The translations under genes were made by a program, and so were the position numbers. 44,990 nt of DNA from Chthonomonadaceae bacterium (GTDB lineage: Bacteria; Armatimonadota; Chthonomonadetes; Chthonomonadales; Chthonomonadaceae): positions 1 through 44,990 of the forward strand of contig DAIDKH010000035.1 in the NCBI GenBank assembly GCA_027450145.1, in the 5' to 3' direction. The notes under the pieces are model-generated. The model made no database searches and was not told where the DNA came from. It saw only the letters and a list, made by a program, of their open reading frames with translations. Of the stretch, positions 1 to 44,990 are shown one piece after another (position 1 is the stretch's first letter; each line of letters begins with the position of its first letter).

Positions 1-509
1 TAGGAGTCCGGCTACCGCCGCCTTACCAACCGTGCTGCGCCCTTGCCCGATTTTGCGCCATTCGTGCTTGGTCTTCTCAAGACCGCCGATCTAGGTTTCG
101 TCAGCCTCTACCATGCAGTTGAAATTCTTAAAGGAGTTGTTCCGCATGGCGAAGAGATCCGGTGCAGTATGAACCAGGCCGTCTTTTGGCACACGCCGAT
201 ACCACGATGCAGTTCATAGGAACTGATGCCATTTTTGCAGTTGGCGATGAGCCACATTGCAACGAGCCATTTGTCCAGGCTAAGAGGTCTGTATTCAAAA
301 ATTGTGCCAACCTTGACGCTGAACTGCCGTTTACAATCCTTACAGCGATACACGTGGCTCTTATAGAAGCTAGGATCGTCACCGGCGCAATGAGGGCAGA
401 CAACGCCGTCAGGGTAGGCCATCTGCACGGCGAAATGGCGGGTAACGTCGGGATCGGAGACGTAGTGGACGACTTCGACTAGGGTTTGCGGGCAAGCATC
501 AAATACCAC
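1..509 (-). pseudogene. IS1595-family (ISXO2-like) transposase, disrupted and running off the window edge. The N-terminal zinc-ribbon/HTH part (108..509) is intact. The DDE part continues in the -1 frame with TAG in place of the conserved Tyr (VEADET*IGG).
   Basis: The 133-aa ORF carries CPHC...RCKDCKRQF and WLVAMWLIANCKNGISSYELHRGIGVCQKTAWFILHRI, as in IS1595 transposase N-termini. The reverse complement of nt 1..107 translates in another frame to VEADET*IGGLEKTKHEWRKIGQGRSTVGKAAVAGLL, matching the IS1595 DDE motif VEVDETYIGGK with an in-frame stop. All three frames hit stops shortly after position 108. Confidence 0.6.
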
Positions 510-584
510 GTCTTTAGATTACCAGATTAGGCCGTGCGTGTCATGTCTATAAGTACCGTCTTTTTCGTCAACACTTTAAGAATA

Positions 585-1235
585 TTAAGAGGAGGCAAGT
601 CGATCGAGAAGCTTTTCAAGCGTTGACTCTGCGCGCTTATCCAGGGTGGTAAACGCGACCCCAGCGCAAGCAATACCGCTAGGTGTAACCCAATTGCGCA
701 TCACCCGGCATCTTACGACAAGGTCCTGAGCTACTGCGCGCTTGCGCGCGTACAGATTTTCGTCGTCGAAATGAACCTTTACATCAATAAGACCTTCGCA
801 TTTTGCGTGCGACGGCAATGCCAGCCGCAACCCCCCAGCACTGACGTCCTCGACAGTGCATTCAATCCACGTACTTTCGCCAACCGGAACATATTTTGCA
901 TTAAGGCGGGACGCAAAACGAGCGTCCAAGCGCCGTTTGATCTCCCTTCCCGGTGTGTCCCAGCGCAAATGAAGAGTGTCACCCTCCAATGACTGAACGC
1001 AACAGGTGTATCGCACAGCCTGCCCAATTTTAAGCGTCATTATATCGGCTGCATCACCAGGCGTCACCTTATTCAGATTTGTTGAGGCGAGCACCTTCAC
1101 TACTATGTCGTTCTCAGCGCTGCCGACACCGATCATTTCACCATAGGCACGAGCACCACAACCCGGTAGAAGTATGTCCGTTATCAGGCGATCTGCATCA
1201 CCTGTATTTGTACCCAACATAGTAGTCTCCATCAT
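585..1235 (-). CDS. PilZ-domain c-di-GMP binding protein (YcgR-like flagellar brake family)
   Basis: The PilZ signature RxxxR is present (REIKRRLDARF), followed by D-x-S-x-GG (EDVSAGGLRL). The 216-aa size and N-terminal domain fit YcgR-like proteins. Confidence 0.55.
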   Translation of the reverse strand: MMETTMLGTNTGDADRLITDILLPGCGARAYGEMIGVGSAENDIVVKVLASTNLNKVTPGDAADIMTLKIGQAVRYTCCVQSLEGDTLHLRWDTPGREIKRRLDARFASRLNAKYVPVGESTWIECTVEDVSAGGLRLALPSHAKCEGLIDVKVHFDDENLYARKRAVAQDLVVRCRVMRNWVTPSGIACAGVAFTTLDKRAESTLEKLLDRLASS

Positions 1236-1348
1236 AATGCAAGAACGCAGTTACCTCCGTGGGCAGTGCCTCCTGCTATTGATGGCTAACGTCATGGTTA
1301 AACCACACAAATACTTGCCTGCACTCTTTAATTTCTATAGACCTGGCA

Positions 1349-1376
1349 CTAATAATGGTCAAGATTTCGCCGATAA
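1349..1376 (+). promoter_or_regulatory. Candidate sigma-28 (FliA)-type promoter upstream of the MCP gene
   Basis: cTAATaatggtcaagatttcGCCGATAA resembles the TAAA-N15-GCCGATAA consensus. The GCCGATAA box is a perfect match at 1369..1376 and lies 50 nt upstream of the MCP start. Confidence 0.4.
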
Positions 1377-1426
1377 TACCGCTACTTTAGCAGGTAAATT
1401 GACTTTGCAGGCAGGTTAATTCGCTG

Positions 1427-2809
1427 ATGAGAACGAACAGTAAAGTTGTGTGGACCCTGGCAGTGGCGACAACGTTTCTTTGCACCCTATTAAACGGAAA
1501 GTCATTGTGGGGCATTGCGCTCGCAAGCGTTGCATTGGGCTTTGTCATCTATGAGCGGCGACTATTTCAGCGGCAACTGGACTCGCAACGAACGGATGTT
1601 GATGTTCCTAACGATCAATCAAAACACCGAGAAATACAAAGCGATGTAAATGATCTAGAGGTTGACGACCTCCGTCAGAAACTGGAGTCTGCGCAAAATG
1701 AGATCGCGACGCTTCATGGTGAAAAGGACATCATAATAGCGGACTTACAACTTGCATTCGACGAAGTTCGGGCTCTGGTTGAGGAGCTTGCGCTGCTCCG
1801 AAATATTCGGGAGGACAGGAACGAGCAACGCCAGGAGGCTGGTTTCCAGCGCACCGAGCGTGAGGCACTTGCAGCGCGCGTTGCCCACATGGCAGATCAT
1901 CTAAGCGGACAGGTTATGGTCTCGCTCGAAGAAGCCGAAGACGCAATCTCCAAGGCCATTTCCGCCTTCGAACAAATGTCGAACGAAGCAGAAAACTCCA
2001 TTGACAGTCTTCAGCAGTTTCTTAATATTGACAATGCACATAGCATAATAGCTGTTTCAGATCGTGCTGCGTCGCTCATGAGTAAATTCGTGACCAGCAT
2101 GGTGGATACAGGTCACGAGATATCAGCGGCGGCAAATAAACTTCAAGCTTTTACATCCGTAGTCGCGCAACTGCGCGGCCTTTTAGATGAAATCGACCGG
2201 TTGGCTGACCAGACGACTATGCTTGCTCTTAATGCATCTATTGAGGCCGCTCGTGCAGGCGTGCATGGAAGAGGTTTTTCGGTAGTCGCGCAGGAAGTGC
2301 GGAAGCTATCCGATCGTAGCCGCATCGCTGCTGAAAACATGCGATCGCTTACCAGAAACCTCACGCAGGAAAATTCGAGCCTCGTTGAGACGCTTGGCAT
2401 GGCCGCGAGTCGCAGTCTGGAGGAGAGCTGCGAAGCACAGGGCAAACTCAACTCGCTGCTCGTTAGCATACGCGAATCTGACGTTCAAACCAGAAACCTT
2501 CTCGACAAAATGGTGGGCCAGAACCGAAGCGTCATCAACGATGTTCAGCGAATCGTAATTGCCTTTCAGTTCCACGACTTGCTGAGACAGAGGCTAAATC
2601 ACGTTTATGATCCACTTGTTGCACTTCGCGATGAGCTGCAGTCCGGATCAACCGATGTTGCTGCCTCGCAAGTACTGGGAACTGGCACAGATGGTAGAAC
2701 GATTGCGCTTCCCGAGGAGAGCAAACGGATATCTGTGGGGATCGCACCAGAGCTGTTTGTGGTGAATTACGATGACAGCACCGAGGAGGACGATATCACC
2801 CTGTTTTAG
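1427..2809 (+). CDS. Methyl-accepting chemotaxis protein
   Basis: Two N-terminal TM helices and a long coiled coil precede the MCP signalling-domain core [40 protein letters not shown]. Confidence 0.8.
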
Positions 2810-2817
2810 GGCACCAC

Positions 2818-3582
2818 CTACGGGTGCTCAGTAGTAGCGCAGGGGGTCGTGTCTACAGTTGGTGCTGTCTGTTTCAAACTTGGCTTTGCGCCCAATTCTA
2901 CAAGGAGCTGCTCAAGCCGTGTTGCGGCTGTTTTCAAGCCGGCGCTGCCGCGTTTGCCGTCGCTAAGTTCACTGTAGGTTACTGGATCGCCAAATCGAAC
3001 TACAATGCCTGCAGAAGTGAGCTTTGGCACTACTTTGCCGTATGGCATTAGCTTATCAGTATCAATAATTGCCGCCGGAACTACAGGCGCTCCAGTCCGC
3101 TGGGCGACCAGAAGTGCACCCGGCAGAATTGGCAATAGCGTGCCACTTTCGCTTAACTCGCCCTCCGGAAAGATTACCACAGGCTCGCCCTGCAGTAGGA
3201 GCTCCTCGGCCCGGCGAATCGCACCCCTGTCTGCCCCACCTCGTTTCACTGGAAAGCCCCTTAGCGACGCGATTAACCAGCCAACCAACTTCATCTCAAA
3301 TAACTCACTAGCGGCCATCACGTAACAATACCGGCGCGACGCATACACAATGGTAGGCGGATCTGCGTTACTGATATGGTTGGGAGTAATAAGTACACCA
3401 CCGTGGGAGGGGATTCTATCGCGGCCCTCAACGGTGATGCCTCCGGTCAGGCGGTAGATCACCCATAGAATCAGCCAGAAAATGGACCTTAGCGTAAGAT
3501 ACTTCATGCGGCCAATGAGCCCCTTTAAAATCACAGATCGTCTTCGCGCGAGCCGATGTACTGCCCTAAGCCCGATAAGCAA
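2818..3582 (-). CDS. plsC: 1-acyl-sn-glycerol-3-phosphate acyltransferase (lysophospholipid acyltransferase)
   Basis: Acyltransferase motifs NHxxxxD (PNHISNADP) and FPEGE are present. The start may instead be the internal Met MKYLTL at about 3504. Confidence 0.7.
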   Translation of the reverse strand: MLIGLRAVHRLARRRSVILKGLIGRMKYLTLRSIFWLILWVIYRLTGGITVEGRDRIPSHGGVLITPNHISNADPPTIVYASRRYCYVMAASELFEMKLVGWLIASLRGFPVKRGGADRGAIRRAEELLLQGEPVVIFPEGELSESGTLLPILPGALLVAQRTGAPVVPAAIIDTDKLMPYGKVVPKLTSAGIVVRFGDPVTYSELSDGKRGSAGLKTAATRLEQLLVELGAKPSLKQTAPTVDTTPCATTEHP

Positions 3583-3672
3583 GGATGTTATCGCAACTTA
3601 CAGCGTCTATAATATACTGTACTCACGTGTATTTACAAAGGTCCAACGCAAGCACTTCGTGTCATTAATCCA

Positions 3673-4185
3673 ATGTCATTTACTGGAACACCTAAAGTAT
3701 TTATTGAGCCCATGGTAGCTATGCACCTGGACGCAGTTATGTCCATAGATAGGCGCTCGTATTTTGTACCCTGGCATGCCTCGGCCTATCACACAGAGTT
3801 GCATAATCGCGCAGCAACCTACCTGGTCGCCTTGCAAAATGAAGAAGTGATAGCCTACGGAGGCTTGTGGGTAATTATGGACGAAGGCCATATTACAACC
3901 CTGGCTGTTGACCCGCTACACCGTGGCCGTCACATTGGTGAAAGGATGCTGCTTGCTTTAGTAGACGAAGCAATCCTACGTAAGGCAACGCACATAACTC
4001 TTGAGGTTAGAGAGCGTAATATCACCGCGCAATCTCTTTACACTAAGTACGGGTTTAAAAGGCGTGGTATTCGTCGAGGGTATTATACGGATAATGGCGA
4101 GAACGCGGTGATTATGTGGGCCGAGGATGTCGACAAACCTTCTTACCAGGAATTACTGGATAAGCTGCGCAACGCACTTGGCTAA
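3673..4185 (+). CDS. rimI: GNAT N-acetyltransferase, ribosomal-protein-alanine acetyltransferase-like
   Basis: A GNAT fold is indicated by HITTLAVDPLHRGRHIGERMLL and the YTKYGF..RGYY motif, with RimI-like length and layout. The true start may be an internal Met near 3712. Confidence 0.65.
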   Translation: MSFTGTPKVFIEPMVAMHLDAVMSIDRRSYFVPWHASAYHTELHNRAATYLVALQNEEVIAYGGLWVIMDEGHITTLAVDPLHRGRHIGERMLLALVDEAILRKATHITLEVRERNITAQSLYTKYGFKRRGIRRGYYTDNGENAVIMWAEDVDKPSYQELLDKLRNALG

Positions 4186-4243
4186 GGATTCGGAAGCCGC
4201 ATAGCAGCAACATCATACAGCACTCAAAGTCCGTAACTCTAAC

Positions 4244-5101
4244 CTAGGGCCTAAACCAGGGCCGTTCCCCGTCTCCCGCTGGCTCCCCTATAGGCTGCGG
4301 GCAGCACAATAGCCCGCACGAAACTGTGCTTTCTGCCATGCGTCGTTCACCGGATGTTAACAAAGGATCCGTCGGATCATTTACAATGTTGCCGCGCGAA
4401 ACATAGAGTGCTGCATTCATGAAGTCGTCCGGACGCATCCAGCGAGTATGGCCATCGGCAAACACATAGTTTCCACCACCATTGTGCCTTGTTCCAATCT
4501 GCCACTTTACGTGCAGCGTGCAGTGTGCAGCATACCTATCGTTCGGCAGCGCGTTCATACTGTCACCATAAGCATCATGAATCAACGCAGCTGATGGGCT
4601 GGGATCACTTGGTGGAGCGGAATCCCGCGCCCACCCGCTGTTTGCGAATCCATCCGCCCATAATACAACCGTCGCCGGAGTGGGGAACGACGCCTGGCTG
4701 TTATAGGTGGTGAACCGCGAAAAGACATAAACGTTCCACAGGTAGCTCGTGCGCGTGAAGTAGGTTGCGCTACCGGTACGTCCATCCCACACCGTCGCAT
4801 GTGGGTCCGACGGACACACCCATACTACCCAGCCGTTCAAATAAGGAGCATGAATATCGGGCAGCATCGCATTTGGCGACACGCCGGGTATGGCGTAACT
4901 GTTGTCGTAATCCTGAAGGTACATGCTTGCGGCCATACCCAGTTGCTGTAGGTTAGATGCACAAACTGTGGACCTCACCTGCTCCCGGGCTTGAACCAAC
5001 ACTGGTGAAAGCAGGCTGGCGAGTACGGCGATTATACTGGTGGTGACAAGCAGTTCTACCAGCGTGAAGCCCTTGTTTGGTTTTTGATATACCTCACCCA
5101 T
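4244..5101 (-). CDS. DUF1559 family protein with prepilin-type N-terminal cleavage/methylation domain
   Basis: The N-terminus KGFTLVELLVTTSIIAVLASLL is prepilin-like, followed by NLQQLGMAASMYLQDYD and a C-terminal FADGHTRWM (H-x-DG) motif. Confidence 0.75.
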   Translation of the reverse strand: MGEVYQKPNKGFTLVELLVTTSIIAVLASLLSPVLVQAREQVRSTVCASNLQQLGMAASMYLQDYDNSYAIPGVSPNAMLPDIHAPYLNGWVVWVCPSDPHATVWDGRTGSATYFTRTSYLWNVYVFSRFTTYNSQASFPTPATVVLWADGFANSGWARDSAPPSDPSPSAALIHDAYGDSMNALPNDRYAAHCTLHVKWQIGTRHNGGGNYVFADGHTRWMRPDDFMNAALYVSRGNIVNDPTDPLLTSGERRMAESTVSCGLLCCPQPIGEPAGDGERPWFRP

Positions 5102-5167
5102 GGTCCCACCGTACTGAGCATAAAGGATTTAAACCATTGAGTATTATCGGCGGGTAGCGTGCAAATA

Positions 5168-6028
5168 TCAGGATGGAGTAAGGTGGAACACTGCAATTTC
5201 AGGAAGGGCGTTAACGCGAACAGGGATACCCAGTACTCCTAGGCCCCGTGAAACGTACATTTTGCCAGGCCAATGCTGGCTGTGAAACCAACCGCGTAGG
5301 TACTTACTTCGCTTATCCAACACCAAATCAGTAATAATTGGCAAGTCAATCTGTCCGCCGTGGGTATGACCGGCCAGTGTGGTGACGTTATATCCTCGAA
5401 GCACGTCGAATTCCAGAGGATTGTGCGTCATGCAGAGGACAGCATCGCGTTGTCGTACCTTACCGAACGCTTTTTCAGTATCGGGTTCTCCCGTGGCGTA
5501 ATCATCGACACCCACAAGCCGTAATCCGTTTCTAAGCATCACCGAACTATTTACCAGTACCTCTACCCCTACATTGCGCAATGCGGCCTTAATAATTGGT
5601 GCTCCAAGCCAGTTGTCGCTAGCGTAGTCATGGTTGCCCAAAACGGCATAGCTACCCAGGGGAGCATGTAACTGTTGTATCGCACGGGCACAGGAGGGCA
5701 TGAATGAGGTATGTGCCGTGATAAAATCGCCGGTAAGCAACACAATATCTGGGCGGTGCCTGTTGGCGGCGGCTATACAGCGATCAATAAAAGAACTCGA
5801 GACGCACCAGGATCGATGCAAATCGCTTATTTGAACAACAGTGCATGGTGAGGCCAGATTTGGAACGACCACCCTGTGATGAGTTGAAACAATCGTTTCG
5901 GTGTCCCAAAAAATACCATAGCCCCCCGCACCAGTAGTGGCAGCCAGAACGAGAGCCCGTTTAGCAAGCGAACGGCGAGACACCTGAACTTTATCTTGAG
6001 GTAAATCATCACCAATGGTCGTAGACAT
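5168..6028 (-). CDS. Calcineurin-like metallophosphoesterase, Tat-secreted
   Basis: A twin-arginine signal SRRSLAKRALVLAA is followed by metallophosphoesterase motifs DLH, GDF, GNHD and GHTHGGQ. Confidence 0.75.
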   Translation of the reverse strand: MSTTIGDDLPQDKVQVSRRSLAKRALVLAATTGAGGYGIFWDTETIVSTHHRVVVPNLASPCTVVQISDLHRSWCVSSSFIDRCIAAANRHRPDIVLLTGDFITAHTSFMPSCARAIQQLHAPLGSYAVLGNHDYASDNWLGAPIIKAALRNVGVEVLVNSSVMLRNGLRLVGVDDYATGEPDTEKAFGKVRQRDAVLCMTHNPLEFDVLRGYNVTTLAGHTHGGQIDLPIITDLVLDKRSKYLRGWFHSQHWPGKMYVSRGLGVLGIPVRVNALPEIAVFHLTPS

Positions 6029-6375
6029 ACACCTTGTATACCATGTTCATCGTAAATTGCGTTCCGCAATGCATTCATCCTAAGGTTGAGCATCCCATCG
6101 CGAAAAGGGTCAAAAGTTGGCTTGGTACCGAGCCGATCGGCTTCATAAGGAGGCGGCATGCCAGTTGACGCCCATGTAAGCGAGCGTCAATCAATGCTGC
6201 GGACAACTTCATCAGAACCCGGGCGAGGTTCACCCTACTCATCGCCCTAAAAATTTGCTAATACTTACATACAATGTAAGCCATAATGGGAGTATAATAG
6301 TTCGTGTAAATGTGAAATAGCTACGCCGGTGCTTATTTTCCCGGATGTAGCGACGAAATCAAGGAGTGTTGCCAC

Positions 6376-6585
6376 TTGGCGAAGGTAGCTGTTAAACCGG
6401 GCGAAGGTTTTGAAACTGCCCTACGACGTTTTAAGAAGTTGACCATGGAGAGCGGTATCCTTAAGGAAGCACGCGCCCATGAGCACTATGAGAAACCCAG
6501 CGATCGACGTCGCCGGGAAGCAGCAGCTCGTCTGCGTAAAATCGCCAAGGCTCGCCGCCAGCAGGAGAGCCGCGACAGCCGATAG
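6376..6585 (+). CDS. rpsU: 30S ribosomal protein S21
   Basis: AKVAVKPGEGFETALRRFKKLTMESGILKEARAHEHYEKPSDRRRRE aligns to the S21 family. It uses a TTG start, with an AAGGAG Shine-Dalgarno at 6361..6366. Confidence 0.85.
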   Translation: MAKVAVKPGEGFETALRRFKKLTMESGILKEARAHEHYEKPSDRRRREAAARLRKIAKARRQQESRDSR

Positions 6586-6614
6586 GTGTAACCTAGTCTG
6601 CTGGAGCTGTGCAA

Positions 6615-6646
6615 GGGCGCGTAATATGAATTACGCGCCCTTTTTT
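6615..6646 (+). terminator. Rho-independent terminator of rpsU
   Basis: An 11-bp perfect stem GGGCGCGTAAT/ATTACGCGCCC with loop ATGA is followed by TTTTTT. Confidence 0.8.
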
Positions 6647-6682
6647 GCTTTATGCATGCGAATTGTCCATACGACACACAAA

Positions 6683-7339
6683 ATGAACGACCACAATCAA
6701 ACACCAAAGAGACTAGCGGTACTTGCTTTGGCACAGCAGGCTGCCAACTGCATGAACTGTGGTTTGGCCAGCACGCGAACCCAGGTTGTTTTCGGCGACG
6801 GTAACCCAGATGGTCCCTTACTCATTGTGGGCGAAGGCCCCGGTATGAATGAGGATCTCGAGGGTAGACCTTTCGTGGGCAAGGCGGGACAACTTCTGGA
6901 TTCATGCCTGGCAGAGCAGACTATAGACCGACGACACATATACATAACGAACGTTGTGCGGTGCAGACCAACTATCCGCGAGGAGAAATCGGTGCGAAAT
7001 CGGCCACCTAGCTCGGAAGAGATGGCAGCGTGCCTGCCCTGGCTGCAGCAAACAATCGCGATTATTCAACCCGTCGTAATTCTCTGTCTAGGTGCGCCCT
7101 CTGCCAAGACGATCATCAAGCCGGATTTCAGGATCACGCAGGAGCGCGGCCAATGGTTTTCCAATTCTTACGCCCCTAACATCATTGCCAGCTGGCACCC
7201 TTCCTATGTCATGAGGATGCACGGCGACGCGTACGACAAGGCCCGCGCTCAATTGGTTGGTGACATCGCGGCCGCACGCAATCGTGTGCGTGAAGTGCGC
7301 CGTACGCTCGAGCAAAGCACGGCATTAGAAGAGACCTAG
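6683..7339 (+). CDS. Uracil-DNA glycosylase, family 4 (4Fe-4S type)
   Basis: Motif A GEGPGMNED and motif B SWHPSY are both present. Cys residues (CMNC..., VVRCRP, AACLPW) fit the Fe-S cluster pattern. The listed ORF begins at 6479 but the homologous region starts at the ATG at 6683, downstream of the rpsU terminator. Confidence 0.75.
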   Translation: MNDHNQTPKRLAVLALAQQAANCMNCGLASTRTQVVFGDGNPDGPLLIVGEGPGMNEDLEGRPFVGKAGQLLDSCLAEQTIDRRHIYITNVVRCRPTIREEKSVRNRPPSSEEMAACLPWLQQTIAIIQPVVILCLGAPSAKTIIKPDFRITQERGQWFSNSYAPNIIASWHPSYVMRMHGDAYDKARAQLVGDIAAARNRVREVRRTLEQSTALEET

Positions 7340-9529
7340 TTCGCCCTGTCCTGGCCTAAACTTCACCAATGGAAAAAGGCGCACGCACTCTGCCTCGCCC
7401 CCAAAAGCTGGTGAAAGCCTCATTGCAAATTTATGTAGCTTGGCCACATAGTAGGCAGTGTTTTCGTCGTCGTTGTAGTCCTCAATGCGTGCCAAATCAC
7501 CCAGGTCGCGCTCGTAAACGTCTACGAATTCTCCTACCACAACACCGGTCGCGACGGCGGCAGATCGCTTACGGTGCTCACTGCTAAACGTCTTGGTGGT
7601 TACCCGTTCCCGTCGCGCTAACAGTTCGATGTTAACATCTCGCTGAATCAGCCGATTGATCCACCGGTGGTACAGTCCCGGAACCGATGATGAGGCGTCG
7701 TTCAGGATAAGCGTAATAGCTTCTTCCAAAAACTGCCTACCAAACGGTTCGTCCGATCGAGAGCGTAGTGCTGCGCCTCTAAGGATCTGCTTGCCATCGT
7801 ACGTTTGAAGCACATAGTTCTTAGTCTTAAGCGAGATCATCTTTCTATAGCGGCCATCGAAGGCGAGCCGTATGCCTGGAGGCATCTCGTCATCGATGCT
7901 GGCGACAAAAGCTCGCTCCGCCTCTTCTGTGCTAGCCCCATCAGGCGGAACGAAATAGACGCCATCGGTATCGATTTCAATAACACGGCAGCCACGTTTG
8001 GTCATCTTATTCGCGATAGACTGAACCAGGCTGCGCCCTAGTTCAGTTACGCGGCCTGCAGCAGCAGGATCGTTGAAAGGAAATGGGCCGCCGAGGTAAC
8101 CGTAAAACGAGTTAATGAGCACTTTGAAACTTGCTTGCAAACCATCCCAGTATTCATAGTCGCTGCCACCATGCTCTTTAACCTTGGCGGCACGTTGCTT
8201 CGCCTCAATGCGCCGCTTGGTGAGCTCCTTCAGGCAGGGCAAAAATACGTTCTCTGTGTCGGATGCCGGTGCAATGTTTTCCGCAAGCATCAGGCTTGGG
8301 TAGAGGCTCTCTACATCAGCCTTTACCACATGGTTAATAACACCGGTTTCCACAAGCTGGGTGTAACCGCCTAAATTTGCTTCCTGGGTAGTGCCTATAG
8401 GTAGAGCCGTGCCCGTGCGTAAATAAGCACGTATGAGGAGAGAGTTTATCTTGTCACCAGCCCCACTAGCGGCAACTGCCTGGTAGTTGTCCGGTGTCAT
8501 TTGCGTTTGGTAAAATTCCACAGGCGTCACCAAATTGGCAAGCTTTTGTGTCTCCACTACATCCTGCCGGGCATACTTGAGGACTGTGTCATGTTGGTTC
8601 GTCAACAGTTCTTCCATCCGATCACGTGGTAGCTCTACACGATCCTCATCGGCAAACCCAAATACTCTTGCGCACTCCTTCAATCCGTAGCGGGACAAAG
8701 CTCCGCGGGCCCAGTCAAATCGTTGAACGATCAAATAGGTATCAAGTACATGGCGGCCATGAATAGTTACTGGAGTAAATGGGCGGGTAAACCCGCCAAT
8801 TGCATAGTTTCGCTGACGTTCTACACGGGGTTCGGTGGAGTTTCGGCCCAATGTCAGTGGTATACCCAACCGTTTAGCACGTCCAATGAGGTACGGTAGG
8901 TCAAAACCAAAAACGTTGTGCCCCTCCAACACATCAGGATTCCGCTCATTTACCATCTCAATGAAGCTAGAGATGACATGCTCCTCATCGCCCTCAATGA
9001 TCTCTAGCAGTCCCTTGGTGTCCGCAACGGCTATCAACAGAATGCGTGCGTCCGGCAATGATGCGTCTAACCCAGTGGACTCGAGATCAAACTGCATCCG
9101 TACGATCTCTGAAAACTGCATGCCCTTAAACAGGGTGTCTCCCGATCGCATCAGCGCCATTCGCACGGGGCTGTTGACCGATATGAACGGCGTGTTCTTG
9201 TTTCTTAGCACCGCCTTCGCATCTGACCACTGGGTAAGTGAGCTAAACTCCAGCAAGTTACGTGCGCCTGCACCCTTTAGTACCGTTACCTCGCTATTTT
9301 CAGGTAGTTTGCTATCAAAAGCTGCTGTCACTAGCCACGGCCGCCAGCGCTCTACGGTGCGGCTCACCTTGTCGCCGTCCCGTCGATAAACCTCCAACTC
9401 CCCTTGAGGGTCCGCCTCAACAGCCACTATCCGCTGCCTGTCGCCGGCCCCATAAAGGAGTGGGCTCTCGTTAGGTGCAAAACCTGTCATAAAGCGCTCC
9501 CAACCTGTAATGATATCAGTGTACTCCAC
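7325..9529 (-). CDS. polB: Family B DNA polymerase (DNA polymerase II-like) with 3'-5' exonuclease domain
   Basis: Exo I is FDLESTGL, Exo II is NVFGFDLPYL and Exo III is YARQD. Polymerase motif A is DVESLYPS, motif B is KVLINSFYGY and motif C is IDTDGV. Confidence 0.8.
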   Translation of the reverse strand: MEYTDIITGWERFMTGFAPNESPLLYGAGDRQRIVAVEADPQGELEVYRRDGDKVSRTVERWRPWLVTAAFDSKLPENSEVTVLKGAGARNLLEFSSLTQWSDAKAVLRNKNTPFISVNSPVRMALMRSGDTLFKGMQFSEIVRMQFDLESTGLDASLPDARILLIAVADTKGLLEIIEGDEEHVISSFIEMVNERNPDVLEGHNVFGFDLPYLIGRAKRLGIPLTLGRNSTEPRVERQRNYAIGGFTRPFTPVTIHGRHVLDTYLIVQRFDWARGALSRYGLKECARVFGFADEDRVELPRDRMEELLTNQHDTVLKYARQDVVETQKLANLVTPVEFYQTQMTPDNYQAVAASGAGDKINSLLIRAYLRTGTALPIGTTQEANLGGYTQLVETGVINHVVKADVESLYPSLMLAENIAPASDTENVFLPCLKELTKRRIEAKQRAAKVKEHGGSDYEYWDGLQASFKVLINSFYGYLGGPFPFNDPAAAGRVTELGRSLVQSIANKMTKRGCRVIEIDTDGVYFVPPDGASTEEAERAFVASIDDEMPPGIRLAFDGRYRKMISLKTKNYVLQTYDGKQILRGAALRSRSDEPFGRQFLEEAITLILNDASSSVPGLYHRWINRLIQRDVNIELLARRERVTTKTFSSEHRKRSAAVATGVVVGEFVDVYERDLGDLARIEDYNDDENTAYYVAKLHKFAMRLSPAFGGEAECVRLFPLVKFRPGQGELGLF

Positions 9530-9559
9530 CTCGTCTCAACGCGCCTTACACCCATTTAC

Positions 9560-9573
9560 CGGTAATGTTACCG
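9560..9573. promoter_or_regulatory. Perfect-arm palindrome CGGTAA-TG-TTACCG about 30 nt upstream of the polB start (candidate operator)
   Basis: Read directly from the sequence. The 6+2+6 inverted repeat lies in the polB 5' region. It does not match the E. coli LexA box. Confidence 0.25.
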
Positions 9574-9688
9574 TGAAGGAATATTGCCTGCTAGGCGCGA
9601 AACCATTGTGTGGTGAATGTAAGATTCTCGCACCGCCTGCATTTCTATATCTAACCGACACGCCAACATTTACAAAGGAGCCCCCCTT

Positions 9689-10033
9689 ATGTCGGGTATG
9701 AAGCACGCGCCAGAGGCAGATATCGAAGAACTTCGAAACCTGCTGAACGAGCAGTACGTTGCGTCCAGTGTCTTAAAGGAGCTAATTCAGAACGCTGATG
9801 ACTCTAAGGCGGTCGTATTGGCAGATTGGCAGCTATTAAAGCAACTAAATAATGCCACACTACCCCGCTACCCAACCGGTGTTGGTACCTCCGCGCCAGT
9901 TGAACCGCCAATTGCGCCAGGCATACTCGTGGCGCAGGCACAACGAGAACTCGAGGATTACCTGCGAAGTGTCGACCACCGGTTTTTCCATCCAGAAGTT
10001 GAGCCGTTGGCTCTGTTGTGGCCACCAGACTAA
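9689..10033 (+). CDS. Small hypothetical protein (114 aa) with a GHKL/sacsin-like 'ELIQNADD' N-box motif, possibly a remnant
   Basis: A good AAAGGAG Shine-Dalgarno sits 8 nt upstream of the ATG. The motif LKELIQNADDSKAVVL resembles GHKL ATPase motif I, but no ATP-lid glycines follow. Confidence 0.35.
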   Translation: MSGMKHAPEADIEELRNLLNEQYVASSVLKELIQNADDSKAVVLADWQLLKQLNNATLPRYPTGVGTSAPVEPPIAPGILVAQAQRELEDYLRSVDHRFFHPEVEPLALLWPPD

Positions 10034-10168
10034 CTGTGCCGGCTACCAAAGAGAGTGCCGCGCCTGCATCTTTTTCGTCTTAAAGTGGTGCAACCTGCGC
10101 TCCAGTACCTACGTCTACACACTAGACAGGGTATTAGTATGTGGTTATAAGCTTGTTAATGGGGCTCA

Positions 10169-10954
10169 ATGCACACCCAGGTAGAGGAGGAACCCCTGTT
10201 GCTGGCATCGCTATTACAATGGCAAACACTCATTTATCTGGTTCCGTTTGGCATTGCCGCACTCATGTTGGTGCTTAGCGCAGTGCGCCCGCGTCATGGC
10301 AGCGGCCATAGCACACACGGCCTAACTCATCACCATGCGGCTGCTACCGGTACGGGTCATACTGCACACGGTGCGCATGCACGACATAGCACAGCAGCGG
10401 CAAAATCACAGAATGGCGGCACTACTACAAAGACGCACGCCAGAGCCTCAAAACCAGCAGAACGGAATCCAATCACCGCTGGCAGCACTCTGCTGCACAT
10501 ACTTGGGTTCGATGAGGTACCGATGGTCATCCTTATCGAAAGCTTTTTCCTTGCTTGGGGTGTGGGGGGCCTCCTCGCCAACCAGTACATTGGAGTGGCC
10601 CCCGACGGAAATCGCTCTATTTACATCTCACTGATTAGCGCCTTTGCCGCAGGAACGATTGGTACAGTTTTCGCAGGTCAAGCGCTTAGTCGCCTATTAC
10701 CGCGCGATGAAAACCTAGCAATAGAACGCAATAGTCTTTTTGGTGCAACGGGTGAAGTGGCCTATACTGTTACTAACAGCGGTGGGAGAATATTGGTGTA
10801 CGACCAGTACGGCACACTTCACGACGAAATGTGCACACTCGCCGCAGGGCATCAGCCGATTGCCAAAGGACAACGAGCACGCATATCGGATATTGATTCA
10901 AAAGGACGGTTGGTTGTTGAGCCTGAAAACCTCGACTTGACGAAGTTGTTGTGA
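10169..10954 (+). CDS. NfeD-like membrane protein (YqiJ/YuaF family), partner of flotillin
   Basis: N-terminal TM helices and a C-terminal OB-fold-like soluble domain sit directly upstream of an SPFH/flotillin gene. It contains a His-rich linker (HGSGHSTHGLTHHHAAATGTGHTAHGAHARH). An alternative TTG start at about 10199 has a GAGGAGG Shine-Dalgarno. Confidence 0.6.
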   Translation: MHTQVEEEPLLLASLLQWQTLIYLVPFGIAALMLVLSAVRPRHGSGHSTHGLTHHHAAATGTGHTAHGAHARHSTAAAKSQNGGTTTKTHARASKPAERNPITAGSTLLHILGFDEVPMVILIESFFLAWGVGGLLANQYIGVAPDGNRSIYISLISAFAAGTIGTVFAGQALSRLLPRDENLAIERNSLFGATGEVAYTVTNSGGRILVYDQYGTLHDEMCTLAAGHQPIAKGQRARISDIDSKGRLVVEPENLDLTKLL

Positions 10955-10969
10955 AAGGAGCCTCTTAAA

Positions 10970-12982
10970 ATGGGCATTGGACTACTGCTTGAAGTTATTG
11001 GAATTGCTCTGGCTCTCGCGGGTGCATTAGGCCACCAATTGGGACTTCCTTTAAGTGGCTTGTCGGGTGCGGTGCTTTCCCTTTTAGGAATTATCGTGAT
11101 GATTGCAGGCGTCGCCGTCGTCTTGCTCTCCTTCTACAGGCGAACCAGCGCTGATATTGCGTTTGTTCGCACTGGGCAAGGCGGAAGCCATGTGGTACTA
11201 GATGGCGGTATTCGTGTCATACCGTTTCTGCACAACCTGCTTGAAGTAAACTTACGAACCATGAAACTAGGCGTTAATCCCCGTGGTCAAAATGCCTTGA
11301 TCACGCATGATAATTTGCGAGCCAATGTGCTGGCGCAGTTTTACATACGAGTACAGGCAGACCACGAACACATTCTTAATGCAGCCCGCTCGTTGGGCCA
11401 GAACAGCGTCAATGCCGAAACTGTCGAGGCACTGGTAAGCGAGAAATTAGTATCAGCTCTTCGTGCAATTGCATCGCAAATGGATCTATTTGAGATACAT
11501 ACCAAACGTGATGAGTTTGCGGAAAGGGTGAAGGAACACGTAAAAGTAGACCTGGAATCCAACGGATTATTACTTGAATCTGTTACGATTTCGGAACTTG
11601 ACCAGACCGACCCGTCAGAACTTAGCGACGACAACGTATTCGACGCCCAGGGCAAACGTAAGATCACCGAAATCACCGCTGCGGCAGCGGTAGAGCGCAA
11701 CAACCTGGAGCGCGAAGCAGAGCAGGCCAGGAAGCTAAAGGACGTACAGACGCGCCAGCAGATCCTAACACTTGAACAACAGCAGGCTGAAGCTGAACAG
11801 CAGCAGCAGACAGAAATAGCCAAAATCAAGGCACAACTGGACCGTGAAACTCAGGAAGCTCAGATTAATCAGCAGCGGTCAATTGAGCTCGCAAAAATTG
11901 ATAGAGACAGGCAGCTTCAGGAACAGGATATCGTCCGGCAACAGGCTGTTGAGATTGCCCGGGCAACCCAAGAAAAAGCAGTTCAAGCTGCACAGATTGC
12001 CAAAGAGCAGGAAATTCAGATGGCGACAGTCGACAGGGAGAAGAGTGTCGAGCTGGCTAATCGCCTTAAACAGATCGCCATTGCTGAACAAGATGCCGCC
12101 CGTATAAAGGCAGAGGAGGCAGCGCTTTTGGCCGCAGCTGAGAAGGAGAAAGCCAACCAGCAAGTGCAAACTGTTCAGCAGCTCGCTGAGGCCGAACGAG
12201 ACGCCAAAAAGCTCTTGATCGCCGCACAGCAGCAGATTGAGCAGGATAAGCTGAAGCAACAGACTATTGCCGACGTAGACGCCTACTCACGCGTTAAACA
12301 GGCAGAGGCCGAACAGGAATCAGCCCAGAAACAGGCCGAAGCCAAACGTCAGCTGGCCGAGGCGGAGGCGCAGGCTCGCGAAATGGTGGCACGCGGTGAG
12401 AAGGCGCAGCAGATGGTGGCGGTTGACGTCGCTCGCGAACAGGTTAACGTGGAACAGGCCAAGGTGGATGTAGAACGGAAGCAATTGGAGAACCGTCAGG
12501 AGTTCGCGGAGGCAGGTATTCAGCTGGAGGTCCGTAAACTCTCCATACAAGCCAATAGGGACGTTCAGATGGAATTCGCGCGAGCGATGGCAAGCTTCCT
12601 GGCGAACGGTCACATGACTCTCTACGGCACTCCAGAGACTGCCAATAGCATGATGGACAATATGGCCAAGGGCTTCGGCTTCCGGTCGCTTATAGAAGGT
12701 TTCATGAACGGAGACGACAGTTCCGGCAGTGCAGGACTTGCTGGCCTCACTTCACAGCTGGGCGGATTGCTAAAACCCGCGCTTGCGAAGCTTGGAGGCG
12801 ACAGTGGCGCAGTAGATACCGGCCAGCTAGCAGAGAAGCTCGCCCGTGATCCAGCGTTTCTTAACGCGCTGAACAGTGCAGCCTCACGCCACATCCCCGA
12901 TACCGAAGCGGTGGTCACCACAGCCAAGTCGGTAGAACCATCTTCGCGTAGTACAAGAGACAGCAGTTCTAACCACGTGTAG
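10970..12982 (+). CDS. Flotillin-like SPFH (band-7) domain protein, YqiK/FloT family
   Basis: An N-terminal membrane hairpin is followed by SPFH core motifs, then a long Ala/Glu/Gln-rich coiled coil (EA repeats) typical of bacterial flotillins. Confidence 0.8.
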   Translation: MGIGLLLEVIGIALALAGALGHQLGLPLSGLSGAVLSLLGIIVMIAGVAVVLLSFYRRTSADIAFVRTGQGGSHVVLDGGIRVIPFLHNLLEVNLRTMKLGVNPRGQNALITHDNLRANVLAQFYIRVQADHEHILNAARSLGQNSVNAETVEALVSEKLVSALRAIASQMDLFEIHTKRDEFAERVKEHVKVDLESNGLLLESVTISELDQTDPSELSDDNVFDAQGKRKITEITAAAAVERNNLEREAEQARKLKDVQTRQQILTLEQQQAEAEQQQQTEIAKIKAQLDRETQEAQINQQRSIELAKIDRDRQLQEQDIVRQQAVEIARATQEKAVQAAQIAKEQEIQMATVDREKSVELANRLKQIAIAEQDAARIKAEEAALLAAAEKEKANQQVQTVQQLAEAERDAKKLLIAAQQQIEQDKLKQQTIADVDAYSRVKQAEAEQESAQKQAEAKRQLAEAEAQAREMVARGEKAQQMVAVDVAREQVNVEQAKVDVERKQLENRQEFAEAGIQLEVRKLSIQANRDVQMEFARAMASFLANGHMTLYGTPETANSMMDNMAKGFGFRSLIEGFMNGDDSSGSAGLAGLTSQLGGLLKPALAKLGGDSGAVDTGQLAEKLARDPAFLNALNSAASRHIPDTEAVVTTAKSVEPSSRSTRDSSSNHV

Positions 12983-13659
12983 TGCAACTAGCGCGCCTGC
13001 GGTGCAGCTAACAGGCTGCACCGTGGGTGCCGACTGCATCTAGTCAGTTGGCAACCGGTGCCATGCGGAGTGTTCAGTTCACCAGTGGACCACCCCAAAC
13101 ACCGATTCCGAGTGCGATTTCTAGATTAATGCAACAGTCCTGATGATTAGCTGAATGTAACACTCACTAAGGTGGATTACCCAGGCTTGCAACCGATACC
13201 TGCGCCCGGTTGGATCAAAATACCGCTTTGCGCCCTCATTCGCCTGTCGCCCATGATAGGCACACACCAGGAGAAGTCTTCCTCATCACTGCACTGCATT
13301 GATACGCCTAACTTCACGGATAGCCGCAAGCAAGTGTTCAATGACCGTCTCTGGGTACCTGAATCGCGTGACTATCTCGCGTGCTATACGGGGCCAAAGG
13401 TTTTGGCCGAATCGGGTCGCGTAACGCCGCGAGTCTTTATTACTGCAACAAGTCTGCTGGTTATCCGCCGTTTGGCATCGCTCCCGCCTACCAACTCTGA
13501 TGGTGTAACCTACGCGTCTGGTAACTGGATAGGCTTCGGGCCGAGGCGCACGGTGCCAGAGTGCTTTACGACCAGATTTACCAAGTGGTATAAACCGATA
13601 AACGGACGCCAACCCGGGACATCCTCTACGCAATTCCTTGAAATGAGGACGACCGCGCC

Positions 13660-13721
13660 CAAAACCATAACAAATCACTAACAGAGGTGGCTGCTGGCAG
13701 CCAAATCTGCCAACAGCCACC
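13660..13721 (-). terminator. Rho-independent terminator for the DUF1559 gene at 13797..14654
   Basis: A 15-bp stem GGTGGCTGCTGGCAG / CTGCCAACAGCCACC with one mismatch and loop CCAAAT is followed on the minus strand by TTTGTTATGGTTTT. Confidence 0.55.
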
Positions 13722-13796
13722 CTTAGAGCATGTTTCTATTCCGAATCGCCTACCGCAACCCGCGGGCAGAGCGTGCCAAGTCACCGCGTCGCCTAA

Positions 13797-14654
13797 CTAA
13801 TCACCAATTCGCTGTTCGCCAGAGGTGTTGCACGACCCGGCAACATCCCATGCCCAAGTGGGCCCGTCACAACCAGATAGATAGCCCTTTGGAGGGTTAG
13901 GTCCTAACCCTGGAATAAATTTCACGTGTCCATCCGCGTATTCGATTGTATCACCGCCAGGGTGGAATACATGGTCATCGTCGGAGTCATATGGCGCATT
14001 CCAACAGCGCATTACACGTGTCTCTGCTGGACGCGCGAAGAATGAGAGCGTCAACGCGGCAGGCGCCCGACCAGTACAGCTGTCACCAGGTGCAGGTGTA
14101 TAGTTGTAGCCGTTAATTACACCACCACCGCCGCACAGGTGCGTATCACTGTTATGCGGAAACCCAGTGAGCTTGTTGTAAGGAGCGTCGGGCATAGAGA
14201 AGTTCTCGTGCGTAAACTTATAACTGGTACCGTAGACATCTGAGAACGATTTGCCGCTAATCTGTGAAAGCTGTCCGGCTGTTAAGACCACTGGCGGTAC
14301 ATCGGGGTTTGCACCGGTAAGCTCAAATCCTGTATCATCTGGACAGTGAAACACCCCCTGGTTCTTTACATAGGGCATAATCTCCGCCGGCACACCTGCC
14401 ATCTGCTTCCCGCTAAGGTTAGATGTAAGGGGTCCTATCATGTACTGCGGTGCGTAGGCAATTGGCTGAGTTTCGTCATAATCCTCGTCGTACATCAGGA
14501 TACCGAGGCCGAACTGCTTTAGATTGGAAGTACAGGTGGCAACGCGCGCCTTCTCTCGGGCCTGCGCGAACACGGGAAACAGTATCGCCGCTAAAATTGC
14601 AATAATTGCAATAACTACCAACAGTTCAATAAGCGTGAATGCGTGCTTTTTCAA
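13797..14654 (-). CDS. DUF1559 family protein with prepilin-type N-terminal cleavage/methylation domain
   Basis: The N-terminus [25 protein letters not shown] is prepilin-like, followed by [18 protein letters not shown] and a C-terminal [11 protein letters not shown] (H-x-DG) motif. Confidence 0.8.
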
Positions 14655-14837
14655 GTCTTACGGTAGCTCCTTTAGATTTATTACTGCAATAGTTTACAAT
14701 ATATAAATTAACACAGCATTAAGAAATAGAGTGCTTTGTGAATACGACGAAAAACGCAAACAGTATGTGAATACGATACCGGGCGAGGCAATTGCTCGAC
14801 CGATTCATCGGATGGGGTTCAACCTAACCGCCTTTGC

Positions 14838-15602
14838 CTATTCTCTCGGAGGGTCAGAAGGATGTTCGTTTGGCCTTCCGCCATTCCAGTTATAAATTGC
14901 CCCGCCAATTCGGCCATACATCTGGTCGTGCGGACCGTCGCTTTTACTGTAGTGCACAACTCGTACGGAAACCGCGTGCCCATCAGCTGCAACCAGTGCA
15001 AACCGATGATTGTGTGTAGAAGGGTACGGAACCAGACCACGAACCCGGGACTCGGTGTCTGTATATTCGAAGCTGCCCTGATTTCCTTTGAAAAGCGGAG
15101 GCTGTTTTCCACGTCCAGTGTTTGCTGCCATACAACCTGCCTCAACCAGCATCGCCGTTTGGGCAGGTAGTTCGAGGTTATAAAGGGGAAATGGACCTCG
15201 CGCAAACGTGTTTTGAAACCGCGAATTGAGTGCATAATCGGCGCGAACACGACATCCCGTCGAAGGATCCGTTAGTCGATCGCGGTGCACTGACGCTGGA
15301 TTGTGAAGGACCCACTCTTCCTGACAATACCCACGAATTCTTTGGGTCCAGTCTATGCACGAGGGAATTGAGACAGGTACCGGTAGATCTCCGTCGTAAT
15401 CCTGCGAATAGAGTTGCAGGCCATAAGCCAGCCGATGAAGATGTGAAATGCTGGCTATTCTGTCGTCATTGTCTCGGCGCCAGGCAAGAAGAGTAGGCGC
15501 AGCCAAAACAGCGACGGCAAGAGCAAATATCGCCGTACCTATCACAACGCGAACCGAATGGCCGGCCGGGGTGCCCACCGTAATTGCACCAGGCTCGCTC
15601 AT
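14838..15602 (-). CDS. DUF1559-like protein lacking the canonical prepilin motif (single TM anchor instead)
   Basis: ISHLHRLAYGLQLYSQDYDGDLP and VAADGHAVSV (H-x-DG) resemble the DUF1559 core. The N-terminus has a hydrophobic helix VVIGTAIFALAVAVLAAPTLL but no G-F-T-L-x-E prepilin cleavage motif. Confidence 0.55.
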   Translation of the reverse strand: MSEPGAITVGTPAGHSVRVVIGTAIFALAVAVLAAPTLLAWRRDNDDRIASISHLHRLAYGLQLYSQDYDGDLPVPVSIPSCIDWTQRIRGYCQEEWVLHNPASVHRDRLTDPSTGCRVRADYALNSRFQNTFARGPFPLYNLELPAQTAMLVEAGCMAANTGRGKQPPLFKGNQGSFEYTDTESRVRGLVPYPSTHNHRFALVAADGHAVSVRVVHYSKSDGPHDQMYGRIGGAIYNWNGGRPNEHPSDPPRE

Positions 15603-16828
15603 TGGGGCACGCCAAACTCCATCTGTCGGCGTTGATCAACCTGCACGATGGCTGCACCGATCTCGTTGGCAAGCCCTTTTATGGTTAGGTTAGCCGCATC
15701 GGCATCCGCTTTATCAGCCAGAGTGATACCACGTGCCAGTACTTTACCGGCCTCAGTATCCGCACGCACCTCGTATGGCGCAAGGTCGCGGTCTACCAGA
15801 TAGTCCAGGTTTTTGGCGGTAGTCTCTGCACGTTGAGCTGCAGTTTGACCACCTGCCGAAACCATGTCACAAATCACTATCTCTTTTATGGAAATCTGAG
15901 CGGCCGATTGTCCGTTCAACGTGATAGGCTTAACCTGAGCTTGCCAGGTGGGATCTACCTGGCTGATTCTAATGGGTAGATCTAACTGCTTTATCACAGC
16001 CAGCGCCGCCCGTATGCGTTGTGGAGTTGGCGGGTGGTCCCTGTAGATCCCAAGGTTCGTATCTCCATGATCCCTTTCATAGGCTGCCAGCCTAACCATA
16101 AAGGTGTACATAGCAACAGGATTGTACGGCGTGTGGGTCAACAGCATCATACCTGTGTGGTCAGCATCCTCTTCAGCCTTCACGCTATAGCCATTTATTC
16201 TGGCAATGTTGTACAGCTCAGAGCCCTGCAATACTTCAAATCCCGCGCTGGGCAGGTCATTGTTGCCTCGGCTTAAGATCATGGCGAGTGCTGCAATCTG
16301 GATTGGTGTAAGAATAGCCTGCGCCTTCTTCTGCTCGCGCATCAGGGTAATCACATGGTGATGGTCAGCATGGCCAATTTCGTGAGCGAGTACCGCAGCA
16401 AGCTCATCGTCGGAATGGACGAACTTTAGAAGGCCTGTGTTTACATAAATAAAACCGCCCGGCAGTGAAAATGCATTCACATCGGGGTTTTCAACCACAT
16501 GGAATGTGTAGTGAAAAGGTTTTAGAAGAGACGAACCAAACAGAGCAGGTATAGGGTATTTGTCAGCGGCAGCTGCAATTACCTGGCCAATTTTGTTTAC
16601 ACGCTCCCACAAGGGACCGCTCGTAATGACTTTCGCCTGCTTCGCTTCTTCCGCGGCCGCCTTTTCACCGATGATGACCTCAGGATCATTCTTCAGAGAG
16701 TAACCGGGTGCAACCTCTGTAGCGGCATTAGGAGCAGGTGGAGCTCCAGAAGCCGGAATTGAGCAAACACTCGTGCCCAACATCGCGCCGATGATAGTTA
16801 CTGCGTACCCAATATCCTTTAGGTTCAA
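15599..16828 (-). CDS. M48 family zinc metallopeptidase with a ~180-aa C-terminal extension of unknown function
   Basis: The HExxH motif is LAHEIGHADHHH, with NAFSLPGGFIYV upstream. A signal peptide is present. The probable TTG start at 16828 (MNLKDIGYAVTIIGAMLG) is preceded by AAGGAA. The longer ORF to 16924 would overlap the upstream gene. Confidence 0.65.
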   Translation of the reverse strand: MNLKDIGYAVTIIGAMLGTSVCSIPASGAPPAPNAATEVAPGYSLKNDPEVIIGEKAAAEEAKQAKVITSGPLWERVNKIGQVIAAAADKYPIPALFGSSLLKPFHYTFHVVENPDVNAFSLPGGFIYVNTGLLKFVHSDDELAAVLAHEIGHADHHHVITLMREQKKAQAILTPIQIAALAMILSRGNNDLPSAGFEVLQGSELYNIARINGYSVKAEEDADHTGMMLLTHTPYNPVAMYTFMVRLAAYERDHGDTNLGIYRDHPPTPQRIRAALAVIKQLDLPIRISQVDPTWQAQVKPITLNGQSAAQISIKEIVICDMVSAGGQTAAQRAETTAKNLDYLVDRDLAPYEVRADTEAGKVLARGITLADKADADAANLTIKGLANEIGAAIVQVDQRRQMEFGVPQ

Positions 16829-16884
16829 TGGGAATTCCTTCTTGTCAACCGTCAATCTGCCCCAAACAAAGCGGCACGAGGAAG

Positions 16885-17376
16885 CTAAAGTGGCAAAAGC
16901 GACTCGTGTGTACCGTCCACCCATACGATTTCAGCATCCAGTAGAGTGCCCTCTAACAGGATGTTGATGCTCGTAAGGCCGGCTAACTCTGCCGATGAGC
17001 CATCGCCCTTGATGCCTAAAGACACCCACAAACCGTCTAGGGAGTCAACGCGCGAGCAGGTGACCACAATGCGACGCCCCATTGCAATCAACTCCACCGT
17101 GCAGGGAAACAACTCCTGCCGCTGCAATTGCCTCTCACCGGTAATCACTGTTACATAGCGGCTAAGTGTTGCCCGCACCATAGGACTCGACGGTGATGAC
17201 GCGTCAATGTTCAAGGAAAACCCGGCTAGATCCTCTGGCTGTACGGGTTGCTCATTTAGATAGACGCTGTAGGAGAGTGGATCCGTACTCTCGACGAATA
17301 GGTGTACGAGTCCACCGCCCATAATTCTTGCCACATCAGACGCAACATCCCGGGGAGCAGCACCATTGTTTTGCAT
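16885..17376 (-). CDS. Hypothetical protein (163 aa), no recognisable domain or signal peptide
   Basis: This is a clean ORF co-oriented with its neighbours, with no homology recognisable by eye. Confidence 0.4.
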   Translation of the reverse strand: MQNNGAAPRDVASDVARIMGGGLVHLFVESTDPLSYSVYLNEQPVQPEDLAGFSLNIDASSPSSPMVRATLSRYVTVITGERQLQRQELFPCTVELIAMGRRIVVTCSRVDSLDGLWVSLGIKGDGSSAELAGLTSINILLEGTLLDAEIVWVDGTHESLLPL

Positions 17377-17387
17377 ACTTTTCTGCC

Positions 17388-18068
17388 TCAGTAACGGGTG
17401 TATCTAATGCGCCTTCCGCCACCACCGCCACCAAACAGGCGGGCGAAAAACGCTAAAACGATAACAAACAGTATACCTGCCACAATTGTATGAAACCAGT
17501 TGAACCCGCCCGGCACGTAATAACCGTTCACATAAATTGGCGGGTTGTAATAGAACGCAGGATGGAATGGAGTGTAGTAATACCAGGAAGGCCGATTCCA
17601 GTAGTAGCTATAGTCGCTAAACCCACCGTAATATCGCGCCGGCGCCGATCTGCCGCCGTAAGTATAAGGAGCGTGTGAGTACGTATATGTCCGCCCGCTA
17701 CCAAATGAGCCAGAGCGACCGAAAGAACTCCCCGATCTGCCGCCAGACGACGAACTATATCCGCGATAACCGCCAAATGAGCCAGAGGAGCGAGGTGCCG
17801 AGCTTCCAAAACTCCTGTGTCCAAAGAAACTGCCGCCAGATGATCGGCTTCCACCGCCAAATGAACCGCCACGACCGAACGAACCTCCAGACCTGCTACC
17901 AAACGAACTACCAAAGCTGTGGCCGCCACCAAAGCTATGCCCACCGCCAAAGCTATGCCCGCCACCAAACGAACCGCGCGCGAATGCCGGAACTGACGCC
18001 AACGGTGCACTAAGGATCAAACAGGCCAGTGAAGTTACGAATAACAGTCGAACCCATATTGCTTTCAA
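17388..18068 (-). CDS. Secreted Gly/Ser/Phe/Tyr-rich low-complexity ('glycine-loop'-like) protein with Tyr-rich segment and C-terminal TM anchor
   Basis: A signal peptide MKAIWVRLLFVTSLACLILSAPLASVPAFA is followed by repeats GGGHSFGGGHSFGGGHSFGSSFGSRSGGSFGRGGSFGGG. A Tyr-rich block YYWNRPSWYYYTPFHPAFYYNPPIYVNGYY precedes a hydrophobic C-terminal helix and a basic tail. It uses a TTG start with a G-rich Shine-Dalgarno. Confidence 0.6.
   Translation of the reverse strand: MKAIWVRLLFVTSLACLILSAPLASVPAFARGSFGGGHSFGGGHSFGGGHSFGSSFGSRSGGSFGRGGSFGGGSRSSGGSFFGHRSFGSSAPRSSGSFGGYRGYSSSSGGRSGSSFGRSGSFGSGRTYTYSHAPYTYGGRSAPARYYGGFSDYSYYWNRPSWYYYTPFHPAFYYNPPIYVNGYYVPGGFNWFHTIVAGILFVIVLAFFARLFGGGGGGRRIRYTRY
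17926..17979. repeat. Three tandem copies of an 18-bp in-frame repeat encoding GGGHSF units
   Basis: The three copies are gccgccaccaaagctatg, cccaccgccaaagctatg and cccgccaccaaacgaacc. Confidence 0.6.
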
Positions 18069-18088
18069 TATGCTATCCCCCCTGCAAG

Positions 18089-18550
18089 CTATATAAACGA
18101 GATCGTTGCGACCTCATCTGCGCCCAGCCAATGAGGTCTGTAAATTGTGATGTATGCCTGTACCTGGTTTTGCTCTGCGTCGATGTCTACCACCGCCTCT
18201 ACAATACCATCGGTAACATCCCGACCATTGTAGAGCACAGTCGTCGCCTCAAACGCAAACCCCGGGTGTGTGTTCTCAATAATTAAATCATGGCCTGGGA
18301 AGATTATTTGCAGTCTCCCCGGAAAAATTCCTACCGGGCTGCCAGGATTATCCTGCGGATACACTTGGGCCGAGATGTCCCCACCCGCGCTGATACCACC
18401 CCGAACAGGCTCTCCATCCGCATCACGGCCTGCTTGTAATGAAACCTGAAGCTTTTCCGCAGGCCAATCCTGCCCGTTTAGGGTTAATGTCGTGGTGTCC
18501 CAATCACCACCTGTCTGAAAGGTCACGATATTCATCACGTGCAATCCCAC
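18089..18550 (-). CDS. Hypothetical protein (~150 aa)
   Basis: This ORF is co-oriented within the secreted-protein cluster. No domain was recognised, and the start is uncertain (an alternative Met lies 5 codons in). Confidence 0.4.
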   Translation of the reverse strand: MGLHVMNIVTFQTGGDWDTTTLTLNGQDWPAEKLQVSLQAGRDADGEPVRGGISAGGDISAQVYPQDNPGSPVGIFPGRLQIIFPGHDLIIENTHPGFAFEATTVLYNGRDVTDGIVEAVVDIDAEQNQVQAYITIYRPHWLGADEVATISFI

Positions 18551-18751
18551 CTCAATATCATAGGATTAGGGGTAACAAACCTATACGAACTTGAACAATC
18601 ATACCTGAAACCGTTGAGTGCACCATGACTATACTGAACTTTGAGGGCTTTGGTTTCATTGGCCCACACAGTGGTGGCACCGTTGCGCAGGTCTGGAATG
18701 CGCAACGGTGCCTTTCGCACTACTCGCTAAAACAACAACAAGCCATTTGCA

Positions 18752-20077
18752 CTAACGAATTTCATTTGCCGCAGTATCGGGCTGCGAAACGCCCACTTCA
18801 ATAATTGTATAGCTTCCGTTGATTAGCCGTAGCGCGTAGTCTACTCGCACTGTCTTTTCAACGTTGTGGCTATCAGCATACCGGTGTTCTCCGCTAAGCA
18901 CAATCACTCCCGGATCCGGCGTCGATATCATCCGCAGGTCAAAGGACAGCGTTGTCATATTGCGCTGAGCATCGTGCGTGATGTCAAGATAGTCGTTGGA
19001 TGTCATAGAGTACTTGTAAACACCTTGCAAATACACGCCGATTCGCACATTGGGCAGAGTATGTAGCGCCAGCGGCGAGATGTTGCTGTTTATCCAGCTA
19101 TCGCAGATGTCATCGATCGCTCGTTGTTGCAGAACACCCGTTGGCAATCCTACCGATCGTGTGAGGTAGTAGTCGTCAGTAGATGGGTAGAGGCTTGCAT
19201 AGGCCAAATATCCTCTTTGTGGCACTGACAACACTAGATCTGCGTTCGAGATATACGGGGGCAGTACACCATAGTAGTAATATGGTGACCAACTGGCATA
19301 GCCGATTGTGAACACATTGACATAGTATGGGTAGTACGCTAGTCCCGTTAAGAACCATGGATAGATCCACGTTGGATACGTCGTGTAAATCAACCTGCTG
19401 TAAACCCCACTGGGGAACCTGTACACATACGTATTATTAAATCTTGTGGGCTTACCGACAAAACGTGTCGGTACGGACTGCACTATGATTCGCCCGCCAT
19501 CCGATGCGCGCCCCACACCCGGTGCACTCCTTGGTGTGACGATGCCAGGAAGGCGAGGAAGAGTGCCACCAGGAATCCTGGGTGTACTTCCGCCAGACGG
19601 CCTGGTTGGGCTGCCACCTGGGCGTTTAGGATCCACTCTACCGGAACCTTGCTGCGCAGACGTTCCGGGGCGACGTGGAAGTGTGGCACCCGGGCGAGAG
19701 GGTGTACCGCCACGTGGTGTTCGCGGTACGTAACCTCCCCCAGGGCGCGATGGCGTACTACCGCCAGGGCGTGATGGCGTACTACCGCCAGGGCGTAATG
19801 GCGTACTACCGCCAGGGCGTGATGGTGTGCTGCCGCGGGGTGTGCGGGGCGTCGTACCGCCCTTCCCGCCGGCTGGCGCTCTTGGTGTAGACGGCCCACC
19901 GCCCTTGTTCGGCGCTCTACTCCCATCCCCTCGCTGTTGGCTCATTGTTCTTACGTTATTGTTATAGCCGCTACCATCCCGCAGTCCTTGCGCGTTCGCA
20001 GCAGCCGTTTCAACCAGCATTAATACAGACAATCCTAAAGCAAATGACTTTAAGCTTAATCGGCAATTTCTGTACAT
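18752..20077 (-). CDS. Secreted protein with cationic Pro/Arg/Gly/Thr-rich repeat linker, Tyr-rich segment and conserved C-terminal domain (paralog B)
   Basis: The ATG at 20077 has a GGGAGGT Shine-Dalgarno and is followed by the signal peptide MYRNCRLSLKSFALGLSVLMLVETAAANA. Repeats of the GSTPSRPGG type follow, then a Tyr-rich block YVYRFPSGVYSRLIYTTYPTWIYPWF...SWSPYYYYG. The C-terminal domain is homologous to the product of 20476..21501. Confidence 0.65.
   Translation of the reverse strand: MYRNCRLSLKSFALGLSVLMLVETAAANAQGLRDGSGYNNNVRTMSQQRGDGSRAPNKGGGPSTPRAPAGGKGGTTPRTPRGSTPSRPGGSTPLRPGGSTPSRPGGSTPSRPGGGYVPRTPRGGTPSRPGATLPRRPGTSAQQGSGRVDPKRPGGSPTRPSGGSTPRIPGGTLPRLPGIVTPRSAPGVGRASDGGRIIVQSVPTRFVGKPTRFNNTYVYRFPSGVYSRLIYTTYPTWIYPWFLTGLAYYPYYVNVFTIGYASWSPYYYYGVLPPYISNADLVLSVPQRGYLAYASLYPSTDDYYLTRSVGLPTGVLQQRAIDDICDSWINSNISPLALHTLPNVRIGVYLQGVYKYSMTSNDYLDITHDAQRNMTTLSFDLRMISTPDPGVIVLSGEHRYADSHNVEKTVRVDYALRLINGSYTIIEVGVSQPDTAANEIR
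19741..19836. repeat. Four tandem copies of a 24-bp in-frame repeat (cagggcgtgatggcgtactaccgc) encoding the Pro/Arg-rich units
   Basis: Near-identical 24-mers lie at 19741, 19765, 19789 and 19813. Confidence 0.7.
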
Positions 20078-20407
20078 GACTTTAACCTCCCACACAACGA
20101 ACGCGCTCAAAGTTGCGCTTGTGTTCGTTGCTCTGCAATTCCCATTCATTACCCTTCCTTACGAGATGCGAATTATGGTAATTCCACGTACGCATTAAGG
20201 CAAAATCATTGCATGTGATAGAAGAGTGGAGTTGAAAAAAGGCAGCATAATTCAACACTATATTTCATGTAGTCAACCGTCGTTCCAATTGTATGAATTA
20301 TTCCAGGCAACCATCCGGCTTGTTACTACGACTAACTGTTTAAGTGCTTTGTAGCTTGGATGCCGTGAGCCGCAACCGAAGACTAAATTGTTGGAGTGAG
20401 ATATGAA

Positions 20408-20452
20408 CACAAATGAAAATGCAATGCCACCACAACGACACGTGTGGCGGCA
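20408..20452 (-). terminator. Candidate rho-independent terminator after paralog A
   Basis: A hairpin TGCCACCAC/GTGTGGCGGCA (one mismatch) is followed on the minus strand by TTGCATTTTCATTTGTGTTC. Confidence 0.35.
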
Positions 20453-20475
20453 TTCCACCTGCAAAGGGGAGACAT

Positions 20476-21501
20476 TTAAGGTATGTTAGTGGAAGTACCG
20501 GGACCCTTTGAAGTGGATACACCTACCTCGGTGATCACATAATTTCGCCCCTGTTCGCGAAGGGCATAGCTCACGATGACCTGATGTTTCACGTTTTTAT
20601 GGTCGAGGTAAATATGCTCTCCTTGCAACACTATGACGCCGCGTGCAGGAGTCGCGACCATATTAAGGTGATAACTAAGGGTTTTTAAGGTTCTCTGTGC
20701 GTCGTGAGTTAAATCGAGGTAATCCCCCGGGGAGATCGAGTATCGGTACTTCCCATCAAGGTAGACCGCAATTCGATCATTACGATTGGTATGTGCAGCC
20801 AACGGCGCCAAATTGTCGGTAAGCCAACAGTCCTCAATATCTCGAACCACCTGTGCCTGAATGTCATTCATGGGCAGCGAGACAGATCGTACGAGGTAGT
20901 AATTGTTTGCCGCAGAATTGACCGATTTGAGCGCTAAAAAGCCGCTGGTAGGTTGGGCAACGTAAATCCCTGTGTTGCTTATGTATTTAGGTGCGCATCC
21001 ATAGTAATAGTATGGTGACCAACTGGTGTCGCCATAGGTATACACGTTGGAATAAAATGGGTAATAGCCCAATCCGTTGCTGTAATACGGATCGATCCAC
21101 CCAGGGTATTGCGTGTAGATGATACGTGAATAAACGCCGTTTGGGTATTTGTACGAGTAACTCTCCGCAGATCTATTAAACCTGTCGGCCGCAGTCATTG
21201 AACCAGGCGCAATCGTAATAGTTCCGCCTGTTGAAGCATCGCCAACCGAACGTCCGCCGCCACCCGATCCTCCCGATCCACCAGATGGAGGAGTGTAGTG
21301 TGGAACACCACGATTACGAGGAGGCGAGTAGGAGGGTTGCGGAGGCGGGTTGTACTGTGGAGGTGGGCTATTATGCGGCGCAGGAGGGTTGTTCCTCGGC
21401 GCTGGGCGTGACCTACTCTGGGCAGCCGAAATACCGGGCGATCCCGCAAGTGCAATGCCCACCATTACCAAAATACTGAGGTCTAACGTAACATTTCGCA
21501 T
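20476..21501 (-). CDS. Secreted Pro-rich / Tyr-rich protein with conserved C-terminal domain (paralog A)
   Basis: A GGAGGTG Shine-Dalgarno precedes the signal peptide MRNVTLDLSILVMVGIALAGSPGISAAQS. A Pro-rich region PAPRNNPPAPHNSPPPQYNPPPQPSYSPP is followed by YKYPNGVYSRIIYTQYPGWIDPYY...SWSPYYYYG. The C-terminal block DYLDLTHDAQRTLKTLSYHLNMVATPARGVIVLQGEH...YVITEVGVS is shared with paralog B. Confidence 0.65.
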   Translation of the reverse strand: MRNVTLDLSILVMVGIALAGSPGISAAQSRSRPAPRNNPPAPHNSPPPQYNPPPQPSYSPPRNRGVPHYTPPSGGSGGSGGGGRSVGDASTGGTITIAPGSMTAADRFNRSAESYSYKYPNGVYSRIIYTQYPGWIDPYYSNGLGYYPFYSNVYTYGDTSWSPYYYYGCAPKYISNTGIYVAQPTSGFLALKSVNSAANNYYLVRSVSLPMNDIQAQVVRDIEDCWLTDNLAPLAAHTNRNDRIAVYLDGKYRYSISPGDYLDLTHDAQRTLKTLSYHLNMVATPARGVIVLQGEHIYLDHKNVKHQVIVSYALREQGRNYVITEVGVSTSKGPGTSTNIP

Positions 21502-21698
21502 CGCTTCACCTCCGTAGCGTCGCTGCAGGCAATTTAACCTATGTGCCGCATTTATACATGTTCGATGTATTCTTAATACACCTTACGCAAGATGCGCGAG
21601 TTGAATTCCGCGTAACAGCTATACGAGACAAAGGTAGGTGCTTATTAACTACTCCGCCAAACCTGCCGCTGCAGATGGACCGGCACTGCGGGGTCTTC

Positions 21699-22067
<369 letters not shown>

Positions 22068-22279
22068 TCAACCACTCGCGAAAATGCCTCAGCACAATAG
22101 TATACCCAAGCCTATTTAGTGGGACGCACCGTATGTATTTCTGGAATGCGCATTAGTGCCTCGGTTTGCCATGCCGACAGGTTTCACGGAATACAATTGT
22201 TGCGCTGTGCGCAAAGAAATGACCCGCGCAGCCGTTACGGCGACGCGGGTCATTTCATCCATTTAGCAACTGTGACGAG

Positions 22280-22621
22280 TTACTCCAGGGCAGTATCGCC
22301 TGTCTCGCCGGTTCTAATCCTGATGACATCGGCTGTTGGTATCAGGAAGATCTTTCCATCACCAATTTCTCCGGTTTGGGCTGCTTTGGCTATCGTATCG
22401 GCGATTGCCCGCGCCTCCGTATCAGTCGCTACAATCTCAAGCTTGATCTTTTGCAAGAGGTTCACCGCGTATTCGGCGCCACGGTAGTGATGCGTTACTC
22501 CCTTCTGCTTGCCCGCACCTCGCACCTCGGAGACGGTCATCCCTTTCACCCCTATCTCCTCCAGTGCCTGCTTCACGTCATCCAGCTTCTGAGGCCGTAT
22601 GAGCGCCTCTACCTTTATCAT
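22280..22621 (-). CDS. glnK: Nitrogen regulatory protein P-II (first copy, immediately downstream of amt)
   Basis: [51 protein letters not shown] matches the P-II family. The ATG at 22621 has a GAGGAG Shine-Dalgarno. Confidence 0.85.
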   Translation of the reverse strand: MIKVEALIRPQKLDDVKQALEEIGVKGMTVSEVRGAGKQKGVTHHYRGAEYAVNLLQKIKLEIVATDTEARAIADTIAKAAQTGEIGDGKIFLIPTADVIRIRTGETGDTALE

Positions 22622-22697
22622 TGCCAACTCCTCTCATTTGGGCCACGGTGTATTTACGCGCGGCCCAATGTTATCAGCGTGTGATCGATCCTATCAA

Positions 22698-24332
22698 CTA
22701 ACCCTGGTGGGCTGGGTGAGCCTCTGAAGCGCCAGATTGAGAGAATGCACTTGGTGTCATTGCACCAGGCATAGCGCCGGGAACAAGTGCATACTCCGGA
22801 TACGCTGGAATACCGTGCTCATGGATATCGAGTCCCTCGATTTCTCCCGCTTTGGATACTCGAAGGAAGCCCATTTTGTGAACGGCGAACATCAGCACAT
22901 ACGCCGCAACAAAAGTTGACAGAGTGATTACAGCGCTACCTATGAACTGAGCCTCCAGAAGGGTCCAACCACCACCGTAGAACAGCCCCTTCAGCGCCGT
23001 ACCAGACATACCGTATGCACCGCTGCCGCTGAACTGGCCGCTAGCAAACAGTCCGAGAGAGAGCGTTCCCCAAATTCCTGCCAGGCAGTGCACTGGAACC
23101 GCGCCAATTGGATCATCAATTCGAAGATATTCAAGCAGGTTAACACCTGCCACGACCACCACACCCGCCACAGCGCCGAGGATGACTGCTCCCGTTGGCG
23201 TTACCCAATAACATGGGCAAGTGATGGCAACCAACCCTGCCAGAAACCCGTTAACCGTAAAGCCAAGGTCCCACTTCTTCGTCTGCGGAAAGGCGTAGAT
23301 CATTGCCATAAGCCCACCGGAGCACGCCGCAAGTGTTGTATTAGCGGATACACGACCGATACCAGCGAAGTCTAGAGCAGAAAGTGTACTCCCTGGGTTA
23401 AAGCCATACCAACCGAACCAAAGGATAAGACCACCCGAACATGCGATTACCAGGTCATGTGGCAGCATAGGTCCACCGCCATCTCGTTTAAACTTGCGGC
23501 CGATGCGCGGTCCTAGAACTAGTGACCCAGCAAGAGCGATGGTACCTCCAATGGTGTGCACAACTGTAGAACCTGCGAAATCATGGAAGCTCTGGCCCAA
23601 ACCTGGCAGGAAATTTCCGGGGCTGCCCATAAGAGCAAGGAACCCGTCCGGTCCCCACGCCCAGTGTCCAATGATGGGATAGATGAAGCCAGAAACACCA
23701 ACGCTGTAGATAAGGTCGCCCACAAACCCCGTGCGTCCTATCATGGCACCAGAGCAAACTGTAGAACAGGTATCTGCAAAGGCAAACTGGAAGATCCAGT
23801 GGGCCAGGAAAGCCACGGAGGTGTCTGTAGTAGATCCAGCAACAGTATAGGAATAGGTTGCAGGTGCATGGTCCAGGAAGAACCAGTGCATACCGATGAA
23901 CCCGTTACCGGTGCTGAACATGAAAGCGTATCCCCATGCCCAGAACAGCAGTCCGCACAGACACGTATCTACCACGCACTCCATAAGAACGTTTACGGTT
24001 TCACGAGATCTGCAAAAGCCAGCTTCCAGCATGGTAAACCCAACCTGCATTGCGAACACCAGGTAGGCTGCAACCAGTACCCAAGTGGTGTTAATTGCAC
24101 TCACAACCTGGGCATTTGACGCGTGTGGTGCTGGATCAGCACTCGCCGCACCACCGGTTAGAAACGAATAGATTGCAAAGATTGCAACCAGGATGGCAAG
24201 TGCCACCGTTTTGCCCAAGAGCAGTGTATAACCATACCGCCGCCATTGTGGATCGGCCAATCGCTGTTTAAGTCGCGCTACTTTTTCTGTTCGGGTAAGC
24301 CGATCGGCACATCTCTGCTTTCTTGAAAACAT
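22698..24332 (-). CDS. amtB: Ammonium transporter (Amt family) with ~60-aa N-terminal extension
   Basis: Eleven to twelve TM helices and Amt signature regions (DFAGSTVVHTIGG, FGWYGFNPGS) are present. Confidence 0.85.
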   Translation of the reverse strand: MFSRKQRCADRLTRTEKVARLKQRLADPQWRRYGYTLLLGKTVALAILVAIFAIYSFLTGGAASADPAPHASNAQVVSAINTTWVLVAAYLVFAMQVGFTMLEAGFCRSRETVNVLMECVVDTCLCGLLFWAWGYAFMFSTGNGFIGMHWFFLDHAPATYSYTVAGSTTDTSVAFLAHWIFQFAFADTCSTVCSGAMIGRTGFVGDLIYSVGVSGFIYPIIGHWAWGPDGFLALMGSPGNFLPGLGQSFHDFAGSTVVHTIGGTIALAGSLVLGPRIGRKFKRDGGGPMLPHDLVIACSGGLILWFGWYGFNPGSTLSALDFAGIGRVSANTTLAACSGGLMAMIYAFPQTKKWDLGFTVNGFLAGLVAITCPCYWVTPTGAVILGAVAGVVVVAGVNLLEYLRIDDPIGAVPVHCLAGIWGTLSLGLFASGQFSGSGAYGMSGTALKGLFYGGGWTLLEAQFIGSAVITLSTFVAAYVLMFAVHKMGFLRVSKAGEIEGLDIHEHGIPAYPEYALVPGAMPGAMTPSAFSQSGASEAHPAHQG

Positions 24333-24381
24333 ATAGGTGTGTCTCCTTCCAATTTTCCTTAATTGGAATAATTTGCGCAGG

Positions 24382-25551
24382 TTAGAATTTCACCACTGCA
24401 CTGGCATAAAAGGTGTCCTGATCTGGACTAGTACCGGAGCCTGCAAGGAAGAACGACTGGTTTGAATGGTCATGCCGGTATTCAAGGCGGGTAATCAAAT
24501 TGCCCTTGAAAAAGTCATATTCGTAATCCAGCGTAAACTCGTCCAGTTTGTTATAACCAGTGGCTCCGGTTCGAAGTCCCACCCCGCCGGCACCGGGTAT
24601 ATCCTCAAATTGCTCAATGCGCGCTGCAATGTCGGACTTAGGATTGAGCTGATATTTCACGTAGGCAGCCATATCCAGCCAGTTGCCGGAAACATGAGCG
24701 GTGCCATTTGTTCCGGCGCCCTGACCGTAGTCTAATTCACCCGCAATCTTGAGGGCAGAAGTAGCCTGGTACGTGGGCAAGAACTCAAACAGGTTGGTTT
24801 TTATGTAGCCTTTGTTAAACGGCACACCGTAAGCGCCCGTGCCTTCACTGCCACCCATATAGCCCAGCACACCGGTGAACTTACTGTTCGGTGTCCAGGT
24901 AAAGTTAACGATGCCACTCTTCGCGTTATTATCGTCCGCTACATCGTTCCAACCATTCACGATTGCACCATAAGCCGTAACTGTGGGTGACAGGGGTACG
25001 CTCCCACGTAGACCAAAGTGGTAGAACGGAATAGCGTACTGAAAGCCAAAACTCCTGGAGTACTCATCGTTGCTGCTGCTTTCAATGACCTCCTGCCCAA
25101 AGGGGGTCACCCATTTGCCGAAATCGAAAGTGACCGGGTATTTGTCGATGTTGACAGTCTTGGTAACGTACAGCTGCTGAAACGTTTGCCAAGAGGATGT
25201 ACCGCCAGGCTCATTTGCCTGCACAATTTTCGCAGTATCGCCAGCCGTCAATGTGGCTGTAATTCCAAACGGTATACCGGCTCCCTCATTTCGATGCAGA
25301 TTCACTTCAAAGAGACTGAGTGTCGGCATACGGTCGTTGATATCGAAGCTGCGTCCTACGTTATCTATTCCCACGGAACCGCCGCCCTGCAGCGCCAACG
25401 TGGATGCAGTGTGCGGAGCCCGGAAGTTGATACCAAAATAGAGATCTGCAAGACCAGAGACCGTAATTGCACCGGGTTTGGGCGCGCTATCTGCTCTGGC
25501 TAGCCCGCCACAGGCGGCGAGCATCAGCGCAGGAGCCAGCGATTTCTTAAG
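24382..25551 (-). CDS. Outer-membrane beta-barrel porin, first gene of the porin-amt-glnK operon
   Basis: A signal peptide KKSLAPALMLAACGGLARA is followed by alternating beta-strand patterns and a C-terminal aromatic residue (VVKF). The start is uncertain. The ORF extends to 25674, but the signal peptide suggests a start near 25551. Confidence 0.55.
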   Translation of the reverse strand, partial: LKKSLAPALMLAACGGLARADSAPKPGAITVSGLADLYFGINFRAPHTASTLALQGGGSVGIDNVGRSFDINDRMPTLSLFEVNLHRNEGAGIPFGITATLTAGDTAKIVQANEPGGTSSWQTFQQLYVTKTVNIDKYPVTFDFGKWVTPFGQEVIESSSNDEYSRSFGFQYAIPFYHFGLRGSVPLSPTVTAYGAIVNGWNDVADDNNAKSGIVNFTWTPNSKFTGVLGYMGGSEGTGAYGVPFNKGYIKTNLFEFLPTYQATSALKIAGELDYGQGAGTNGTAHVSGNWLDMAAYVKYQLNPKSDIAARIEQFEDIPGAGGVGLRTGATGYNKLDEFTLDYEYDFFKGNLITRLEYRHDHSNQSFFLAGSGTSPDQDTFYASAVVKF

Positions 25552-26336
25552 AGTGCGACAGTGACCGAATGTTCTTCGGTGCGACTTTTTCAGGCGGATC
25601 ACAGATAGTTGTCCTCCCTGCGATAGAATCAGGAATTGATGAAAATTTCCAGCGCTATAGCGATCATTAGCCAACGACTAATAGCCAGCATTGCCATACA
25701 ATGAGCATGTACTAATCTATGGACATGCTAAAATGGCAGCGCCAATCATTGGCAAAGATAGAAATAGGTAAAGAATCGGTGGCTCGACAATGTTAGCCGA
25801 ACGGTAACCGACGTGGAGAGCAACATCTGCGTTGCTGGTTTTGCCTTGAAGTAGTAAGGCTGTAGCCTGCGGCGTCAATGCCGCGAAGAAGAAATCACAT
25901 TTAAAGGACCGGTTAGGCTTCAAATCTGATTACAACGAGAGCGGTTCCCGAAGTAATCAATATTATAACAAACGTTTCATTCTATGTCAAGATGCCAGTG
26001 AATATTTGTCACAATCTACCCAATTTACTGCGGCTGTGCCGACTACGCCACCTGAGGCTTTAGATGCAATTTTGCGCATTGAACTATCCATTCCGCTTAA
26101 ATGCTTTGCCCGTCTCCAAACATCTTCGCAACGTGCACCAGACCAACCTACAACGGAGAGTTGACCTGGAAACAACAATGATAGTATGCTTGATCTGGTA
26201 ATGGGTAAATCTGCAGTCAGCTAAATCATGGCGTCTCAACCTCGGTTAGCTGGCCCATAAGCAGACCTATCCTCATCGTCATATTTGTAGTAAATTCGGA
26301 CAAACGGACCGAAGACGGAACGAGGGAGAAACCTTT

Positions 26337-28718
26337 ATGAACTCTGGTGCAGCACCTGGCAGCACACCTCTTAGCACCGAGGAACTGCAATTAATGAACG
26401 CCTGGTGGCGTGCGGCAAACTACCTCTCAGTGGGCCAGATCTATCTTTTCGACAATCCTTTATTGAGGGAGCCCCTACGCGCGGAGCACGTGAAGCCGCG
26501 ATTGTTGGGCCATTGGGGCACAACGCCGGGCCTCAACTTTATCTATGTGCACATGAATCGCATCATCAGAAAGCGGTCAATCAGCGCAATCTACGTAACT
26601 GGGCCGGGCCACGGCGGTCCCGGATTAGTTGCCAATACGTACCTGGAAGGTACCTATAGCGAGCATTATCCAAATATATCGCAAGATGCCGAAGGCATGA
26701 AGCGACTGTTCAAACAGTTCTCGTTCCCCGGCGGCATTCCCAGTCACGTCGCCCCAGAAACACCTGGCTCTATACATGAGGGAGGCGAGTTGGGCTATGC
26801 AATTGCGCACGCGTACGGTGCCGCGTTCGACAATCCTGATCTTTTGGTGTGTTGTGTAATTGGTGACGGCGAAGCGGAGACCGGCCCCCTCGCAGCAAGC
26901 TGGCACTCGAACAAATTTCTTAACCCAGCTCGCGATGGGGCTGTCTTGCCAATTTTACATCTTAACGGATATAAAATCGCTAACCCGACGGTTCTGGCAC
27001 GTATTCCTGAGGACGAGCTTGCCAGCCTGTTACGCGGTTACGGTCACAAGCCTTACTTTGTGAGTGGGAGCGATCCCACAGAGATGCACCACCGAATGGC
27101 TGCCGTTATGGACGAGGTGCTTGACGAGATCACCAATATCCAACGAAAGGCGCGAACTGAAGGGGTTACCCAACGACCGCTGTGGCCAATGATCGTTCTG
27201 CGCTCACCTAAAGGCTGGACCGGCCCCAAAGAGGTTGATGGACTTCCAGAGGAAGGGAGTTTTCGAAGCCATCAAGTTCCCATTGCAGACGTAAGAGCAA
27301 ATCCCGAGCACCTAAAGCTGCTGGAAGACTGGATGCTCTCGTACCGTCCGGAAGAGCTCTTTGACAGCAACGGGACCATTCTGCCAGAAATAGCGGCTAT
27401 CGCACCAAATGGCGATCTTCGTATGGGCGCCAACCCAGTAGCCAATGGCGGTTCTCTATTAAGAGACCTTCGTCTGCCCGACTTTCGAGACTACGGTGTA
27501 ACCGTAGAGCATCCCGCTCAAACTGAGGCTGAGGCCACCAGAGTTCTTGGCAAATTTCTTCGAGATGTAATGAAAGAAAACGAGGGCAGCTGTAATTTTC
27601 GCGTAATGGGGCCGGATGAGACAGCATCCAACCGACTTGCAGATATCTTTCAGGAGACCAATCGCGTTTCCACCGCCGAAATCCTGCCTACGGATGATCA
27701 CCTCTCTAACGATGGGCGCGTAATGGAGGTTTTAAGTGAGCACATGTGCCAAGGTTGGCTTGAAGGTTACCTGCTCACGGGTCGCCATGGCTTTTTTTCG
27801 TGTTATGAGGCTTTTATTCATATCATTGACTCGATGTTTAACCAACATGCCAAATGGCTAAAAACCACGCGGCACATTCCATGGCGCCGCCCCATAGCCT
27901 CATTAAACTACCTTCTTACATCGCATGTGTGGCGACAGGATCACAATGGATTTAGCCATCAGGATCCAGGATTTATTGACCACGTGATTAACAAGAAGGC
28001 TGAAGTGGTGCGGGTCTATCTTCCGCCAGATGCCAACTGCCTGCTATCCGTGGCAGATCACTGCCTGCGCAGCCGTCACTACATCAACGTCGTCGTTGCA
28101 GGTAAGCAACCAGCGCTGCAGTACCTTTCAATGGATGCAGCCGTAGCCCATTGTACAGCTGGTATTGGTATTTGGGACTGGGCGAGCACGGATGTCGGCT
28201 GTGAACCGGACGTTGTGCTGGCCTGCGCGGGCGACGTTCCTACCCTGGAAGCATTGGCCGCCGCAGATATTTTGCGCACAGAATTTCCTGACCTAAAGGT
28301 GCGATTCATCAATGTGGTAGACCTAATGACATTGCAAACAGACAGTGAACATCCGCATGGATTGAGCGACCGGGAATATGACCTGCTCTTTACCAAGGAC
28401 AAACCCGTTATCTTCGCGTTTCATGGCTACCCCTGGCTCATTCATAGACTCACCTATCGGCGCACGGGCCACAGTAACCTGCACGTGCGCGGTTACAAGG
28501 AGGAGGGAACAACCACTACGCCCTTCGATATGGTGGTGATGAACGACCTGGATCGCTTCCACTTAGTGATGGATGTAATCGATAGAACGCCACAATTGGG
28601 CGTGAAAGCCGCACACGTGCGACAGCAAATGCGTGACATGCGCACAGCTCACCGCAATTACATTCGTATCTACGGAGACGATATGCCGCTGGTTAAGAAC
28701 TGGAAGTGGAATCACTAG
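26337..28718 (+). CDS. xfp: Phosphoketolase (xylulose-5-phosphate/fructose-6-phosphate phosphoketolase)
   Basis: The ~790-aa ThDP enzyme carries [15 protein letters not shown] and [17 protein letters not shown] Shine-Dalgarno precedes the start. Confidence 0.85.
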
Positions 28719-28995
28719 GTAGCTGCATTTTTGGCCCGATGTCTACTCGTTGTCAACAATAGCATCGGGCCAATCACATCAGCGTCCGCAGGGCAGTTCC
28801 GTTTCGCCGTCATCACCCCAAAACGCCCATCGCCTCGCCGTTCGCTATGCCCCTCTCTTTGTATTGTTATATTGAGCCACAAGCCGAGGTTTGTTGAAAA
28901 GGTATCGTTCATTGGTAACCCTCTTTAACCCAAACTTGTCCGCCGACAATCTGTAGGTGAACGGCAACAAACAGATTTGCCTCCACGACTATTGA

Positions 28996-30114
28996 GTGGA
29001 AGCGCTTAACCTCTGGCTGCAACTTACACGAGCATCGCCAATGTCAATGAGAACTCAAATGACCCCAAAACTGACCATACTTGCCGCATTGTGCCTGCTT
29101 TCAAGCCACGCGGTACTAGGTCAGTCGGCACTGCATCCTCGGTTAAGTCAAGAATACGTAAAGGCGCGTGGTTATATTCAACTAAGGTATACGGATGTCA
29201 ACAAACATGCATCCACGGTAGGTATAAGGCTGCTTAAAGCTCAGCTTTTATGGAAGCCTGTTCGGTCCCTACGCATCTATTCACAGCTTGCATATCTCTA
29301 TGGCACACACAACATAGACGACAACAGAATATGGATGGAGGATATGTGGGGACAGATCAATGGCGTGGATGGCAGGATAAGATTTGGACAGTTCAAACCT
29401 TCCTTTGGGCTAGAAAACATGCAATCAGCGACGTCACTTGCAACTATGGATAGAGCAACTGCAAGCACGAACCTGGCACCTGATGGGGGCCTCACACACT
29501 CATTTGGCCGCGATATTGGCGTGCAATACCAGTCTGGTAGTCGCGACAAGGGGCAGCTTACCATAGGAATCTTTGCAGGTACCGGCAGCGGCGCAGAGTC
29601 TCCATTGCAGGCGGCCGGGCTACTCTGCTTACATGGAATAAAAAAGTGGAAGCTGCGCAAATCTTCCATCCAGTTCGGCCTCTCCGCTTCCTTTAGGCAT
29701 GACGGCAATGTCAACTTCAGCCATGCGCTACCCTCAACCACTGCACTGTATACAGCACACTTCCACGGGAACGACCAAAGGTTGAACGCCGAACTTCTGG
29801 CGGTTGCTGGCGCCTGGCGATTTCAATCCGAGGTGACGTACGCAAAGTTTGTGCCAGGCTCCGGATCGCCCGCAATAGAGGCGAATGGGGCCTACGCAGA
29901 GTTAACCTGTCAGTCCTCAAGGCGACTGGAGCTGGTGCTAAAGGCCGAAACCTTCGACCCCGACAGTCGGCTTTCCGTTCGTGATACACTGCACGGATAT
30001 ACAATGGGTTTTGCGTTTTTGCCAAGTAAGCGCACCAAGGTGATGTTAGACTATGTAATTAAAAGTGAAAAGGCGCCCAACCTCATTCAAGTACAGTATC
30101 AGCGAACTTTCTAG
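28996..30114 (+). CDS. Outer-membrane porin, phosphate-selective porin O/P-like
   Basis: The signal peptide MTPKLTILAALCLLSSHAVLG, beta-barrel character and a C-terminal ...QYQRTF are present. The start is likely an internal Met at 29041 or 29047. Confidence 0.5.
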   Translation: MEALNLWLQLTRASPMSMRTQMTPKLTILAALCLLSSHAVLGQSALHPRLSQEYVKARGYIQLRYTDVNKHASTVGIRLLKAQLLWKPVRSLRIYSQLAYLYGTHNIDDNRIWMEDMWGQINGVDGRIRFGQFKPSFGLENMQSATSLATMDRATASTNLAPDGGLTHSFGRDIGVQYQSGSRDKGQLTIGIFAGTGSGAESPLQAAGLLCLHGIKKWKLRKSSIQFGLSASFRHDGNVNFSHALPSTTALYTAHFHGNDQRLNAELLAVAGAWRFQSEVTYAKFVPGSGSPAIEANGAYAELTCQSSRRLELVLKAETFDPDSRLSVRDTLHGYTMGFAFLPSKRTKVMLDYVIKSEKAPNLIQVQYQRTF

Positions 30115-30122
30115 CGGCCGTG

Positions 30123-31265
30123 CTATGCGTTACGCTGCGTATAGGGTAACGTGGGCAGATGAGCGCCAGGAGGATATACTACAGTAATCTCTGGTTCGGG
30201 CGGCAGCTTTACGGTAGACTTTATCACCGCACTACGGCGTAGCGAAACAATCACCATATCTCTGTGGGCACTAGCCTCGGCATTCCATGCGGCAAGGAGC
30301 TTCGCTCTGCCGATTGCAGAGCCACGCGCCTGAAGTTTGAACGCCCACCATCCACCATTGTAATAAACCGGCTCGCTAACTGCACCAGGCTTCAACGCAT
30401 AGATTACAATTTGCAGCGGTGCCGGCCAATACGTATCACGCAGACTGGGCCCAACCAACCCGCCGTCTGGCTGCAAACTTGCGTATTCATTGTTCGCCGC
30501 CAGCACATGAAACGGTGTTCCCTTGTGATACCTTGCGAGAAGAGCCTCCAGCCTTGCACGCGCAGCATCCTTACTGGCAGACGACATCACACCATCGGGC
30601 GCGGCTGACGTGTAGAGGCATTTCACTACGACCCAGTCATTGTCCGAAATAGGATGACCCAGGCGCGCAGCCACCATTGACGAATAGAGCTTTTCGGTTT
30701 GCAGCTTCATGGTTAGGTCATTAATCAGCAGATCATATGGTACGTGAAACTGCTTCAGCAACTGTGCGTCAGAAAACTTCCAATGATGCTGAAGGCGCAC
30801 CTCATTGAACATAAGATGCGCCTGTTGCACAGCCTGCGATCGTGCAACAACAATATGCTTTTTGAGGGCAGTGAGCCTTACGAGGTGCTCCGTGATAAGG
30901 TTGGATATAATCCCGGCATAGGGTGGTGTTCCTGTAGACCATACCTGTGAATAGAGATCCTGGTAGATCGCCTTGCGTGGTATAGAAAGCACGTGTCCAG
31001 AATTACCCAGCGCAGGCCATCGATCAAACAATAGCCTGGCTACCGACTGTTGGGCCTTCTCGTCAGTCTCCACCCACACATACGTGACTTCGCGCCGCGT
31101 AATAACACTCCCATCTACCGACGCCATCACATCAGAACCCAAGTACCTCTTAGGCAAGGATGCATGGTGAAGTGGCTTCGGCGCTGCCAAGCACAGGGTA
31201 GAGGCCATACCGAGAATCGCAATAGCTGGCACTACCAACGTTGTTGTTCTGTGAACCTTGATCAT
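30123..31265 (-). CDS. Secreted SurA/PrsA-like chaperone with parvulin-type PPIase domain
   Basis: A signal peptide is followed by parvulin-like residues FHVL, DGGLVGP and NGGWWAFKL. Confidence 0.45.
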   Translation of the reverse strand: MIKVHRTTTLVVPAIAILGMASTLCLAAPKPLHHASLPKRYLGSDVMASVDGSVITRREVTYVWVETDEKAQQSVARLLFDRWPALGNSGHVLSIPRKAIYQDLYSQVWSTGTPPYAGIISNLITEHLVRLTALKKHIVVARSQAVQQAHLMFNEVRLQHHWKFSDAQLLKQFHVPYDLLINDLTMKLQTEKLYSSMVAARLGHPISDNDWVVVKCLYTSAAPDGVMSSASKDAARARLEALLARYHKGTPFHVLAANNEYASLQPDGGLVGPSLRDTYWPAPLQIVIYALKPGAVSEPVYYNGGWWAFKLQARGSAIGRAKLLAAWNAEASAHRDMVIVSLRRSAVIKSTVKLPPEPEITVVYPPGAHLPTLPYTQRNA

Positions 31266-31324
31266 ATGTTAATGCTGTTCCTTCGTACGCTAAAGCGGCA
31301 CGTAATCTGGAGAGATATTCTAAC

Positions 31325-33577
31325 CTAATGGGCAACAGCTGCCATGCGGCGCGGTATGGCATCCTGCCAAATCTGGGCCATTGCCGTTATATCGGCGGAA
31401 ATTAGGTCGTTGGTCCCGCTCGCAATACGCAGAAACTCTCCGCCAACGGTACCTAGCCAATGGGCAGTGATTTGCTGCTCAGCTGCCATTTCCTTTAACT
31501 GCTCAAAAGCCTCCTCAGATTTCAGCGTAACTACGACACGGCCTTGTGCCTCACCAAACAATAGACTTGCGGTAGTGTGTTCCTCCCACGACGAAGGATT
31601 CATCAGCACCAAAGCTCCCACGCCTCCCAGCATACAGCACTCTGCTAGCGTAACCGCTATGCCGCCATCTGACACGTCGTGGCATGATGCTAACATACCT
31701 TTACCAATGGCCTGCACAAGGAACTCTTGCAGTCGCCTTTCGGCCTGTAGATCAACCTGCGGTGGTCGTCCAGCCTCAATTTCGTGTATCACGCTGAGGT
31801 ACTCACTGCCACCCAGGCCATGTTCCACATGATCATAGGCTTGCAGCAACACAATGGTGTCGCCTTCTTCAGCGAATGCAGCACCACACGAGCGGCTGGG
31901 ATCGTCAATTATACCAACCATCCCAATGGTAGGCGTTGGATAGATCGGTCCGTTAGGCGTCTCGTTGTAAAACGACACATTTCCACTAACCACAGGGGTC
32001 CCCAAGACCTCCGTAGCCTGTGCAATCCCTTCCACGGCCCGTCGGAATTGCCAGAATCCTGTTGGCTTTTCAGGATTCGCGAAATTGAGATTGTCAGTTA
32101 CAGCCGCGGGACGCGCGCCCGTGCAGGCAACATTTCGAGCGGCCTCGATCACGGCGATTTGTGCGCCAGTAAAGGGATCCAAGTAGCAGTACCGGCCGTT
32201 TCCATCTACTTTCATGGCGATGCCACGCTGAGCTCCGCGAATCTGCAACACTGCAGCATCGGCACCGGGTAGGTGAACAGTCTGGGTCTGCACCATACTG
32301 TCGTACTGCTCGGTAATCCAACGCTTTGACGCGATGTTTGGTGAGTCGAGCAGCCGTTCGAGGCATTGCGTCGGTGTGAGAGGACACTCCAGGGCCTCAG
32401 ACGAAGGCAGGGCGTTTGTATCAAAGGCTTGTATCTCATCGATGTAGGCCGGCTGAGATGCTTCCAGGTAGTACGTTGGGCATTCGTCGGTAAGTGACCG
32501 TGCAGGAACCTCTGCAACAACCTGGCCCAAATCGCGTATGCGAACGAGCCCGTCATCTGTAACTTTACCTATCACCGCTGCGTGAAGACCCCACTTGTGA
32601 AAGACGCTAATAACGTCGGCTTCATGTCCCGGTATTGCCGTGCAGAGCATTCGCTCCTGCGACTCAGACAGCATGATTTCGTAGGGTGTCATATCCTGTT
32701 CTCGCAAGGGTACCTTGCGGATATCGACATCCATGCCCAGCCCCGCCTTAGCTGCCATCTCACAGGTGCTGCAGGTTAGGCCTGCGGCGCCCATATCCTG
32801 AATGCCAGAGATGTAACCCGTAGCTAGTGCCTCAAGGGTTGCTTCGATCAGGAGTTTTTCTGTGAAAGGATCGCCCATCTGTACGTTTGGACGCTTACTT
32901 TCAGAATCTGGTCCAAGTTCAACGGAAGCGAAGGTTGCTCCGTGAATGCCGTCCTTCCCGGTCGCACTGCCAACATAAATCACCGGGCTGCCAGCAGGTC
33001 CTGCAGCTGCGCTGGCAACGTGCTTGCGCTCAACAACGCCTACCGCCATAGCATTTACAAGCGGATTTCCGTTATAACACGGATTGAATACAACCTCACC
33101 GGCAACGGTGGGAACACCAACACAATTGCCATAATGAGCGATTCCCGCTACCGCATGTTCTAGCAAATACCTATTCCGAACGTCGCTCAGCGGCCCGAAT
33201 CGTAATGAATTAAGGTTCGCAACGGGACGAGCACCCATGGTAAAAATGTCGCGCAAAATGCCACCAACACCAGTGGCCGCCCCTTGAAAAGGCTCAACAG
33301 CCGACGGGTGATTGTGGGACTCCATCTTGAAGACGATCCCCAATTCATCGTCCAATGGTATAACGCCCGCATTTTCGAGGGCGCCACTCTCTTGAGCTTC
33401 TTTATAATTCTTAAAGAGTGACAACACCGGACGCGAGTATTTGTATCCGCAATGTTCCGACCACATCACCCCAAACATACCCAGCTCTGTAAGAGTTGGA
33501 GTGCGATTCAGAATGCCAACTACCTTTTCATACTCCGCCTCATTCAATCCCATTTCCAATGCAGCTTGCAGGTTCAT
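31325..33577 (-). CDS. purL: Phosphoribosylformylglycinamidine synthase subunit PurL
   Basis: GMFGVMWSEHCGYK and ESHNHPSAVEPFQGAATGVGG match the AIR-synthase-related domain duplicated in the 750-aa PurL. Confidence 0.9.
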   Translation of the reverse strand: MNLQAALEMGLNEAEYEKVVGILNRTPTLTELGMFGVMWSEHCGYKYSRPVLSLFKNYKEAQESGALENAGVIPLDDELGIVFKMESHNHPSAVEPFQGAATGVGGILRDIFTMGARPVANLNSLRFGPLSDVRNRYLLEHAVAGIAHYGNCVGVPTVAGEVVFNPCYNGNPLVNAMAVGVVERKHVASAAAGPAGSPVIYVGSATGKDGIHGATFASVELGPDSESKRPNVQMGDPFTEKLLIEATLEALATGYISGIQDMGAAGLTCSTCEMAAKAGLGMDVDIRKVPLREQDMTPYEIMLSESQERMLCTAIPGHEADVISVFHKWGLHAAVIGKVTDDGLVRIRDLGQVVAEVPARSLTDECPTYYLEASQPAYIDEIQAFDTNALPSSEALECPLTPTQCLERLLDSPNIASKRWITEQYDSMVQTQTVHLPGADAAVLQIRGAQRGIAMKVDGNGRYCYLDPFTGAQIAVIEAARNVACTGARPAAVTDNLNFANPEKPTGFWQFRRAVEGIAQATEVLGTPVVSGNVSFYNETPNGPIYPTPTIGMVGIIDDPSRSCGAAFAEEGDTIVLLQAYDHVEHGLGGSEYLSVIHEIEAGRPPQVDLQAERRLQEFLVQAIGKGMLASCHDVSDGGIAVTLAECCMLGGVGALVLMNPSSWEEHTTASLLFGEAQGRVVVTLKSEEAFEQLKEMAAEQQITAHWLGTVGGEFLRIASGTNDLISADITAMAQIWQDAIPRRMAAVAH

Positions 33578-33684
33578 TCACGCTCCATTATCAATATGTT
33601 TGTAGTTGCAGTATATCTGAAAGCCGCATAGGTGGTCAACCACTGCCTGACGCTGACTACTCCGCACATGCGCGACACTGCGCT

Positions 33685-34785
33685 TCATTCTGAAGGGTGT
33701 ATGTCATGTCCGTAACGCCATGAGATCGATTCGATGTCAACCAGTCCCTGCACAATAGCACGGACCTTATTGGACCGCCCCGCGTGCAAATCAATCGAGG
33801 ATACCCAGACGCTACGCGTCCGGCCATACTGTTTCAGCCTGCGTGTTGTAACGATCGCAAAGAGGTCGGGATTAGGGGAAATTGCCAGTTCAGCGGCGGT
33901 TCCCATGGGGATTGCTTCTCCCGTCTGCGTATCTATACGCCACCACCAGTAGGCTGGTCCAATCGTGCTGTTTCCGGCATATTCGGCCAGTAAAGCAAAT
34001 CGCTTAAATCCCGAAGGCACTGGTACCGCCATTAATTGGCTGAAATGTGGGATCCTCGATTGCGAATGACTTGAGTAGCTAATCCGCCTGGTTGCCTTCA
34101 CCACAACACCGCCGTGAACTGTCAAAGTCGAAATAGAATCGGCTAGCCCGTTGGAACCTGCGGCAAGAACTACATACGTATGGGGTGCCAACCAAGCTCC
34201 GGTGAAGGGCCATTTTGCCACATACTGCCACAATGACTTCCGGTTTTTTGCATCCGTGAGCTCCATGGTAAAGCGCCCACCTTGTGATGTCGAGCGCACA
34301 ACGTACTGCCGGTTTGGTGAATAGCCTGAATCAACGGGAGCCGGCACCGCTACTTTATGCCCGTTGACCTTGACAGCCGGCCCACCTTGCAAATACAAGG
34401 TATCGCTGCCTTGAATCCAATTTAACGGTTGAGCAAAGCGCTGTTTACCAAAAGCCACCTGCCAAACGATCCGATGCCGAGCCATACTGTACAGGCAGAG
34501 AAGGTCACTGCCATGATCCACACGTGCATTCGTAGGACGTCGAATGAAACCTAGGTATTTACCGTCTGGGGAAAAGCAAACATCCACATCATCGCTGTTT
34601 CCTCGGGTAAGCTGCTCAACCCTTCTGGAAGCTACGAGATATTCATAGACATGAAAATGACTGAGCTTCTTAGATCCTGGAGGATTGTAGTAACGCGCGC
34701 TATACGCAATCTGGCCCTTAGCAACCTGGCACAAGCAAAGAGAGGTTAGCATCGCCCCCAATGAAACCAGCCTGCTAGTACGCAT
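33685..34785 (-). CDS. Secreted WD40-like/TolB-like beta-propeller protein
   Basis: A signal peptide and an FSPDGKYLGF (PD40-type) repeat are present. Confidence 0.45.
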   Translation of the reverse strand: MRTSRLVSLGAMLTSLCLCQVAKGQIAYSARYYNPPGSKKLSHFHVYEYLVASRRVEQLTRGNSDDVDVCFSPDGKYLGFIRRPTNARVDHGSDLLCLYSMARHRIVWQVAFGKQRFAQPLNWIQGSDTLYLQGGPAVKVNGHKVAVPAPVDSGYSPNRQYVVRSTSQGGRFTMELTDAKNRKSLWQYVAKWPFTGAWLAPHTYVVLAAGSNGLADSISTLTVHGGVVVKATRRISYSSHSQSRIPHFSQLMAVPVPSGFKRFALLAEYAGNSTIGPAYWWWRIDTQTGEAIPMGTAAELAISPNPDLFAIVTTRRLKQYGRTRSVWVSSIDLHAGRSNKVRAIVQGLVDIESISWRYGHDIHPSE

Positions 34786-34885
34786 TCTCTACCCGCATTT
34801 GCGTCTCCCGTTGAAAGCTACAAGAGCTCCAGTTTTTAAATTGCTTGAGGCTTCGCCCGCCAAACCGTACACCTATACGCCTCCT

Positions 34886-36319
34886 CTACTGCGGGTGTAT
34901 CGACGAGAGTACCGGCCGTACCACACAGCCCGTGACTAACTGGCCGTTCTTTACAAATCCTTCCTCACGGCCGCTAAGCTCCTGAACCAGTCGTGCCCGC
35001 CAAATATCTACTTGTGGCTCTAGTGCAAGATCATACTGTTCGTTAGGATCGTTATCTAGATCGAACAGCTGTTCCCTACCCGTGTTAGACCACCAGATAT
35101 ACTTCCAGTGACCGTCCGTCAGCCATTGAAGCGACTGTCCACAGGCTAGATGCTCACCATGAAGGTAGCTACGCCAGGGGAATGTGCGTTCCGCGAGTGG
35201 CAGCAAGCTTCTACCGTCGAGTCCCTGCGGAACCTCTAAGCCGGCAGCATCTAAAAGAGTAGGCATTACATCGCGAAGTTCCACTACCCGATCATTGCAA
35301 ACTGTACGCCTGGGTATTCCTGGCCCGCTGAGCAGAAGCGGCACCCGTGCCGATCCTTCGTACGGCAGACCCTTTCTAAACGCACCATGGTCGCCTAGCA
35401 TCTCACCGTGATCCGATACAAAGCATATGACTGTATTCTGCCGCTCGCCGTACTCTGCGAGCGTTTCCAGAAATCGATTGATGAGAAGATCTATGTGCGT
35501 CATGTGGCCGTAATATCCGGCCCTTGCCCGCTGTAGGGCCCTAGCAGATAGTGCGCCAAAGGCAAGATCTGCTCGCCATTCATCATTGTGTGGCGCAAAC
35601 GCGTTCTTCGCCCAATCGCCAACGACAGGGGGTGCCATTGGGCAGTCCAGGTACTGCTCAAACGCCCAACCTGGTGGATCATATGGCGGATGCGGACGGT
35701 GGAACCCCAGGTAGAGGAAGAAGGGCTTGCGGGTATCGCGCCGGCGTAGAAAGTCCTGTGCCTCACTCACGACCCAAGTGGAGGGGTGTAAAGCCTCGTC
35801 TTTGTCCCACGGTCGGGCGACCTGAGAATTGCAGTTCAATCCGTTATCAAAATAGTCCGAACTAGGATTGCCAGTTTGCATTCGAAGCCACGGCAGGTAA
35901 TCGTCAAAATGGGTAAAGTCTCGCGGCCGCTTCCGTGGAAAATGGAGATAACCGTCATGCAGAATGACGTTTTGAAACCCCATCTGTGATCGTTCTGGAA
36001 ACACATGTAGCTTACCAATCGCCTGTGTCTGATAGCCCTGACGCGTAAATTCTGAAGCAATCGTACAAGGGTAGTTCCATTCTACGCCATCCTGGTACCC
36101 CACACGGCCAGTGGATGTTTGCGACAAACCTGTGTACAGCGCAGCCCTCGCTGGTATACACGTTGGCGTAGCGGAATACGCACGCGTAAAGCGTACTCCT
36201 TCCCCTGCAAGTTGATCCAGGTGTTGTGTCATGACAACCGGATGACGCTCGCACGAAAGCGCATCACCACGCCATTGATCAACGCAAAATAGAAGGACAT
36301 TTGGCTGTTTCGTACTCAT
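34886..36319 (-). CDS. Sulfatase (arylsulfatase family), no obvious signal peptide
   Basis: The formylglycine motif C-x-P-x-R lies in SATPTCIPARAALYTG, with LLFCVDQWR upstream. The start is taken at MSTKQPN. Confidence 0.75.
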   Translation of the reverse strand: MSTKQPNVLLFCVDQWRGDALSCERHPVVMTQHLDQLAGEGVRFTRAYSATPTCIPARAALYTGLSQTSTGRVGYQDGVEWNYPCTIASEFTRQGYQTQAIGKLHVFPERSQMGFQNVILHDGYLHFPRKRPRDFTHFDDYLPWLRMQTGNPSSDYFDNGLNCNSQVARPWDKDEALHPSTWVVSEAQDFLRRRDTRKPFFLYLGFHRPHPPYDPPGWAFEQYLDCPMAPPVVGDWAKNAFAPHNDEWRADLAFGALSARALQRARAGYYGHMTHIDLLINRFLETLAEYGERQNTVICFVSDHGEMLGDHGAFRKGLPYEGSARVPLLLSGPGIPRRTVCNDRVVELRDVMPTLLDAAGLEVPQGLDGRSLLPLAERTFPWRSYLHGEHLACGQSLQWLTDGHWKYIWWSNTGREQLFDLDNDPNEQYDLALEPQVDIWRARLVQELSGREEGFVKNGQLVTGCVVRPVLSSIHPQ

Positions 36320-36692
36320 GGCAAAAATTCCCTCACTAGACATGCACATAGGCAAGCCGTGGTTGGGGCAATAGCAACAATTGTCGCTAGACGTCTCAAA
36401 GCTCCGGTGTTGAGTTAACTGCTGCGAGATCCCCTGAATTCTTTTCGCTACCGGGCCCGCAATTCCTGCCGGGATAGTTAAACCACTCGTTAATTGACAG
36501 TTCAGGATTTCACAGCGCTCGAGCAGTCACTATGGGAAAACTCATTACAGCCTTGCCAGAAGGTAAATCGACGATACGATGCCTATCCGCCCCAAACCGC
36601 CTGTGGGTGCATTTGCAATTGATGCTTGACAACTTAAACTAGGACGCCTATAATAGCGGCACCAAAATCCACCACCACCATTGAGGCCCAAC

Positions 36693-38879
36693 ATGAACCC
36701 ACTCATGTCATTGTTGACAGCTGCCGCGGCAACTGTAGTAGCCTGCGCCGCTCTCCCTGCAGCTTCTCAAATGCTTCCGTCACCGGACTGGATGGTTACT
36801 CCGTGCACCACACCCGTTACGGTTCATCTAGATCAGGACACCCGTCTGTTATCGATACAAAACGGCCTTATTGAGCTGACTTTCACCACAAGCCCAAATT
36901 GTGCGCTGGTTGGATTTAAGAACCTCGTAACGGACGAATCCATGCTGCGGGCAGTGTCACCCCTAGGCGATGTAACACTGGCAGGCAACCGGTATGACAT
37001 AGGTGGACTTCAGGGTCAGCCAGACCGTGCATTTCTGCGCGCTGATTGGGTGAAAACTCTTACGGCGATACCATCATCGTTCCAGTACAACGGATTTACC
37101 GTCTCAGATCCTCAAGAACGATTCCCGTGGAAGGCAACGCGACCGGCGGAACATCTGCCATGGCCCGCACCAGGCAAGGTCCTTACACTCCATTTCACCC
37201 CTGCTCCGGGCCAGATACAGAGTGTTACAGTTGACGTACACTACCGGCTGTATGTGGGTCAGCCTCTGCTGTGCAAGTGGATAACGATAACAAATCATGG
37301 CTCGGACCCTGTGCGATTAAACAGCTTTACCAGTGAAATACTCGCAGCCGTGGAAGGCGAATCATCAGTCGGTGATCCACCAGTCTGGCGTTTACCCAAC
37401 ATGAACGTAACAACAGATTACTCATTTGGCGGCGACAATCAGGCGGATGCGACACATACCGTTCATTGGGTACCGGATCCCCAATACACAACGCAGGTAA
37501 ACTACGAGCTCCATACACCGTGTGTCCTTGAGGTGCGCCCGCCGCTAGGACCGGACACAGACATACCCGCGCATGGATCTATGGAGACATTTCGAACCTG
37601 GGAGCTTCTTTACGACAGTACGGATAGACAGCGTAAGGGACTGGAAACCTGTCGTATGTACCGCACAATTGCGCCGTGGACGACTGAAAATCCTCTTATG
37701 CTCCATCTTACCAGCACCGATCCAACGGTAGTAAAGACTGCCATCGATCAGGCCGCGCAATGTGGCTTCGAAATGGTAATCTTCTCGTTCGGCAGCGGAC
37801 TAAACATGGAAGACGAGTCTCCGGGTAATATAGCGCGCTTCAAGGAATTTGCAGACTACGCGCACCAAAAAGGACTTCAGATTGGTGGCTACTCGCTACT
37901 TGCAAGTCGCAGCATTGATGCAGCAGACGATGTTATCAACCCCAAAACCGGTAAACCAGGTGGCGCTATATTTGGTAACTCACCCTGCCTATGCAGCGCC
38001 TGGGGTATAGCTTACTTCCAGCATATAAAGCACTTTCTATCGGCTACGGGGTTCGACTTGCTTGAGAATGACGGCAGTTACCCAGGCGATGTGTGTGCTT
38101 CAACGACGCATCCGGGCCACCATGGCTTACTCGACTCTCAGTGGCAGCAGTTCTGGAAGATAGCACACTTCTACAGATGGTGTAGGGGCCGAGGTATCTA
38201 CCTAAATGTGCCAGACTGGTATTTTCTTCAGGGATCAAACAAATCGGGCATGGGCTACCGCGAAACGAACTGGTCACTGCCAAGAGACCTGCAGCACCTG
38301 CATGCTCGTCAGAATATGTATGATGGAACCTGGAACAAAACCCCGAGTATGGGTTGGATGTTTGTACCACTTGTCCAATATCACGGTGGTGGTGCAGCGG
38401 CTACAATTGAGCCTCTACACGAGCACATTGAGGACTATCGGGAGCACCTAATGGATTGCCTGCTTTATGGGGTTCAGGCATGCTATCGGGGACCTCGTCT
38501 ATACGATACTCCTACGGTCAGAAAAATGGTGCAAACGTGCGTCTCGTTTTTCAAACATCATAGAGCTATCCTTCAGTCTGATGTCATCCACCTGAGACGT
38601 CCGGACGGCGAAGACTGGGACGGCATTCTGCACGTTAATCCCTCATTGCTAGAATGTGGGCTAGCCGCGTTTTTTAATCCCCTGAGTCACTCAATTACTC
38701 GCACAATACATCTACCACTCTACTACACCGGCCTTACCAAGTATGCCATGGTGTCTTTAGAGGGCAAACGAGCCAAGAAATATACGCTTAATCGGCAATA
38801 CAGCATCACTCTCCAGGTGACTATCCCTGCACATGCGTTCACCTGGTGCGTTATTACGGGCGTACAAAAACCTTCGTAG
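36693..38879 (+). CDS. Secreted putative glycoside hydrolase (TIM-barrel, alpha-galactosidase/melibiase-like)
   Basis: A signal peptide MNPLMSLLTAAAATVVACAALPAAS is followed by GFEMVIFSFGSG...FADYAHQKGLQIGGY. It is divergent from the sulfatase gene. The family assignment is tentative. Confidence 0.4.
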   Translation: MNPLMSLLTAAAATVVACAALPAASQMLPSPDWMVTPCTTPVTVHLDQDTRLLSIQNGLIELTFTTSPNCALVGFKNLVTDESMLRAVSPLGDVTLAGNRYDIGGLQGQPDRAFLRADWVKTLTAIPSSFQYNGFTVSDPQERFPWKATRPAEHLPWPAPGKVLTLHFTPAPGQIQSVTVDVHYRLYVGQPLLCKWITITNHGSDPVRLNSFTSEILAAVEGESSVGDPPVWRLPNMNVTTDYSFGGDNQADATHTVHWVPDPQYTTQVNYELHTPCVLEVRPPLGPDTDIPAHGSMETFRTWELLYDSTDRQRKGLETCRMYRTIAPWTTENPLMLHLTSTDPTVVKTAIDQAAQCGFEMVIFSFGSGLNMEDESPGNIARFKEFADYAHQKGLQIGGYSLLASRSIDAADDVINPKTGKPGGAIFGNSPCLCSAWGIAYFQHIKHFLSATGFDLLENDGSYPGDVCASTTHPGHHGLLDSQWQQFWKIAHFYRWCRGRGIYLNVPDWYFLQGSNKSGMGYRETNWSLPRDLQHLHARQNMYDGTWNKTPSMGWMFVPLVQYHGGGAAATIEPLHEHIEDYREHLMDCLLYGVQACYRGPRLYDTPTVRKMVQTCVSFFKHHRAILQSDVIHLRRPDGEDWDGILHVNPSLLECGLAAFFNPLSHSITRTIHLPLYYTGLTKYAMVSLEGKRAKKYTLNRQYSITLQVTIPAHAFTWCVITGVQKPS

Positions 38880-41385
38880 TGGGCGAAGCCATATCCTTAA
38901 TCGTAATGCTGGTGCCGTTGCTGACACACTGCACGGCTCCATCGAGATCTGTTCTATAGACGTTGGGCACCGTAGCCTCCAACCTTGAAACGACATCTGG
39001 TGAGGGGTGCCCATAGATGTTGTCAAGACCAACGGAAATGACAGCCGCAGATGGTCGCACCATCGCAAGAAACTTTGTCGTGGTGCTGGTGTCACTGCCG
39101 TGGTGCCCCACTTTTAGAACATTTGCTGATAGTGGCATACCAGCGGTAATAAGGTCTTGCTCCTCCGGAGCTTCAGCGTCGCCCATAAAGAGGAACGATG
39201 TACGCCCATAGACTAATCTCAGCACGACACTGGCGTTATTTGGCGGGCCGGCAGACTCCTCGCGGGTAGGCGCAAGTAACTCAGCGCTAACACGCCCACC
39301 ACCACGCAGGAATTCTGCCGGTTCCGCTGTAAAATCTGGCACGTTGCGCATTGCACATGCTGCACGATAGTCATTTTCCTCCTGCGATGCGGTGTTTTGC
39401 CCATTGTCAATCACCTGACCTACCGGTATTTGGTTGATCAACGTCGCTGCTCCGCCGATGTGATCGCTGTGCGGATGCGTGAGTATAATTGCATCTACAG
39501 ACTGAACGCCTTGACTTCGCAAAAAAGGTAGTACAACACGCCTGCCCGCGTCGTCTCCCGTCTCATGATTAATAGGCCCAGTATCGATCAAAATAGTCTT
39601 GCGATTTGGCAGCTGAATAACGCAACTATCCCCTTGTCCTACGTCTAGGTAAGTTACAACAAGCTTATCGGTCGACCCAATGGGCCAATAGTTGGCAATT
39701 TGCAGGCTAATCGGTACCAACAGCGTTAGGGCAGCAAGCACCAACAGGCCTGAAATCAGATGCGGTAACGAATTTGGGGGAGACGTTTCGCGCAACGCTC
39801 CATTGCTTGCGTTCAATCTGCTGAGGAAAGCAGCGCCTATTGCAATTGTTCCATAGACGCTCACCAGCAGCCATGCCGGTGGCGTCCGTTGCGAAAGTAC
39901 GACCCAGGTAGGATGCGCCAGCACAGCAGCTAGTTCTCGCTCCAAGTCCAGCAGGCATCGCAGTACCGACACAAACAGTGGCGCCGGAATGAGCAATGTG
40001 GGTACTGCCAGGATTACAGCCCCTAAGGCGGGCAGCAAAAGCAGGAGAGAATTGAATACGCCTAGGGGAGTAATAGAATGAAACCAGATGGCAGTCATGG
40101 GCGCCGCGCCTATCTGAGCGGTAGCTGCCACTGCCACAGTCTCCGCGAATGTCAGGAAAACCCGCCTGCCCATTGGTACTTTTCGACCGGGCCACCTGTG
40201 AATTGCGAACCTTTGAATAATCGCAAAAATGGGAGGCAGCAGGCTCGCCATGACTATAACAACGCTAAAGGAGAGCTGGAATCCTACATCTACCAGCTCG
40301 GTTGGCGAGTATACGAGCAGAAAAAACGCTGCAGCGGCGAGTGCGGATGGCCAATCGGGCTCCCGAAGCGCAAAGAGGCCCAGCAGACCAATGGAGGCCG
40401 TAAAAGCCGCCCGGTCGATCGATGGTCGTCCCCCTGCAAGCAACGAATAGGCAGTGATTATCAGGATGGTAAGCAGAATAGACGCCCTGTAAGGTATCCC
40501 AATCTGGCGCCATACAAATGGCAGAAACAACAGCAATAACCCAACCTGCAGACCTCCCGTGGCAAGCAGGTGCGCGGCTCCAGTACGGTTAAACGCATCT
40601 CTTAGAGAGAGCGACAAACCTCCACGTTCACCAAGTACCTGCGCAGCGAGCAACGCAGCATCGTCGGGGGAGAGAATCGACCGTGCTCGAACTGTAAGGA
40701 ACCTACGAATTGCGAAGAGAGCTCTTAATGGCAGTGCGTAGGGGGCTAGATCTGCACGAAGCTTCCAATCGTCGGTGTGCCTCACGACTAGATCGCACGA
40801 AACGCCGCGTGCATGCAGGTACGCTGTCTCAGAGAACGAACCCGGGTTGTGCAAGGTTCTGGGTCGCTGAAGCAGGCCGCGCGCAGTAATTTGATCCCCA
40901 TACTGCGGTATTTCACCCAAACTGAACGATGCAGGAAGCGCGAGTTCAGCCTCAACCAGTCCAGAAGTTGGAAATTTTCCCAGCGACGCCCCTACCGAGA
41001 TTGTATTCACCCGAATGATGCAACGAATGGCGGGGCTAACCGAACGGTTACTGGCCTGCGGCAGCTCAACATCAGACACCACCCGACCGGATACGGTCGC
41101 CAGACTTGGCACGTATTGTGAAACTCCTCCACGGAAAGGTAACGCCGCATCCCGGCCGCGCACTACGCCCAATATGACTGTTAGGCACAGAAGGGCGGAT
41201 ACCACAAACGACCTTCGACAGGTAAAAAAGCTTCCGACAAGGATAAGCGCAGTTGTGGCAAACAGTATGAAAACCGACAACCATGCAACACTTGCTAGCA
41301 GCAAACCCAAGGTGAATGCCGCCAATAATAGAATCAATGGGCGCTTAGTTAATTCGGTTGGTAGAGAGAGATGTGATGTTGGCAC
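38854..41385 (-). CDS. comEC: DNA internalisation competence protein ComEC/Rec2 with C-terminal metallo-beta-lactamase domain
   Basis: A multi-TM N-terminal region and competence domain are followed by the MBL motif ILTHPHSDHIGG. It uses a GTG start. Confidence 0.8.
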   Translation of the reverse strand: MPTSHLSLPTELTKRPLILLLAAFTLGLLLASVAWLSVFILFATTALILVGSFFTCRRSFVVSALLCLTVILGVVRGRDAALPFRGGVSQYVPSLATVSGRVVSDVELPQASNRSVSPAIRCIIRVNTISVGASLGKFPTSGLVEAELALPASFSLGEIPQYGDQITARGLLQRPRTLHNPGSFSETAYLHARGVSCDLVVRHTDDWKLRADLAPYALPLRALFAIRRFLTVRARSILSPDDAALLAAQVLGERGGLSLSLRDAFNRTGAAHLLATGGLQVGLLLLFLPFVWRQIGIPYRASILLTILIITAYSLLAGGRPSIDRAAFTASIGLLGLFALREPDWPSALAAAAFFLLVYSPTELVDVGFQLSFSVVIVMASLLPPIFAIIQRFAIHRWPGRKVPMGRRVFLTFAETVAVAATAQIGAAPMTAIWFHSITPLGVFNSLLLLLPALGAVILAVPTLLIPAPLFVSVLRCLLDLERELAAVLAHPTWVVLSQRTPPAWLLVSVYGTIAIGAAFLSRLNASNGALRETSPPNSLPHLISGLLVLAALTLLVPISLQIANYWPIGSTDKLVVTYLDVGQGDSCVIQLPNRKTILIDTGPINHETGDDAGRRVVLPFLRSQGVQSVDAIILTHPHSDHIGGAATLINQIPVGQVIDNGQNTASQEENDYRAACAMRNVPDFTAEPAEFLRGGGRVSAELLAPTREESAGPPNNASVVLRLVYGRTSFLFMGDAEAPEEQDLITAGMPLSANVLKVGHHGSDTSTTTKFLAMVRPSAAVISVGLDNIYGHPSPDVVSRLEATVPNVYRTDLDGAVQCVSNGTSITIKDMASPTTKVFVRP

Positions 41386-41826
41386 AGGTGCCCCCGCTCA
41401 ACAAGCGCATTAGTTACTATTAGTCTTAACCTGAAAAGTGCGGTTTACATCGGTTGAAAGTCGGTAAACGTGCTCAAAATTCGCGAATGCACTCGGTAAC
41501 TCCTTCTTGCAGGTACCACTCCGCTGGTGCTTGCGGTACCACGGGGTTTCAACACCGTGCTAGCAGCACGCTGGTGTGAACACGGGGTTGGCGTGACATC
41601 TCCCCCACAGCTACCGCGTCGCCCCCTCCTTCTGGCACTCGCGACGCTCGTTGAAGGAGGAAATGCGGATTGAGCCGACCGAGGGGAGCCGAGGTGGCCA
41701 GCAGAAGGTGTTTGCAATGAACCAGATGGTAAACCTGATCACCCTAAATTGCAAGATAAAAAATTTATGTCAATTCGAGAAAAATGAATCATTACAAATT
41801 CAATAAATGTGTATAATAGTAGTTGA

Positions 41827-43632
41827 TTGAAGGCGATAGTTTGTGAAATTAAAGTATTGTTGATGAAATGGAGCAGAAATCATGAGCGTATATCGATCAA
41901 TTCCCCCCCCCGACGCGTGGGTTCCCGGACGGAAATAAATTGGCAGCGTAGCCATTTGTTCTCTGCTAGGGTTGTCTGCGGCGCAATCGTCGCCCTGTTC
42001 TCCGGCCTTACTGCAACCGCCGTCCGCGCGCAGGCACCGCCGCCGTATGGTGCCAACGGATGGATGATCACTTCAACCGGCAGTGAGACAGTACAATTTC
42101 AGGGAGCCCAAACTCAGCCTTTGACGACATTTCCGGATAACAGCACCTCTCTGAATTCGTTCTACTTTTTACTCCCTGCGCCATATGGAGCTGCCGCCAG
42201 TGGCCGCGCGAGCGTTGCCAACGCTTCTGCAGAATGGGCCATAAACTGCATCTATAACGGATCAAACGGTCTTCCAGACCCCGCTAGCGCTCCTCCTGTA
42301 GTTGTAGAACTCTATTCAGAAGCTCAGGCATCCTGGTCAGCGTCCGGTAATTCATTCGGGCGGAATCTTGCAGCCGATGCTTTGGGTGGTGTGAGCACAG
42401 CAGTACCTTTCGCGTTTGTTAAGGACGATAAATACCTGGTATTTCAGCCGTCAAACGGGCAATTCTCCTTGGGTACGCTGAAACTTCAAGCAAGCTGCAC
42501 AGTAGCAGGTGCTCAGGCGCTCGGTGTAGATGGGGAGCTGGACGGTATAATCTTCAATTATCCTGAGGTTGCCGGTACAGGTGTTTCCGAGTACTACTCA
42601 AAAGGCGCAGGTGGAATCCCCGTGCCGGATGCCTACCAACCAGATGGCAGTATAACAGTGGATCTACCCCTTACCGTAGCGCAGAGCGCTGGAACGAGTT
42701 CCGGCAGCACCGATACCATGCTTGGTCAGTTCAATCTGTTTTACAACGATAACACAGACAGCGTGAATAAGCCCTACTATACGTTCTGGACGGCTAAGGA
42801 TAGCGGGCCGACGACCACATTGCTAGACCGGGATCCAGGTCCATTGTCCTTTCAGCCTGTTTCTGGCGGGGCCACGTATTCGCTGACGCAAGTTCGCACT
42901 ACTGAGGTAGTCACAGCACCGAATCCAGTCCAAGGCCAGGCTCCGACCATGCCGTCACTTGGGTCAACCACGATCGAAGCGGATTTAGAATACGGTGTAA
43001 ATCCAGCAGGAGATCCCCTTCCCGATTTGTCGAATGTAATGAATATAAATTGGCACTATCAACTCGAAAACCCGGTGTCAGTAGGCACGCCACTCCTTAA
43101 TTGGGTCAATGATCCCAGCTTTGCAATGGTGCCACCGCCTGCTCCAGATACCGGCTATCCGCCTGGCGCCGCCATACCGTACACGGTTGATTCCGCGGCA
43201 GGCTCCGATGCCGGTACCGCGGAACAAACTGCACTTCAGACCTATGCACCGGGCGTCTTTTCCATTCTCTCGGCACTCACCACCGAGTTTCCTGAGGTGG
43301 CTGCTCTGTTTGCTGGTGTGGGCGGTGCCGCGTCGCTGTTTCCGCCGGGCACCACGGTGCAGGCCTACCTAGACTGGGCTGATTTGTGGACGCCATCCTC
43401 TATCTCCACTCCCACATATATCCACAATGGCGGCTCATGGCAAAAGCTGCCTTCGAGTACGGTGGAGGATAATTACGTTCTCACCAACGTCACAAGCGAG
43501 ATCGAGCTGAAGAACAACTACTATACAATGGATAAATATGCTGCGAACGGCTACCAGGGGCAATACCCTATCGATATACGGTATCAAGTTGGGCGCCGGT
43601 ATTATCCCACGTTTACCGATACGTTGGGGTGA
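41827..43632 (+). CDS. Secreted hypothetical protein (~560 aa mature), start uncertain (candidates: ATG 41827/41863, GTG 41917, TTG 41956)
   Basis: A classic signal peptide (M)FSARVVCGAIVALFSGLTATAVRAQA is present, but no domain was recognised. A C9 tract lies between the first ATG and the signal peptide. Confidence 0.5.
   Translation: MKAIVCEIKVLLMKWSRNHERISINSPPRRVGSRTEINWQRSHLFSARVVCGAIVALFSGLTATAVRAQAPPPYGANGWMITSTGSETVQFQGAQTQPLTTFPDNSTSLNSFYFLLPAPYGAAASGRASVANASAEWAINCIYNGSNGLPDPASAPPVVVELYSEAQASWSASGNSFGRNLAADALGGVSTAVPFAFVKDDKYLVFQPSNGQFSLGTLKLQASCTVAGAQALGVDGELDGIIFNYPEVAGTGVSEYYSKGAGGIPVPDAYQPDGSITVDLPLTVAQSAGTSSGSTDTMLGQFNLFYNDNTDSVNKPYYTFWTAKDSGPTTTLLDRDPGPLSFQPVSGGATYSLTQVRTTEVVTAPNPVQGQAPTMPSLGSTTIEADLEYGVNPAGDPLPDLSNVMNINWHYQLENPVSVGTPLLNWVNDPSFAMVPPPAPDTGYPPGAAIPYTVDSAAGSDAGTAEQTALQTYAPGVFSILSALTTEFPEVAALFAGVGGAASLFPPGTTVQAYLDWADLWTPSSISTPTYIHNGGSWQKLPSSTVEDNYVLTNVTSEIELKNNYYTMDKYAANGYQGQYPIDIRYQVGRRYYPTFTDTLG
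41903..41911. repeat. Homopolymeric C9 tract in the 5' region of a secreted-protein gene
   Basis: ttCCCCCCCCCgacg was read directly from the sequence. Confidence 0.9.
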
Positions 43633-43733
43633 TGAACTGAGCTCTACTTTGCGCACCTGCGGCCTTGCTGCTGCGAGATCTGCAGGTGCGTCATTTTAAA
43701 CAATTAATTTGCCACATGGGAAGTGAGGGCGAG

Positions 43734-44771
43734 ATGATTAAACTGCAAAGTCGGCTTATGCCAATAGCAATTGGCGCGTTGTTTGTGGTTCTTCAACTAG
43801 GTGCGCACGCCGTTCCCTCTGCGGTGACAATTAACCCTGGTTATAAAAATCCGTGGTGGATATCTGCAGCAGTCAGGCAAACCGTGGTGAAGGAACAAAA
43901 TTACCTCTACCACGGTGGCATAAGGAAGTTGCACTGGATGGTTACGCCGTGGAAAACTGCGGAAGATCCGGCTTATATGCATGTGAAGGCGATGATCGAT
44001 CGTCAGTTCAGGAACCACACGTTGCAAAGTCACTATAAGTCGTACGAAAATGAGTATGCAGATGCTTCCACCAATTCCATCGTATTCTTCAAGTGGGCAT
44101 ACGCCACCTATACGCTGGCGGTAAGTGAGTCGCCGCATCACTTTGCGAATCATCAGACGAACCTGATTTTCGCGGCATTTACAACACTTCCTTCACCGCA
44201 TGAACGGGCCTATGACGCCTTAAGATTGATATGCGCTCCTGGTTACATCTGGATGCTCTACCATTATACGAAGTCTCCCAACACTGTTCCACCTTTTCCG
44301 CCACAGGGGCTGCAGCTTGCGTGGAGTTATCGTGACTGGCCACAATTGTTTACCGCCATCTGTTTAGATTATCATAATAACTTGCAGTACAACCGGCGAT
44401 TGGTTCAGTTAATGGTTAGTTTAAAGCCAGTTTATGGACGTACGATATGGTACAAGGAGGCCCTGGCGGATCTCTATTACGTGCAGGTTAATGGACAAAT
44501 GACTATTACACCAAGGCCCTCGGCAACGGTTGCGCGGTTCACTGTAGCGCTTTACAACGAAGCCATAAAGGAGCGCAAAGACGATCTCAAAGAGGTTAAG
44601 CGCGAAAATACCATGAGGTTCCCAAATAACATTGGGTTTGATGTTACGTACGTGTATGGCGTATATGTAAAGTACCCGTCAATTGCACCTTCCAACTACA
44701 AGGTGCCTAAAGGTGCTTTGCCACTTAGTGCTTACAAGAAGTCAGGTTATTTTAAACTCCCGGGAAAGTAA
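43734..44771 (+). CDS. Secreted hypothetical protein, Tyr/Trp-rich
   Basis: A signal peptide MIKLQSRLMPIAIGALFVVLQLGAHA is preceded by a GAGGG Shine-Dalgarno. No domain was recognised. The listed ORF starts at 43665. Confidence 0.45.
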   Translation: MIKLQSRLMPIAIGALFVVLQLGAHAVPSAVTINPGYKNPWWISAAVRQTVVKEQNYLYHGGIRKLHWMVTPWKTAEDPAYMHVKAMIDRQFRNHTLQSHYKSYENEYADASTNSIVFFKWAYATYTLAVSESPHHFANHQTNLIFAAFTTLPSPHERAYDALRLICAPGYIWMLYHYTKSPNTVPPFPPQGLQLAWSYRDWPQLFTAICLDYHNNLQYNRRLVQLMVSLKPVYGRTIWYKEALADLYYVQVNGQMTITPRPSATVARFTVALYNEAIKERKDDLKEVKRENTMRFPNNIGFDVTYVYGVYVKYPSIAPSNYKVPKGALPLSAYKKSGYFKLPGK

Positions 44772-44990
44772 CAGGGCGTTCAGCCCTCATTGTGCCAGTT
44801 GGGTTGAAGGATTGCCACTTTTCGAATCGCCGTCGTCATCTGTACCCCTCGCTCAAGGAGCGTAGCGACTGCCCGGGAGATGGGTGGCCCGCAGGGCCGC
44901 GGAGAGGTCACCCAACCTTGGCAGTTGCAGGTCAGATAGGTTCATTGTCACGGAGATGACGATAAGAAAAAGTTGAAACATTTATTAGAA

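Follow-up and report, generated by a model that had tools for sequence, protein, structure and literature searches.

Two exported, tyrosine-rich proteins encoded by a Chthonomonadaceae bacterium, here called B and C, are paralogs that share one unbroken conserved module of ~215–240 aa, in which a Tyr/Pro-rich segment is predicted to be packed with an NTF2-like cone. The family containing them is here named Y-NTF2. On balance, we lean towards B and C being envelope binding modules, tethered by a spacer, that act with the products of an operon conserved in Chthonomonadales. The window analysed was the 44,990 nt of contig DAIDKH010000035.1 (assembly GCA_027450145.1), and the features of the locus are listed in Table 1.

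A first-pass annotation had described B, C and a third protein, A, as the products of three consecutive genes, and ORFs are present for all three. Most of the observation is real, as B and C are Tyr-rich exported paralogs. The parts that fell were the homology of A, the adjacency of the genes (X1 lies between B and A) and the division of B and C into a Tyr block and a separate C-terminal domain, as they share a single continuous module of ~240 aa.

Armatimonadota, for which just three formally described species have been counted (PMC12731048), are among the least characterised bacterial phyla, and their cell envelope is nearly undescribed. What is new here is a large exported family with a predicted composite module, Tyr/Pro segment plus NTF2-like cone, and a conserved operon, five of whose seven genes come from wholly unannotated families. 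As there is a cultured representative of the family, in Chthonomonas calidirosea (WP_016481410 / S0ES38), hypotheses about Y-NTF2 can be tested.

Table 1. Features of the Y-NTF2 locus and their positions in the window
Feature	Position	Strand	Basis
Gene C, Y-NTF2 paralog, 341 aa	20476..21501	-	ORF + family HMM
C signal peptide, residues 1-27, h-region LSILVMVGIALA then ISAA/Q (slash, cleavage site)	21421..21501	-	heuristic only
C disordered linker, residues 28-118, Pro/Gly/Ser-rich	21148..21420	-	composition, charge-hydropathy
C Tyr-rich segment (predicted folded), residues 119-188, YYPFY...SWSPYYYYG..P.YI	20938..21147	-	pLDDT, conservation
C NTF2-like domain (predicted), residues 209-330	20512..20877	-	
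Terminator-like hairpin directly past C stop, 12-bp stem, 6 G-C pairs, T-rich tail	20423..20454	-	
Gene B, Y-NTF2 paralog, cationic repeat linker, 441 aa	18752..20077	-	ORF + family HMM
B signal peptide, residues 1-29, SFALGLSVLMLV then ANA/Q	19991..20077	-	heuristic only
B disordered cationic linker, residues 30-220	19418..19990	-	TRF, net charge +23
B GSTPSRPG octapeptide repeats, 24-nt x4	19740..19836	-	TRF
B Tyr-rich segment (predicted folded), residues 221-290	19208..19417	-	gapless alignment to C segment
B NTF2-like domain (predicted), residues 311-432	18782..19147	-	53% identity to C domain
X1, 148 aa, conserved, orphan family, between B and A	18089..18535	-	
Gene A, 226 aa	17388..18068	-	
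X2, 163 aa, conserved, orphan family, between A and M48	16885..17376	-	
M48 family metallopeptidase, HEIGH motif	15599..16828	-	PF01435
P254, one N-terminal TM segment, 4-nt overlap with M48	14838..15602	-	
N_methyl + DUF1559 protein	13797..14654		PF07963 E=2.9e-8, PF07596 (SBP_bac_10) E=1.4e-9

B and C are paralogs in an exported family

The paralogy of B and C is borne out by BLASTP, which found them to be 51% identical over 241 contiguous residues with zero gaps (E=1e-80). By segment, the identity is 57% in the Tyr-rich part and 53% in the NTF2 domain, each with 0 gaps, and 17% in the linker, where there are 94 gap positions. When the six-frame translation of the window was searched with the family HMM, all filters off, two proteins alone were recovered, C at E ~1e-72 to 8e-72 and B at E ~1e-66 to 1e-65. 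C is also a 100% match to a public protein, P0152 (contig DAHYRY010000033.1, GCA_027392195.1). The start of B at MYRN is backed by its orthologue P0156 and by a preceding GGGAGG, and GGAGGTG precedes the ATG of C. Ribosome-binding sites had been claimed for separately expressed genes; a Shine-Dalgarno-like GGAGG is indeed found before C and B, but X1-A-X2-M48-P254 have operon-like spacing. An internal terminator had also been proposed, and a terminator-like hairpin is found after the C stop. As hairpins in the region are no more numerous than in shuffled sequence, it is its position that speaks for it.

Export of A, B and C was likewise upheld, on a heuristic test only: each has an N-terminal hydrophobic h-region and an AxA-type site, with Kyte-Doolittle 12-mer scores of 2.76 for C and 2.34 for B. 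The linkers that follow in B and C are, by composition, disordered and rich in Pro, Gly or Arg; the annotation had rightly called both proline-rich and that of B cationic. The linker of C falls on the disordered side of the charge-hydropathy plot, and the part of it that was modelled has pLDDT 51–62.

An exhaustive profile search with the module returned 687 clusters (50% identity) at E<=1e-3, at least 348 at E<=1e-10 and 36 at E<=1e-30, and all members bearing a name are from Armatimonadota. Their typical layout is a Sec signal peptide ending A-Q, a disordered spacer and a compact C-terminal module. An h-region pattern was found, again heuristically, in 108 of 134 Met-initiated members. The spacer is ~60–300 aa long, fast-evolving and repeat-prone, being Pro-rich in C and made up of cationic GSTPSRPG repeats in B. 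The module, in which the pattern YxP..YPYY..SPYxYYG..PxYI lies upstream of a SnoaL_3/DUF4440-related cone, is C-terminal among the 151 matches listed, and both of its halves were recovered in 133 of these. Between the halves is a variable loop, ~20 aa in B and C and with up to ~45 extra residues elsewhere (e.g. P0039); because of these insertions, 27 of the 151 listed matches align in at least two stretches. A few members (P0006-P0009) contain two complete tandem modules.

The suggestion that the family is undescribed holds in that B and C match nothing in Pfam, NCBIfam, PHROGs or PADLOC, but not entirely, as relatives carry public labels, which are only "DUF4440" or "NTF2 family protein"/"nuclear transport factor 2 family protein". 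Neither B nor C matches the SnoaL_3 or DUF4440 models at E<=1, and these models match 16 of 120 relatives at E<=0.01 (best E 4e-7 and 7e-6).

The Tyr-rich segment is predicted to be folded

The strong Tyr enrichment that first drew attention to these proteins is genuine. In the best 60-aa windows Tyr reaches 30% in C, 27% in B and 28% in A, and in the 26 other ORFs of the window mean Tyr is 3.3% and the highest 60-aa window 15%. AlphaFold2, run on C with an alignment of 120 sequences, gave a model with mean pLDDT 85.9 and pTM 0.82. In it, pLDDT is 94–97 for the Tyr segment (76–97 over residues 119–188) and 95–98 for the NTF2 part. A five-sequence alignment produced no confident model (pLDDT 33), so the structure of C depends wholly on the deep-alignment run. 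As the pTM is 0.82 despite ~50 disordered residues, we infer a single rigid body made up of Tyr segment and cone; contact between them is suggested by the pLDDT and pTM values.

The Tyr-rich block of B and C had been taken for a low-complexity, cross-linkable or phase-separating stretch. The AlphaFold2 model, a folded segment of high pLDDT, goes against this, and a flexible, accessible, low-complexity Tyr stretch was rejected for B and C on four counts: the pLDDT values, the fixed positions, a charge-hydropathy value on the ordered side (entropy 3.58 bits) and the gap-free alignment. The aromatic positions are kept individually among relatives at 25–35% identity. On this reading, the Tyr residues of B and C would mainly be structural core or interface, rather than free cross-linking handles. 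A composition of 27–30% Tyr that looked low-complexity from sequence became a structured element with a deep alignment, which calls for caution in such cases.

It is therefore distinctly unlikely that B, C and A make up an extracellular matrix, sheath or adhesive through dityrosine cross-links or phase separation of Tyr/Arg/Gly-rich regions. All three are exported and very Tyr-rich, the FG-motif region of A resembles cohesive disordered proteins in composition, and B has an Arg/Pro/Gly repeat linker of charge +23. The copy number of its repeats differs among orthologous alleles (3, 4, 8 or 11), but these counts come from short-read metagenome assemblies and assembly collapse could explain them. 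Besides the predicted fold and conserved, gapless positions of the B/C block, it counts against a matrix that A is unrelated to B and C and that peroxidase, laccase and SOD-type oxidase are absent from the neighbourhood in the window and from the conserved cassette. Pfam domains of oxidase, peroxidase, laccase and SOD types were found neither in the window genes scanned, though such a gene could lie elsewhere in the genome, nor at the related loci L001, L008, L012 and L016-L019.

Tyr-rich structural proteins that become cross-linked include CotC, CotU and CotG of the Bacillus spore coat, apicomplexan oocyst-wall proteins and resilin. B and C are like these in being exported proteins with very high Tyr, and differ in that their Tyr residues are at fixed positions in a predicted fold and no oxidase gene is nearby. 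In Pfam and NCBIfam, A, B and C show no similarity to such structural proteins and contain no SLH, S-layer or other anchoring domain.

The NTF2-like cone and its relatives

The predicted model of C is assigned to the alpha+beta cone of NTF2-like folds, which is defined by N-terminal helices packed into a strongly curved antiparallel sheet; the same fold is probable for B, by reference to the C model. Among known families, the cone appears to be common to Y-NTF2 and to Pfam DUF4440 (PF14534) and SnoaL_3 (PF13474) of clan CL0051, but these models do not include the obligatory ~70-aa Tyr/Pro segment, the signal peptide or the long disordered spacer of Y-NTF2. DUF3828, DUF3887, DUF4878 and DUF4783 (4q53, 4orl) are also exported NTF2-like domains, secreted or lipid-anchored, with no assigned ligand. 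They are found in other taxa, lack a Tyr-rich extension and are without sequence relationship to Y-NTF2, except that one of 120 members matches DUF4783 (E=1e-3). The uncharacterised NTF2-like protein 3rob_A of Planctomyces limnophilus shares 4% identity, in the C-terminal domain only.

For secreted NTF2-like DUFs that are operon-linked to peptidases, non-catalytic ligand binding has been proposed (PMC3924330). The peptidase partner is NlpC/P60 in those cases and M48 for Y-NTF2. By likeness to other secreted non-catalytic NTF2-like proteins, the Y-NTF2 module would be an envelope or periplasmic binding unit on a flexible spacer, its Tyr/Pro-rich segment rigidly packed with the cone as in the structure prediction.

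Seven polar residues of the module are near-invariant (Y252, Y254, S255, D260, T265, D267 and H296 in C; Y164, Y166, S167, D172, T177, D179 and H208 in fragment numbering), each being kept in 92–99% of members. They could serve catalysis instead of binding. The closest structures include several NTF2-like enzymes, namely KstA15, ketosteroid isomerase, LinA, limonene epoxide hydrolase and scytalone dehydratase. The cone might thus be an enzyme of dehydratase, isomerase, epoxide-hydrolase or cyclase type, as in SnoaL, ketosteroid isomerase, limonene epoxide hydrolase or scytalone dehydratase. Its substrate would be some small molecule of the envelope (a lipid, a pigment or a compound derived from glycan, for instance), with the Tyr segment as lid or channel. 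We consider this unlikely, as identity to all of the enzyme structures matched is just 3–16%, the conserved Tyr and Asp may contact the Tyr-rich segment instead, and small-molecule enzymes seldom carry long disordered tethers.

A highly improbable alternative is that the Tyr segment binds in trans, to the cone of an adjacent molecule, so that head-to-tail polymers of B and C make up a lattice in the envelope, with its mesh size set by the spacers. The variable loop that parts segment from cone and the tandem modules noted above would suit such an arrangement, and NTF2-like domains are often oligomeric, as in the CaMKII hub. However, AlphaFold2 places the segment confidently inside a single chain, and polymerisation is not required by any result here.

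Protein A belongs to another family

When the family HMM was run with filters off, A was not recovered even at E<=10, which excludes it as a homologue of B and C. A Tyr core shared by all three proteins had been claimed; it is common to B and C, and the Tyr-rich stretch of A resembles theirs in composition only. A consists of a signal peptide (N-terminus RLLFVTSLACLILSA, with an AxA-type site AFA/R read from the sequence), an SFG-repeat region (residues 31–125), a Tyr/Pro-rich juxtamembrane segment (126–191), a TM helix (192–212) and a C-terminal tail. The juxtamembrane segment and the RxRYTxY tail are both conserved. Twelve of the 13 FG motifs in A are in the ~95-aa SFG-repeat region, which is rich in Gly, Ser, Phe, Arg and His (37% Gly, 32% Ser, 14% Phe, net charge +9) and has the Gly/Ser-rich, weakly charged, disordered character of an FG array. 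The orthologue of A at L019 has 15 FG motifs. For A, which is in another family, a material role through dityrosine or phase separation is possible.

A conserved operon headed by Y-NTF2

In Chthonomonadales, the genes are found in the conserved order Y-NTF2, X1, A, X2, M48, (ABC_tran_2), DUF1559-like. The spacing of X1-A-X2-M48-P254 in the window is tight (20, 11, 56 and -4 nt), and these genes therefore look like one operon. L001 has a layout identical to that of the window, and L019 is arranged Y-NTF2, X1, A, X2, M48, ABC_tran_2, P250 with gaps of 28, 22, 12, 38, -4 and -4 nt. At L008, Y-NTF2 overlaps X1 by 4 nt, and in Chthonomonas calidirosea Y-NTF2 is followed by X1. As the C. calidirosea genome has been called seemingly disorganised (PMC4959169), the conserved gene order is a meaningful functional clue. 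The first-pass annotation had pointed to M48 and DUF1559-like neighbours, and both are present. Y-NTF2 does not always go with the cassette. Three loci have Y-NTF2 alone of the set, an SFG-tailed lipoprotein replaces Y-NTF2 at three X1 loci, where the A cassette is found without a Y-NTF2 gene, and M48 is missing at 3 of 8 X1 loci.

X1 has neither a signal peptide nor a TM segment and matched nothing in PDB, Pfam, PHROG or PADLOC. Its family comprises 61 clusters, mostly 53–65% identical and 145–150 aa long, and named relatives are exclusively from Chthonomonadaceae/Armatimonadetes. X2 also lacks a signal peptide and had no match in a PDB search; orthologues are found at L001, L008, L016, L017, L018 and L019. 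P254, which had no significant Pfam match, is retained after M48 or ABC_tran_2 at L001, L008 and L019, and by eye resembles a DUF1559 protein minus the N-methyl motif.

If B and C are spacer-tethered binding units, they would cooperate with the other products of this operon: X1 and X2, probably soluble and unexported; A, anchored in the inner membrane with its SFG-repeat region exported; the M48 metalloprotease, also exported; and two further membrane proteins, one DUF1559-like and the other, present in only some genomes, of ABC_tran_2 type. At its most speculative, the cassette might make or sustain a layer of the envelope that is rich in aromatic residues and Gly, with M48 as a periplasmic processing or quality-control protease, and X1 and X2 might act in the cytoplasm as handling factors for exported partners that tend to aggregate.

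Very doubtful is a further proposal, that the cassette is an unrecognised envelope system composed almost wholly of orphan families. In this, membrane-anchored A, and in other genomes the SFG-tailed lipoproteins, would make up a disordered layer that is cohesive and lies either in the periplasm or on the surface of the cell. The Tyr-capped modules of B and C might bind it, in a bacterial parallel to the binding of FG repeats by NTF2, or might polymerise via trans-binding Tyr segments to give a tunable proteinaceous matrix in the envelope. The comparison with eukaryotic NTF2 and TAP-p15, which bind FG nucleoporins, is by analogy only, as there is no sequence relationship and the Y-NTF2 compartment is the bacterial envelope.

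The M48 protein belongs to PF01435 (E=2.6e-27, 96 bits against a cut-off of 20.3 bits) and has an HExxH zinc motif within the sequence AHEIGHADHHH. Its ORF reaches 16924, and the 409-aa start used here agrees with orthologues of 409–411 aa. It matches the NCBIfam models for the periplasmic M48 proteases BepA and LoiP (E=5e-28 and 1e-11) far below their equivalog cut-offs (98 bits against 570), and a TPR domain was not detected. Unlike BepA and LoiP, it has an uncharacterised C-terminal extension of ~100 aa.

Predicted folding of the tyrosine-rich segment in B and C

Three minus-strand genes, here A, B and C, were described in the first-pass annotation as encoding secreted proteins that share a low-complexity, tyrosine-rich block. 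All three ORFs are present and the products are indeed rich in Tyr, which makes up 30%, 27% and 28% of the best 60 aa windows of C, B and A, respectively, against a mean of 3.3% and a highest 60 aa window of 15% in the remaining 26 long ORFs of the window. By a rule-of-thumb reading, each has a signal peptide in which a basic n-region and a hydrophobic h-region lead up to an AxA-type site, and putative cleavage falls between ISAA and Q in C, ANA and Q in B, and AFA and R in A. B and C are paralogues, as proposed, and align without gaps over 241 contiguous residues (51% identity; BLASTP E = 1e-80). A does not share this block by descent: a family HMM run with filters off against the six-frame translation of the window found B and C only.

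AlphaFold2 with a 5-sequence alignment gave no usable model (pLDDT 33). With 120 sequences, a fragment of C (253-residue chain) was modelled with a mean pLDDT of 85.9 and a pTM of 0.82. The means of 10-residue blocks were 95–98 in the globular domain (fragment 121–242, C residues 209–330) and 61–64 in the connecting loop (fragment 101–120, C residues 189–208), and in the Tyr-rich segment (fragment 31–100, C residues 119–188) the first block was at 76 and the rest at 93–97. On this model, the C-terminal domain of the B/C family, here named Y-NTF2, is a divergent NTF2-like domain. It would be placed near DUF4440/SnoaL_3 in the NTF2-like superfamily at the level of fold and, weakly, by sequence, and some relatives are already so labelled, including Chthonomonas calidirosea S0ES38/WP_016481410 (‘DUF4440’) and an Armatimonas sp. 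member (‘nuclear transport factor 2 family protein’). When the family profile was compared with PDB sequences, the only matches were to de novo NTF2 designs at E~0.3, and no structural match was found for the Tyr-rich segment of the predicted C model.

Four lines of evidence argue that this segment is folded rather than of low complexity. The first is its high pLDDT in this model. Secondly, relatives that share only 25–35% identity keep individual positions for aromatic residues, Pro, Ser and Gly, examples being S74 (91%), Y76 (97% aromatic), P83 and Y85. Thirdly, B and C align without gaps in both the Tyr-rich segment (57% identity) and the NTF2 domain (53%), while their linkers are 17% identical with 94 gap positions. 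Finally, a charge-hydropathy comparison places the segment on the ordered side, but not the linkers. As the high pLDDT lies inside a high-pTM model, the segment and the domain would form one rigid body; with ~50 disordered residues in the chain, a free 60-residue piece beside a 120-residue domain excludes a pTM of 0.82. A trans-binding Tyr segment that joins the proteins into head-to-tail polymers is considered very unlikely.

The cationic linker reported for B was also found. It has a net charge of +23 and includes a 24 nt sequence repeated four times in tandem that encodes GSTPSRPG. B orthologues from a sister population (P0004 and P0156–P0159; 385–449 aa) are almost identical apart from having 3, 4, 8 or 11 copies of a G(V/G)GTPSRPG octapeptide, reflecting either true variation or repeat collapse in short-read assemblies. 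The first-pass annotation took the Tyr-rich and cationic sequences to indicate a dityrosine-linked or phase-separating matrix. Both compositional features are present, and with the Tyr-rich part predicted to be folded we consider such a matrix quite unlikely.

The Y-NTF2 family

A word-indexed homology search with C returned only 3 relatives, so the family became visible through an exhaustive profile search over 1.84 billion representative proteins, which found 687 clusters (50% identity) at E≤1e-3, 348 at 1e-10 and 36 at 1e-30. Among the 151 matches listed, the conserved region is C-terminal and pairs the Tyr-rich segment with a domain of ~115 aa; the two halves were recovered together in 133. 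Upstream of this module is a signal peptide, which the same rule-of-thumb reading finds in 108 of 134 Met-initiated sequences, frequently with an A-Q end, and the linker between the two is highly variable in length and composition. B and C are exported proteins in which a disordered spacer precedes a compact predicted Tyr-segment/NTF2-like module. A few members (P0006–P0009; 542–601 aa) have two complete modules in tandem in a single polypeptide.

Taxonomy for the Y-NTF2, X1 and A families was taken from cluster names, and by these the named Y-NTF2 members are exclusively from Armatimonadota. Scanning genome contigs with a narrow alignment of the family yielded one unclassified MAG. C is identical to a protein on contig DAHYRY010000033.1 of MAG GCA_027392195.1. 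In the sister species, the C orthologue was called as two pieces (106 and 245 aa), but it is not frameshifted: an intact 364-codon ORF exists, and the 106 aa call is an artefact of an alternate frame through the Pro-rich region.

Protein A belongs to a separate family

The A protein has a signal peptide and an FG region of ~95 aa (37% Gly, 32% Ser, 14% Phe and 9% Arg). A conserved juxtamembrane stretch rich in Tyr and Pro (W.Y.TPFHPAFYY.PP...PGGF) precedes its TM helix, and an RxRYTxY tail at the extreme C-terminus is also conserved. Twelve of its 13 FG motifs, chiefly SFG, are in the ~95 aa region. A diverged paralogue of B and C was considered and rejected, as the HMM was silent on A even without filters and A orthologues scored only E~0.7–1.1. 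The A family comprises 43 clusters, and the sole taxon-labelled one is from an Armatimonadetes bacterium. Public homologues are mostly truncated or in the wrong frame, and the majority are annotated as just 80–130 aa, because the 5′ part is Gly/Ser-rich. Alternate-frame and antisense ORFs of 95–160 aa in the window likewise arise from the biased composition of the Gly/Ser-rich and Pro/Arg-rich coding regions and are not genes.

Coordinates of features in the window and in related loci
Locus	Position	Strand	Feature
Window	7325..9529	-	Family-B DNA polymerase (PolB with exonuclease domain)
Window	16885..17376	-	X2 (163 aa)
Window	17388..18068	-	A
Window	17528..18010	-	Alternate-frame ORF
Window	17694..17978	-	SFG-repeat region of A; 18 nt x3.3 DNA repeat encoding GGHSFG
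Window	18089..18535	-	X1 (148 aa)
Window	18752..20077	-	B
Window	19446..19733	+	Antisense ORF
Window	19483..19926	-	Alternate-frame ORF
Window	19740..19836	-	Repeats in linker of B
Window	20476..21501	-	C
Window	21699..25674	-	Nitrogen-uptake block
L008	9472..10149		True A gene (225 aa), overlain by annotated 154 aa alternate-frame artefact
L008	11951..13549		PF16949 (ABC_tran_2)
L012	1..1746		CBASS-like defence pair
L016	6817..7968		Lipoprotein in place of Y-NTF2
L017	6907..7950		Lipoprotein in place of Y-NTF2
L018	5093..6385		Lipoprotein in place of Y-NTF2
L019	10909..12540		PF16949 (ABC_tran_2)

A conserved gene cassette

A, B and C are not consecutive, as two conserved genes, X1 and X2, had been missed. 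Both are orphans without a signal peptide or TM segment. Full-length relatives of X1 (145–150 aa) are mostly 53–65% identical, with a mean column identity of 72% and invariant GDWD, FPGR, EN.HP.F.F and DEVAT motifs; it is strongly conserved in Chthonomonadaceae, where its nearest named relatives are found. X2 always follows A and has invariant GGGL, ELFP and GRR motifs. The two are not akin (hhalign probability 3%, no significant similarity). Searches of Pfam, NCBIfam, PHROGs and PADLOC gave no significant match for A, B, C, X1, X2 or P254, a DUF1559-like membrane protein gene that follows M48, and profile searches of the PDB with X1 and X2 gave no meaningful match. The neighbouring M48 peptidase and N_methyl+DUF1559 genes were both verified.

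Separate expression had been proposed for the genes of this locus. It would hold for C and B alone, which are set apart by 398 nt and 216 nt, respectively, and have GGAGG-type ribosome-binding sites; a terminator-like 12 bp hairpin and T-rich tail follow the C stop codon. X1, A, X2, M48 and P254 are spaced by 20, 11, 56 and -4 nt and look like a single operon. In the most compact version, L019, seven genes form a full operon in the order Y-NTF2, X1, A, X2, M48, ABC_tran_2 and P254-like, with gaps of 28, 22, 12, 38, -4 and -4 nt, and the Y-NTF2 protein shares 39% identity with C. Two features set the window apart from L019: Y-NTF2 is duplicated, as C and B, and ABC_tran_2, which encodes a polytopic membrane protein, is missing, M48 and P254 overlapping by 4 nt at the site it occupies in L008 and L019. 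L008 has the L019 order, with a 4 nt overlap of Y-NTF2 and X1, and the sister species (L001) matches the window. C. calidirosea (L012) has Y-NTF2 and X1 only, and L011, L014 and L020 have Y-NTF2 genes without the cassette. Y-NTF2 is putatively co-transcribed with X1, A, X2 and M48, an association conserved in one Armatimonadota order.

Three Chthonomonadales-like genomes (L016–L018) retain X1, A and X2. In place of Y-NTF2 they have a lipoprotein gene, which directly precedes X1 in L016 and L017 and precedes it by ~1.6 kb in L018. Its product combines a lipobox (LTGCG or LSGCA) with a conserved, unrelated globular domain and a long SFG/Gly/Ser/Arg tail with a GGRRR end. No homologue of it was found in the window.

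Possible function

Secreted, putatively non-catalytic NTF2-like domains linked by operon to peptidases have a precedent (PMC3924330), and by analogy we infer that the Y-NTF2 module is probably a tethered binding unit in the cell envelope. An NTF2-type enzyme that uses the invariant residues of the family (Asp, His and Tyr) is thought less likely and, by itself, improbable. The cassette might, speculatively, build or maintain an aromatic/Gly-rich envelope layer, with X1 and X2 perhaps serving as cytoplasmic handling factors and M48 as a periplasmic protease for processing or quality control. Literature searches found no paper on the Y-NTF2 family. The predicted obligatory folded Tyr/Pro-rich extension of an NTF2-like domain, a layout in which a disordered spacer links the signal peptide to the module, and a cassette made of orphan families all appear to be undescribed.

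Other features of the window and related loci

Rfam and tRNA scans across the window found no RNA genes. The nitrogen-uptake block directly upstream of C includes genes for a BBP2/OmpL-like porin, an Amt ammonium transporter and two tandem P-II proteins. Its synteny extends to L001 and to L019, the latter with a single P-II gene. The C. calidirosea defence pair, an SMODS/CD-NTase gene followed by one for a Cap15-type effector, is ~9 kb upstream of Y-NTF2 and X1 and is probably unrelated to them.
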